64,000 bases of DNA from Octopus sinensis (lineage: Eukaryota): assembly GCF_006345805.1 (NCBI RefSeq), contig NC_043001.1, positions 92,194,001 through 92,258,000 on the forward strand, written 5' to 3'. Positions 1-64,000 of this stretch are shown here, one piece after another. The position numbers and the translations under genes are program-made. Position 1 is the stretch's first letter. The number at the start of each line of letters is the position of its first letter. Under the pieces are notes generated by a model. That model made no database searches and was not told the DNA's origin. It worked only from the letters and a program-made list of their open reading frames with translations.

Positions 1-608
1 AGAGACAGAGAAAGAGAGAGACTTCTAAAGTCATTTCAGTGTTGACTATCTTTATATCCCATGTTGATGATAGTAATGTAGAAATGCATTCATCGGTCCA
101 CAGATGTTTTGAAATGACAACAGGTGTTTTAACACCTGTTGGTTAAAGTGAAAATTTTCTCTGCGACAAACCGCAGTGAAAATGGCATTTTTACAGATCA
201 AATATATGCCAAATATATTTGGAACAATCTAAAAGTTTACACACAAACACACCCCAGGCACACACTCACACAAACACACCCCAGACAACACTCACACAAA
301 CACACCCCAGACACACACTCACACAAACATACTTGGACATATATGTGTATACATATATGTGTATACATATATATGTATAGATCAAAACAGTTTGGTTATT
401 CCTCAACGAGTACCGTAGTGGGTGTCTCTCCATTGTAAACTGTTCGTCAAACGTTTAAGAATGGCGCTCAACGAGTTAGTGGACAAACGAAAGAATGGCA
501 CTCAACACATTTATTGGGAATAACATGTGCGGATCAAAACTGCTTCTGCTTTGATCCATACATGTAACTCCAAATAAATTGTCGAATGCCCTTCTTTTTT
601 GTCCACTC

Positions 609-661
<53 letters not shown>

Positions 662-663
<2 letters not shown>

Positions 664-824
664 CGTAGGTGTGGGTGTGGTGGTGTAGCTTTGCTTACCA
701 ACCACATGGTTTCGGGTTCAGTCCCACTGCGTGGTACCTTGGGCAAGTGTCTTCTGCAATAGCCCCGGGTCGACCAAAGTCCTGTAAGTGGATTTGGTAG
801 ACGGAAACTGAAAGAAGCCCGTCG

Positions 825-867
<43 letters not shown>

Positions 868-1078
868 TTGTATGTATGTATGTATGTATGTATGTATGTA
901 TGTATGTGTGTGCGTGTATATATGTTTGTGTGTCTATGCTTGTGTGTTTACGTCTCCGTAACCTAGCGGTTCGGCAAAAGAGACCGATAAGTGCTGGGGG
1001 TCGATGTGCTCGACTAAATGTGGTGCTCCACCATGGCCACAGTCAAATGACTGAAACAAGTAAAGGAGCAAAGAGTAT
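662..1078 (+). mobile_element. tRNA-derived SINE family B with internal microsatellite
   Basis: Head GGTTCAGTCCCACTGCGTGGTACCTTGGGCAAG, internal (TA)/(TATG)n, tail CAGTCAAATGACTGAAACAAGTAAA. Partial copies at 4748-4851, 13757-13830, 45748-45935, 50236-50300, 55020-55250 and 61905-62090. Confidence 0.88.
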
Positions 1079-1082
1079 ATAG

Positions 1083-1137
<55 letters not shown>

Positions 1138-1799
1138 ATATATATACATATATATAAGTCAACATTTTAATATCTTAAAGCTGATGAATCAACTAATGTG
1201 CTTCTCCATTTTCTAATTGTTATATATACAAACACATATATATATATATATATGTGTGTGTATATATATATATATATGTTTTTGACTGAAGAACGAAGGC
1301 TTTGAATGACCCGTCTGTCTTTTATGTTCGTCCCTTCGTGTATTTCACGTTATTTATTTATGTAAAGGTTTATATATATATATATATATAGTTGCAATGA
1401 ATGTTTGACAGCGACACTTTGATTATTGCCGGCAAACCAAAAGTTTGTAATTACTATCAGTATCCTTTTCCATATAAAATTGAATACGTACTCTACAAAA
1501 GTACTGAGTCATCATCCTTCAGTTTATTTTTAAATTGTTTTTATGTAGCACTTCACTCAATAATACATTAACACACACACACACACACAGAGATACAGAG
1601 AGACATAAACAGACATACATGTATATATGGATATGGTAAAAGAGGGAGAAGAGGGAGAAAAAAATATACGCGAGCATACAATGCGGCATGACTATGCATG
1701 CCATTTACATCTTTAAATATTTATGGGTTGGTCGACTCTGCATCCGTCAAGATAACAAATGTGTTTATTGAAAATACTTTTGTGTTGTAGCTTTGTCTT

Positions 1800-2135
1800 A
1801 GGCATTTATTTTTCATTAGAATAATCCTTGAAAATTTGGGGGAGGGGACTGGTTGATTACATCGTTCCCTGTATTTAACTGGTACTTGGTTTATCGACCC
1901 CGAAAGGATGAAAAGCAAAGTCGACCGCGGCGGAATTTGAACTCAGAACGTAGCGGCGGGTGAAATACCTATTTCTTTTACTACCCACAAGGAGCTAAAC
2001 ACAGAAGAGACAAACAAGGACAGATAAACGGCTTAAGTCGAGTATATCGAACCCAGTGCGTAACTGGTACTTATTTAACCGACCCAGAAAGGATGAAAGG
2101 GAAAGTCGACCTCGGCGGAATTTGAACTCAGAACG
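1800..2135 (-). mobile_element. tRNA-derived SINE family A, dimeric copy
   Basis: Reverse complement of GTTCTGAGTTCAAATTCCGCCGAGGTCGACTTTGCCTTTCATCCTTTCGGGGTCGATAAA, twice. Confidence 0.85.
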
Positions 2136-2386
2136 TAAGAGCAGATCGGATTACCTTTATGAAACCAGGGAAATCACAAACAACTGCTCACTTGGGATCG
2201 AGCTGAAGATATACTGCAATAACAACCACAATAAGAAGCACAACAACAACACTCCCCAACAACAACTGATTTCGTTGTCATATGTGCTTTGTCTCATAGC
2301 GATCAGTTATCTAAGATGTTTCCAGAGAGTGACCAGCAGAGAACGTATGAATGATGAGCAGAGCCGTTTTAACATCAATACAGGGA

Positions 2387-2637
2387 CTATGGTGTGGTAA
2401 ACTTTTAGACCCTAGTCTAGATTTCGAATCCTCTGTACCCCAGGATGGTTTAGCTCTCCACCCGTTAAAAAGCCACCGTTTACGGAATGAGGATAATAAC
2501 GTAGCTTTCGCGCCCGTGCAACCGCCAGTCTATCGCGTGTGGTGGGTGGATTTTCAAGTTGCCACACGCATTCTTAGTAGCTTAGAGTTGGCTCGAATTA
2601 GAGATTATTCTTTGTGGCTAATGGCGTGAGTCCTGAT
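2387..2637 (+). mobile_element. Approx. 250-bp retroposon-like element with a (GAA)n tail, copy 1
   Basis: Reverse complement of 7545-7797, followed by about 32 GAA units. Confidence 0.7.
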
Positions 2638-2639
2638 TG

Positions 2640-2736
2640 GAAGAAGAAGAAGAAGAAGAAGAAGAAGAAGAAGAAGAAGAAGAAGAAGAAGAAGAAGAAG
2701 AAGAAGAAGAAGAAGAAGAAGAAGAAGAAGAAGAAG
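2640..2736 (+). repeat. (GAA)n microsatellite
   Basis: Direct reading, source of the poly-E ORF. Confidence 0.97.
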
Positions 2737-3837
2737 ATGATGATGACAGCAGCATACGTAGATTAGCACTGCGACCTATGACGTCACTGATCACAAAACT
2801 ACCACATGGATGTTATCATACACACCATAATCAGACATACTTTAGCCTTATTACTGCATTTACGTATTTATATAGAAGTAACATCACTTTGTAGGCTCTC
2901 TGATGGATGATTATATATGATGTGTTTAATGCTACTTGATTGGCTCACACCATTCACCAACAATGATTAAGATCAAACTATGTCCCAAGTATAACGGTAT
3001 TGTGAGTCTCTGAACTTGTTGAACCTCGGATCAACAACGGTAAAAAATACAAAACAAAGGCAATTTCTCTCTCTCACATTCTCTCATACTCACACACTCA
3101 CACAAATACACGCACGCACAAAGTACACACAGAAGTACACACACACACGCTCAAATACATACAAACACACAAAGTACACATACACAAGTACATACACAAG
3201 TACATACACACATAAGACGGTGTGGTCTCAGCAGGAACGTCTTTGATCGTAAATATAGACTAAGGTTGTGTACTGGAGTACCTCCTATTTATATTTTTCA
3301 ATGCCTTAGGGGAATTTAGACTCAATACAGCAATTTAACGAAATCACAATTAATCATATAATTGCCCCTACTGCTGAATAAATTTCACATGTAACAACTC
3401 ATATATCCTAATAACAGCGAACTGAGCCTGTGAGAGTCGTATGCGGCTTGTAGACAGCTTGTAAATAGATATAAACCCAATGTGTCGTCAATCGTACTCG
3501 CTCTTCATACGTTATCAACATAACCAGCAACGATTATCTTGAAGTACCTCCTTAGCTTATCAGCATTAGACTTACTTCTCTCGTATCTCCCGCATGATAT
3601 TTGGATTAGCTTCGTGATATTGTGGCTCACTGTTGGCAATTACTACTGCAAAAGTGGTCGTTTTAGGAATTCTGTCATAAAAGGCGAATTAAAATTACAA
3701 TTAGACGCACCGAGTCAACACACTCAACTGCTAGAAACAGAAACCTAATTTCCCTCAGTTCACACTTAATCGCATTAAGATAGGAAAAATACATAGGATA
3801 CACAAACTTACATACATATATACATACATACATACAT

Positions 3838-3877
<40 letters not shown>

Positions 3878-4009
3878 ACATACATACATACATACATACA
3901 TACATACATACATACATACATACATACATACATACATACATAGACGCGTATCCACATATTACTTAAGAAATAAATAGACGTCTTTGTTCCGAGGTATTCT
4001 TCATGAAAT

Positions 4010-4205
4010 CTGACTTGGCTTGGAATTTGGGGGAGCGGACAAGTCGATTACATCGATCTCAGTACTTGACCGGTTCTTTATTTCATCGATCACAAAAGAG
4101 TGAAATGCAAAGATGACCTCGGCGGAATTTGAACTGAGAATGTAAAGAGCCGGAACAAATGCCGCAAAGAATATTCTCCGACGCTCCACTGATACTGACA
4201 GCCCT
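4010..4205 (-). mobile_element. SINE family A
   Basis: Diverged match to family A head and core. Further partial copies near 6130-6375, 12185-12290, 25005-25095 and 50680-50860. Confidence 0.75.
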
Positions 4206-4881
4206 ACTAATCAGGACACAGTGCAGTGTTACCCTATTAGTTAAGCACCTAAGTGAAGGGTACCACTTCAGGTGCTCATCTATCTCAGCAGCTTTGTGAC
4301 ACTTACGTGTGGCACGTATGCCTTCTATTTGACACTACGGGAATGTGCCGTGTGTGTGTATGTGAAGGTCTAAATGGTTTTTCATTATATCGAGATCTAG
4401 AACGAAAAAGGTGTGATATGCTTTATGGATGGAACTGACAGACGGGTAGACGTTGCGGTTGAGTGGTTTACGTGTCTAGACGGAAACAGTGGTAATAAAT
4501 TTCAAACAGCAAACATAGCCGATGCATTTACCCTTGGTATAGAATGCACAATGCATATGAAAATGGGATAGGCTTCAGCTGTTTGAAACTGTGTAGCTTG
4601 TATCAGTAACAAACGAAGGCAATATGAATAGACAAAGTTTTTAAAATGTCTTTCGATGGTATTTGGTTTCATAGCTATGATATCGCCATTTCTTTATTAT
4701 ATGCTAGGATCTTGCTGTCTTGCAATGTTATAGTAAGTAATAGTTTTGTGGATTACAAAAGAATAAGTCTCGGGGTCGAGTTGCTCGATTAAAGGTGGTG
4801 CTCCAGCATGGCCGCAGTCAAATGACTGAAACAAGTAAAAGAGTAAAAGAGTATATATATATATATATATATTTATATATT

Positions 4882-5205
4882 GTCGCTCCGTCGGTTACGA
4901 GGACGAGTGTTCCAGATAATCCGATCAGTGGAACAGCTTGCTTATGAAATAAACGAGCAAATGGCTGACCATCCCACAGACAAGCGAAACCTTAATGTAG
5001 TTCCCAGGGAGATTCAGCGTGCGTGACACAGAATGTGGCAAGGCTGGCCCTTTCAATTAGAGGTACAATTTGTTTTTGCCAGCTGGATGAACTTGAGTAG
5101 CATGAAATAAAGTATCTTGCTCAAGGATACAACACGCCACCGGGTTTGGAACTCACAAGCTTACGATCATGACCCGAATGCCCTAGCCACTAAGCCACGG
5201 GCCTC
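4882..5205 (-). mobile_element. tRNA-derived CORE-like SINE family E
   Basis: Reverse complement of 53836-54155. Confidence 0.82.
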
Positions 5206-5258
5206 CTGACAATATGTCTGCGCGCGCGTGTATGTATATATGTATATATGTATATATG

Positions 5259-5507
5259 TACAAAAATTCTATAATTATGAGTATAATTGTAATTAGTGTT
5301 CAGCAAAATTTGCTTCACCACATACCGAAATTTAGAAATAGCAGCTAAAAACTACTCTTCTACTATTATACTACTGTATTGCTGTCTTGGGCATATCTTA
5401 TAGTAACAGAATAGTAGTTTTTAACTGCTATTTCTAAATTTCGGAATGTGAAGCAAATTTTGCTGAACCCTACTCATAATTATACTCATAATTATAGAAT
5501 TTTTGTA
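5259..5507. repeat. Fold-back/MITE-like element, approx. 100-bp arms
   Basis: TACAAAAATTCTATAATTATGAGTATAATT...AATTATACTCATAATTATAGAATTTTTGTA. Confidence 0.88.
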
Positions 5508-6550
5508 TAAGCTTACCTATAATGGTTCTTTTAACAAAACTAACTACTTGGTAAAATTATTAATTATTAATTAATTAATTAATTAATTTTACCCTTTATT
5601 ACTATTGATATGTATATATGTATGTATGTACGTTCAATCTGAGGATTTGGCCGCTACTCGAACATAAATATATTATCAAAGTTTATGAAATGCATTACTG
5701 TTGCTCTATACCACAAGGCAGTAATTTTTTTAACGTGTATTGAATATCTTCATTGATTTATAGACAGCACCATTTGCATTTGTGTTGTGCATGTTTATAT
5801 AAATATGAGTATATATGTGCGTGTGCGTTTGTACGCATGTGTATATGTGTATGTATTTGTGTGTGTTCAGCATGTTGGCTCAGAGTTTTGTTTCTTCTAA
5901 GATATTTACTCAACCTGAGCTAATATGCAACCAATTGTATCATCATTACTAGCAAAGTAGACAGTATATGAATGAATGGATGTTTGTCAGTTTATATACA
6001 TGTGATTCTTTTATTGGGAAGGTGTGAAAAGAAAGGTTATACAGCAACAAAAGATAGCCAATTTCGTTTAGAAATATGAGTGTTTATAGCTGACATAGAC
6101 AAACCAGAATTTCCTAGCGTTACAATACCACAAATAAATTAAATCAGCCTAAGCGATAACTGGTGCTTGTTTTATTCCACACTCTTGCCAATATCAAAAC
6201 AAGGTGTCATTGTATTAAAAATACAGTATTGGGCTTCTAATTTATTTATTGACCCTGAACGTATGACGGACGATGTTGATCTCGGCGGGATTTGAATTCA
6301 AGGTCAGAGAGCCAAAACAAATGTAGCAGCGCATTTCATCTGAAGTTTTACCGATTCTACCAACTAACTGCCATTTATGTGTGCAATCAAGTATATATGT
6401 ATGTATGTGTATATGTATGTATGTATGTATGTATATATGTATTTATGTATGTATGTATGTATGTATGTATGCATGTATGTATGTATTGTGTGCATCCATA
6501 TATGTAAGTACATATATATGTGTATATATGTATATGTATAATATATATAT

Positions 6551-6582
<32 letters not shown>

Positions 6583-7544
6583 ATTTATGTATGTACGTAT
6601 ATATATATATTATATTAATATATATATGTATGTATGTGTATATATATACACAATTAAAAAATAGGATAAAATCTTTATAAGAAATGATCAAGTAGTAAGC
6701 GTGAAAAACCTCATAAGGGAAAAATTTATTGATATTTCCCTTTAAATATATTTATTTATATTAAGGGCATTACTATACATAAATGCCTCACGCTAGACGA
6801 ACATGCGTGTGTGTATGTAGTGATTACCGTACACAACATTAATGTTGATTTTTTGTTCATTTTTATTTGACTTGATTATGTATGCACTGACGATTAAAAA
6901 GTGCATTTTGTGCACTGGTTATGAAATCATATGATCTTCAGCTGAATCTGTTTTTAAAAGGCCCGCTTAGTGAGTTGCATTCCCTCGCTTTCAGTACAAT
7001 GTGTTTATTATGGTAGTTTTGACTTTAAGAGTCCCTCCTAGCATGAGCCATTTATGAATAGTAATGCCCTTAATATATATATATATATAGATAGAGAGAG
7101 AGAGAGAGAGAGAAAGAGAGGGAGAGAAAGAGAGAGAGAGTGAGAGAAAGAGAGAGAGAGGAAATATAGATACATAGATTTGTGTCTGTATATATATGTA
7201 TATATATGTTATACATTACATGTTATAAACATATGTGTATGTGTGTGTGTGTCTGTGTTTGTGTATATAGTTATATATATGTGCATTTATGTGTTTGCCT
7301 AAGTGTGTGTGTATGTAGTGATTAGCGTACACAACGTTAATGTTTTATAGAGGAGAGCAATGTCTAGAATATACTCTACTGTTGTTACAAGTGCTTGTTT
7401 TTAGTACTCGAGAGGCTTGTAACAAAATGATGTTTGTTGCTGTCATTGTTGCGGTTGTTGTTGTGGCTACTGCTTCTGTTGCCGCTGCACTTGCTGCTGC
7501 TGCTGCTCCTACACCTGCCGATGCTGTTCTTCTTCTTCTTTCAA

Positions 7545-7797
7545 TCAGGACTCACGCCATTAGCCACAAAGAATAATCTCTAATTCGAGCCAACTCTAAG
7601 CTACTAAGAATGCGTGTGGCAACTTGAAGATCCACCCCACCACACGCAATAGACTGGCGGTTGTACGGGTGCGAAAGCTACGTTGTTATCCTCATTCCGT
7701 AAACGGTGGCTTTTTAACGGGTGGAGAGCTAAACCATCCTGGGGTACAGAGAATTAGCAGTCTAGACTAGGATCTGAAAATTTACCACACCATAGTG
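7545..7797 (-). mobile_element. Same (GAA)n-tailed element, copy 2
   Basis: High similarity to 2387-2637, with a short (TTC)n tail at about 7527-7543. Confidence 0.7.
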
Positions 7798-7799
7798 GG

Positions 7800-8025
7800 T
7801 TGCACCACGGTTCCTCTGCTTTGTAGCAGAAGTAGAAAGAAAGAGTGAAAGAAAGTTGTGGTGAAAGAGTACAGCGGGGTTCATCCCCTTCCCACCGGTG
7901 TCTTGTCGAGCTTACATGTTTTTGCTCAATAAACACTCACAATACCCGGTCTGGGAATCGAAACGGCGTTCTTACGACCGTGGGTCCTCTGCACTAACCA
8001 CTGTGCCATTGCGCCTCCACACAAT
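7800..8025 (-). mobile_element. SINE family C, 5' part
   Basis: Reverse complement of the family C head and body. Confidence 0.8.
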
Positions 8026-8220
8026 GCTGTTGTTTAGCCCCTAGTCCACACTAATCCAGCAGAGATATAATCAAATATATATGATGAACACGTTATTTTT
8101 GTGTTTTCTAGGTCTGTGTTCTCTTACGTGTCATTTTTCTTAATCAATACAGTAGCCGTGACACTGTATTTAGGAAAACGCATATCATCCAATATTTCAT
8201 TATTTATTAAGGATAGTAGC

Positions 8221-8305
8221 ATGTATTTTGAAGGAGATTTTGAATCATTGTTTTATAAACCGAGCGACAACGTGGAAGCTCATTTGTTGTCTACTGGAAG
8301 GCAAA
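8221..8305 (+). CDS. Candidate first coding exon of the ETS gene (MYFEGDFESLFYKPSDNVEAHLLSTGRQ)
   Basis: ATG-initiated protein-like stretch. A GT at 8306 gives phase 1 matching exon 9990, but the donor (GTTGAG) is weak. Confidence 0.25.
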
Positions 8306-9159
8306 GTTGAGTGGAAAATCATTTGAAATAAGATCAGCGTGTTACACAAGTGCTTAATATCCGATTAAATCCTTATATAAAATTATAGTTTTACTTCGTT
8401 TATTAGCTCTTGCTACATAAGCGATCTCAGCGGAAATTTTAGATCAGTAACATTCTGCAAAACACATATAGTAAATATTCTTGTCTCCTTTTTCATCATC
8501 TGTGTTGAATTTCATAGTCCATGTGATTGCAGATAGAAAAAACTAGACAGGTGGTTGGTTGATCTTACATGACGTCACTGGCGTGAACGGGTGCGCACAC
8601 TAGCAACAATATTAGCATATGTGGGCATCATTTTCGAGAAGAAAATGCTTTCAACACGATATAAACCATGCCGAAGAAAGCAAATTTTGATTTAGAGCGG
8701 GAAGGAAAGTTAGCATCTATATTTCCACTTGAAATGAAGTTGTAAGATTCTAGTTATTTATCGGAAGATTTTATTGTTGTTCAGTTTCATCTCAGCCCTT
8801 AACATGCAGACATACGATTAATGGATTTCTATCCGAGACCATCTTTATGTTAGTACATCGTGTCTTTCGGTTTTTTTAAAAATACAAGACGCTTGTCACG
8901 CATTTTCAGCGACTGCTTTTAACAGACTGAGAGATCACACTGAGCTTCTCCATTTTATTGTCGTTATATATGTAATGAATTTAAAAATTAACTGTTTTGC
9001 TTATAGAAACAGCAATGATAATAATGAGGGTAATAATGAGCAAGGGGATAGGATAGAAGGGAGTTGAAGTATTTGGAATACACTAACGTGCAGGGAGTAA
9101 TGTTTCACTTGGTGCGTTTGACAAGAATTGGATTATCGGCTTGATGTGTGTCGTGTGAC

Positions 9160-9308
9160 CAACGGTCCAAACATTGAACATCTTTAAACATTCCATAAAA
9201 AAACTTGAAATTACAGGCTTTCAGAATATATCATATGCAATTTTATGTCCTTAATAGTTTTTGAGATATTCAATGTCAAAATGTGCCCAAGACTTCTGGA
9301 ACACCCTG
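9160..9308. mobile_element. Tc1/mariner terminal fragment
   Basis: Ends GACTTCTGGAACACCCTG|TA, the same TIR type as at 30825. Confidence 0.5.
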
Positions 9309-9354
9309 TATAAGAGTTGCGATGTAAATGCAGTCTGTAGATTTATTCGTACAC

Positions 9355-9401
<47 letters not shown>

Positions 9402-9534
9402 ACGCACACACACACACAAACACACACACACACTCACACATACACACACGCACACGCACACACACATTATATATATGCATACATGCATATATATATATAT
9501 ACAAAAACGGACATACATACCATACATATGTATG

Positions 9535-9586
<52 letters not shown>

Positions 9587-9719
9587 ATATATATCACGTG
9601 ATCCCGGGATCACGTGGCCGACCAGACCATCAGATGTTGTTACACATCGCTGGTCCCAATGCGTTCGCATTGTTTTAGCCTTCGAATGACGCCACCCCGC
9701 TGGCTAAGCGAGCAGGCCA

Positions 9720-9757
<38 letters not shown>

Positions 9758-9989
9758 TATACATATAGATAGATTGATAGATATATATACGTATATGTAT
9801 ACGCTTACATATATACATACACACACATATATGTGTACGAATATAGTCTTTGAGAATTAGTTTCATTCTAACATATTTCATATGAATATTGGTTAATGTC
9901 TAATAATATCAATAATTCTTCATAATATGTACGTGCTTACGTTATTTTTGCAAACGATTCTTTCATAAATAATTTCTTTTTGATTCCAG

Positions 9990-10355
9990 AAAACACAAGC
10001 CACGCGGCGCATTACTATCGCAATGATATGCATCCCCTATGGGACCTCTACAACGACGTAGAACAGAAAGATATGTTTCACGGGTCTTCTACAAACCAAT
10101 CCCATGCATTTGCACATACGATGCTTCCAACGACAGAATTAACTCCTGAACAACATCAGCTTCTCTATTTCCGAAATCCACCGTCGTATGAAGAACACAT
10201 GAAAAGATTTCTGACAAACAAGAACCAAGTTGATAATTGCCAAAACACAATGAAAAATGGATATGCTCAGCAGAATTCAACATTCAACTCTGCTTCCAGC
10301 ACCATCGACATGGTTGATCCCTATAAAAGAGATTCAGATGGCTTTTTTAATCCAT
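9990..10355 (+). CDS. ETS transcription factor, N-terminal coding exon (first in-exon ATG at 10028)
   Basis: Acceptor ttttTGATTCCAG|AA at 9989/9990 and donor CCAT|GTAAGT at 10355/10356. 366-nt open frame, phase 1-1, non-repetitive protein-like sequence, in frame with the three downstream exons. Confidence 0.8.
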
Positions 10356-10529
10356 GTAAGTAGTGGAAAATTTGTGATTTTTGATAGAAATCTCAGACCA
10401 ATTCTTCAATTCACAAAGAAAAAAAAATGTAAATGATATATTCATTTCACGTACATACACGAAATCATAAGTTACTGGAATACACACAGTGCTGGTTATG
10501 AATAAATAAATGAATGAATAAATGATGAA

Positions 10530-10589
<60 letters not shown>

Positions 10590-10686
10590 TATTTTATGTA
10601 TGTGTGTATGTGTGTTTATACAATGTATACACACACACATATATTATATTATATATATGTATGTATATATATAATGGAAAACCTCT

Positions 10687-10777
10687 GTAAATGGCTGATG
10701 ATTGCTCAACATTTTAAAACTGTTGTAATACAATATTTAATAAAATGATGTAGCGTGAAACGATCGTACTAAATTAC
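10687..10777 (+). ncRNA. Hammerhead ribozyme motif, copy 1 (minimal type I, long imperfect stem II)
   Basis: CTGATGA 10695-10701, GAAAC 10757-10761, palindromic ACGATCGT, GTA cleavage triplet 10766-10768. Stems I and II are imperfect (T.T at the base of stem II). Confidence 0.6.
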
Positions 10778-10899
10778 CGAGATATTCTTGTTGCTTATTT
10801 TGATTATAATCGCCCCATGGATTTATATGGATAACACCATACAAAATTCTGGTGCATCTAACTTAAGTACCATATTCATCTTAATCTAAATTTTGCTGA

Positions 10900-10945
<46 letters not shown>

Positions 10946-11061
10946 ATAATATATATATAATATATATTTATATGTATGTGTGTATGTGTGTTTATACATA
11001 TGTATACACACAACATATATATATTATATATATGTATGTATATATATAATGGAAAACCTCT

Positions 11062-11151
11062 GTAAATGGCTGATGATTGCTCAACATTTTAAAACTGTTG
11101 TAATACAATATTTAATAAAATGATGTAGCGTGAAACGATCGTACTAAATAC
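11062..11151 (+). ncRNA. Hammerhead ribozyme motif, copy 2 (375 nt downstream of copy 1)
   Basis: CTGATGA 11070-11076, GAAAC 11132-11136, GATC, GTA 11141-11143. Near-identical to copy 1. Confidence 0.55.
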
Positions 11152-11709
11152 CGAGATATTCTTGTTGCTTATTTTGATTATAATCGCCCCATGGATTTAT
11201 ATGGATAACACCATACAAAATTCTGGTGCATCTAACTTAAGTACCATATTCATCTTAATCTAAATTTTGCTGAATTTAATATATTATATATATATATATT
11301 ATATATATATACATACACACACACACACATATATATATATATACATACATACATACTGTATTATATCCGTATGTATTCAGTCATGCTGTGAAATGAAACC
11401 ATATGAGAGTATATACCTATGTACATACATACATACATACATACATACATACATACATACATAGAAAAGAACATGCGTACATAAATACACACATACTTGC
11501 ATATGTACAAGTGGGTAGCTAACGCGCATCTTACAAATACAATGTTTCAACGGAGCAGTAAAATGATGGACGAAATGTTGACAAGCATTTCGCCCGGTGT
11601 GCTATCGATTCCACCAGCTTATCACTTTTATAATAGAAGTAATATATTGAATATGATATATCAGAGAGAACTATTTCCCTATATTTAATTGCTTTTTTAT
11701 GTTTTTCAG

Positions 11710-11751
11710 ATTGTAAATGTCAATCAGGCGTCTGTTACTGTTTTGATCTAG
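11710..11751 (+). CDS. ETS transcription factor, 42-nt Cys-rich microexon (Y)CKCQSGVCYCFDL
   Basis: Strong acceptor ttttttatgtttttCAG and donor CTAG|GTAAAT. Phase 1-1 and open only when joined in frame to its neighbours. Confidence 0.7.
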   Translation: MVNVNQASVTVLI

Positions 11752-11814
11752 GTAAATTTTTTATATTATCTCATTCATGACAATAATGATTTCATATTTT
11801 TCTAAAAGGGCAAC

Positions 11815-12003
11815 CATTTAGGGGGAGGAGATGAGTCGATTACATAGACCCCAGAGTTCAACTGATACTTAATTTATCGACCCTGAAAGAATGAAAGGCA
11901 AAGTCGACCTCGGTGGAATTTGAACTGAGAACGTAGCGGCTGACAAAATACCGCTAAGCATTTCACCCGGTGTGCTAACGATCTTGCTAGCACCTCGCCT
12001 TAC
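11815..12003 (-). mobile_element. SINE family A (in ETS intron)
   Basis: Full head (GGCGAG..GCTAGCAAG..GTTCAAATTCC) and core. Confidence 0.85.
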
Positions 12004-12951
12004 CATTCATGATAATAATGATAACGTCCTTATTGGTATTTTTGATGTGTCTTTTCGAAATGGCCATAAAAAAATAATAATAACAATAGGCCGAAAGATT
12101 TACTTTGATGATATCACAAGCTATCATGCGATCGCTGAAAAATAACTTTTCCTACCATTATCACAGAGTCTGAAAATGTTTTTGTGGGGTTGGTTCGTCG
12201 ATTGCATCGACCCCAGTTTTCAATTGGTTCTTATTTTATCGATCCAGAAAGAATAGAACGCTATATCGCAGAAGTTCAGCTCAGAGGGTAAAGAGCATGA
12301 AATATCAAATGTATCAATAGATATGTGCATAGAAGTAGATATAAATATTGACCTACATGATATTGTGACTAGTGTTACCAAATACAGCATGGAGATTGAC
12401 ACATCGGTTATGACACTCTGGGAAATCTATGTCAAGATTGACAAAGGAATTTATGGAAGCGAGCCCCCACCTCTATACCTCCATACCCACACACACATAC
12501 ATAAGTATGTTTATAAACGCATATATGTAAAAGTGTGTGTGAGTGTGTGTGTATGTGTATGCGTACGTGTGTGAGTGTGTGTGTATGTGTATGCGTACGT
12601 GTGTGTGTGGTGTGTGTATGTGTTTCTGTTTTAATACAGAAAGACATTTGTTAAACAGTTCAGCCATTTTTGTGATTGAGTCATATATGGAAAGCCATCA
12701 AAATACCAGGATCTCGAGCTAGAACTGTCATTGGTTGGTTGATGAAAAATATAGCCAGGCACTCACACGCACACCCACGCCCCCCACGCTCATACACGCA
12801 CATGCACGTACGCATATGTTTTACACGCAACACACTACGTATTATATGCACACACAGCACCACACTCACACTCAGCACTCACACTTCACACTCAACAACC
12901 ACACATGCAAGCTCATACTCATTGCTTTCTTCCTTTCTTTTTTATTTGTAG

Positions 12952-13017
12952 GCATCTACAATCGTAAAGCAGATGATGATGATGAGACGTATCACGATCT
13001 GAAATCATATATATCTA
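12952..13017 (+). CDS. ETS transcription factor, 66-nt exon (G)IYNRKADDDDETYHDLKSYIS
   Basis: Long polypyrimidine tract ending TTGTAG, donor TCTA|GTAAGT, phase 1-1. Joins the last exon as [10 protein letters not shown]. Confidence 0.8.
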
Positions 13018-13195
13018 GTAAGTAAGCCTTTAGTTATGAAATCAAAGAATAACAGTTATCCAATTTTTGGTGTCGAAATCCAAACCATATCTGAAGTACT
13101 GCTTAATTTCTACTCACCCTCCTCCCTACACTCTCCCCTCTTCCCTCTCCCCCAGTCCCTCTCCCTCTCTCGCTCTTTCTGTAAGTAGATAACTA

Positions 13196-13564
13196 TTGGA
13201 TTGGTGCATAATTATTTCGGCTTTTTTTCATCAAATTTTATTCAACAAAAACAATAACATGTAGCAAAAACATCTGTAAATGATTATTCCGGAGCATATT
13301 CACGACCTACTTCAATTACTGCTTTCAATTTGCTTGGAAGACGGTCTGATCGTCATTTGAAGATGTTTTTGTTAACATGTAGCAAAAACATATTTAAATG
13401 ATTTATTCCGGAGCATATTCACGATCTACTTCAATTACTGCTTCAAATTTGCTTGGCAGACGGTCTGACCGTCATTTAAAGATGTTTTTGTTAAATATTT
13501 TTATTGTTTTTGTTGAATATAAGTTGTTGAAAAAAAACCCGCAATGATATATGCACCAACCCAA
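13196..13564. mobile_element. Mariner-type MITE with an internal approx. 120-bp tandem duplication
   Basis: TIRs TTGGATTGGTGCATAATTATT / AATGATATATGCACCAACCCAA, TA target-site duplication at 13194-13195 and 13565-13566. Confidence 0.85.
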
Positions 13565-13885
13565 TAATAGAAAAACATCTTAGTATATGTAGTAAGAGCC
13601 TTCTACTAGGATAAACAATTGTTTATTGAGCTTTCGTTGTTGGAAATCAATTTTTTTCTTTTCTTAATTGCTTCAGTGAGCTTTATAAGGGAACGTTAGT
13701 TTTAATTGTTTACAGATTTTCACTTTAGCAAAAATAACGTGTGAAATTTTATACAGGTGCTGGCATTGCTGTGTGGTTAGCAGGCTTGCTATTGCACCGG
13801 ACTGATCAAAAGCTCGCGAGTTGATTCGTCAACAGCGAATCACTTACACACATACACGGAAACATACACACACGCACGCGTGTGT

Positions 13886-13934
<49 letters not shown>

Positions 13935-14077
13935 CATGCACGCGCACATACAGATATATTTACATATCTATATAAATACACCACATCATATATACTATAT
14001 AATACATACACACACGTATATATATATATGCATCTATATATATATGTATGTATGTATATATTATATATATTATATAT

Positions 14078-14111
<34 letters not shown>

Positions 14112-14116
14112 ATGTA

Positions 14117-14151
<35 letters not shown>

Positions 14152-14199
14152 AGCATATTAAATCTCAGAATGCGATTGAAACAGTAATCGCTCGATAAT

Positions 14200-14282
14200 G
14201 TAAAGTATAGAAGCCATCTTATCATGGCTAACCCCCCCTCCCCAATGTGGTTAGCCATGATAAGATGGCTTCTATACTTTAC
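14200..14282. repeat. Perfect 34-bp inverted repeat with a 15-nt spacer
   Basis: GTAAAGTATAGAAGCCATCTTATCATGGCTAACC and its exact reverse complement. Confidence 0.95.
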
Positions 14283-14309
14283 GTTATATATATATATATA
14301 TATATAATA

Positions 14310-15765
14310 ATAAATATTAGGGAATATATCCAAATTTACAGGGAAAAAAAATCAGATTTAGGATTAAATCCAATTTTATAGTAAAATATTATAAAATATT
14401 ATTTGAGACAAAACCACTATTTTGCAAACAAACAAGGAAAGACTTAATCAATACATAAAAATTTAATAAATAGTCAAAAAAACCGCCACTACAATCGTTT
14501 CTTGTCTTGATCGACAATCTTCAGGTGGACTCCAATCTAAAAAATCAAAAATTTTAAAATATAAAAATAATACTTTTAAATAATTAAAGTATAAATGAAA
14601 AAATATAAGTATATAATCCATATATAACCTATATATAATCCATATCGAAAATATAGACTAATAACCACGAATTCCTAAAAAACCATGATAAAACAAAACA
14701 CTTAAAAATATATAACGATAAAATCTCCCTTTGCTAAACTCTATAACAAACCTATAAAGTAAACCCCCTAACCTAAACATTCACACACAAATACACACAC
14801 GTAAACCACAGACTCACGACTTATACACATACCTATACTAACTTATAAACCTCAATATACACCCAAAACCCCTCCCTCCCCACACAGACAAATTAACACA
14901 TACATCCCAAAACCTAAATAACAAACCCATATACACATTCACACACAAACACACACTCACACGCAAAACACTCACACACAAAAGATACATATACTCCCTC
15001 ACATATACGCCTATACATACTCACTAAACTCGACATATACAACAATACTTACACACCCACAAAAAACATTATATACATTTATGAGCTTTAACTCACCTTA
15101 GCATCTCTAACAAAACAACTTGCAGTAACCCAATCCCAATCTCTATGCCTACCTCACTACTACACTATTCCATTCACATTCCAAGCAACGCTAGTCCACC
15201 ACCCGGTTATTCACGTGGCAAAACGAACACCACTCAAAATTATGAATGAAACAATGTAAAAAAAACCAACACCTAAAATAGACAAAATACCACGAATTAC
15301 CTAAAAAAACCATGATAAACCAAAACTCATAAAAGCATATAACGATAAAATCTCCCTTTGCTAAACCCTATAACAAACTTATATAGCAATCCCCCTAACC
15401 TAAACATTCACACACAAAAAACCCACACGAAACCACAGACCCAAGACTTATACACAAACCTATACTAACTTATAAACCTCAATATACACCAAAAACCACT
15501 CCTCCCCACACAGACAAATTAACACATACATCCCAAATCCTAAATAACAAACCCAAATACACATTCACACACAAACACACACACACACAAACACACACAC
15601 ACAACAGATACATATGCTCCCTCACATATACGCATATACATACTCACTAAAACTCGATATATACAACAATATTTACACCCACACCTCATACAGATAAATA
15701 AATTATAAGTCTTTCCTTGTTTGTTTTGCAAAATAGTGGTTTTGTCTCAAATAATATTTTATATA
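14310..15765 (-). mobile_element. Non-coding PLE/retrozyme-like element with an intact hammerhead, two approx. 400-bp direct repeats and an inverted copy of its end
   Basis: Bounded by TA arrays. 14664-15061 resembles 15290-15682, and about 14385-14445 is the reverse complement of about 15705-15765. Strong strand bias (G-poor + strand), no ORF. Confidence 0.6.
14486..14528 (-). ncRNA. Minimal type-I hammerhead ribozyme, core intact
   Basis: Minus strand CCAC-CUGAAGA-UUGUC gaucaa GACAA-GAAAC-GAUU-GUA|GUGG. Full conserved core, 5-bp stem II, 4-bp stem I, self-complementary ACGAUUGU stem III. Confidence 0.8.
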
Positions 15766-15790
15766 TATTATATATATAATATATACATAT

Positions 15791-15834
<44 letters not shown>

Positions 15835-15855
15835 GATATATATATTATATATATA

Positions 15856-16033
15856 TTATATATAGAGGGCATTATACATACATGCAGGAGGCATTCTACA
15901 TACACGCCATACGCTAAGAGGGACAATCAGTCATTTCTACCATTTGGTAGAAATGACTGATTGTCCCTCTTAGCGTATGGCGTTGTATGTAGAATGCCTC
16001 CTGGCATGTATGTATAATGCCCTCTATATATAA
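15856..16033. repeat. 178-bp near-perfect palindrome
   Basis: Arms 15856-15942 and 15945-16033 differ only by two 1-nt insertions, around a 2-nt centre. Confidence 0.92.
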
Positions 16034-16159
16034 ATTAATATGTTCAATAAGAAATATTATTTCGAAATTTTTTCTCTTATGAGGTTTTTACGCTATCTAC
16101 CTGACAATTTCTTGTTAAGTTTTCCTTTTAAGTAGTTGTCCTTAATTGCTATATATATA

Positions 16160-16190
<31 letters not shown>

Positions 16191-16561
16191 CTTTATTTTA
16201 AGCAGCAGAAACAGAAAAATCAACAAAGATTCAACAATATATAATATATATATATTATATATAATATACATGTATGCATATATGTATATATGTTACAGAA
16301 CGTCATAGGATCGGGAAGAAGTGACTGGTTGCCATGTATCAGTCTGTATATATTGTTAAAATAACGGTGCGTTGAGTATTTCTATCGCTTTCGAAAGTAA
16401 AATATAGTTAAATCTATAAAGATTTCGTAGACCTAATTAATAGCAAAAATAAGTATATCTAATTAATGTTTGTATATTTGTTCTTTGTGTCGATATCTTT
16501 ATAGATGTTTTACCCCTTACATTCTCAAGTTGATTTTTAATTTATTCTCTTCATTTTGTAG

Positions 16562-17187
16562 CTAGCGGTCAGGTTCAGTTATGGCAGTTTTTACTTGAGT
16601 TGCTATTGGATGACACGAATACTTCTTGCATCAAATGGGACGGCGGTCGTGGAGAATTCCGTATGGTGGATCCAGAAGAAGTTGCTCGAAAATGGGGCAA
16701 AAGAAAGAACAAACCAAGTATGAACTACGATAAACTGAGCCGCGCTTTGCGTTATTATTACGAAAAGCAGATTTTATCAAAAGTTCAAGGCAAACGCTAC
16801 ACTTACAAATTCAACTTCAAAATGATACAGCAGGCGCAGAAATGCTCGTCTTCGACAGGAAGCGGAAGTGATTCCGGTTCCCCTTATCGGAGCCCAAGCA
16901 GCCCATACAGCATGGAAACGTATTCCTGTTATGACGGAGCTGTCCCAAATGTTGGCGGGTATTCGATCGTTCAGCACAACACATACGCCCAGCAGCCTGC
17001 CGTTGATATGTCCTACATAGATAACCATCTATCATCATATAGAAAACAGAATATGAATACAGTTTATCAAGCGAACATGGTGCCATTAGAAAACACATTC
17101 CCAGACACTTTAATGCCAATAACAGCATCGACAAGCGAAACCGTGTATGACACATACGGTTCACAAACACAATATACATATTTGTAA
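16562..17187 (+). CDS. ETS-domain terminal exon (ERG/FLI/FEV-like, divergent) with Ser/Tyr-rich C-terminus
   Basis: Translation [14 protein letters not shown]...[23 protein letters not shown]...[10 protein letters not shown] is a canonical ETS domain. Acceptor ttcattttgtAG at 16560-16561, stop TAA ending 17187. A phase-1 intron just before SGQ is as I recall for ERG/FLI. Exact orthology not resolved. Confidence 0.96.
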
Positions 17188-18240
17188 CATTTATTAATAG
17201 TTAATAATAAAATATATATTCCCCCCCCCCCAAAAAAAAAAGAAAACAATTAAATGGATATGATAATGGAAGTGATATGCAATTTATTTAATAAAATACA
17301 TTTATATAAATAACTTTCCAAAGGAAAGGATATATATTAAAGACATAAGCATATCTTTCTTTATCCAGAAGGATACCTGAATTAAATCAAGTCATTATAT
17401 GCTCTCGTGAAACGGACTAAATACAAGAATGTGTAAATATTAACTGAAAAATCTGTGAATCTAAACAATATCTCTTGCGTGCAAACAATCTATTGCAAAA
17501 TGTGTCAAAATATATTTTGTAAAAATTAGCAAAAGAAAATACATTTTTATCGTTTGTTAAGAATTATTTATAAATTATAACTCCAGCCATAAGTTTGAAC
17601 CTAAACTTGGTGATGTATTTCATTGTAGTTCGTCGACATGCAAAGATCTGAATTCATCTGCAGTTCAAATTAATATTTGTACCACGTAGACGGTTTGTGT
17701 ATGTTCATATTTTAGATCAATTCAAATATCTGTGTGCAATATTGTATAGAAATAGGCGCGAATAATTAGCATTTTAAAAATAAACAATGAAGTTAAATCC
17801 TCAGACACGTGATTTGTTAACATCGATAATTTATTTTCTAATTATACCCAAATCTACGCCTGGTGTAAAATGGATCGTATCAATCCTGTTAGCAATGAAT
17901 TCGTGGGCAAAACGTCTTCGTCCCGCGAAAATATAGCTTCGAAAATATGGAATTTAGCCAGTTTGATTTCAAATATATCCTGAATGAAAATTGTATCTAC
18001 AAGATTTCATCTGCACCTAACTGGGAATAATCACGTGACACATTTGACCGATTTGATATCATAAACTAGAAAATGAATTTTAAAAAAGTAGTGGTTTTAA
18101 GCTTCATTTCTACGTTGGAAATAACTACCATGTTCCTTTAGACGATTGATATTTGTGTTAAGTGATGGAATAAATAATACAAGATGTCAATAACTCAAGA
18201 GTAAGAATTCCCACAAATTAATATAAATATGCTAATAAAC
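17188..18240 (+). other. Probable 3' UTR of the ETS gene with several AATAAA signals
   Basis: Repeat-free AT-rich sequence after the stop, with AATAAA near 17207, 17290, 18170 and 18233. Confidence 0.45.
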
Positions 18241-18759
18241 CTCTCCTGCTATCAGTTCAGGAATATCAACTTTAAATTATATTAAGACACTTCCAAGACA
18301 GCACACACCACAGCCTACTAAAAACGAAATCTTTTCAATTTCCCACAACTTTTAAGCTTTGCGATTTCTAACGATCTCTTATATATATCGATCTCATCTA
18401 TAACGTTGCGAAATCAGCATCGTAAAGACTGAAACACTGTCCCACCATAAAATTGAAGTGTGACTTCAATTTCATTGGTGTGTATAACTTTTGCTCAATC
18501 AACAATTAAATAAATTCCTGATAAGACTCTTTTCTACAATCGAGCAAAAATCCCTTTCGATTAACTTTGTTTCATGCAGAGCATAGATGTTGAATGTAAA
18601 CATCAAACACATAAATCTCATTCATTAAAAAAGAAAAATTATAAAAACTACAAGCGATGTCTCTCCTTGTTTAATCACTTTTTTTAATGTGACTTTCAAT
18701 GCAACGGTGTATTTGTCTTTTTCGCTCTTTTGTACAATAGGATATGTTTGTGCATATGA

Positions 18760-19200
18760 GTGTCTATGTGTGTATGTATGTGTGTGCGTGTGTGTGCAAG
18801 ATAGAGAGATAGTGTGTATGTGAAAGAGAGAAAGAGAGAGAGAGAGGGAGGGAGGGAGAGTGTGTGTTTGTGTGTGTGCATGCGTATGCGTACACACACA
18901 TATATACATGTGTGTCAGAAAAAAAGTTTGTGTGAGAATGTGTGTGAAACAGAGTGTTTGAGTATGAGTGTGCGTGTGTGTATGTGTGTGTGTATGAGAG
19001 AGAGAGAGTGAAAGAGTGAATATGTGTTTGTGAGGGAGAGTGTACCTATGTGTGTGTACGTGAGAGAGTATGTGAGAGTATGTGTGTGTGAGCTTGTGTG
19101 CATTAGAGAGTGTGTGTGAGAGAGATATGTGTAAGTATGTGTGTGAGGGAGAGTGTATCTGTGCGAAAGAGAGAGAAAGTGTGTGTGTATGTCTGTGTAT

Positions 19201-19234
<34 letters not shown>

Positions 19235-19255
19235 GTGTATGTGTATGTATGCAAA
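18760..19255. repeat. Degenerate (GT)/(GA) low-complexity tract, representative of many TA, CA, TACA and TATC microsatellites in the window
   Basis: Direct reading. Confidence 0.9.
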
Positions 19256-19344
19256 ATACACAAACATGCATATGTTTATACAAAGAGCATTATGTTGGTT
19301 TTAGACGTAGATTTACAAATTTATATGCAACATCTATCTATCTA

Positions 19345-19909
19345 TTGGGTTGTCCGGAAAGTTCGTGCCGATTTTTAAAAGAAAGAAAAAGGTCAATAAA
19401 TACTTGCCATTACATTTTCAATCAACCAAATATGAACCATTTTGTTGCACAGTGCGTCTCCATCTTTCCTTTAACTTGAAAATACCCTCTTCCCAGAATT
19501 GAGGTGGTTTCATGGCAAAGAATTCATCAAGGTATCTCGCACGTCATCCAAGGAATTGAAGTTTTTACCATTAAGACTATTCTGCAGAGACTTGAATAAG
19601 TGGAAATTCGAAGGAGCAATATCTAGTGAATATGGAGGGTGGGGTAACACCTCCCAGCCGAGCTGCAGCAATTTTTGTCTGGTTCCCAAAGCATCAAGTG
19701 CCGAAAATGAACTTTCTTATCTTCCATTTTAAAGGGTTAGAGATTTAACACAGGTTATAGGAACATAAACCTTCTTCCATGAAAAGATAGCTTAAACTGT
19801 GCTCTAAATAGAGGTGTAGGCAAATCCTACTTTATGGACTCAACCATGTTCTAAAATAAATCGAAAGGTAAGCTACTATAAATCGACACGAACTTTCCGG
19901 ACAACCCAA
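19345..19909 (-). mobile_element. Internally deleted mariner transposon
   Basis: Approx. 30-bp TIRs TTGGGTTGTCCGGAAAGTTCGTG, TA TSDs. Minus-strand WEVLPHPPYSLDIAPSNFHLF transposase motif. Confidence 0.92.
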
Positions 19910-19939
19910 TATTTATTTGTTTGTCGGTCTGTCCATTTG

Positions 19940-20018
<79 letters not shown>

Positions 20019-20660
20019 GTCTGTCTATTAGTCTGTCTGTTTGTTTGCCTGCCTGTCTGCTTCAATTGCTAATTATCTATATGTCATGTTCACTAACACG
20101 TGTCAGTGTGTTTGTGTGCGTCTGTGCTTGTGTGTTTATGTACCTGTGTGCTTGTGTGCCTATGTGATTGCGTGCCTGTGTGTTTGTGTATCTGTGCGTT
20201 TGTGCCTGAGTGTTTACGTACGTTCTATTGCGCATGTGTTCGTATCTTAGTTGTATTATCGTTTGTATGTGTGTGTACATATTATAAATTATAACTAAAA
20301 TTGTATATGTGTTTAGGTATAACAGTTAGAAAGAAAATATTACTAGATTTGACACTTGCTGAGCATAGTGGATGAAAAACCGAAATGGTTTATAAACTCT
20401 TTGTCGAAAACTTCATATTACTTGGTGTCTAAAAGAAAATATACGTCAATTTCCAGTGTTCCAATGATTTTCCATTGTCATCGAATCTTTATGATAAATA
20501 GTATGAATAATTTTTGTTCATTTATTTATTTTAAACAATATTTGTTTTTACTTTGAAATATCATACATTTTAACATTTGAACTCGAAAGACAAAAACAAC
20601 TAGAAATGCGAGTGATGTTTGTCGTAAGAACAAAGCATGTAAATGGGATGATATGTGTGT

Positions 20661-21040
20661 GGAGTGGCTGTGTATTAAGTAGCTTGCTTACCAACCACAT
20701 GGTTCCGGGTTCAGTCCCACTGGGTAGCACCTTGGGCAAGTGTCTTCTACTATAGCCTCGGGCCGATCAAAGCCTTGTGAGGGGATTTGTTAGACGAAAA
20801 CTGAAAGAAACCCGTCGTATATGTATATGTATGTCTGTGTTTGTACCCTCCCAACATCGCTTGACAACCGATGCTGGTGTGTTAACGTCCCCGTAACTTA
20901 ACGGTTCGGCAAAAGAGACCGATAGAATAAGTACTAGGCTTACAAAGAATAAGTCATGGGGTCGATTTCCTCTACTAAAGGCGATGCTCCAGCATGGCCG
21001 CCGTCAAATGACTGAAACAAGTAAAAGAGTACAGAGTAAG
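20661..21040 (+). mobile_element. SINE family B
   Basis: Full-length match to 662-1078. Confidence 0.9.
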
Positions 21041-21134
21041 AGTATATTGATGATGATGATGACACTGACGACGATAATGACGATGATGATGATGACCACC
21101 GACAGCGATGATTACGCTGATAACAAAAATAAAT

Positions 21135-21365
21135 GCGCACTTTTAAAGCTTAGCCAGGCTCATGGGCCTGGTTTCCCGGTTTCTATGGCGTATGAGTACC
21201 CCAGCTGGACGGGGAATGTTACTCATTTTTGCCAGCTGAGTGGACTGGAACAACGTGAAATGAAGTGTTTTTGCTCAAGAATACAACGCATCGCCCTGTC
21301 CAGGAATCGAAACCACAATCTTACGATCATGATGCTGACACCCTAACCACTAATCCACGCGCCTC
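21135..21365 (-). mobile_element. tRNA-derived CORE-like SINE family D
   Basis: Reverse complement of 43971-44222. Confidence 0.88.
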
Positions 21366-22832
21366 CACAAAGTTGACATACCATGAAGGAAAAGGACAGG
21401 AATATTATCTGCATATGGAGATAAGAGGTGTGTGTCGTGGACATCAGTTTCAGGCTCAATAAACATCATCAGCACGCCGAATATCCAACCTAAGCCACGC
21501 ATCTCCACAATTACGCTGATACTTGCATTAAAAACGTGTCAGGTCAGCCATGATCGAGTAGACTTACCAAAGGCATTTCAACATTGACCGCTCAGAACCA
21601 TAATATTTAAAATATTCTTTATGAAGACAATAAAGAGTGAGTTGAGAGAGTTTCTAACGGATCGAGCGATTACGTTGCCGGTGGTGTTGAGGATAATAAT
21701 GATGATGGTGATGGTCATTGTCGTAGCCATCACCGTGGAGAAATTTCTGTTATTATATGATATGGTTTAGCCAAAACAACAACGGCAACAACAAAACCAC
21801 GAAAAATTGCAAAAAAAAAAAAAAGAGAGAAAGGCATTAAGACGTTTTTATAAAACTATTCATTTTAAATGATTTTAACTGTTTCTCTTTTGTTTGTTTT
21901 ATAAAATACAATGTAATATTAATACAATGCAATATCTTGGAGTTTTGAGGTTTCTGCTGATTCGTTCATATCATGCTAACAGTGAACATCACTACAAGGA
22001 ATGAAAACCGCAACATCTAGGCAAACAATATTGTCGTTTTTGTATGCCACCTTTTGAAGGAACGGGTTTCCCCCCAAAGCATTAAAATTTCCACTCCGAG
22101 TTATTGAAACGTGGAAGGCTAGGGCAACAGCACTTTCATTTTTGAAGGATAAAGAAGACGAATAACGAGTCATTCCATTCCACACAGCAAACGAAATCTC
22201 GACATTCTACAACACCACCCCAGATCATTATTGGCCATGTGGCATATGTAGCCCTACACGTTCTTGACGCGCCTTTTGATATCAACATTAACAAAAATTG
22301 ATGAAACAAATATATCGATGGAAATAGAAGTGTTTCAACAGGGATGTAATAAGTGCCCATAAATTCCACATTGTTCACAAAGCAAACACACAGTTATGAA
22401 CATACTGATTCACTTGTTAACACCGTATGAGTCGAGCAATCAGGAGTAAAGTATTTGGTGATAACGAAGAGTTTCGGTTGCAAAAGGAGGTGACAGGAAT
22501 ATAAATCACTGTTCTACAGAGAGTAAGCTTGGCGTCTTATCAACTGCAAAATATTCAAATTATCAATTTAAGTTTTATATTCATATATAATTCCTGCATT
22601 CGGCCCGCAATTTCTAGCGAAGACTAGAAGCGATCTCATAACACACAGCGTATCTTGGGCATTTTAAATATGGTGGAATTCATTTCTCGCCGAGTCTTTA
22701 GGTTTTCCCCCTGTTAATCCGTATATGAGTGTCGGGGAAATTGTAGACTGGCGGCGTCAGTTTCACGCCCAGAATTTGCTTAAGAGTAGGGCAAAGTTGG
22801 TGGATCTCTTCTGTGTGTGTGTGTGTGTGCAT

Positions 22833-22875
<43 letters not shown>

Positions 22876-23213
22876 GAAGATTGAAAACGCCACTATATAA
22901 GATACATTTTAATTTTCTTAGAAATTTTACACGTTTCGGTTCTTCTTGAAAAAAACCAACCTTAACAAAAATATTTTTAAAAGTTAAGTGTAATATAAAA
23001 GTTCATAATTGTTTCTTACTAGTCTCAACAGAATCCACGTGGTGGTTTTTTTGTGGGGGAGAGCATAATAGCTGACTCGTGTGTTGACTAAAGTTGGGAA
23101 AATGACCAGTGGCCGAAATAGCAGTACTAGCAGTGACTGTTGGTCGTAGTAGTAGTGACCATGGTGGTGATGGTTGGAGTTGCAGCAGTTCATTATATAT
23201 ATATATATATATA

Positions 23214-23350
23214 TTGACGAACGGGAACGTGAAATTCCGAGTAACAGGTTGGTTGAATTTCTGCTGCTTTTAAATAAAGCATATTACTCTACCCCTGGTA
23301 TTTGAGTACTCTTTTTCCACCTTGTTTCACATTTATGTGTTTACTCCGGT
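23214..23350 (+). mobile_element. PLE-type terminal fragment between TA arrays, beginning with a 5'-truncated hammerhead
   Basis: TTGACGA-ACG GGAA CGT-GAAA-TTCCGA-GTA at 23214-23243. The 5' strand of stem I is replaced by (TA)n. Confidence 0.45.
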
Positions 23351-23365
23351 ATATATATCTATCTA

Positions 23366-23457
<92 letters not shown>

Positions 23458-23476
23458 GGGAGAGAGAGAGAGAAAG

Positions 23477-23531
<55 letters not shown>

Positions 23532-23759
23532 CCATATATATTTTACATATATGTACGCATGTGCGTGCAGGCGTGTGTGTGTGTGCCTGTATGTTTATAC
23601 GCATTGTTGCGTATATGAATGTGTATATGTGTACACACACATATACACACGCACAAACACACACAGACACGCAGAAACACACACGCACACGCACAAACAC
23701 ACACACACACATGCACAAACACACACATATATACACACACATAAATATGTATATATATA

Positions 23760-24098
23760 GGCGCTGGCGGGCTGCGTGGTAAGTAGCTTGCTTACTAACC
23801 ACATAGTTCCCGGTTCAGTCCCTCTGCGTGGTACCTTGAGCAAGTGTCTTCTACTATAGATTAGGGCCGACCAAAGCCTTGTGAGTGGATTTGGTGTGTG
23901 TGTACGTGTGTGTATGTGTGTCTCTGCCCCCCCCCAATCATCGCTTGATAACCGATGTTAGTTTGTTAGGCAAAAGTGACCAATAAAATAAGTACTAGGC
24001 TTGCAAAAAATAAGTCCTGGGGTCGATTTGTTCGACTAAAGTAGGTGCTCCAGCATGGTTACAGTCAAATGACTGAAACAAACCAAAGAATAAAAGAA
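23760..24098 (+). mobile_element. SINE family B
   Basis: Full-length match to family B. Confidence 0.88.
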
Positions 24099-24151
24099 TA
24101 CATATATGTAAATATATAAGTATGTAATTATATAAATATATAAATATATAT

Positions 24152-24193
<42 letters not shown>

Positions 24194-24469
24194 GTGTGTG
24201 TAATTGTATATTTGTATGTATGTAATTGTATATTTTAAGTGTTTCATTCTTTCTGTTTATGTTATTGATTCAGTTTACAGTTATCAAAAGTCATTGTTGC
24301 CGAAGGTGTTTATAACTAGATTCAACTTCCGCTTTTACTTAACACTAGAAAAATTTGTTTGTGTGACAGGAATGGTGGAGAGAGAACCATCAGTGTACAT
24401 GTTCATATAATACAACCTATGCACATATTGTTACTGTTTATTGAGGAGACAGAATGTCGACATCATAAA

Positions 24470-24800
24470 ACAATTAGTTCATTCCAGAAGTTTTCAGACT
24501 TTTTGGGTGGGAGAGACGTTTATTTATTTCAAAGAAGTACAAAACCGTTATCACCTCCAAAACTGGATCCTCTGACTTCAATATAATTGTTGCAGCACTC
24601 CAGTCGGAGAAGGTCCCATGGAAGTCTTCCAAAATGAAGGTGGCCAGGATCCTTGTCTGAGCCGCTTTCATCTTTTCAATGTCCTCAAAACGACTGTCCC
24701 TGAGGTCCTCCTTCAGCTTCGGAAACAACCAACTGGCACAGGGAGCAAGATCAGGAATGTTGAGGGGGTGAGGCCCAGTTTTGCTGCCCATCTCTGCCTA
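24470..24800 (-). mobile_element. Mariner transposase C-terminal fragment
   Basis: HPLNIPDLAPCASWLFPKLK..RFEDI matches HPPYSPDLAPCDFWLFPKLK. Confidence 0.8.
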
Positions 24801-26573
24801 GTAGTTGGTTACCTGTATGCTCGGCATTGAGCACCCTGGGTGGAGGGGAAACAAAAACACTTTGCATAAATTTTGTGGACGTTTAGATCTTCACGTATCA
24901 TTCGGTGTACAGTTGTCACCCCATATACAATCTCTACGCTTATTATCTTTAGAGAGACACATCGACGGTCTTCATCCAGAAAATTGTCAATTTTCTCAAC
25001 CAGCTCGGCGGAATTTGAACTCAGAACGCAGCAGCAGACGAAGTACTGCTAAGCTTTTCGCCCGGTGTGCTAACGTTTCTGCCTGTTCGCTGCCTTTACA
25101 GGCATGGGAGAATGAGATGTGTGTTTGCTATGCACATAGTACATTCTGCATATTCATAATTTTGTTGACAATGATTTCAAAATTTCCCTAGTAGTGGCTT
25201 ATTCAAACTATTTGAATAAGTCATATAAGGCAAAATCTCGAAATCAATGTCAGTAAAACTGTGATATAAACAAAGCTACGCATACCACGCATCCTTTAGT
25301 TAGCCAATGTTCATCGACTTATGCATAAAAAAATATCTTGAAATATGTGTGCATGTGTATGTGTGTGTATAATAGCTGGTGTACTGATGACGCGTATTGA
25401 AGTAGAAACACATATTCACAGCTGTTCGTTTATCTCCGGATAAGAAGAGACTGTATTTTATTGAACTGCATGTTAAGTCCGGAGGATTTTGGCTTCTTAG
25501 TATTAACTAGCTCAAACGCTATGCATTACAAAACAAGGTGTAAGATTCGGCGAGCCAAGTTTAGAAAATGGTTTCCGTTCCTGGTTGACACCATATTATT
25601 TCAAATTCACTTCTCTAAACTTAAGAACAATATCAACATTCTACAATCTCTTTTCACTTGGATTCGCGCATTCTTTCTTTTTTTTAACTGATTAGATCGT
25701 AGAGCAGGACACCACTAAAGAAAACTTGAGATTTAAATAATAATTATATGCATAGAGATAAACTTCTAGATATACTGGAAACAACATTATGCATGACAGA
25801 GTGCGATCTCAATGTTTCATATGTTACACACTCAATCATCAGTAGAGAAAGAGGTCTTATGGTCACACATATATGAATTAATGTAAGATGATGTCATTCT
25901 TTGGTATTCTAAACGAAACGTAGCGGAATTAAATACATGTTTATACCCAATATTTCTTTATGAATAGCCGTATATAGATTAACTTTATAGAGTGCTCTAC
26001 TTTGTAAAGGGGATATTAAATATAGCATTAGATTCGTTATTAGTAACGAAAGAAGTATTAGTTCAAAATATCCTTTATATTTTGTACGGTAGAAAGTCAG
26101 AAAACTGCGTTATTTGTTACTAGAAAGTATCCCTTTTATAGACGTTTAGAGCCAAAAAGTAGAGGAATGTATCTGGCTTTCTACAATATATCCATGTTAA
26201 GTAAGATATACGGAATGCTATTTTGAACTAATACTGTTTTAATCGCTAAGAACAAATTTTTACTCAGCCTGCCTCCTATTTGCAACTCTAGTGATTTGTT
26301 AATCAGTTTTCCTTATATCAGGCGATATGTCTAATCATGCGCTTGCTAGTGAATATTTGCCACTGAATACACTCATTTAGCTTGACACATTTCTTCAGAT
26401 ACTGATAAACTCTGTCACTTTTAACACCATACGTCTAGAAAAATTACTTTCTCGAAATGACTACCGCAGTTTTCTGGCGTTCTCCATTTTCAGTTAAAGA
26501 CATATATAATGTTATTTAATCAAGACTTGAAATATATGCGGTTCTATATTTTATTGATATACTAGCAATGCAT

Positions 26574-26730
<157 letters not shown>

Positions 26731-26739
26731 TGCAGTATC

Positions 26740-27373
26740 AATGCCCTGATGCAGTACCATATGCCCTGATGCAGTACCAATGCCCTGATGCAGTACCAAT
26801 GCCCTGATGCAGTACCAATGCCCTGATGCAGTACCTGGCAGTGGCTCTCATGGCTTCTGATCTTAACTGATTGGAAGTGTTATCATGTACATTGTTTTGT
26901 CTTTGTATAAAAGATGGGCTACAGCTAATATTCTGCTCAATACCACAGATTTGCTTGTCAGTTGTTTGACCTTAACCAGTTGAGCATGTCCCTTAGTGGC
27001 TGACGATATGTGCATCTCTGATCACGAGCAGAAGTAGTGGGGGTGCATCATAGCCGTGTGTTGAGAGGGATTCTTTGGGGTTTGAATAATTCACCTCTGG
27101 AAACATGGGTGTTTCGTTCAACATCCTTAAACAACCCTTATTCAGGGACCTTTCGAGTGGGATGGGTTACTCGACCTGAAGAAAATTCTAACTGGGCCCC
27201 ACCTGCAAGATCATGTGCTGTTTATCTTGATATGAGATCACCATGTCGCGCACACATGGTTGTGATGCATGTGCCTAGTGTACCCTTATCAGACGAGTAG
27301 TATTGATGGGTATACTGGGCTTCGTATATTTTACCCTAGTGTCACTTTGATGGCATGCACTGCTCTCTCACTC
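26740..27373 (+). mobile_element. Approx. 630-bp non-coding interspersed element flanked on both sides by (AAT)n, copy 1
   Basis: Closely similar to 33965-34467. Same 3' end CTCTCTCACTC-(AAT)n. Five tandem 19-mers at the left end. Confidence 0.8.
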
Positions 27374-27433
<60 letters not shown>

Positions 27434-27499
27434 TATAATAACAACAACAACATCGAAAAATACCTTAGGGATGAAAACCCAGGTTCGAAATTTCCCCAA

Positions 27500-27545
27500 G
27501 ACACCTGACGAAGACTGCAGGGACTATCAGCTGAAACGTTGTATT
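27500..27545 (+). ncRNA. Minimal hammerhead motif in a short PLE-type terminal-repeat fragment (about 27450-27600)
   Basis: GACAC-CTGACGA-AGaCTG..CAGCT-GAAAC-GTT|GTATT. Palindromic AACGTT stem III, one mismatch in stem I. Confidence 0.6.
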
Positions 27546-28182
27546 AACAACAAACAAGATGAGGACAAATATCCGTCAAATGTGAATAATGTAAATAAAG
27601 CACTTTGTAATTTTGGTTCACTTTGAAAGTGTGAAACAATTTTCACTTCCAAATGAAACCTGGTCGTTGTAGGGCAGTGTCTTTCAAATAACTATAGCTG
27701 GTTGTTGAGATGATGTAGAAAATATGTATATGAAAATAAAGTTCATTAGCTAGCAGAAATATTACTGAATCTTTTGATACCCCAAACGTCAAAATCGGCA
27801 ACTCAGTTTTCCGATGCATAAGGAACATACGCACACGCTGGCGGGCGTACACACGCCGGCGGGCGTACACACGCACACATACATACACTCACACAAACAC
27901 ACACAAACACACAAACTCTCATTTATATATATAGATGAAGGTAAATGTCAACATAGTGCTGAGTATGTTGTAATAGAGCGTAATGAAGTACATCACTTTT
28001 AATGTTAATTCATTTAGCTTTATTCTCTGAGAGATGTTGTATGCATGTATGACTGGACTACGCATTATTTTTAGTCGTTCCGCTTGTACTGATGGTTTTT
28101 TTGTTTTATGGAAAGCACATAAGATCGTGCTTAATTTTGCTTGTATTTCCATGGTTATAAGACCCCTCCTTCTCCTCTGATT

Positions 28183-28256
<74 letters not shown>

Positions 28257-28475
28257 ATCTATCTATCAATCTGTCTATCTATCTATCTATCTGTCTATCT
28301 ATCTATTTATCTATCCATCTATCTATCTGGCTGTGTGTCAGTTTATCTCCGCCTGTCTGTCTGTCTCTCTATATATGCTTATATATATATAAAGAGAGAG
28401 AGGGGGGAGAAAGAAAGAAAGAAAGAGAGACAGATAGACAGAGACATATATATGTGTATATGTAGAGAGGTAGAT

Positions 28476-28543
<68 letters not shown>

Positions 28544-28643
28544 TATCGTGTGCGTGTGCATTTCTAGGGACGGGAAAGTCAGGAGTAAAGAGAAGTAGAG
28601 GTTTAGATGCTTATATGGTATGAATAAACTTAGACGATGAATT

Positions 28644-28680
<37 letters not shown>

Positions 28681-29351
28681 GTATGTATGTATGTGTACAT
28701 ACACACAGGCACGCGCAAACACGTTTGTAAGAAGGATTGACTGCTTAGTGCGTAATGCTTTTTTTTTTATTTCTTTTTTAGGTCAATGACGAAGTTGAGA
28801 CATATCACATCAAGAACACTGGTCCGTAAACTAAGGCCTGCAGCCAATTAGATAGGCGGTTTCTGAGTGTATTTCATAAACATATTTATCTTACAAATAC
28901 ACTCCAAACAATTCACATACATACGCACCTTCAAGCTTATACAAATGCGCACAAAATATAATTATACTCGCGTACAATTACACCAATGCACGCACACACA
29001 CTCATGCAGACATACACAAACAGACACACACTCACACAAGCACTCAAAACCATACATACACAAACATATTGATAGGTTATTTTCTCGTATATTATGTCAA
29101 CAAGGTTCCTAACCTAAGCATTCTGAAGTGTTCCCCTTAAATGGATTTACACACGAACACATGCGTACACACGCACACACACACCACACACACACACACA
29201 CACGCACACACATACATATATGGGTATATATGTGTATATAATTACATACGTAATATAATATAGTATATATATATGTATATATATTTAAATATATATATAT
29301 ATGAATATAAATATATACATATATATATATATATATGTATATATATATTAT

Positions 29352-29401
<50 letters not shown>

Positions 29402-29668
29402 ACTTTGATAGGTTTCGGCCATTATTGGCCCAGGCCATGTCTAACTTAATAGCACCACCACAATATATATATATATATATTATTCAAAGAAATATTGAAT
29501 ATAGAATATTAAGGGACTAGTATACTTTCTTGCATTAAAGCAGTCTCAAGTTCCCACGTTGTGATAGGAGTCACACATATACATACACACACATATATAT
29601 ATATAGTATATATATATATACATATATATACTATATAATATTATTTTACGTATGCAATTATACATACA

Positions 29669-29750
<82 letters not shown>

Positions 29751-29759
29751 TGTATGTAT

Positions 29760-29905
29760 GTATATTGTTGTGTTTTGGGAGAGTCATTCTGTTTTAATGC
29801 CTTATTAATTAACACGCTCACCGGTTCGATTTCCACTCATTTACTTATTTCGTATTTTAAAATTTTTGTTGCTTCTTATAACCTCTTCAATAGTTGTTGA
29901 CTTTG
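29760..29905 (+). repeat. Approx. 150-bp interspersed repeat next to TA arrays
   Basis: GGAGAGTCATTCT..TTTCCACTCATTTACTTATTT..CAACCTTTTCAATAGTCGTT motif, also at about 39990-40160 (+), 49400-49570 (+), 49870-50060 (-) and 54480-54610 (-). Confidence 0.75.
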
Positions 29906-30039
29906 TTCGTTATCGGAACTGCCTTCTTTATGTTTGTTTGTCTCTGCGCATGTGTGTGCGAAAGTGTGCATGTGTGTACGCATATATATGCATACATAAT
30001 TACGAATAAAATCAATTAAGGATAAAATCAATTAATGAT

Positions 30040-30825
30040 CTTATCAGTAGCCATCATGTAAAAGAAAAAAACCATATTAGATTTTCAGACCCCACTTCTC
30101 TGATTTTTCTATTGACGTTCTCCTTCAGTTGTATCAGGGTCTTCGGTTTGTTGATGTAAACCCTCTCTTTCAGGTGTCCATGATTGAAACCTTTTTGCGC
30201 CCGGCTATTCAAAGTAGACCTCAGACATGGTTCTAGAAAGATGAGGCAACTGCTCATACAGCAACAGAAACAATACAGTTGCTACGGCAGTGCTTTTGGG
30301 GAGAGAATAATCTCTCGCTACGGCAATGTCAACTGGCCTTCACCTTTCCCAGACTTGGGGATACCTGAAAGAGAGGGTTTATGTCAATTAACCGGAGACC
30401 CTGGTGCAGCTGAAGGAGAACATCAATAGAGAAATCGGAGAAGTAAGGTCTGAAACTGTTGAGGGTGTCATGGTGCAAGTTTATGATGCAAGAGTGTGTG
30501 TGAGTGTGTGTGTGTGTTTGTATGTATGTGTGCGTGTGTGTGCTTGTGTCTGCATGAGTGTGTGTGCATGCATTTGTGTAATTGTATGCGAGTATGACTC
30601 TTGAGCGTGTTATGGTGCAAGTATATATAAAGAGCACGGGCGTGCGAAGCCGAAAATGGCTGCCATTTAAGCGATGTCAGTTTTCATATGTAATATAGTG
30701 GTGTTGCAAAATTTGACTTGTGCATATTACTTTCGATTAGGTCCTTTATATTGTATAAAAAATTTCATGCATTTATTTGTAAAGTTAAGGTAGTTATTAA
30801 AAAATTGAACTTTTGGGACACCCTG
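30040..30825. mobile_element. Tc1/mariner-superfamily remnants (two oppositely oriented transposase segments and one TIR)
   Basis: NWPSPFPDL..WGYLKERVYVN.PETLVQLKENINREI on + and GHLKERVYINKPKTLIQLKENVNRKI on -. Right end TTTTGGGACACCCTG|TA. Confidence 0.7.
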
Positions 30826-31095
30826 TATATATATAACATACATAACAAAACAAATAGTGAGGGATTATCAATCCGGGCAAAATACTTCATTCACTCTCTG
30901 TTGGAATTATATTAGTGAAGGACACCAAGTAAGCTTTTGGCAGGTTTACAAGTTATGGTCTATCACAATTCTACATTATAAATCCGTGGATGGGTTCCAG
31001 ATAAACTGGTTTTTACAGAGTAATATATTAGAAACAAGCTAAAAATAATGGCCATTACATATATTGCCTTTATTGGAGCAAATTTCACACACACA

Positions 31096-31147
<52 letters not shown>

Positions 31148-31382
31148 TAATGTCAGTGTAATAAAGATTTAAGAAAATTTTAATAACTGTAGCCTAGCGT
31201 GTTGAAAAATTAGTCATAAATACAATGTACATTTCCCTTCGAGATTTTATCCCTAATAGTGGTTTGGACTTAAGCTGTTCCTTCTAGCGTGAAAGGAATC
31301 CTATGACGGATACCTCTTACGCGTTTTCATATATATATATTATATATATATATATATATTATATATATATATATATATATAG

Positions 31383-31435
<53 letters not shown>

Positions 31436-33379
31436 CGAGTGTGCGAATGTCTATGTCTATGATAGTATAACGCAGTATACCTGAATGGTCAAAAAGGTTG
31501 CTTCGCGACTGTAAGGTTCCGCATTTGACCCCATTGCATGTTATGACATGTTGAGCATACCTGAGTTCCTATTTGACCCAAATCTAATGTGTGAAATTGG
31601 GTAAACAGAAACTAAGAGAAAGTCCGTCTGATGGATCATATCTATAGTTCAAAAGTTCAACCTCGTCACCCAAAATGGTTCGCTGTGAGTGCTTATGCAT
31701 GGTCTATACGACTAGTAAGAAATAGCTTCTACATCTCATTCAAATGACATACTGTTGTCTTTGAAAGAGAACATGTTACTAGCTAAAATAGATCGAAATA
31801 CCATTAAAATGAATTGAATTGTGGTAGGTAAAATGTTAACAAGTTTTTTTAGATTAAGGCTGACATAAGACTACCAACAGCTTTAAAAACATTCATAAGA
31901 AATCGAATTTTGCTTATGTACAAAGTTTGAAAAATTAATATTAAGCCTTGTCTTTTATTCACTGCATAATTATTTCTAATTAGATTTCTTCTTTTTTTCC
32001 TAGCACTAACCGGTCAGTTACGTTTCATGTGAATAAAATATCTGATTAATTAATCCGTGATTTATTCTTTTATACCAGTACCTTCCTCACATACGAAATT
32101 AAAAGTTAACTAAAAACACTAACAGCAGCTTAACAAAACCCAAACCTGTGTACCTTTCCTACGAATACTTAACATATATGTCAGCTTCTGTAGATGCAGC
32201 GTGAACTATAGGTTATGAAACTGGCTCCACAACCAAGGGGTCATGAGTTCGATTCCACACAGTGGAATCTTTGTTAAATTTCATCTCCTAGATCCATAAG
32301 TCGACCCGTACCTTGTGATTGAAATTAGGTAGATACAATGAAGGTGCCTGTCGAGTGAATTGTATCTGGAATTTAAAAAGAAAAACAGTACGGCTAATCA
32401 CACACGTTGAGTCATAGTGGTTCTGCTTCAGAATTATGTTAAGGATAGGCGTGTCTATGAAATACTTAGCCTTTTACACGATAATTCAGGTGTAAGTAAT
32501 TCAGTTGATCGAACAAGTAAAACACCATCATTGAACTTCATTTAACCAATCGTTTATTTCTTCGTCAACAATTAATAATCTAAGATATAAAACTAAATGA
32601 TTACGTTTCTATAGGACACATCCCAAAGTATTTTATACCTTGTGGTTGTCTCGTTGTTTTCAGAAACCACCATTTTATCTACCAATTATAAAAGACAACT
32701 GTTCAACAACCAATAGCAGAGCCACTAAGCTAGTATCAGTTGATATTGCATTGAAATAATTTTATATACAAAAGATCACATATTTTAGGGGAGGGAAAAT
32801 TCAATATAGCTCTTTAATATTCTGAACGGCATTAGCAACGGAAATGAAATGAAGTGGCTTCAAACGGTCCGACATCTCCGCCTACGACCAGTTTATGTCA
32901 AGCTCATGGTGCTCATCATCTATTGATATTGTATATTTGCTCTGTATATTTAGACAAGATACAATAAAAGGCAAAGCCTATCACTAATCCATGTCCTTAT
33001 ATATTTATAGGTTAGGATTTAATACATAAGTTGAACTTCAAACATTCATTCATGTTTGATGATTCACACAGACCGTTTGGTGCGCGCTTCAGAGTGTTTA
33101 CTTCTCAATGAAGGAAATGGATGTGATTGGTAAAATCTCTTGGAAATCACATGGTTCCAAAGTTTGTTTCTACTATGGTCCTACCTCGAACAACATGTAT
33201 ATATATATATATATATATGGGTATGTGTGTGCGTATGTGGGGGTGCGTGTATGTGTGGGTGCATGCGGCTTCTCCCAACAATAAAGCACATCTCTAATAC
33301 TAGACTCAAGCAACTATATTTCAAGTCATAGCACCACGACATGCTAACCATCATAATCATAACAGACCATACGTGCACT

Positions 33380-33900
33380 ATACCAGAAGCCCGGGAGAAT
33401 CCAGATTAAGACAACTTAGACCCCACGCGGACACATATAACACTTGGTCAAAAGCTAAGACAGCTAACAAAAACGGACCATATAAGCCCCTCCACTCTAA
33501 TTTCTAAAAATATAGATTATCCTACCACTAAGCAACCAAAACAAAAAGCGGTGAATGCTCTATTCTATGGTATACAACTTTCTCATTGAATGTTAAGAAC
33601 TTAGCCAAATCCTTTTTCTATATGTTAGACTCCAGCTTCCCTTGTCAACATAAATATCACTATCTTTTATAGATCCACCTTAAAGCTATGTTACTCATCC
33701 CCACCCAACTTTGAGTCTATCATAAAAGCCTCTAATAAACGAAAACCTCTCAATTGTCAAAATATACACCGAAACAACTCTGAATACACGAACGCCCCAC
33801 ACATACAAAACTCCAGCATCAAATCCAATACTTTAGACCATACCGAAAACCCAACCAATCCTACTATCACTAACCAGAATATTAGTACCCTGACCTCTAC
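33380..33900 (+). mobile_element. Penelope-like RT C-terminal remnant (Naiad-like motif)
   Basis: Frameshift-joined WYTTFSLNVKNLAKSFFYMLDSSFPCQHKYH..RSTLKLCYS.PNFESIIKASNKR resembles the PLE WFNPPFSLNVKTN..HFP..HKYH..FNR.TVKLSYS motif. Confidence 0.6.
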
Positions 33901-33964
33901 CACAAATGCAGATAGGATAAATAATAACAACGATAGAAATAATAATAATAATATTAATAATAAT

Positions 33965-34467
33965 TTGGAAGTGTTATCATGTACATTGTTTTGTCTTGGT
34001 ATAAAAGATGGGCTACAGCAAATATTCTGCTCAATACCACAGATTTGCTTGTCAGTTGTTTGACCTTAACCAGTTGAGCATGTCCCTTAGTGGCTGACGA
34101 TATGTGCATCTCTGATCACGAGCAGAAGTAGTGGGGGAGCATCATGGCCATGTGTTGAGAGGGATTCTTTGGAGTTTGAATGGTTCACCTCTGGAAACAT
34201 AGGTGTTTCGTTCAACATCCTAAAGCAACCCTTATTCAGGGACCGTTTGAGCAGGATGGGCTACTCAACCTGAAGAAAATTCTAACTGGGCCCCACCTGC
34301 AAGGTCATGTGCTGTTTATCTTGATATGAGATCACCATGTCGCGCACATATGGTTGTGATGCATGTGCCTGGTGTACCTTTATCAGACGGGTAGTCATGA
34401 TGGGTATATTGGGCTTCGTATATTTTACCCCAGTGTCACTTTGATGGCATGAACTGCTCTCTCACTC
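33965..34467 (+). mobile_element. Same (AAT)n-flanked element, copy 2, left-truncated
   Basis: Aligns to about 26870-27373, with AAT repeats on both sides. Confidence 0.8.
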
Positions 34468-34526
<59 letters not shown>

Positions 34527-34536
34527 TAATAGTAAT

Positions 34537-35085
34537 AAGGAGAATCTTCCACGGTGACTCGTTTTCTCCATGACTATTTGTAATTCTGCTAATACCCATA
34601 ACAATGATAGTTAAGATGGGTTACGGATGTGGGAAGAAAGGCCCATCATTGAACCAACTGTTTATGGATGACCTGAAATTGTTTGAGAAATCTGAAAAAC
34701 AGATAAATTATTGTACCAAAACAGTCCAGGAATGTGGTAGGGACATCGGTATGAAATTTGGGATTTCCAAATGCTCAATACTTAATATGAAAAGAGGGAA
34801 GAAAGCATCCTGCAGAGGATTGCGGTTACCATCAGGAGAGACCAAAGGTGAACACGACGGTAGTGGATATAGATACTTAGGGATTTTGGAGATGGATGAC
34901 GTTCTACACATAGAAATGAAAGTCAAGGTCAGCGAGGCGTATCAAAAAAGGATGAAGATAGAGTTGAAATCCAACTAGAATGTCAAAAAATTGATTATCG
35001 CAATGGATCTCTAGGCAATTGCGGTGCTCAGATATAGTGCGCCTATTTTCAAATGGACTAAGGAGGAAATATCAACACTGGGTAC
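34537..35085 (+). mobile_element. R4/Dong-like non-LTR retrotransposon, RT fragment
   Basis: RRIFHGDSFSP*LFV..QLFMDDLKLF..DIGMKFGISKC..YRYLGILE motifs. Starts right after a (TAA)n array. Confidence 0.85.
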
Positions 35086-35874
35086 CTCTTGTTTCGAGCT
35101 AGTTGGGTTTCATCAGTACGACATAGTTAGGAACGTAGGGTCTATTAAGTATTGTATTAAAATAAATTGGATTATTGATTACTGGTGAGATGGCAGGGAA
35201 AATATAAGTAGTATAAAAGAGAGAGAGAGAGAGAGAGGAGAGAGAAGAAAGATAGTAACACACAGACTCATACAAACACACACACACATATATGATATAA
35301 AACAAAGCTAAAATTCTATGTATGCATATATTTTTCTAAACCAGTATTTGAAATGCGTATATACTATCGTACGAATACAGGGACACACACACAAAGCGAA
35401 GACACAGAAACATATATACGCGGGAGATGACACACATATACCCCACTACACACACACACACATACACACACACACACACACACACATACAAACACATACA
35501 TACACATACGCACACACGCACTCATACTGGTATAGGAGTCATATGAATCATATGCATTCTGGAAATGGCAACATATATCTGTAGCTGAATATCAAACCGG
35601 GAAATATTAAAGGATAAACCTAAGTGCGTCGGTCACGTTCCGTTTCACTGGGTACGTTTCTCACTCGGATGGCAGGTCTGTTTTTTATTTGTATATAGTC
35701 TATTGGATGCAACACCTTCTATTATTATACATCATGAAAACTGAGTTGTAAGAGACAAACGGATCGTTGTTAATACAAATATAAAATTGATTTCTGGCTC
35801 TTTGTCGGCAAAGGTCAAATAGCAAAATATAAAAAAAAAACACATATGAAAGGCGTTAACAAAATAAATGCAGG

Positions 35875-35915
<41 letters not shown>

Positions 35916-36059
35916 GCGCGCGCGCGCGCCTTTTCTCTTTCTCTCCCAACACGCCAACACACATACATAGATACACAGATACATACATTCATACATATAC
36001 ACACACATACAGTGATACATACTTAAATACATATATCTGTGATATATCATAAAATTCAC

Positions 36060-37010
36060 TGTGTGTGTCTGTGTGTATGTTTCCTTTATGCACGGCCGAA
36101 CCGCTGGATAAATCTGTAGCAAATTTGGCATGATGGCTTTTTTTATTACTCGGGGAAGGGACACACATTTTGGCCCTTGCCCTTATAGGGGGACTATAGC
36201 CCACTATATGATCCTTCCGATCTTTTCTTTCGGCGGTATAGTACCAAATTTGGCATGAAGGTTTTTCATTACTCGGGGAAGGTTCTAGGGTGGTGAAATT
36301 TTGGCCCTTGCCAATATAGGGGACTGTAGCCTCTCCACCTATACGACCCTTCCGATGTTTTTTCAGCGGTATAATATTGTTTCACTTTTATTGTTTCACT
36401 TTGGATGACACTATAGTATTGTTTATACTACATACATACAATTGCTTTTAAAAATAGAGATTAATGTATAATTTTTTCCATGTTCATAATTTTTTGTTTA
36501 CAAAATTGAAATATGCCACCAAAGAAAAGATGTAATCTCTCCAGAAATAGCTATAAAGCAAGGAGTATTGTAGAAAACCGAAGGTGAGAATCCCAAGAGA
36601 GAAAGGAGATGAGACTTTCCTATGATCAGCAAATGCATGCTGCAGCATGTCAAATGGAGTCTCAAGACAAGCGAGGTGACACTTTCTCAAGATCAGCAAA
36701 CGCATGTTGTAGAAAGTCAGATGGAATCTCAATACAGAAGGGAGATGAGACTAAGGCGGTAAGATAAGGTTACCAACACTACCAGCACCTCCTCAACTTC
36801 TTATAGATCTTCTGGAAGGCACTTCCATCCAGTCAAAGGATTTTCTGATCAATATCAGAATGACATCGTTTGGTGCATCTAAGGAGATAGTTGAACATGG
36901 ATTTACGCCAACGTTCAAGTTTCAAGGGCAAGTCTATCACTTTATTGCTTCCCTGTTACCCGCAAATGAACAACTACACTTCCTCCAAATTTACTTCTTT
37001 AGTGATGTAA
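36060..37010 (+). mobile_element. Helitron remnant (duplicated subterminal repeat + RepHel N-terminal fragment)
   Basis: From ATG 36513, frameshift-joined VRLPTLPAPPQLLIDLL..DFLINIR..MTSFGA..GFTPTFKFQGQVYHFIASLLP..FLQIYF, typical of RepHel. Duplicated CAAATTTGGCATGA block at about 36100-36360. Confidence 0.8.
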
Positions 37011-37288
37011 GATAACAAACCCGTAGGAGGTGCTAAAACTTCAGACGATGGGTCGTGTTTGACGCAGCACCGACTGCCGCAAAAGAGAGTAAATCAACTG
37101 ACAGCTTTTCGGGGCGTTCAAAAATCGCATACCCTCCATCCGCAATTTCCATGACACGTTAGGGCCTGGAATACTTCAAAGAGAGGAATGACATTCCGCT
37201 TAGTCGAATTAGCCCTTCATGTACTCAACAAATGTTTTGTCGCCAATGCTGCACTTTCCCGTATCACCTGTTTCAATATAACTGTAAC

Positions 37289-37352
<64 letters not shown>

Positions 37353-37363
<11 letters not shown>

Positions 37364-38678
37364 ATAGTAAAAAGTGAAAAAACTACAGAAGGCTTGTTTT
37401 AAAAGATTAAAAAATATATATTTGAGTCAATATGTCTGAAGAATGTTATAAATTTTTTTCATACAATGACATAGTTTAGAAGAAATGACCAGTTTCGCGT
37501 TCAGGTTTTCAAATTTCTTAAATCGTTATGTTTACGTTGAAAGAAGATCTAGATAAGGGGAGGTAATAAGTGATTTCTTCCGGTGTAAGGGAGATAATCG
37601 CTTAAAATTATTTGCCTTTCTTTTGGATTGAGTTTCTCTGTATAAGTATGTTGGAATGGTTAAGTTTGGGCTTGTATTTTTCAAGGAAGAATGTTTCCTT
37701 GTTTAGTCTAATTTGTGTTGGTGTTCCGATAGCACATTGGTAGAATGGAAAGATTAAAAATTGTGGTAGTAGTTATTTTGCGCATTTCTCAATGTGCTCA
37801 CTAAAGGGTATCATTCTGTATTCTGGGAATGCAATCTGTTGTCGATGCAGTGTGCATCTACGTCTGAGTGATAGTCCCGTGGACTCCACGTAGTCATGGT
37901 GGCAGCCCGATCATTTTATGACATAAATTATGTTCTCAGAGGCACAAGTAAAATTAGATTTGATCTTGAATTTCTGTCCCTCTTTGAAGAGGAATTCTGA
38001 TCCTTCTAGCAGGTTTGGACATGTTGCACAGTTCGGTCTACCACATTTTTTTACTTTTCCATCCATAATTTCAGAAAACAATTTTGCCTTTGTGAGAATC
38101 TTTTAAAGTGATTTAGGTTGTTTGTAGCTTTTAATGATTTGGTGTATGTTTAGAATTTCCTTTAATTTGGGGTCCTTATGAAGTATTGGTAAATTCTGGG
38201 TGATGATGGTGAAGGCTTCTTTGTTTCTGAGGTTGTATGTAGATATGTAAGGTAGTATTTTCGGGGAAGGTGTGTTGTTGTGTTGAACTTTTCTTAAAGT
38301 TTCTATGTTGATTTCTGTTGCACGTCTGATCCCATCCTCTATGAGTTGAGCTGGGTAATGTCTGTCAATTAGGGTGTTTTTGAGTTCTTGCAGTCTAAAG
38401 TTCCTGGTATTTTGTTCTGACACTATTGTGCATATCCTTCTTGCAAGGTTGAAGGGGATGTTTGTTTTAGTGTGTCTTGGGTGGCATGAATCAAAAAGAA
38501 GGTATTGTTTGGCGTCTGTGGCTTTGTAAAAAATGTCTGTGGTCATTTCTTCTAAACTATGTCATTGTATTAAAAAAATTCATAACATTCTTCAGACATA
38601 TTGACTCAAATATATATTTTTTAACCTTTTAAAACAAGCCTTCTGTAGTTTTTTCACTTTTTACTATTTTCTATATAT
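37353..38678 (-). mobile_element. 5'-truncated Penelope-like element (RT C-terminus + GIY-YIG endonuclease) with a 139-bp inverted terminal duplication
   Basis: ORF 38103-38546 (TDIFYKATDAKQYLLFDSCHPRHTKTNIPFNLARRICTIVS) continues into CGRPNCATC and NIIYVIK*SGC..YVEST..LRRRCTLH..EKYKPKLN. 37353-37491 is the reverse complement of 38540-38678. Contains stops. Confidence 0.9.
37480..37519 (-). ncRNA. Degenerate hammerhead at the 3' end of the Penelope-like element
   Basis: Minus strand AAGAAAT-TTGAAAA-cctgaacgc-GAAAC-TG-GTC|ATTTCTT. Perfect 7-bp stem I, core differs at two positions from CTGAAGA. Confidence 0.5.
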
Positions 38679-38710
38679 TCAACCATGTGCTTTCACAAAC
38701 CAACATTCTC

Positions 38711-38752
<42 letters not shown>

Positions 38753-38753
38753 A

Positions 38754-38786
<33 letters not shown>

Positions 38787-38919
38787 CACTCACACACTCA
38801 TTCTGTTATATACACACACAAACATCGACATATATATATATATACAATTAGTCGCATGCAAATGATTTCTATATTTGTGCATGTAAGCATGGGTGCATAT
38901 ATGTATGTATGTTTGTATG

Positions 38920-38956
<37 letters not shown>

Positions 38957-38957
38957 G

Positions 38958-39195
38958 GTGGAGGCGCAATGGCCCAGTGGTTAGGGCAGCGGACTCGCGG
39001 TCGTAGGATCGCGGTTTCGATTCCCGGACTGAGGCTCCGGCAGGCAGGGGGGCGAACCCTGCTGTATTCTTTCGCCACAACTTTCTCTTTCTTCTGTTGG
39101 CCTGCTCGCTTAGCCAGCAGGGTGACGTCATTTGAAGGCTAAAACAATGCGAAGCGCATTGTGACCAGCGATGTGTAGCAACATCTGATAGCCTG
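38958..39195 (+). mobile_element. tRNA-derived SINE family C (internally deleted)
   Basis: Head GGAGGCGCAATGGCCCAGTGGTTAGGGCAGCGGACTCGCGGTCG..GGTTTCGATTCC, tail CATTGTGACCAGCGATGTGTAGCAACATCTG. Tail-only copy at 9596-9720. Confidence 0.88.
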
Positions 39196-39240
39196 GTCGG
39201 TGATATATGTAAATATATATATATATGTATATATACATAC

Positions 39241-39308
<68 letters not shown>

Positions 39309-39316
<8 letters not shown>

Positions 39317-39580
39317 ATATTTCGGAATGGTCATATTGGCAGTTTAGCCAATAAAAACACACGCACTATATATTTGGTGTTATTTTGCTTCAGTGTTATT
39401 TAATTTTTACATTAATCTTAATCTTTCGTCACAGGAGTGTGACGAAAGAACTCTGGCCGAAATAAGATTAAGATTAATGTAAGAAACAAATAACACTGAA
39501 GCAAAATAACACCAAATATATAGTGCGTGTGTTTTTATTGGCTAAACTGGCAATCTGACCATTCCGAAATATAACAATAT
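39309..39580. repeat. Fold-back element, 117-bp arms
   Basis: 39309-39425 vs 39464-39580 are reverse complements with few mismatches. Inner 10-bp hairpin CTTTCGTCAC/GTGACGAAAG. Confidence 0.9.
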
Positions 39581-39648
39581 CTGTTTCAACACACGACTTC
39601 ACATAAAAAATATTGCACAACAAATATTTAAACGTATATATATATATA

Positions 39649-39685
<37 letters not shown>

Positions 39686-39785
39686 TGACAAAAATGGTAA
39701 GACAACAAAAGAAAGGGATCTCGATATTATGTAAATTGAGGAATTTATCTGTAAATTTAATATGTGACAATTATTCGGCAGCCAT

Positions 39786-39847
39786 GATAAATCTCCAAGT
39801 TTCGGATGCCGAGGTGGAAATCCACGCCGCTATCTCTTCAGTTATCC
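39786..39847 (-). ncRNA. Degenerate hammerhead motif inside a 50-bp inverted repeat
   Basis: Minus strand GATAA-CTGAAGA-branched stem II-GAAAC...TTATC. Stem I pairs but the NUH cleavage triplet is not intact. Confidence 0.35.
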
Positions 39848-39904
39848 GGCTATCGGTAGGAGGTTTATCATGGCTACCGAATAATTGTCACATATTACAT
39901 TTAC

Positions 39905-39979
<75 letters not shown>

Positions 39980-41182
39980 ATATATATATACTGTGTTGTG
40001 TCAATGGAGAGTCATTCTCTTTTAGTGCCTTATTATTTAACACACACACACACACCGGTTTAGTTTCCACTCATTTACTTATTTATTTTTTCTAAATATT
40101 TTCGTTGCGTCTTGCAACCTTTTCAATAGTCGTTCCCTCTGTCCAATATCCGAGCTTCTTTCTTTTTTGTTCGTTTGTGGCTTTTAAAATAATTATTTAT
40201 AGTTTTTAATAAGTTTATACGTATTTGAGAATATTAATTTAACAAAAAATTTAAATTGTATAGCAGGGATATGATATCAAATACGTAACTGAACACATAA
40301 ATAATATAATTATCAAATAACTTATGTTCATTACGTGTTGCGCGATCATACACCTGTGCGTTCATTTTAAATTTTGTGTATCATTATACAGCCGCTTGAG
40401 CATGCGCGTGGACAATGCGCGCGTTAGTGTTTATGAATGTATGCGCGAACTAATACGTGAAAATTCGACATTAAAATAAGTTGCTCCCATGTTTTCTGCA
40501 AAAACACGCTTGCATAAACAAACCTGGGCCAGATGCAGATAACCAACACTCTTTATCCCAAGTGGACACATGCTAAAAACACAACTGTTTACTTCTCGCA
40601 CTCCCAGTTTTATTTGCTTTCCTGTTATTACCTATTTTTTCTTCACTCGCTTTCCTCATCTTCTCTATCTCTACTTTTTTCCCTCCTTTTTCTTCATTTC
40701 TGTTTTGTTCGAGCTTGAAACACAATTCTTTGTTTACTATCCATAAAAGCAGAGAGCTGGTCATTTACATACTTAGAGATTATACAGATTACGGAATATG
40801 TATATATACATAGATATACACACATACACATATACATCAAAGAGAGTGGCATAGGTTCATAAGGCCGGTTTCCCGAACTCTATGTTGTATATATTCTCTA
40901 TCCGGCCCGACCCTCGCAAAATTACACCCTTTTGCCAGCTGAGTGGACTGGACTGGACTGGTGCAACGTGAAATGAAGTGTTTTGCTCAATGACACAATA
41001 AATTGCCAGGTCTAGGAACTGAAGCCTCAGTCGTCTTACAATTTCATTGCACCATCATAAACACTAAGCTACATTCCTACACACGCACAAACACACACAC
41101 AAACAAACACGCACACACGCGCATACTCACACATACATATATACACACATGTGTGAGAGTATACATTTATCCAAATGTATAT

Positions 41183-41286
<104 letters not shown>

Positions 41287-41369
41287 GCATATAGATAGAT
41301 GGATGGATGGCTAGATGGCTAGATGGATATATATATATATATATATATGCAAACGTAAGTATGTGTGTG

Positions 41370-41407
<38 letters not shown>

Positions 41408-42518
41408 TGTGCGTGTATGTGTGTATTTTCGTGATTAGAGTTTTAAAGTTTATTTTGATGGGACACCCGTTTAAAAATTTGTTAAATTATTAATAACAAG
41501 TCAAAGAAAAGCGTGATCCTTGTTTTTCTCGCCAACACTTAGGCAATCATTCCCTACTCAAGTATTAAGAATTTAAAGAGCGAATGATTTTTCTTTTTAA
41601 AATTATTGCGATCGATTGTGCCGTATGAATTATGGCGTTACATGCTTTCTTCGAGAATCCAGGTTGATCCAGGCTTTGATCTAAATAGGCTGGTACAAAT
41701 CCTGCTACTCTTATATTTTGGGTATTCAGTTTCCCGACTCCCTAGTATTAATAATGACCCATTGATGTCTTCTACTTCTGCATCTTCTATTCACATTCAG
41801 GTAAAGCGTGAAGCGATGACTGTCACAATAACTACTTTTAATTACTCGTTCGAAAGACATCATCCTTAAATCCTTAAATCCTTAAAAGTGTTTTAGCCCG
41901 AAGGCCGCGGCCATTAATTTATTTGCTGCTTATATTCTAAACTCCCAGTAATACTCTTTTGATATGATGTTCTTGATGTAATCATCTGTACTTGCTATTA
42001 TATTTTCCTTTCTTAATGTATTTCACATTCCTCTGGCATTGATATCTTAGAGAATATTACATTATGACATATATTGTAGGTAATGATGTGAGCAGTGTCT
42101 TCAGTTTTCGTTTATAGCTACCAATTGTTACTAGACGATGCTCTGCATCCAGAATGTTCTTGGTGAGAACGTGAAAGAAACCCGTAACTCAGCTCAAAAT
42201 GAAATTAAAGGCTTTGGAAAAGGTGCAAGTCAAGAGATTATTACTAGTCATCGGTAGTATAGTCGGTGGCAGGCTAACCAGTTCGATCCCCTGCAGATCT
42301 ATACAAGACAACTTCCACTACATGTGATACATCGTAAGCAGATTGGGAATAATTCTAGCTTTGGCAGGGAACAGATCACTTTGGATCAGTTCAAAGCTTT
42401 CAACAGAATTGACCTAGCGGCTGCCCTAAGTGCTGTCTGTTTCAGTCTCGTCCTCCAACACTCACTACATGTTTGCGTATGCAGGCAGTATTACCGTCAT
42501 GGTATCTAAGACTTTGAA

Positions 42519-42755
42519 AGGCGGCGAGCTGGCAGAAACATCAGCACGCCGGGCGAAATGCCTAGCCGTATTTTGTCTGCCGTTACGTTCTGAGTTCAAA
42601 TTCCACCGTGGTCAACTTTGCCTTTCATCCTTTCGGGGTCGATAAATTAAGTACCAGTTACGCATTGGGGTCGATATAATCGACTTAATCCGTTTGCCTG
42701 TCCTTGTTTGTCCTCTCTGTGTTAAGCCCCTTATGGGTAGTAAAGAAATAGGTAT
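42519..42755 (+). mobile_element. SINE family A with an approx. 18-bp target-site duplication
   Basis: GGCGGCGAGCTGGCAGAA head. GGTATCTAAGACTTTGAA on both sides (42501 and 42751). Confidence 0.92.
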
Positions 42756-43970
42756 CTAAGACTTTGAAGTGTGTCACTAATGAATGACAGCACACATCAA
42801 CCGGAACAAGTCATTGGATGATGAAACTGTTCGGTACGCATTCATTCAGCGCGCGTGAATTAATGATTTGTACATTTATATCGAACAGATGTTATCCAGT
42901 ATTGGACAGATCCGATTGTCACTCACGTCTATCGTGAAAACTGAGACACTACCTTCCTTTGAGAAAGAAAAGTGGGTGGTTGTCCTCCGTTTGGTGACTA
43001 TAACAACGATATTGTTGTATGGTGAAGGCGTATGAAAGTCGTGAGAACAGATATTTTCCTCTTATGACAAGCGTCATCAATTTCATCAAGTACCACTTGA
43101 GGAAGAAGGTGAGATTTAGAAATCAAAGTACTGCATCAGTAAACTTTATGAACGGGGAGTGATAGAGACTTAACAGACATTGCTAAATTCGCCCACATTA
43201 GATATGTGACTGGAGGCTGGTGACAAGAACTGAGATAAGCATGGGACATTCCTGTTAAGCTAAAGGTTATTGTAATCCATGCTTGTTAAACCTTAACACT
43301 TCTATACCTGTTCTCAAAGATACATCTATTCTTTCAAGAAGGTGGAATAATTGATGTATTTGTCATGTCATGAACAATGATGTTTTCGGATTTTGTGAAT
43401 TGAGGGACATTAGCCAACTACATCTAGTTGGTCGAGTAACTACCTGGAAGTACCCATCACTTTAATTCGATAGAGGCAGAATATTTCTATCGAGGTTCAC
43501 TGCTGAAATAGACTAAAGAACATGTCAGGATGTATCTGAAAGAATTGAGCTTGCAGTCATTCTGGTCATAAATTCTTGAATTTTGAGATTATCTCTACTT
43601 CTCAAGAGAATTATCAATTGGTAATTATGATACATCCCATAAAGGAGAAGATAATTTAAATAGTAAAAAAATCATGTTGTAGGGTATCTGATGTACGTGC
43701 ATTTGTCTATGTTGTTCAAATACATGCCGCTGGCTGCTCCCGGTTATTTCTCTTCACTCTACTTAAATTATGCAAATTACCTAGACCATAACTGCGTTCT
43801 ACTCCTTTTTGTAGAAGTCTAAATCCATTGGAAATTGGAGATAAGGTTTGACATTCTGCGTGTTGATGATGTCTAGTGAGCCTGAAAATCGTGTCCACGA
43901 CACACACCTCTTATCTCCATATGCTGACAATAATCCTGGTCTTTTCCTTCAAGGTATGTCAACTTTGTGG

Positions 43971-44222
43971 AGGCGCGTGGCTTAGTAGTTAGGGTGTCAG
44001 CATCATGATCGTAAGATTGTGGTTTCGATTCCTGGACCGGACGACGCGTTGTGTTCTTAAGCAAAACACTTCATTTCACGTTGCTCCAGTCCACTCAGCT
44101 GGCAAAAATGAGTAATGCTGCGATGGACTGGCGTCCCGTCCAGCTGGGGAACACATACGCCATTGAAACCGGGAAACCGGGCCCATGAGCCTGGCTAGGA
44201 TTTAAAAGGGTGCATTTATTTA
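43971..44222 (+). mobile_element. SINE family D with a 13-bp TSD
   Basis: Head GGAGGCGCGTGGCTTAGT..GGTTTCGATTCC, CORE-like CTTAAGCAAAACACTT. TATGTCAACTTTG on both sides. Partial copy at 40855-41010. Confidence 0.9.
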
Positions 44223-44489
44223 TATTTTTTATGTCAACTTTGAAGAATTCTTGAATCGTGACGCAGTCACTTAATCTCAAGTGCAGTGGGCTTTAATTGC
44301 TATTAGATAATTATGGTACATCTTTTACAGGTGGATATATGACTTTAATAAATCAAGATCTTATGTTATATGGTATTTGATATACTTATATTTGTCTACA
44401 TCGTTAAACTTATGCCCCTGGACCGTTCGAGTTATTTCCCTTAACTCATTATATTTAGATAATGCAAATAACAGAAACGGCAGAATGAA

Positions 44490-44730
44490 ATAATAAATGC
44501 ACCCCTTTTAAAGCCTAGCTAGGCTCATGGGCCCGGTTTCCCGGTTTCTATGGCGTATGTGTACTTAAAGTTCCATCGCAACGTTACCCATTTTTGCCAG
44601 CTGAGTGGACTGGAGCAACGTGAAATGAAGTGTTTTGCTCAAGAACACAACGCGTCGCCCGGTCCAGGAATCGAAACCACAATCTTACGATCATGGTGCT
44701 GACACCCTAACCACTAAGCCACGCGCCTCC
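44490..44730 (-). mobile_element. SINE family D
   Basis: Reverse complement of family D. Confidence 0.9.
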
Positions 44731-45252
44731 ACTCAAAAACAGCATGGACTACAATAACAGCAGCAAAAATAAAAACAAAGAAATCAAGATCCAAATAGCA
44801 GTCACAACAGCAGGATGCCGAGTCGTCTGGTCACTAGTACTGTATCTAACTCAATGTTAAACCAGTGATTCATTGGTATCTGCTGATAGCCAATCTTATC
44901 GCATTTTCCTTAAGGAACTTCTCCAACTATAAGTCTCTTTCTTTCAATCTCTCTTATTCTGTATAAGTCTGTCATTCATGAAAAATATCATCTAACCCTT
45001 TCAACATTTCGTTCTATGAATCACTCTGCGTATGCGAATGTGTGCGTGAATGTATGTGTGTAATGTGTGTAATGTGTGTGTGTGTGTGTGTGTGTGTGAG
45101 TGTGTGTGTGTGTGTGAGTGTGTGCGTGTGTGTGTGTGTACGCGCGTGATGCGTGTGTGTGAAGAACGTTAAATGTCTTATCTTATGTGACCTGGTTCAG
45201 CCGTTTTCATTAATAACTTAAAGTACAATGGTGATATTATTTTTATTACTAA

Positions 45253-45655
45253 GGCGGCGAGCTGGCAGAAATGTTAGCACGTCGAGCGAAATGCTTAGCG
45301 GTATTTCGTTTGTCTTTATGTTCTGAGTTCAAATTCTGCCGGGGTCGACTTTGCCTTTCATCCTTTCGGGGTCGATAAATTAAGTACCATTTACGCACTG
45401 GGGGCGATGTAATCGACTTAATCCGTTTGTCTGTCCTTGTTTGTCCTCTCTGTGTTTAGCCCCTTGTGGGTAGTAAAGAAATAGGTATTTCGTCTGCCGC
45501 TAGGTTCTGAGTTGAAATTCCGCCGAGGTCAACTTTGCTTTTCATCCTTTCGGGGTCAATTAATTAAGTACCAGTTGAGTACTGGGGTTGATGTAATTGA
45601 CTTAAGCCCTCCCCCAAAATTTCAGGGCTTGAGCCGATAACAGAAAGCATTATTA
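45253..45655 (+). mobile_element. SINE family A, dimeric copy
   Basis: Head at 45253, second unit joined at AAATAGGTATTTCGTCTGCCG (about 45480). Confidence 0.88.
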
Positions 45656-46524
45656 GTATTACTGCTAATTTTTAAAGGTCTCACTATTGATATAGGCACA
45701 AAGACTAAAATTCTCTTCCGCTTATATATAAATATATGTATACTCTTTTACTTGTTTCAGTCATTTAACGGCGGCCATGCTGGAGCACTGCCTTTAGACG
45801 AACAAAACATCCCCAGGACTTATTCTATCGGTCACTCTTGCCGAACCGCTAGAATTATGGCGACGCAAATACATCAACATCGGTTGTCAAGCGATGGTGG
45901 TCAAGCGCGCGCACAGACACACATATATACGACGGGCTTTCAGTTGCAGTTGGTTGCGAGTTGACAGAGGAGTTTTACCCTCAGATTCGTTCCAGCTCTC
46001 TGAGTTCAAATCCGGGAGAAAAATTTACGTTGCCTCCTTTACAATCGCTAAATAAAGAACTTACATTTCTACTGGAAGTTAGGGACGGAGACAACTTCCC
46101 AAATTTTTGACATCTGCCAGACATGTCGCATGACGAGACAGTGCCTCTATGACTTCACCAGAAGTTAACGGCTCTCACCATTTAAGTTTACATGTATGTA
46201 TGATTATTCTTTGAGTTTTATTCAAGTTCTTCTTAAGAGAGTTCAAACCGGCAACAAAGCGGCAAGACCTTTTTCAGCTGTCGGTGTTTGTAAATATGTG
46301 GTTGAGTTGGCGTGTTGGTTGAACTGTAGATGTATTCACGCAAAAGTGTGCATCTACCCACATAAGAATCGCATATGGAGAATCTTTGAAATGTCTCACA
46401 AATCTTCACTGTGCTACTAATAAAATGGATTTGTAGAACCCGCGTCAGTTTCTTTTGCTTTTTCTCCGTAAAACCGCTTATTTCTAGGTTTTTATGCAAA
46501 TTTGTTGGTATGACAATATATCAC

Positions 46525-46760
46525 CGTGATCACCGTGACCGAACAGGCTATCAGATGTTGCTACACATCGCTGGTCACAATGCGCATCGCATTGTTTTAG
46601 CTTCCAAATGACGCCACTCCGCTGGCTAAGCGAGCAGGCCAACAGAAGAAAGAGTGAGAGAAAGTTGTGGTGAAAGTGTATAAACACTCACAGTGCCCGG
46701 TCTTGGAATCGAAACCGCGATCGTACAACCGCGAGTCCGCTGCCCTAACCACTGGGCCAC
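46525..46760 (-). mobile_element. SINE family C
   Basis: Reverse complement of the family C head and tail. Confidence 0.85.
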
Positions 46761-46854
46761 ATGACAATATATATATACAAATGAGAATTCATATTCAGGG
46801 CACAAGTGTTGTGAGCTTCGGATTAAATGTTTTCTTTTTCCTGGACTTTTAATT

Positions 46855-47158
46855 GTACAGTTACATCCGTTGTGCAACTGTCCTCTACAACAGTGCATGA
46901 CTTTTTTTTTCCCTGTCCCACAGAACAATCTCGAGTCCGTTATGTTTGCACCGAATTGATGTTTTCAGCGGGGTGTTCTCACAGTATTCCTTATTTTTAA
47001 AGGTGTGAATACCTTCTGGTTCTGACACGCCTTTGATGTGTACATCAGGCAGTCCTATTTGCGGATAGCATTGTAAATGGTCTTTGTAACTATATCATGC
47101 CCCATGGTCAAATAATATCTCGCAGACATTTTGGGACAGTTTACGCTTTCAAACCAAT
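46855..47158 (-). mobile_element. R4-clade LINE endonuclease-region fragment (second family)
   Basis: Frameshift-joined CPKMSARYYL..HDIVTKTIYNAIRK..EPEGIHTFKNKEY..TSIRCKHN..IVLWDREKK motifs. Confidence 0.65.
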
Positions 47159-47276
47159 GGTCCTGATTTCGGTCCCACTGCATAACACATTGAGCTAGTG
47201 TCTTCTACTATAACCCCGGACTGACCGAAGCCTAGTAAGTGGATTTGGTAGATTTAAAATGAAAGAAGCTCGTCGT

Positions 47277-47343
<67 letters not shown>

Positions 47344-47512
47344 GTGTGTGTGTCCGCTTGACAACTGGAGTTTGCTTTTTTACGCGTCCGTGACCCAGCA
47401 AAAGAGACCGATAGAATAAGTGACAGGTTTTAAAATAAAGGTATCTTGGTCTTTTCCTTCGACTTCGGTTAAAACACTTCAGAGCGGTGCACCAGCATGG
47501 CTGTAGTCCGAT
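47158..47512 (+). mobile_element. SINE family B, diverged, with (GT)n expansion
   Basis: Family B body and tail motifs. Confidence 0.75.
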
Positions 47513-47671
47513 CACCGGCACAAGAATGCTTATACACACACACACAGAGGCACACACATACACACACACATATATACATATATTTATGCATATATATATA
47601 TATATATGTATATATATATGGAAATATATATATAGATATATATATATATATATATATATATACATTATATA

Positions 47672-47744
<73 letters not shown>

Positions 47745-47755
47745 TGGAAATATAT

Positions 47756-47788
<33 letters not shown>

Positions 47789-47790
47789 CA

Positions 47791-47841
<51 letters not shown>

Positions 47842-48062
47842 CATATATATATACAGATATATATATATATACAGATATGCATAGCAATGCAATCATTTGC
47901 GGCATTTCATGTTTATTCAGACACACACATGTATATATGTAGTTATGTAGTTATGTATACACATATGTATGCATGTGTGTCTGTCTGTCTGTATGTATGT
48001 ATGTATGTATGTATGAATGTATGTATGTATGTATGCATGCATGTATACTCACACACACACAC

Positions 48063-48110
<48 letters not shown>

Positions 48111-48563
48111 TCACACTGGTCGCCGCACAGATATACATTAAGGAAGTTATGGAATGTGAGTCATGAGTAGATTTTTTTTCACCTGTCAAACAGTATAGCC
48201 TAAACAATGCTGCGTGGGTGGACGTTCGGCTGCCGTAAGTTTTTTCAACAAAGATACAGGTAACTTTCTAATTGACAACGGACACAAGAGATTGAAATAT
48301 TTGATTTGGGGCGGGGGGGGGGGGTGATGGGGTAGGGCGGTTCAAGGACATGTGCGATGAAAGAATGTATATATATATCATGAAAGCATGAAGAAACGTG
48401 TGAATAGAAGGAAGAACGGCGCAAAGTAAAGAAGAGGAAAGGAAAATAATAAAGAGATTAACAAATAACCCAAAGTTATGCGCCAGAAAGCGATAATGGA
48501 GGTATGATAAAATAACAATCTTGAGAGACGATATATATATTATTATTATCATTATTATTATTA

Positions 48564-48615
<52 letters not shown>

Positions 48616-49034
48616 TTATTATTATTATTATTATTATTATCATTAGCAAAATAGATCGGAATGCTGAATTAATGTGTTTTTAACTGAAGGAGAAAAATGC
48701 ACATACAAACGTTAGGAAATTTAGATCCTTTAAAAATTTCGAATATCAAACAAAGTGATAAAGTGATAAAGAAAGTCAACATTCCATTAGTTGCAAAGAT
48801 TTTGAGTAAATTGTGGACTGAGAGGAAAGTGATTGCAGCATTCATTCAAACATTTACACAAGAACCGACATGAACAAAAAGCTATGTATATATATATATG
48901 CGCCTGCGCTTGTGTACCTATGTATGCATGTATGTATATATACAGATATGTATATACACATACAAACAGCCATGCATACACGCATACATTACATACATGT
49001 ATGTATGTATGTATGTCTTCTATGTATATCTTTT

Positions 49035-49298
49035 AATGAATAATAAATAAATGCGCCGTTTTAAAGCCTAGCCAGACTCATGGGCCCGGTTTTCCTGTTT
49101 CTATGGCGTATGTGTTCTCCAGCTGGACGGGACGCCAGTCCATCGCAGCGTTTATCATTTTTCCCCGCTGAGTGGACTGGAGCAACGTGAAATGAAGTGT
49201 TTTGTTCAAGAACACAACGCGTCGCTCGGTCCAAGAATCGAAACCACAATCTTACGATCATGATGTTGACACCCTAACCACTAAGCCACGCGCCTCCA
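49035..49298 (-). mobile_element. SINE family D
   Basis: Reverse complement of family D, full length. Confidence 0.9.
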
Positions 49299-50057
49299 CA
49301 TGGATATATTTTTATCATTATATATATGGTTGAAAAGAACCATATATATGTATGTATTTCGTTTTTGGATTTGGTTATATGAGTTCGTGTGTTGAAGTAT
49401 GTTTTGTTGTGCCTGGGGAGAATCATTCTCTTTTAGTGTCTTATAATTTAACACACTCACCGGTAAAGTTTTCACTCATTTACTTATTTATTTTTCTAAA
49501 ATTTTCGTTGCGTCTTGCAACCTTTTCAATAGTCGTTGGCTCTATCCGTTATCCGAGCTGCATACCTTTTGCTTGTTTGTGCGCATGTGTGGGGGTCAGT
49601 GTGTGTGTGCATACACATGCATGTACGTACATACATACATACATACATACATACAAATCCTGTTGTTGATGTTGAAATTCCAATGAAGGAGCCTTGAATC
49701 TAGGTTAGAAACCGGTTCTTTCTCTATTGGCAAGAAATCTTGAAGTAAACTGAATAATAACATACATACATACATACATACATACATACATACATACATA
49801 CATACATACATACATACATTACATACATTACATACATACATGTTTGCATGTGTGTGCGCGCACACACTGACTCACACATATGCGCACAAACAAACAAAGA
49901 ACAACGCAGCTCGGATAACGGACAGAGTCAACGACTATTGAAAAGGTTGCAAGACACAATGAAAATTTTAGAAAAATAAATAAATGAGTGGAAATTTTAC
50001 TGATGGTGTGTTAAATCATAAGGCACCAAAAGAGAATGCCTCTCCCCAGATACAACA

Positions 50058-50125
<68 letters not shown>

Positions 50126-50929
50126 TATATACATATACACACACAGAGACAGACAGAAAGACAGACAAATAGATAGATAGATAATTAGATAGATATATAG
50201 ATAGATACCACATCTGCTCACTATGAAAGGTACAAAGCAGTTGGACTGAACCCGGAACGATACGGTTGGGAAGTAAACTTGTTACCACATAACCACACCA
50301 TTTGTGTATGCGCTGATGCAATGCTAGAATTTCTTCGCAAAATTCATGATTTTTAAAAATATAATAAAGGGATATATAATTTAGGTAATTCAAAACCAAT
50401 TTAAAATAATGAATGAAAGCTGAGTGGAAGGAATTGTGTTACCGAATGAAGTTTATGTTGTTTGCTAATTTGAAGACATTAAAAATGTTTTTCTTTTATG
50501 GTCTTCACTACAGGGTTTTCAATAGTTATTATACAAAATATCTTACAAAATACATGAAGTTTAAAAAGAAAGACGAAAAACTCTAGATTTTAGAAAAGTA
50601 TTGCAGTCGTAGTATTTAGTATGACAAGCTTTGGTTATTTCGAACGCATTGTAGTGATGATGTAGCAGAATTGTTAGTGTCGGGCTAATTGCTTAGCAGT
50701 ATTTCTCCCGACTTCTTACATTCTGACATTAGATTTTACCAGGGTTAACTTTGCCTTTCATTCCATCGGGTATGAGAAACGAAGTAAGCACCAGCCAAGT
50801 ACTAGGGTCGATATAATTAACTATCCGCTAATCTTCAAACTGTGCCGAAATTTGAGACGATTATTTTAAATGCATAATTCATATAACGACCAACATGGAC
50901 ACGTATAAGCGTTCAACACAGACAAGTGG

Positions 50930-51470
50930 CTTTAGCTGTGAGTTTAGTTTTGACCTTGTATTTAAATATTGTAAGATCTTTAAAAACACATTGTTTCAAA
51001 CTTCTTCTAAGTTCGATTTCTCATCATCACATAAAGCAGTTTCATGCGCTACATTCCAACTTCTTGAGTACTTACATTTACATCGTTTTGTACATCACAT
51101 TCCAGTTTCAATATAACGTGGTGTTTATGAAGATGTTTGCACTTCCAAATTCGATGCATATCTGCACATATATTTGTAGCTACAGTTGGATTCCAAAATA
51201 TTTCCTAGAGCTTTTGGACGGCTGCATCAGTCAATTTCAAGATGTCTTGGGCCATCACTGTCATCTATCTTCTATCCCATTTCATTTGGAGCAGAGTTTT
51301 CTGGTATTTACCGGAACTGGTGAAATACACTTGCCTGATAATTCACACGCATCAGATGCCTGAGAAGTTTTTTAGAAGTGATTTTTTCAATATGTACACA
51401 AAGTCATTATATTTCTTTAAACGTTGTCTTCCTTTACGTCATTTCCAATTGTTGCAAGATTCTGAAGTTT
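50930..51470 (-). mobile_element. Possible Academ-like transposon remnant (C-terminal Cys-rich region)
   Basis: Minus frame LLRHLMRVNYQASVFHQ..P..MG*..LEID..PKALGNILESNC..CTKRCKC resembles HxxRxNYQA..GW..W..P..C..C.C motifs. Many stops. Confidence 0.45.
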
Positions 51471-52789
51471 GATTGGGCTGAAGAAAGCATTATTTTGCCT
51501 GATTCAATTTATAGAACGAAACCTGATAACCAGTTGACCTAGCAAGCAGGGCCTCATTTCAGTGAAGGGGCCGGTGCACAATGATGCCGTCGAGAGGTAG
51601 GCCCCGAAATGGCACGCATTCTCTCCTGATGTGGAGCTTTCAACTTGTAGCACTTGCATCTGCAAGTTATTTGCTAAAAAGTAAAAAAAAAAGAATCAAA
51701 AGCGTATAAATCTACTGATGTCAACTTGTCTCTAACAAATCTAGCTTCAACTCGACAGGGGTAATAACACTCGAAATAAGTATAAGTGTTCAGTTTCTTC
51801 ATCATTAAACGGATTGAATATGCTAAGTATCGCACTAACGATGGGTTTTTTTCTATATCCTTCTCACGCTCAATCTCACTCTAGTTTAGGCAATTTATTC
51901 GTCTCATTTCATCCTCTTTTACAGCCATTAATCTCTTCTACTTGTATTTATTTGAATGACAGAATATAGATTCTTCTGGGATATTTCCTTCGATCTTCCC
52001 TCGCACACTTGACATCTTAGCGTAGATTCCTACATCTTGGACTGTAACTAATTCACCATCTAGTTGGTTTATTCTAGTTCCCTCATGATTACCATGACAA
52101 TAAAAAGAACACTACAAAAGAAACATTGCAAAAGAAAAGGCACCATGCTCAGTGGGAAACTATGTTTCCTTCAGATGGAAATCCAATAAATCAAGATTTC
52201 AATCTGACTTGATGTAGAACACTATTGATGACACTCGGTGTCTTATAAGAAAAATTTAAAAATACATAAAATATGAAACTTTTTTTCGTTACCAAAACAA
52301 ACTAATAAATCACTAAATACTGAAATGAATTTTTAATGTTTGACTTTTTATTATGTTTCGTTGTTTTTCCTTTTCTTTTATATTTTACATTGTAATCGTA
52401 TCATTCATACTTTACGCACATACGAAGGCTTTTATTTCCCAGTTCAAGTTTGAATGACTGAAAGTTGTCATATAAAGCTTACTCTATACGAAACCAGTAG
52501 AGCGGATATCGTAAAACACGTTTTTGTACCAAGCGGGAATTGAAGTAATTTCTTGTCTTTCTTATATTCATTATGCCATCAACAGCAGCCATAGCGATTT
52601 TTATTCATAATCATGTAATACGAAGACTAAGTCCAATTTTGTTGCAACCTCATTCTCAAATTAAACTGCTCCCTAGCACTTTCATGTCTAAATATTCTGA
52701 TTAGTAAATTACGCTTGACTGAATAATTAACTCGTAAGTGTTGCTGGTTTTAAAGAAATAACAGAAATGAATGGAAATATTCTTTTCTA

Positions 52790-53580
52790 CTCTAGGCACA
52801 AGGCCCGAAATTTTTGGAGAGGCAGAGCCAGTCGCTTAGATTGATCTCAGTACACAGCTGGTACTTATTTTATCGACCCCAAAATGATGAGAGGCAAATT
52901 CGACCTCGGCGGAATTTGAAGTAAGAACGTAAAGACAGGCGAAATACCGCTAAGCTTTTCGCTCAGCGTACTAACGTTTCTTATTTCTTTATTACTCACA
53001 AGGGGCTAAACATAGAGGGAACAAACAAGGACAGACAAATGGATTAAGTCGATTACATCGATCCCAGTGGGTAACTGGTACTTAATTTATCGACCCCGAA
53101 AGGATGAAAAGCAAAGTCGACCTCGGTGGAATTTGAAGTCAGAACGTAACGGCAGACAAAATACCTATTTCTTTACTATCCACAAGGGCTTAAACACAGA
53201 GAGGACAAACAAGGACAGACAAGCGGATTAAGTCGATTATATCGATCCCAGTGGGTTACTGGTACTTAATTTATCGACCCCGAAAGGATGAAAGGCAAAG
53301 TCGACCTCGGTGGAATTTGAACTCAGAACGTAACGCAGACGAAATACCTATTTCTTTACTACCCACAAGGGGCTAAACACAGAGGGGACAATCAAGGACA
53401 GACAAACGGATTAAGTCGATTACATCGACCCCAGTGCGTAACTGGTACTTAATTTATCGACCCCTAAAGGATGAAAGGCAAAGTCGACCTCGGCGGAATT
53501 TGAACTCAGAACGTAACGGCAGACGAAATACGGCTACTCATTTCGCCCGGCGTGCTAACGTTTCTGCCAGCTCGCCGCCG
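52790..53580 (-). mobile_element. SINE family A tandem multimer (about four core units)
   Basis: Approx. 183-bp unit repeated head-to-tail, with a single tRNA-like head at about 53530-53580. Confidence 0.88.
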
Positions 53581-53835
53581 CTACGCATTTCGTCCGATGT
53601 GCTAACGTTTCTGCTGTTATCAGTGTTGATGATGTTAAAGTTGTTGCTTTCGATATTGATATTGTTGATCCTGATGTTGCTGCTGCTTTCAGTTATGTTA
53701 CTGCTGCCGTGCAGCTTCGATAAGCTCTGCTGGAGTAGACCTAAGTAGCACTTGCAGTTGGTCAAATGCCTGCGTGCAATTCTATTTCAGCCGGTATTCT
53801 TTGTTTCTGTTATTCTTATTGAACGTATATCTACC

Positions 53836-54155
53836 GGCGCGTGGTTTAGTGGCTAGGGCATTCGGCTCATGACTGTAAGGTCGTGAGTTCAATTCCCGGC
53901 GATCTGTTGTGTCCTTGAGCAAGATACTTTATTTCACGTTGCTCCAGTTCACTCAGCTAGCAAAAATGAGTAGTACCTATATTTCAAAAGGCCTGTCTTG
54001 TCACATTCTGAGTCACGCTGAATCTCCATCAGAACTACGTTAAGGGTACACGGGTCTGTGGAGTACTCAGCCACTTGCAGGTTAATTTCACGAGCAAGCC
54101 TGTTCAGTTGATCGTACCAGCTGGAACCCTCGTCGTCGTAACCGACGGAGTGCTC
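53836..54155 (+). mobile_element. SINE family E
   Basis: Head GGCGCGTGGTTTAGTGG..GAGTTCAATTCCC, core CCTTGAGCAAGATACTT, tail CCCTCGTCGTCGTAACCGACGGAGTGC. Confidence 0.9.
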
Positions 54156-54639
54156 CTCACCTTCTCTCTATATCTACAGGCCAGGTAAAATCTGATTCAA
54201 GCGACCTTTTATTAAAGGAATTTAAGTCGTGACCATCCCATCAAAGTTTTTTTTTCACGTAGTGTACATCCGATCGAGTATACACAGTAAGAAACAAGAT
54301 GTGATTAAGAAAAATGATTTGGTTGTAGGATGAGTTAACAGGCATAGTTCGGCCATTGACACGTCGTTTCACACGCTATTGCTCATACCGATCGTAAGAT
54401 TATTGTCTCTGCCACTGTTGTTTTGTTGCTGTTGTTGCAGGATTTGCGGGTACACTTCTGTCTTCACGTTTTTCTCATGTCATATAGGTATATAAAATTT
54501 AATTCAAACATTTTAGAAAAAATAAAGTAAATGAGTGGAAATTGAACCGGCGAGTGTGTTAATTTGTACGGCATTAAAACAGAATGACTCTCCCCAGACA
54601 CAAGAAAATATCCTTCAACACACAAATTCACACTAAGTA

Positions 54640-54835
54640 TACGCATCATCACCATCTTCAACATCCTCCTCGTCCTCCTCATCATCATCATGATCATTTA
54701 ACATTCCGTTGTCCATGCTGGTATGGGTTGGACGGTTTGACTAGGCTGGCACACTGGAAGGTTGCACCAGACTCCAGTCTGATTTGGCATGATTTTCTAT
54801 GGCTGGGTGCCCTTCCTAATGCCAACTACTCCTCG
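54640..54835 (-). mobile_element. RTE-type 3' tail fragment with (GAT)n tail
   Basis: GGGTGCCCTTCCTAATGCCAAC and TTTAACATTCCGTTGTCCATGCTGG next to (CAT)n. Confidence 0.5.
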
Positions 54836-55275
54836 AGTATAACGGATGCTTTATATGTGTGTGTGTGCGTGTGTGTGTGTGATTTACGCGTGTGTGTATG
54901 TGTGTCTGTGTGCGTGTGATTTATGCGTGTGTGTATGTGAGTGTGTGCGTGTGATCTATGCGTGTGTGTATGTGTGTGTGTGCGTGTGATTTATGCGTGT
55001 GTGTATGTGAGTGTGTGTCTGTGTTCATGTGTGCGTGTCTGTGTTTGCCCTCCGCCCACCATCACTTAACAACTGATACGGGTGTGTTTATGAACCTGTA
55101 ACCTGCGGTTCGGCAAATGAGTCCGATAGAATAGGTAACAGGCTTACAAAGAATAAGTCCGGGGGTCGATTTCTTCGATTAAAACCGTTGAAAGTGGTGC
55201 TCCAGCATGGCTGCTGTCAAATGATTGTAACAAGTAAAATAATAAAATAATATATATATATATACACACACACGT

Positions 55276-55670
55276 GGTAAGAAGCTTCCTTCCCGACCAC
55301 ATGGTTCCGGGTTCAGTCCCACTGTGTGGTACTTTACGCAAGTGTCTTCTACTGTAGCCTCAGCCAACCAAAGCCTTGGGAGTGGATTTGGTAGACGGAA
55401 ACTGAAAGAAGCTCATCGTACATATATATATGTGTGTGTTTGTATGTATGTATGTGTGTGTGTGCGTATGCGTATGTGTGTGTGTGTATTTGTGTGTCTG
55501 TGTTTGTTCCCCCCACCATCGCTTGACAACCGCTGTTGGTGTGTTTACACCTCCGTAACTTAGCAGTTCGGCAATAGAGAGACCGGTAGAATAAGTACTA
55601 GGCTTACAAACAATAAGTCTTGGGGTCAATTTGTTCGACTAAAGGTGTTGCTCCAGCATGGCCGCAGTCA
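55276..55670 (+). mobile_element. SINE family B
   Basis: Near full-length match to family B. Confidence 0.88.
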
Positions 55671-55675
55671 ACGTA

Positions 55676-55704
<29 letters not shown>

Positions 55705-55712
<8 letters not shown>

Positions 55713-56001
55713 ATCACGTGACCGACCAAACCATCAGATGTTGTTACACATCGCTGGTCACAATGCATTGTTTTAGCCTTCGAATGACGCCACCCCGCTG
55801 GCTAAGCGAGCAGGCCAACAGAAGAAAGAATGGGAGAAAGAGTGGTGAAAGAGTACAGCAGAGATCACCACCCCCTGCCGGAACCTCGTGGAGCTTTTTA
55901 TGTGTTTTCGCTCAATAAACACTCACAACGCCTGGTCTGGGATTGAAACCGCGATCCTGCGACCGCGAGTCCGCTGCCCTAACCATTAGGCCATTGCGCC
56001 T

Positions 56002-56003
<2 letters not shown>
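55705..56003 (-). mobile_element. SINE family C, near full length
   Basis: Reverse complement of the family C head, body and tail. Confidence 0.9.
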
Positions 56004-56064
<61 letters not shown>

Positions 56065-56699
56065 TGCATTTTTATTTCGTTTCATTACCTCATTTCTGTA
56101 TCTCCACCTTCACTCTCTTTTTCATTTTTTTTTCATTAAAGTTGTTTGTCTATTCTTTTATCTCTTTCCTTTTCACCTGACTTTCTCTCCCTCTCCTTCC
56201 GCCCCCTCTCTTTCTCTCATTCTATCTATCTGTCTTTGTCCCTATATCTTCCATTGGAAGAATGCAAGCTAAGGAAACTATTTCATTGTAAAAAGGGGAA
56301 ATAAAATAAGTGACAAATAGAAATTTAACCAAATAAAAAAGAAGAAACAAAAGATAAGAATGTACAGGAAATGTTTTGTATCTTATGTCAATATTTTATT
56401 ACATAACGTTGTGACTAATCGGCGCCTTTGTGAAAAAGTATCTGGAATTTACAGGTATTATTAAACTTAAAATTTATCAAAATATCCCTCCAAATATTTC
56501 TACTCACTCAAATATGTAGTAATTGTGACTAGAGACCTCTGTTTTATAGCCTATGAAATTCCCTAGCAAAGAATGTGTCAGTTTCAGGAAGAAAGAAAAT
56601 TTATTCGATGAATATTAAACAGTGAACACGATATGAGTCACGTATTGATTTTTTAAAGAAAATCTTGCATACTTTTGTTATATTTTTAATAGTGCTTAG

Positions 56700-56942
56700 G
56701 TTTTTGCACGCAGGGTCGCTAGATCGTGTGTTCGATTCCTTGACTGGAAGGTACGTTGTGGTCTTGACCAAAACACTTCATTTGAGGTTGCTCCAGTCCC
56801 GATTCGATCCGTGGAGGATTTTGGCCTGCTCGTCTAGTCAGCGGGGTCGCATCGTTAGAAGGGTAAAACAATGCAAAAGCGCATTGAGACCAGCGATGTG
56901 TAACAACATCGTGTAGCTTGGTTCACTACCTGATGACGTGTG
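56700..56942 (+). mobile_element. Chimeric or ancestral SINE (family D-like head, family C-like tail)
   Basis: CAAAACACTTCATTT..GTTGCTCCAGTCC followed by GGCCTGCTCG..AAAACAATGC..CAGCGATGTGTAACAACATC. Confidence 0.6.
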
Positions 56943-56985
56943 ATATATATATATATATGTATGTATGTTTGTGAGTATATATATA

Positions 56986-57032
<47 letters not shown>

Positions 57033-57062
57033 TGTGTGTGTGTGTATATATATATATATGTA

Positions 57063-57440
57063 CACTACCGTCAGAAATTAATTAGCACCCTTGATTTGCT
57101 CTTCACTCAAGGTATGTGCAGTCACCTAGTGGCCATATCTCGAACTATTGCTTTGTTGCGAGTTCACTGTTGCGCAGAACGATGACGTAACTTTGTTTGC
57201 AGAGCAGTTTGAGAGTCTACAGCCTTATGATGTTGACATAGCAGTGCAACAACAACTTGGAGTGCGGATGCAGACAAATCTTCCTTTGTTTAATAGATAT
57301 AGGTAGCGCCTCGCAAGGACCGAAATGACCATACTAAGTTTTCTCATCGCGTAAGACGTTTTGAACAGCTCATAGGTTAATTAATTTAACCTATTTAATG
57401 TAGAAATTTGAGAAGTGCTAATTAATTTCTGACGCAAGTG
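57063..57440. mobile_element. Tc1-type MITE, copy 1
   Basis: TIRs CACTACCGTCAGAAATTAATTAGCAC / GTGCTAATTAATTTCTGACGCAAGTG with TA TSDs. Confidence 0.85.
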
Positions 57441-57495
57441 TATGTGTGGATGTAGGGGTGGGTGCATGTATGTATGTATATATATTATATATATA

Positions 57496-57594
<99 letters not shown>

Positions 57595-57598
57595 GTGA

Positions 57599-57651
<53 letters not shown>

Positions 57652-57681
57652 TGTGTGTGTGTGTATATATATATATATGTA

Positions 57682-58058
57682 CACTACCGTCAGAAATTAA
57701 TTAGCACCCTTGATTTGCTCTTCACTCAAGGTATGTGCAGTCACCTAGTGGCCATATCTCGAACTATTGCTTTGTTGCGAGTTCACTGTTGCGCAGAACG
57801 ATGACGTAACTTTGTTTGCAGAGCAGTTTGAGAGTCTACAGCCTTATGATGTTGACATAGCAGTGCAACAACAACTTGGAGTGCGGATGCAGACAAATCT
57901 TCCTTTGTTTAATAGATATAGGTAGCGCCTCGCAAGGACCGAAATGACCATACTAAGTTTTCTCATCGCGTAAGACGTTTTGAACAGCTCATAGGTTAAT
58001 TAATTTAACCTATTTAATGTAGAATTTGAGAAGTGCTAATTAATTTCTGACGCAAGTG
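57682..58058. mobile_element. Tc1-type MITE, copy 2 (tandem duplicate, possibly an assembly artefact)
   Basis: Identical to copy 1 apart from a 1-nt indel, with the same flanks. Confidence 0.7.
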
Positions 58059-58103
58059 TATGTGTGGATGTAGGGGTGGGTGCATGTATGTATGTATATA
58101 TAT

Positions 58104-58215
<112 letters not shown>

Positions 58216-59066
58216 GTGTGTATGTATGTACGTATGTAAGTATGTATAAAGAGGAAAGTAATTAGTTTTAAATCTCTGAGCGTGAAGTAAGTAGTAACAG
58301 TGCCACAAAGTAAAATCTATTTACCAACGTGATGTGGTAGTCATGATTAGGACAATGTTAATACCTTTTTTAGCCGCCGGAAAACATCTTCTCCGGTTGG
58401 CTACTGACGAATAAGTGCGGCCTTATACCTCGAACAAGGGAGCTAATGTCCCTACTCAGCCTTAAGGGATACCTGCAGACCATGGTTTCTGGGTTATTTC
58501 TTTTCTTCGGCACAGGATAACTGTTGGCTAGAGATCGCTACACTAAACCTTGTTCGAGGTATTTCATAATAACACACAGTCACTAATCTCATAATGAGGA
58601 AAACACATTAGTCTTAAATCTCTGAGAAGTAAGTAGTAACAGTTCTTCAGACAGGACGGCAGTTGTGCGTCTGCAACCAACTTGAAGAAGTTGTTTTCCT
58701 GGGGCTGAAAATGGTAGTAACATCGTCCTAATCAGGACTGCCACTTCACATTGACAATAGATTTTACTATTCCAGCGATAAGCACCCTAAAGGTTGAATT
58801 AAAAATAGGAAGTGGTAACACAACAAGTACTAATGTTTGCTGGAAATAGCAGTCGATAACCGTACGACGCTGTTGTAAAGCTTCACTTAATGTATAGAGG
58901 CAAAGGTAAAAAAGTTTTCTTATCTCCAGAGGAGTTTCGGACTTTCCAGAATACGTTTGTTATCGTAAGTTTGGTTAGTCATCGTCAGCTATTTTCACCA
59001 AAGACAAAATTAAAAATATCTGCTTCTGTTATATCAATGCCTATACACTCGTTGTGCCACTACTTC

Positions 59067-59152
<86 letters not shown>

Positions 59153-59175
59153 TTCTCTCTCTCTCTCCCCTCTCT

Positions 59176-59280
<105 letters not shown>

Positions 59281-59289
59281 CACCCACCA

Positions 59290-59650
59290 TCGTCCCTATC
59301 CTATTACTGACTCCTTTACCTGCACTTCTAGCAACGTTATTTACTGTATCTCTTGCTCTTTTTTACCTTCTCTTCACATCGGTCAAACGGGACACCCCTT
59401 GGCTGAGCGGTTTGCGGATCGCTTCCGTGACATAAAACTTGGCAATGACAACCCCGCTCTCGCGCCATTTCCGCTCTACTAGTCATTCATTACATCACCT
59501 GTCATTGTTCGGATTGTCTCTGCACTGGGGCCATCCGGACTCCTGCCTTCACTATGAACAGAAATTAGTCTTTTCTCTTCGCTCCTTTGCACCACACACA
59601 TTAGCTCAACTTCCCTCTTCATCTGACTCCTCTCCTCTCTTGCTCTGACA
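59290..59650 (+). mobile_element. Penelope-like element GIY-YIG endonuclease remnant, followed by a C/A-rich 3' region to about 60270
   Basis: Frameshift-joined translation FTCTSSNVIYCISC..HIGQTGHPLAERFAD..PxSRHF..SHS..LFGL..EQKLVFSL matches PLE GIY-YIG motifs. Confidence 0.8.
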
Positions 59651-60286
59651 CCTACTTCCTCTCTTCACTCCTGCCCACCTTCTCTCTTCATTGATACCCT
59701 CCATCCACATCCCAGCCCCACACATCCCACTCCCACATACCTCACTCCAAGCCCCACACATCCACCTGACATCCTTATCCACCTCCACATTCTCACCGTC
59801 ACATCTTCAACCCATACACATACCCCACCCAAGCATCCCCACATCGTCACACCACACATCACACCATCCCACAACACCCCACACACACTAGCACTGACCA
59901 CTTCCCAGCAACCACACCACACACCATTATTCGTACACCCACACATTACAGACGCACGCACTTACATACACTCATCCACACGTCAAAGTCACTAGCTCCT
60001 ATCCACACACACACACACACACATACACTCCCTCACATACACGCATGCACACGCACCTTCGTTTTAGGATCACCAGTACTTTATTATCTCCCCTTCTTCC
60101 TAGCTCTCCTATCAAAATATTTTCCCAAGATTGATTGCTAAATTCACAAGTTTTTATTCTCTCTCTGTTTATTTCCTCATATTCCCTTCTCACTTTCCAT
60201 AGCGCCAAACTAAAACACTTGCTTGTTGTTCATACACATATCTTCTTCTTTTCTGTAAATTTCAACTATATATATATATATAGTGA

Positions 60287-60595
60287 AGGCACGTGGTTTA
60301 GTGGTTAGGGGCATTCGGCTCATGATCGCAAGGTCGTGAGTTCAATTCCCGGCGGTGCGTTGTGTCCTTGAGCAAGACACTTTATTTCACGTTACTCCTG
60401 TCCACTCAAGTGGCAAAAATGAATAATATCTGGTCGGCCTTGTCACACTGTGTTACGCTGACTCTCCCGGAGAACTACGTTAAGGGTACACGTGTATGTG
60501 GAGTGCTCAGCCACTTGCACTTTAATTTCACGAGTAGGCTGTTCCGTTGATCGTATGAGCTGGGACCCTCGTCGTCGCAACCGACGGAGTGCTCC
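60287..60595 (+). mobile_element. SINE family E
   Basis: Full-length match to 53836-54155. Confidence 0.9.
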
Positions 60596-60796
60596 TTTTA
60601 ATATACATATATACATATATTAATGACTAAAACTATATTAGATATAGAAAAATCTATTTCCAAATCTCCATGTACTTATAGCCTATCTCTTCTATCGGTT
60701 TCATAACCTCCCCCGACGCTATCGTTAGCCTGTTCATACATTTGATTTTGTCTCACTTCAAGACTTATACACCACACTTTATTGTTATTATAATTA

Positions 60797-61735
60797 TTCA
60801 GGCCTTGTGCCTATTGTAGAAAATATTATTTTGAATATTGTGCCCCTTTCCCCAAAATATTTCAGGCCTTGTGCCTATTATAGAAGAGATTATTTTGAAT
60901 ATTGTGCCCCTTTCCCCAAAAAATTTCAGGCCTAGTGCCTATTGTAGAAAAGATTATTTTGAATATTGTGCCCCTTTCTCCCAAAAATTTGAGGCCTTCT
61001 ACCTATTGTAGAAAAGATTATTTTGAATATTGTGCCCTTTCCCCCCAAAATTTCAGGCCTTGTGTCTATTGTAGAAAAGATTATTTTAAATATTGTGCCC
61101 CTTTCACCCCCAAAAAAATTTCAGGCCTTGTGCCTATTGTAGAAAAGATTATTTAAAATATTGTGCCCCTTTCACCCCCACCCAAATAATTTCAGGCCTT
61201 GTGCCTATTGTAGTAAAGATTATTTTGAATATTGTGCCCCTATCCCCAAAATATTTCAGGCCTTGTGCCTATTGTAGAAAAGATTATTTTGAATATTGTA
61301 CCCCTTTCCCCAAAATATTTCAGGCCTTATGCCTATTATAGAAGAGATTATTTTGAGTATTGTGCCCCTTTCCCCAAAAAATTTCAGGCCTTATGCCTAT
61401 TGTAGAAAAGATTATTTTGAATATTGTGCCCCTTTCCCCAAAATATTTCAGGCCTTATGCCTATTATAGAAGAGATTATTTTGAGTATTGTGCCCCTTTC
61501 CCCAAAAAATTTCAGGCCTTATGCCTATTGTAGAAAAGATTATTTTGAATATTGTGCCCCTTTCCCCAAAATATTTCAGGCCTTGTGCCTATTGTAGAAA
61601 AGATTATTTTGAATATTGTGCCCCTTTCTCCCAAAAATTTGAGGCCTTGTGCTTATTGTAGAAAAGATTATTTTGAATATTGTGCCCCTTTCACCCACAA
61701 AAAAATTTCAGGCCTTATGCCTATTGTAGAAAATT
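60797..61735 (+). repeat. Minisatellite of about 15 units of mostly 64 bp
   Basis: TTCAGGCCTTGTGCCTATTGTAGAAAAGATTATTTTGAATATTGTGCCCCTTTCCCCAAAATAT repeated. GGCC starts at 60801, 60865, 60929, 60993 ... 61711. Confidence 0.95.
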
Positions 61736-61762
61736 ATTATTATTATTATTATATTATTATTA

Positions 61763-61810
<48 letters not shown>

Positions 61811-61845
61811 CATCATTATTATTATTACTACTACTACTACTACTG

Positions 61846-61909
<64 letters not shown>

Positions 61910-62699
61910 AGATCGACCCCAGGACTTATTTATATTTATTATATATAAATTATTTATATTTATTCTATATATATATATTCTTAATATTTATTCTATCGGT
62001 CTGTTTTGCCGAACCACTAAATTACGGGGACGTATACACACCAGTATCGGTTGTGAAGCGATGTTGTGGGTCAAGTACAGGCATAAAGATATACCTACAC
62101 ACACACACAAACACATGTGTGTGTATGTGTATGTATATCTATATTTATGTGTGTGTGTAAACACTTGTGTGTAACAGTTAATGTATGCTTGTTCGAGATA
62201 GATAGATAGATAGATAGAAACATATATACATACAAATATATATGCACACATGTGTGTATGTGTGTGTGTGTGTGTACGTACGCGCGCGTGTATAGGTACA
62301 CATACATTTAATCATATGTATACGTGTATACATATTGTTAAAGGGTATAATCAAAAGCAGGCACAAAGATTAAAAATTTATGAATACACATGTGAACATG
62401 TAGCATATGCATATCTGTGCTTGTGTGTATATGTGTGTGTGTGTACGAGCGCGCGTGTGTATGTGTTCTTATGTGTTCGTGTGAGTCTGTATGAGTTCGT
62501 ATGTATTCGTGTGTGTTTGTGTGTGTTCGTATGTGCTTGTACATGTGTGTGTTGATCTATATATTGTTTCGGTTTGCTTTGATAATACAAAAACACAAAG
62601 GCGACCCATAATCCCATTTATTAAAAGTTTGTCAACTGCATTGTATTTATGTGAAATATAGATAATACTAGACCCATACAACTAACCTTGTGTTACCGA

Positions 62700-63054
62700 C
62701 TGTACTTTTTCCTGAGGTCAAGTACGTTTGATCAAGTGTCAGGAGGAAGGGACAATATTAATGTTCACTAGAAAAAATCTGGGATTGTAGTGTCAGGTTG
62801 GTATTAAATAAGTTGTTTTGTTTAAAATTTAGGTTGTGGTATCAAGTAAAGTGAAGATGTTTATCTGCAATGTCTGCTTTCTGTCATTTGATCCCTTCTC
62901 GAACGTTAGTACTTTGTCCAGAAATGTCCGCGTAATGGGTTTTGTTTTGTGGTCTATTTCGCGAAGGTTACGCTGGCTCCTAAGTAGCAGGGAGGCATTG
63001 TCTCGATATAATGTTAAAGTGAATATTTTGATAATTTTTTCACATCGGTTGGCT

Positions 63055-63055
<1 letters not shown>
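62700..63055 (-). mobile_element. Degenerate Penelope-like RT fragment
   Basis: Minus frame TLYRDNASLLL..TLQINIFTLLDTT resembles the GLYRDDGL..LxI..FLDVT region of PLE RTs. Confidence 0.45.
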
Positions 63056-63113
<58 letters not shown>

Positions 63114-63115
<2 letters not shown>

Positions 63116-63995
63116 ATTTAAACAAGAAATGAACAACAAAAATGGAAAAGCATAGAAGGTAAAAAAATCTACGGTTAGTTTGAAAGAGATGTGATAATCC
63201 ATGGCTAAAGATGAGGAGGAGTGACCTGAAGAAAGAGACAGAAGCACACATATGCGCAGCTCAAGAACAAGCGTTAAGGACCAATTATATGAAGTGCAAG
63301 ATTGATAGCGCTACTGATAGCAACAAATGCAGAATGTGTGGTGAGAGGGGTGAAAAGGTAAGGCACATATCGTTAGCGAATGCCCTAATTTGGCACAACG
63401 CGAATGTAAACGACACCATAACAATGTAACAAGAATGATCCTTTGGGAGCTCTGTGGAAATCACGGCCTACAAAGGCCAAAAACGTGATATGAACAAAAC
63501 CCCAGAAGGAGTCACCGAAAATGAGAACTGCAAAATCCTTTGGGATGTAACGATCCAGTGCTATCATCTTATCAGACATAGGAAACTGGACATTGTTGTG
63601 GTGTATAAAAAATAGAAAAACATGTATGAATAGCGATACATCATGCCTCCGTGACAACGGGATCAATGTGAACGAAGGAGAAAAAATAAACAACTTCAAC
63701 GATTTAAAGTGGGAAATACGAATGTTGTGGTCAATGAAGAGAGTAGACGTGATACCAATAATAATTGGTGCACTTGAAAGTATCAGCGCTCAAATACCAC
63801 AATGGCTGAAAAAGATCGGTGCAAGTACGAAGGTAGAACACCAACGAAAACCGTGCAAGAATTCTTCACGGGGTTCTTGAAGCATGACCAGTAAACAAGT
63901 GTCACCTTAGTCTGCTGGCTGTAGATTGCTGACACTTTCTATCATACCCAGCATAATAAGATGTGAGTTTTCATATAATAATAATGGGCTAGAGC
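63114..63995 (+). mobile_element. R4/Dong-like LINE 3' fragment (CCHC knuckle + restriction-like endonuclease + TAA tail)
   Basis: DLKKETEAHICAAQEQALRTN..CRMCGE..HI..KILWDVTIQC..KLDIVVV..PIIIGAL motifs. Preceded by (TAA)n and ends in ATAATAATAAT. Confidence 0.88.
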
Positions 63996-64000
63996 AAATA

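What the first reader, a model, noticed from the sequence alone, without database searches (positions are those of the whole stretch)
10590..11280. Two hammerhead motifs in tandem, 375 nt apart, on the sense strand of an ETS intron (retrozyme or double-hammerhead layout)
Seen: a duplicated approx. 375-bp unit between TA arrays, each copy carrying CTGATGA..GAAAC-GATC-GTA with a perfectly palindromic ACGATCGT stem III. Both are on the transcribed strand, between exons 10355 and 11710. Established: minimal type-I hammerheads with palindromic stem III, from Penelope-like elements and metazoan non-LTR retrozymes, cleave as dimers and can release 150-400-nt monomers that circularise. Inference: ETS pre-mRNA could pair the two motifs in cis, be cut co-transcriptionally just upstream of the skippable microexon, and release a 375-nt (circular) RNA. 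Caveats: stems I and II are imperfect, and the copies differ only by small indels, so the duplication may be an assembly error.
Basis: partly seen in the sequence, partly recalled or inferred. Interest (0 to 1): 0.8.

Follow-up and report, generated by a model that had tools for sequence, protein, structure and literature searches.

The report
Duplicated Penelope-element tail with hammerhead motifs
The two hammerhead motifs are real, but they are the ribozyme-bearing 3' tails of a common, 5'-truncated Penelope-like (Hydra-clade) retrotransposon copy that sits in a TA microsatellite and was duplicated in tandem inside a probable ETS-gene intron, so the finding is ordinary.

Summary
Observation confirmed. 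Window 10532-11311 holds 2.1 copies of a 375-bp unit. Each unit carries CUGAUGA...GAAAC-GAUC-GUA, with predicted cuts after 10768 and 11143; chance expects 0.02 such matches per window.

The non-microsatellite part of the unit (about 10672-10906) is the 3' tail of a high-copy dispersed repeat of this 2.7-Gb, probably octopus, genome. Copies share one 3' end abutting (TA)n, are 5'-truncated at varying points and often have an inverted partner. Longer relatives encode an RT plus C-terminal GIY-YIG protein with the diagnostic motifs of the Hydra clade of Penelope-like elements.

Across four subfamilies the hammerhead core is conserved and helices I, II and III are kept by compensatory changes (94% of cells paired against 28-57% in slid controls). 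A model built without the window's subfamily finds exactly these two sites (E about 1e-20). Rfam misses them, probably because helix II is about 55 nt long.

The window copies carry lesions: U·U at 10.1-11.1, a 4-nt deletion in distal helix II, and 1 nt lost from helix I in copy B. The two copies differ by indels only, so the duplication is either recent or an assembly artefact.

This scan has already reported the same kind of element many times elsewhere in this genome. Interest is low.

The parts
10533..10671 (.). (TA)n array followed by a TG/CA-rich imperfect palindrome.
10672..10906 (+). Copy A: 5'-truncated 3' tail of a Hydra-clade Penelope-like element. The start could be as early as about 10660. 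The copy ends at ...GCTGAATTT and abuts (TA)n.
   Evidence: 93% identity to family copy L024 over 10672-10906. 2,722 first-look candidates; 49 matches reported from the 40 candidates scored, the roughly 40 near-full-length ones at about 93-95% identity. Shared 3' end plus variable 5' truncation.
10674..10790 (+). Hammerhead motif A (helix I, core, long helix II, core, helix III, helix I)
   Evidence: Model R1, built without this subfamily: 95.5 bits, E 2.6e-20. Covariation.
10695..10701 (+). Core box CUGAUGA (C3-A9) of hammerhead A
   Evidence: invariant or nearly invariant (at least 90%) columns in A1/A3
10702..10756 (+). Helix II of hammerhead A, 55 nt. The basal pairs are U·U, U·G, G-C, C-G, U-A. 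The distal hairpin is shortened by a 4-nt deletion.
10757..10768 (+). GAA (G12-A14), then the palindromic minimal helix III ACGAUCGU (10760-10767), then A17. The predicted cut lies between 10768 and 10769.
   Evidence: The pair at alignment columns 99-102 changes G-C to A-U between subfamilies.
10809..10906 (+). One-sided tail of the element. It is present on the + arm and absent from the inverted partner arms of the family.
   Evidence: L019
10903..11046 (.). (TA)n plus the TG/CA-rich spacer between the two copies, a duplicate of 10533-10671
   Evidence: TRF
11047..11278 (+). Copy B of the element tail. It shows no substitutions against copy A, only three indels.
11049..11164 (+). Hammerhead motif B: CUGAUGA at 11070-11076, GAAAC at 11132-11136, palindrome at 11135-11142, A17 at 11143. 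One U is missing from the 3' strand of helix I.
   Evidence: R1: 89.9 bits, E 5.8e-19
11279..11355 (.). Downstream TA / TACA microsatellite
   Evidence: TRF
9980..10355 (+). Probable upstream coding exon: an open frame ending at a GTAAGT donor
   Evidence: not verified with RNA
16567..16851 (+). Ets-domain exon of the host gene
   Evidence: Pfam PF00178, E 3.4e-36

Best explanation
Window 10532-11311 is a (TA)n microsatellite. It received one 5'-truncated insertion of a Hydra-clade Penelope-like retrotransposon, of which only the last 235-250 bp (the non-coding 3' tail) are present.

The block [microsatellite + tail] was later duplicated in tandem, or appears duplicated in the assembly.

Each tail carries the family's type-I hammerhead motif. 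It has the catalytic core CUGAUGA/GAAA, an imperfect helix I, an unusually long (about 55 nt) helix II, and a minimal palindromic helix III that can only become a stable helix by pairing with a second copy.

In the parent element this ribozyme lies in the pseudo-LTR. It is thought to process more-than-unit-length element transcripts. That step is inferred from the literature, not shown here.

At this locus the motifs are passengers in a probable intron of an ETS gene. They could in principle pair in cis and cut the pre-mRNA after 10768 and 11143. However, the copies carry lesions and nothing indicates a host function.
For: Identity as a mobile-element tail:
- The core query 10674-10900 gave 2,722 first-look candidates; 49 matches were reported from the 40 candidates scored, the roughly 40 near-full-length ones at 93-95% identity and scattered over many contigs.
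- All copies share one 3' end followed by (TA)n. They extend upstream by anything from 3 to more than 1,300 bp.
- Many copies have an inverted partner. 10 head-to-head pairs occur among the first 100 exact hits.

Link to a coding Penelope-like element:
- Longer copies run into ORFs (L038, L055). These are homologous to the 809-aa ORF L053:1779-4205.
- An alignment of that ORF with 18 database relatives shows RWK, ADKT, YRDD, CxCX5C, GIY-YIG without CCHH, CxxC and CxH.
- These are the features Craig et al. 2021 list for the Hydra clade, together with insertion into (TA)n, length under 3 kb and hammerheads near the 3' end (PMC8557442).

The hammerhead:
- 27 sequences from four subfamilies keep the core, with every core column invariant or nearly so. 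94.3% of cells pair in 20 pairs, against 28-57% when the partners are slid.
- 7 pairs show changes on both sides, spread over helices I, II (basal and distal) and III.
- Model R1, built only from subfamilies B, C and D, hits the window exactly twice, at E 2.6e-20 and 5.8e-19.
- Genome-wide exact-word counts are 417, 535 and 1,848 for three variants. The reversed control gives 0.

The duplication:
- The copies show 0 substitutions and 3 indels over 280 nt.
- They share about 8 private variants against the family.
Against: - No Rfam hammerhead model matches, even at E up to 10.
- Pfam and PDB sequence searches give no significant hit for the ORFs. The clade assignment therefore rests on motifs compared with a published description, not on a tree.
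- The minimum-free-energy fold of the 118-nt motif is not the hammerhead fold. The constrained hammerhead fold is about 4.9 kcal/mol less stable.
- The 10.1-11.1 pair is U·U in this subfamily.
- No read evidence could be obtained for the duplication or for transcripts.
Confidence: 0.88

Rival explanations
1. A non-LTR retrozyme. The 375-bp unit is itself a non-autonomous mobile monomer that is transcribed, self-cleaves at both hammerheads and circulates as a 375-nt circular RNA.
For: - The unit length and tandem layout fit the published range of 170-400 nt (PMC7229834).
- A 2026 preprint derives animal retrozymes from the pseudo-LTRs of Penelope-like elements.
- Other short direct tandems of hammerhead-bearing tails exist in this genome: L036 at 431 bp, L078 at 399 bp, L079 at 632 bp.
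- Earlier scan notes describe true retrozyme arrays in this genome.
Against: - About a third of the unit is local TA/TG microsatellite.
- The mobile part continues upstream into coding sequence of a Penelope-like element in other copies.
- Among the matches reported for the 40 scored candidates, and the first 100 exact hits, no other locus has this unit in direct tandem.
- Only 2.1 copies are present.
- The two copies share private mutations, so they duplicated in place.
Confidence: 0.07
2. Assembly artefact. Only one copy of the tail exists at this locus, and the assembler duplicated it while resolving the TA arrays.
For: - The two copies have no substitutions, only indels. Two of the three indels are in low-complexity sequence.
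- Structures of Penelope-like elements in microsatellites are known to trouble assemblies (PMC8557442).
Against: - A 1-nt deletion in unique sequence distinguishes copy B.
- Comparable tandems elsewhere show 2-3.5% divergence and so are real.
- Neither point is decisive. Read support could not be examined.
Confidence: 0.2
3. A host-domesticated intronic ribozyme pair. It cuts the ETS pre-mRNA to regulate splicing of the downstream micro-exon or transcript levels.
For: - Sense orientation, in cis, and a palindromic helix III that allows a double hammerhead.
- Intronic hammerheads exist in amniotes (cited in PMC7229834).
Against: - The copies are typical decaying family members. Their model scores (95.5 and 89.9 bits) fall below those of most, though not all, of the intact family copies searched (roughly 84-115 bits).
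- They carry extra lesions.
- The duplication is very recent.
- Hammerheads of Penelope-like elements cleave poorly in vitro (PMC4209133).
- Retrozymes are reported as depleted from introns.
Confidence: 0.04
4. A chance co-occurrence of CUGAUGA and GAAA in AT-rich DNA, with no ribozyme ancestry.
For: - No Rfam hit.
- The hammerhead fold is not the minimum-free-energy fold.
Against: - 0.02 matches expected per window.
- Core invariant or nearly so, with compensatory changes in all helices across subfamilies.
- An independent model gives E about 1e-20.
Confidence: 0.01

Closest known systems
Hydra clade of Penelope-like elements (Craig et al. 2021, PMC8557442)
   Same: Relatives of the window's tail encode RT plus a C-terminal GIY-YIG domain with RWK, DKT and CxCX5C, no CCHH, and CxxC/CxH. 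Homologous proteins in the database sit on contigs of about 2-3 kb. The elements insert into (TA)n, show 5' truncation and inverted partners, and carry a hammerhead near the 3' end. The clade has been reported in Mollusca.
   Different: The window holds only the non-coding tail. The hammerhead has a helix II of about 55-62 nt and is missed by Rfam, whereas the paper speaks of canonical hammerheads.
Hammerheads of Penelope-like elements with minimal palindromic helix III, acting as dimers (Cervera and de la Pena 2014, PMC4209133)
   Same: A type-I motif in the pseudo-LTR. Helix III is reduced to a palindrome (ACGAUCGU or ACAAUUGU). Helix II is longer than usual and helix I is short or imperfect. 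Consensus families are full of compensatory changes.
   Different: Helix II is far longer than the 6-8 bp described. There is no unpaired nucleotide between A9 and 10.1. The G10.1-C11.1 pair that the paper calls highly conserved is U·U in the window's subfamily (and in subfamily D), A-U in subfamily C and G-C only in subfamily B.
Metazoan non-LTR retrozymes (Cervera and de la Pena 2020, PMC7229834; Li et al. 2026 preprint, 10.64898/2026.07.22.740005)
   Same: A direct tandem of units a few hundred nt long, AT-rich, each with a type-I hammerhead. Cutting at both sites would release a monomer that a tRNA ligase could circularise.
   Different: Only two units are present. A third of the unit is host microsatellite. 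The mobile part is the tail of a coding element rather than an independent non-coding monomer. No RNA evidence is available.
Rfam Hammerhead_1 (RF00163)
   Same: The same core, the same type-I topology and the same kind of short helix III. Seven bona fide RF00163 hits exist elsewhere in this genome.
   Different: The window's motifs score below every reporting threshold, most probably because of the 55-nt helix II.

Membership tests
Hammerhead ribozyme, type I | Catalytic core C3-U4-G5-A6-N7-G8-A9 and G12-A13-A14 | tested here: met
   CUGAUGA at 10695-10701 and 11070-11076; GAA at 10757-10759 and 11132-11134. The core columns are invariant or nearly invariant (at least 90%) across 27 family sequences.
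Hammerhead ribozyme, type I | A15.1-U16.1 pair and an NUH cleavage triplet | tested here: met
   A10760-U10767; the triplet is GUA, ending at 10768. The pair at alignment columns 97-104 is A-U in 27 of 27 sequences.
Hammerhead ribozyme, type I | Helices I, II and III around the core, with helix I open | tested here: met
   20 pairs, 94.3% of cells paired against 28-57% when slid. Changes on both sides occur in helix I (1 pair), helix II (3 basal and 2 distal pairs) and helix III (1 pair).
Hammerhead ribozyme, type I | Purine-pyrimidine closing pair 10.1-11.1 (usually G-C) | tested here: not met
   U·U in both window copies and in all subfamily A and D sequences. It is A-U in subfamily C and G-C in subfamily B.
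Hammerhead ribozyme, type I | Score above the gathering threshold of an Rfam hammerhead model | tested here: not met
   No hammerhead family was reported at gathering score over the window, nor at E up to 10 over 10400-11500.
Hammerhead ribozyme, type I | Site-specific self-cleavage | not testable with these tools
Penelope-like element, Hydra clade | RT with RWK and DKT motifs, plus C-terminal GIY-YIG with a CxCX5C linker, no CCHH, and CxxC/CxH | tested here: met
   Met in relatives of the tail (L053 ORF and P0001-P0018; L038 and L055 homologous). The window itself holds no ORF of the element.
Penelope-like element, Hydra clade | Insertion into (TA)n | tested here: met
   TA arrays lie on both sides of each window copy. 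The 3' end abuts (TA)n in about 80-90% of 30 aligned copies.
Penelope-like element, Hydra clade | Common 3' end, variable 5' truncation, inverted or tandem partial copies (pseudo-LTRs) | tested here: met
   Upstream extension ranges from 3 to more than 1,300 bp. Inverted partners appear. Direct hammerheads 2,628 bp apart occur on C1.
Penelope-like element, Hydra clade | RT groups with Hydra-clade RTs in a phylogeny | not tested
   No reference Hydra sequences were available; the paper's supplements are not held. Pfam gives only a sub-threshold RVT_1 hit for P0001.
Non-LTR retrozyme | Tandem repeats of about 170-400 bp, each with a type-I hammerhead | tested here: met
   2.1 copies of 375 bp, each with the motif.
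Non-LTR retrozyme | The repeat unit itself is the non-coding mobile monomer, found as arrays at many loci | tested here: not met
   Other copies are single tails or head-to-head pairs that continue into coding sequence. The spacer is local microsatellite.
Non-LTR retrozyme | Monomer-length linear and circular RNAs | not testable with these tools

The most novel reading that the evidence does not exclude
The two tails form an active double hammerhead in the nascent ETS pre-mRNA. The palindromic helix III strands of the two copies would pair over 8 bp. The intron would be severed after 10768 and 11143, releasing a 375-nt RNA with 5'-OH and 2',3'-cyclic phosphate ends that a tRNA ligase circularises. 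A very recent duplication of a transposon tail would then have created a new cis-acting control on an ETS transcription-factor gene.
Probability: 0.05. Interest if true: 0.6.

Novelty: new member of a known kind. Interest (0 to 1): 0.2.

Why it matters
For the genome scan this is mainly a clean negative. A striking "double hammerhead in an ETS intron" turns out to be a duplicated tail of a very abundant retrotransposon family.

Three smaller points have some value.
- Octopus Hydra-clade Penelope-like elements carry a hammerhead with a 55-62-nt helix II that Rfam models miss. Ribozyme censuses in cephalopods therefore undercount them. At least 2,800 exact-word copies of three variants exist here.
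- Two abundant subfamilies have U·U at the 10.1-11.1 position while still showing compensatory change elsewhere in helix II. This makes them a natural test of how much that pair matters in vivo.
- Sense-oriented tandem tails in introns are natural constructs for asking whether hammerheads of Penelope-like elements cut host pre-mRNAs.

Tried and rejected
- Rfam at gathering score over the whole window, and at E up to 10 over 10400-11500, gave no hammerhead. It returned only low-complexity, sub-threshold microRNA-like hits in the TG/TA repeats. Rfam on four related loci found nothing.
- Pfam on the element ORFs gave nothing significant. There was only a sub-threshold RVT_1 hit for one database relative. 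A PDB profile search gave nothing.
- Read evidence could not be obtained. The look-up of sequencing runs listed 24 runs, all kept as contigs.
The window as a whole was only read or scanned by reference as a target.
- Minimum-free-energy folding does not return the hammerhead fold. I do not count this against the motif, because the fold is supported by covariation.
- RNAalifold recovered only the distal helix II hairpin.
- A genome-wide search with my covariance model failed twice on the server. Copy numbers therefore come from exact-word counts.
- I considered a SINE or MITE origin (simple-repeat tail, inverted copies). I rejected it because copies continue into RT/GIY-YIG coding sequence.
- I looked for a PNT-domain exon upstream to confirm the gene model and found none in 1-10400. 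The intron assignment stays probable only.
- The paper's supplementary hammerhead list was not available.

Full report
**What is in the sequence**

Window 10532-11311 contains 2.1 copies of a 375-bp unit at 96% identity. A 130-nt block is identical at spacing 375, and a 154-nt block is 95% identical at spacing 374. Each unit starts with a (TA)n array and a TG/CA-rich imperfect palindrome, followed by about 235-250 bp of complex sequence.

The pattern CTGATGA-N(45-75)-GAAAC-NNNN-GTA occurs exactly twice in the window, at 10695-10768 and 11070-11143 on the + strand. Shuffles expect 0.02 matches.

**Gene context**

An Ets domain is encoded on the + strand at 16567-16851 (Pfam E 3.4e-36). An open frame at 9980-10355 ends at a GTAAGT donor. 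The repeats therefore lie, in sense orientation, in what is probably an intron of an ETS gene. I could not verify the exon structure with RNA, and I found no PNT exon upstream.

**What the unit is**

The complex part (query 10674-10900) is a dispersed high-copy repeat of the window's own 2.7-Gb assembly. There were 2,722 first-look candidates; 49 matches were reported from the 40 candidates scored, the roughly 40 near-full-length ones at 93-95% identity and on many contigs.

Aligned copies share one 3' end (...GCTGAAC/TTT) followed by (TA)n in about 80-90% of cases. Their upstream extent varies from 3 to more than 1,300 bp. That is the signature of a reverse-transcribed element, not of a satellite.

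Many copies have an inverted partner a few tens to hundreds of bp away. 10 head-to-head pairs occur among the first 100 exact hits of the subfamily's hammerhead word.

Longer copies (L038, L039, L055) run into ORFs. These are homologous, with frameshifts, to an 809-aa ORF at L053:1779-4205. Database relatives of that ORF are 450-880 aa proteins on contigs of about 2-3 kb.

Their alignment shows the following motifs:
- an N-terminal RWK motif;
- ADKT;
- RT motifs including an invariant YRDD;
- a CxCX5C linker;
- a GIY-YIG domain without the CCHH insertion;
- CxxC and CxH around the conserved E and N.

These are, item by item, the features that Craig et al. 2021 give for the Hydra clade of Penelope-like elements. 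That paper also lists length under 3 kb, near-universal insertion into (TA)n, occurrence in Mollusca and readily detected hammerheads (PMC8557442).

Pfam and PDB sequence searches are silent on these proteins, and I built no RT tree. The clade assignment therefore rests on motifs.

One database hit is named from Octopus sinensis. With the assembly size, this suggests an octopus host. That is an inference.

**Is the hammerhead real?**

Rfam finds no hammerhead here at any threshold, although it finds seven canonical type-I hammerheads elsewhere in this genome. I therefore compared the homologous tail region of four subfamilies taken from this genome: A (the window's), B, C and D.

In the 27-sequence alignment A3, the core boxes CUGA(U/A)GA and GAAA, and A15.1-U16.1, are invariant or nearly so. 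The flanking helices change in a compensatory way:
- Basal helix II reads GUACU/AGUAC, AUACG/CGUAU, AUACU/AGUAU or UUGCU/AGCGU.
- The distal helix II hairpin changes two U-A pairs to C-G.
- Helix III changes ACGAUCGU to ACAAUUGU, so it stays palindromic.
- Helix I pair 1.2-2.2 is G-C, A-U or G·U.

Overall, 94.3% of 505 cells form standard pairs, against 28-57% when the 3' partners are slid by 1-3 columns. 7 of 20 pairs show changes on both sides (22-sequence version).

A covariance model built only from subfamilies B, C and D hits the 64-kb window exactly twice. The hits are at 10674-10790 (95.5 bits, E 2.6e-20) and 11049-11164 (89.9 bits, E 5.8e-19).

Exact-word counts in the genome are 417 (A type), 535 (B type) and 1,848 (C type). 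The reversed control words give none.

The motif is therefore a bona fide, selected hammerhead-type structure of the element's tail. Its helix II of 55-62 nt is probably what defeats the Rfam models.

A competing hairpin (GUACGA/UCGUAC) appears in minimum-free-energy folds. It is supported only by one-sided changes and is broken in subfamily A. The constrained hammerhead fold of the window copy costs about 4.9 kcal/mol against the minimum.

**State of the two window copies**

They belong to subfamily A. In this subfamily the pair closing helix II next to the core (10.1-11.1) is U·U, not G-C (subfamily B) or A-U (subfamily C). Subfamily D is also U·U.

Cervera and de la Pena list G10.1-C11.1 as highly conserved in hammerheads of Penelope-like elements (PMC4209133). 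I expect U·U to weaken catalysis, which is an inference from general hammerhead knowledge. However, the compensatory A-U/G-C difference at 10.3-11.3 between the two U·U subfamilies suggests helix II stayed under selection.

The window copies also carry private lesions:
- a 4-nt deletion that shortens the distal helix II hairpin;
- a G·U instead of G-C at 1.2-2.2;
- in copy B, loss of one U from the 3' strand of helix I.

Their model scores are lower than those of most, though not all, of the intact family members searched, which scored roughly 84-115 bits.

**The duplication**

Outside the microsatellite the two copies show no substitutions and three indels over 280 nt. They share about eight variants not seen in other family members.

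The block [microsatellite + tail] was therefore duplicated in place after those changes arose, or was duplicated by the assembler. It does not represent two insertions.

Direct tandems of hammerhead-bearing tails do exist elsewhere with 2-3.5% divergence: L036 at 431 bp, L078 at 399 bp, L079 at 632 bp. Such duplications are thus a real, recurrent feature.

I could not examine reads. I used no letters from those places as a query afterwards. Later calls only read or scanned the window by reference.

**How it most likely works**

- Shown: the tails are Penelope-like-element fragments that carry a conserved hammerhead fold with a helix III too short to stand alone.
- From the literature: such hammerheads sit in pseudo-LTRs. 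They act poorly or not at all as monomers and weakly as dimers. They are proposed to trim more-than-unit transcripts, perhaps giving circular templates that explain the tandem insertions of Penelope-like elements (PMC4209133).
- Inferred: on an ETS pre-mRNA the two copies, 375 nt apart, could pair their palindromes (the 8-bp duplex is predicted stable) and cut. Given the lesions and the weak activity of this class, I put this at about 5% for any biologically meaningful effect.

**Comparison and novelty**

The finding is a member of a known kind: the pseudo-LTR hammerhead of a Hydra-clade Penelope-like element. It resembles a retrozyme dimer in form, but it fails the test that the unit be the mobile monomer.

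Earlier notes of this same scan describe the same kind of element many times in this genome, namely truncated Hydra-clade copies in (TA)n and hammerheads with a long second helix, as well as true retrozyme arrays. I treated those notes as leads. My own tests reach the same reading. Interest is low.

Noticed in passing
L019:1215-1735 (G000:C1, around 11886500-11887020); In head-to-head pairs of this family, the inverted arm stops about 40 nt 3' of the hammerhead cut site (...TTATTTTGAT) and abuts (TA)n directly. The forward arm carries a further tail of about 95 nt (TATAATCACCCC...GCTGAACTT) before (TA)n. This one-sided tail is much longer than the 30-40 bp described for Penelope-like elements.
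   Followed up: partly
L036:1337-2219 (G000:C16, around 25146200-25147080): A tandem of 431 bp x 2.0 copies at 98% identity, starting with (TA)n. Each unit has an Rfam Hammerhead_1 hit on the minus strand. A weaker hit of my model R1 (64.6 bits) lies on the plus strand at 1200-1323. This is another hammerhead-bearing family in the same kind of layout.
   Followed up: partly
L079:247-1501 (G000:C3, around 157272050-157273300): A tandem duplication (period about 630 bp, 96.5% identity) of a whole head-to-head pair of hammerhead tails. Four R1 hits alternate in strand (-, +, -, +).
   Followed up: no
L033:1501-1548 and 2011-2125: A canonical Rfam type-I hammerhead lies 460 nt upstream of a 5S rRNA-like sequence (46 bits), on the same strand.
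   Followed up: no
L048:1873-2015: A subfamily B copy has a 21-nt internal duplication that produces two CTGATGA boxes in a row.
   Followed up: no
L013:3037-3125 (-): An unrelated short hammerhead-like motif, CTGATGA...GAAAC-GTAC-GTA, with the palindrome ACGTACGT. It is probably the tail of another family of Penelope-like elements.
   Followed up: no
window 10579-10672, 10963-11046, 11276-11465: TG/CA/TA-rich imperfect palindromes give sub-threshold mir-297/mir-466-like Rfam scores (32-42 bits against gathering scores of 85-90). These are low-complexity hairpins, not microRNA genes.
   Followed up: partly
G000:C1:75560785 and 75563413 (+): Two subfamily A hammerhead words lie 2,628 bp apart on one strand. 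This spacing is what a unit-length element flanked by direct pseudo-LTRs would give.
   Followed up: no
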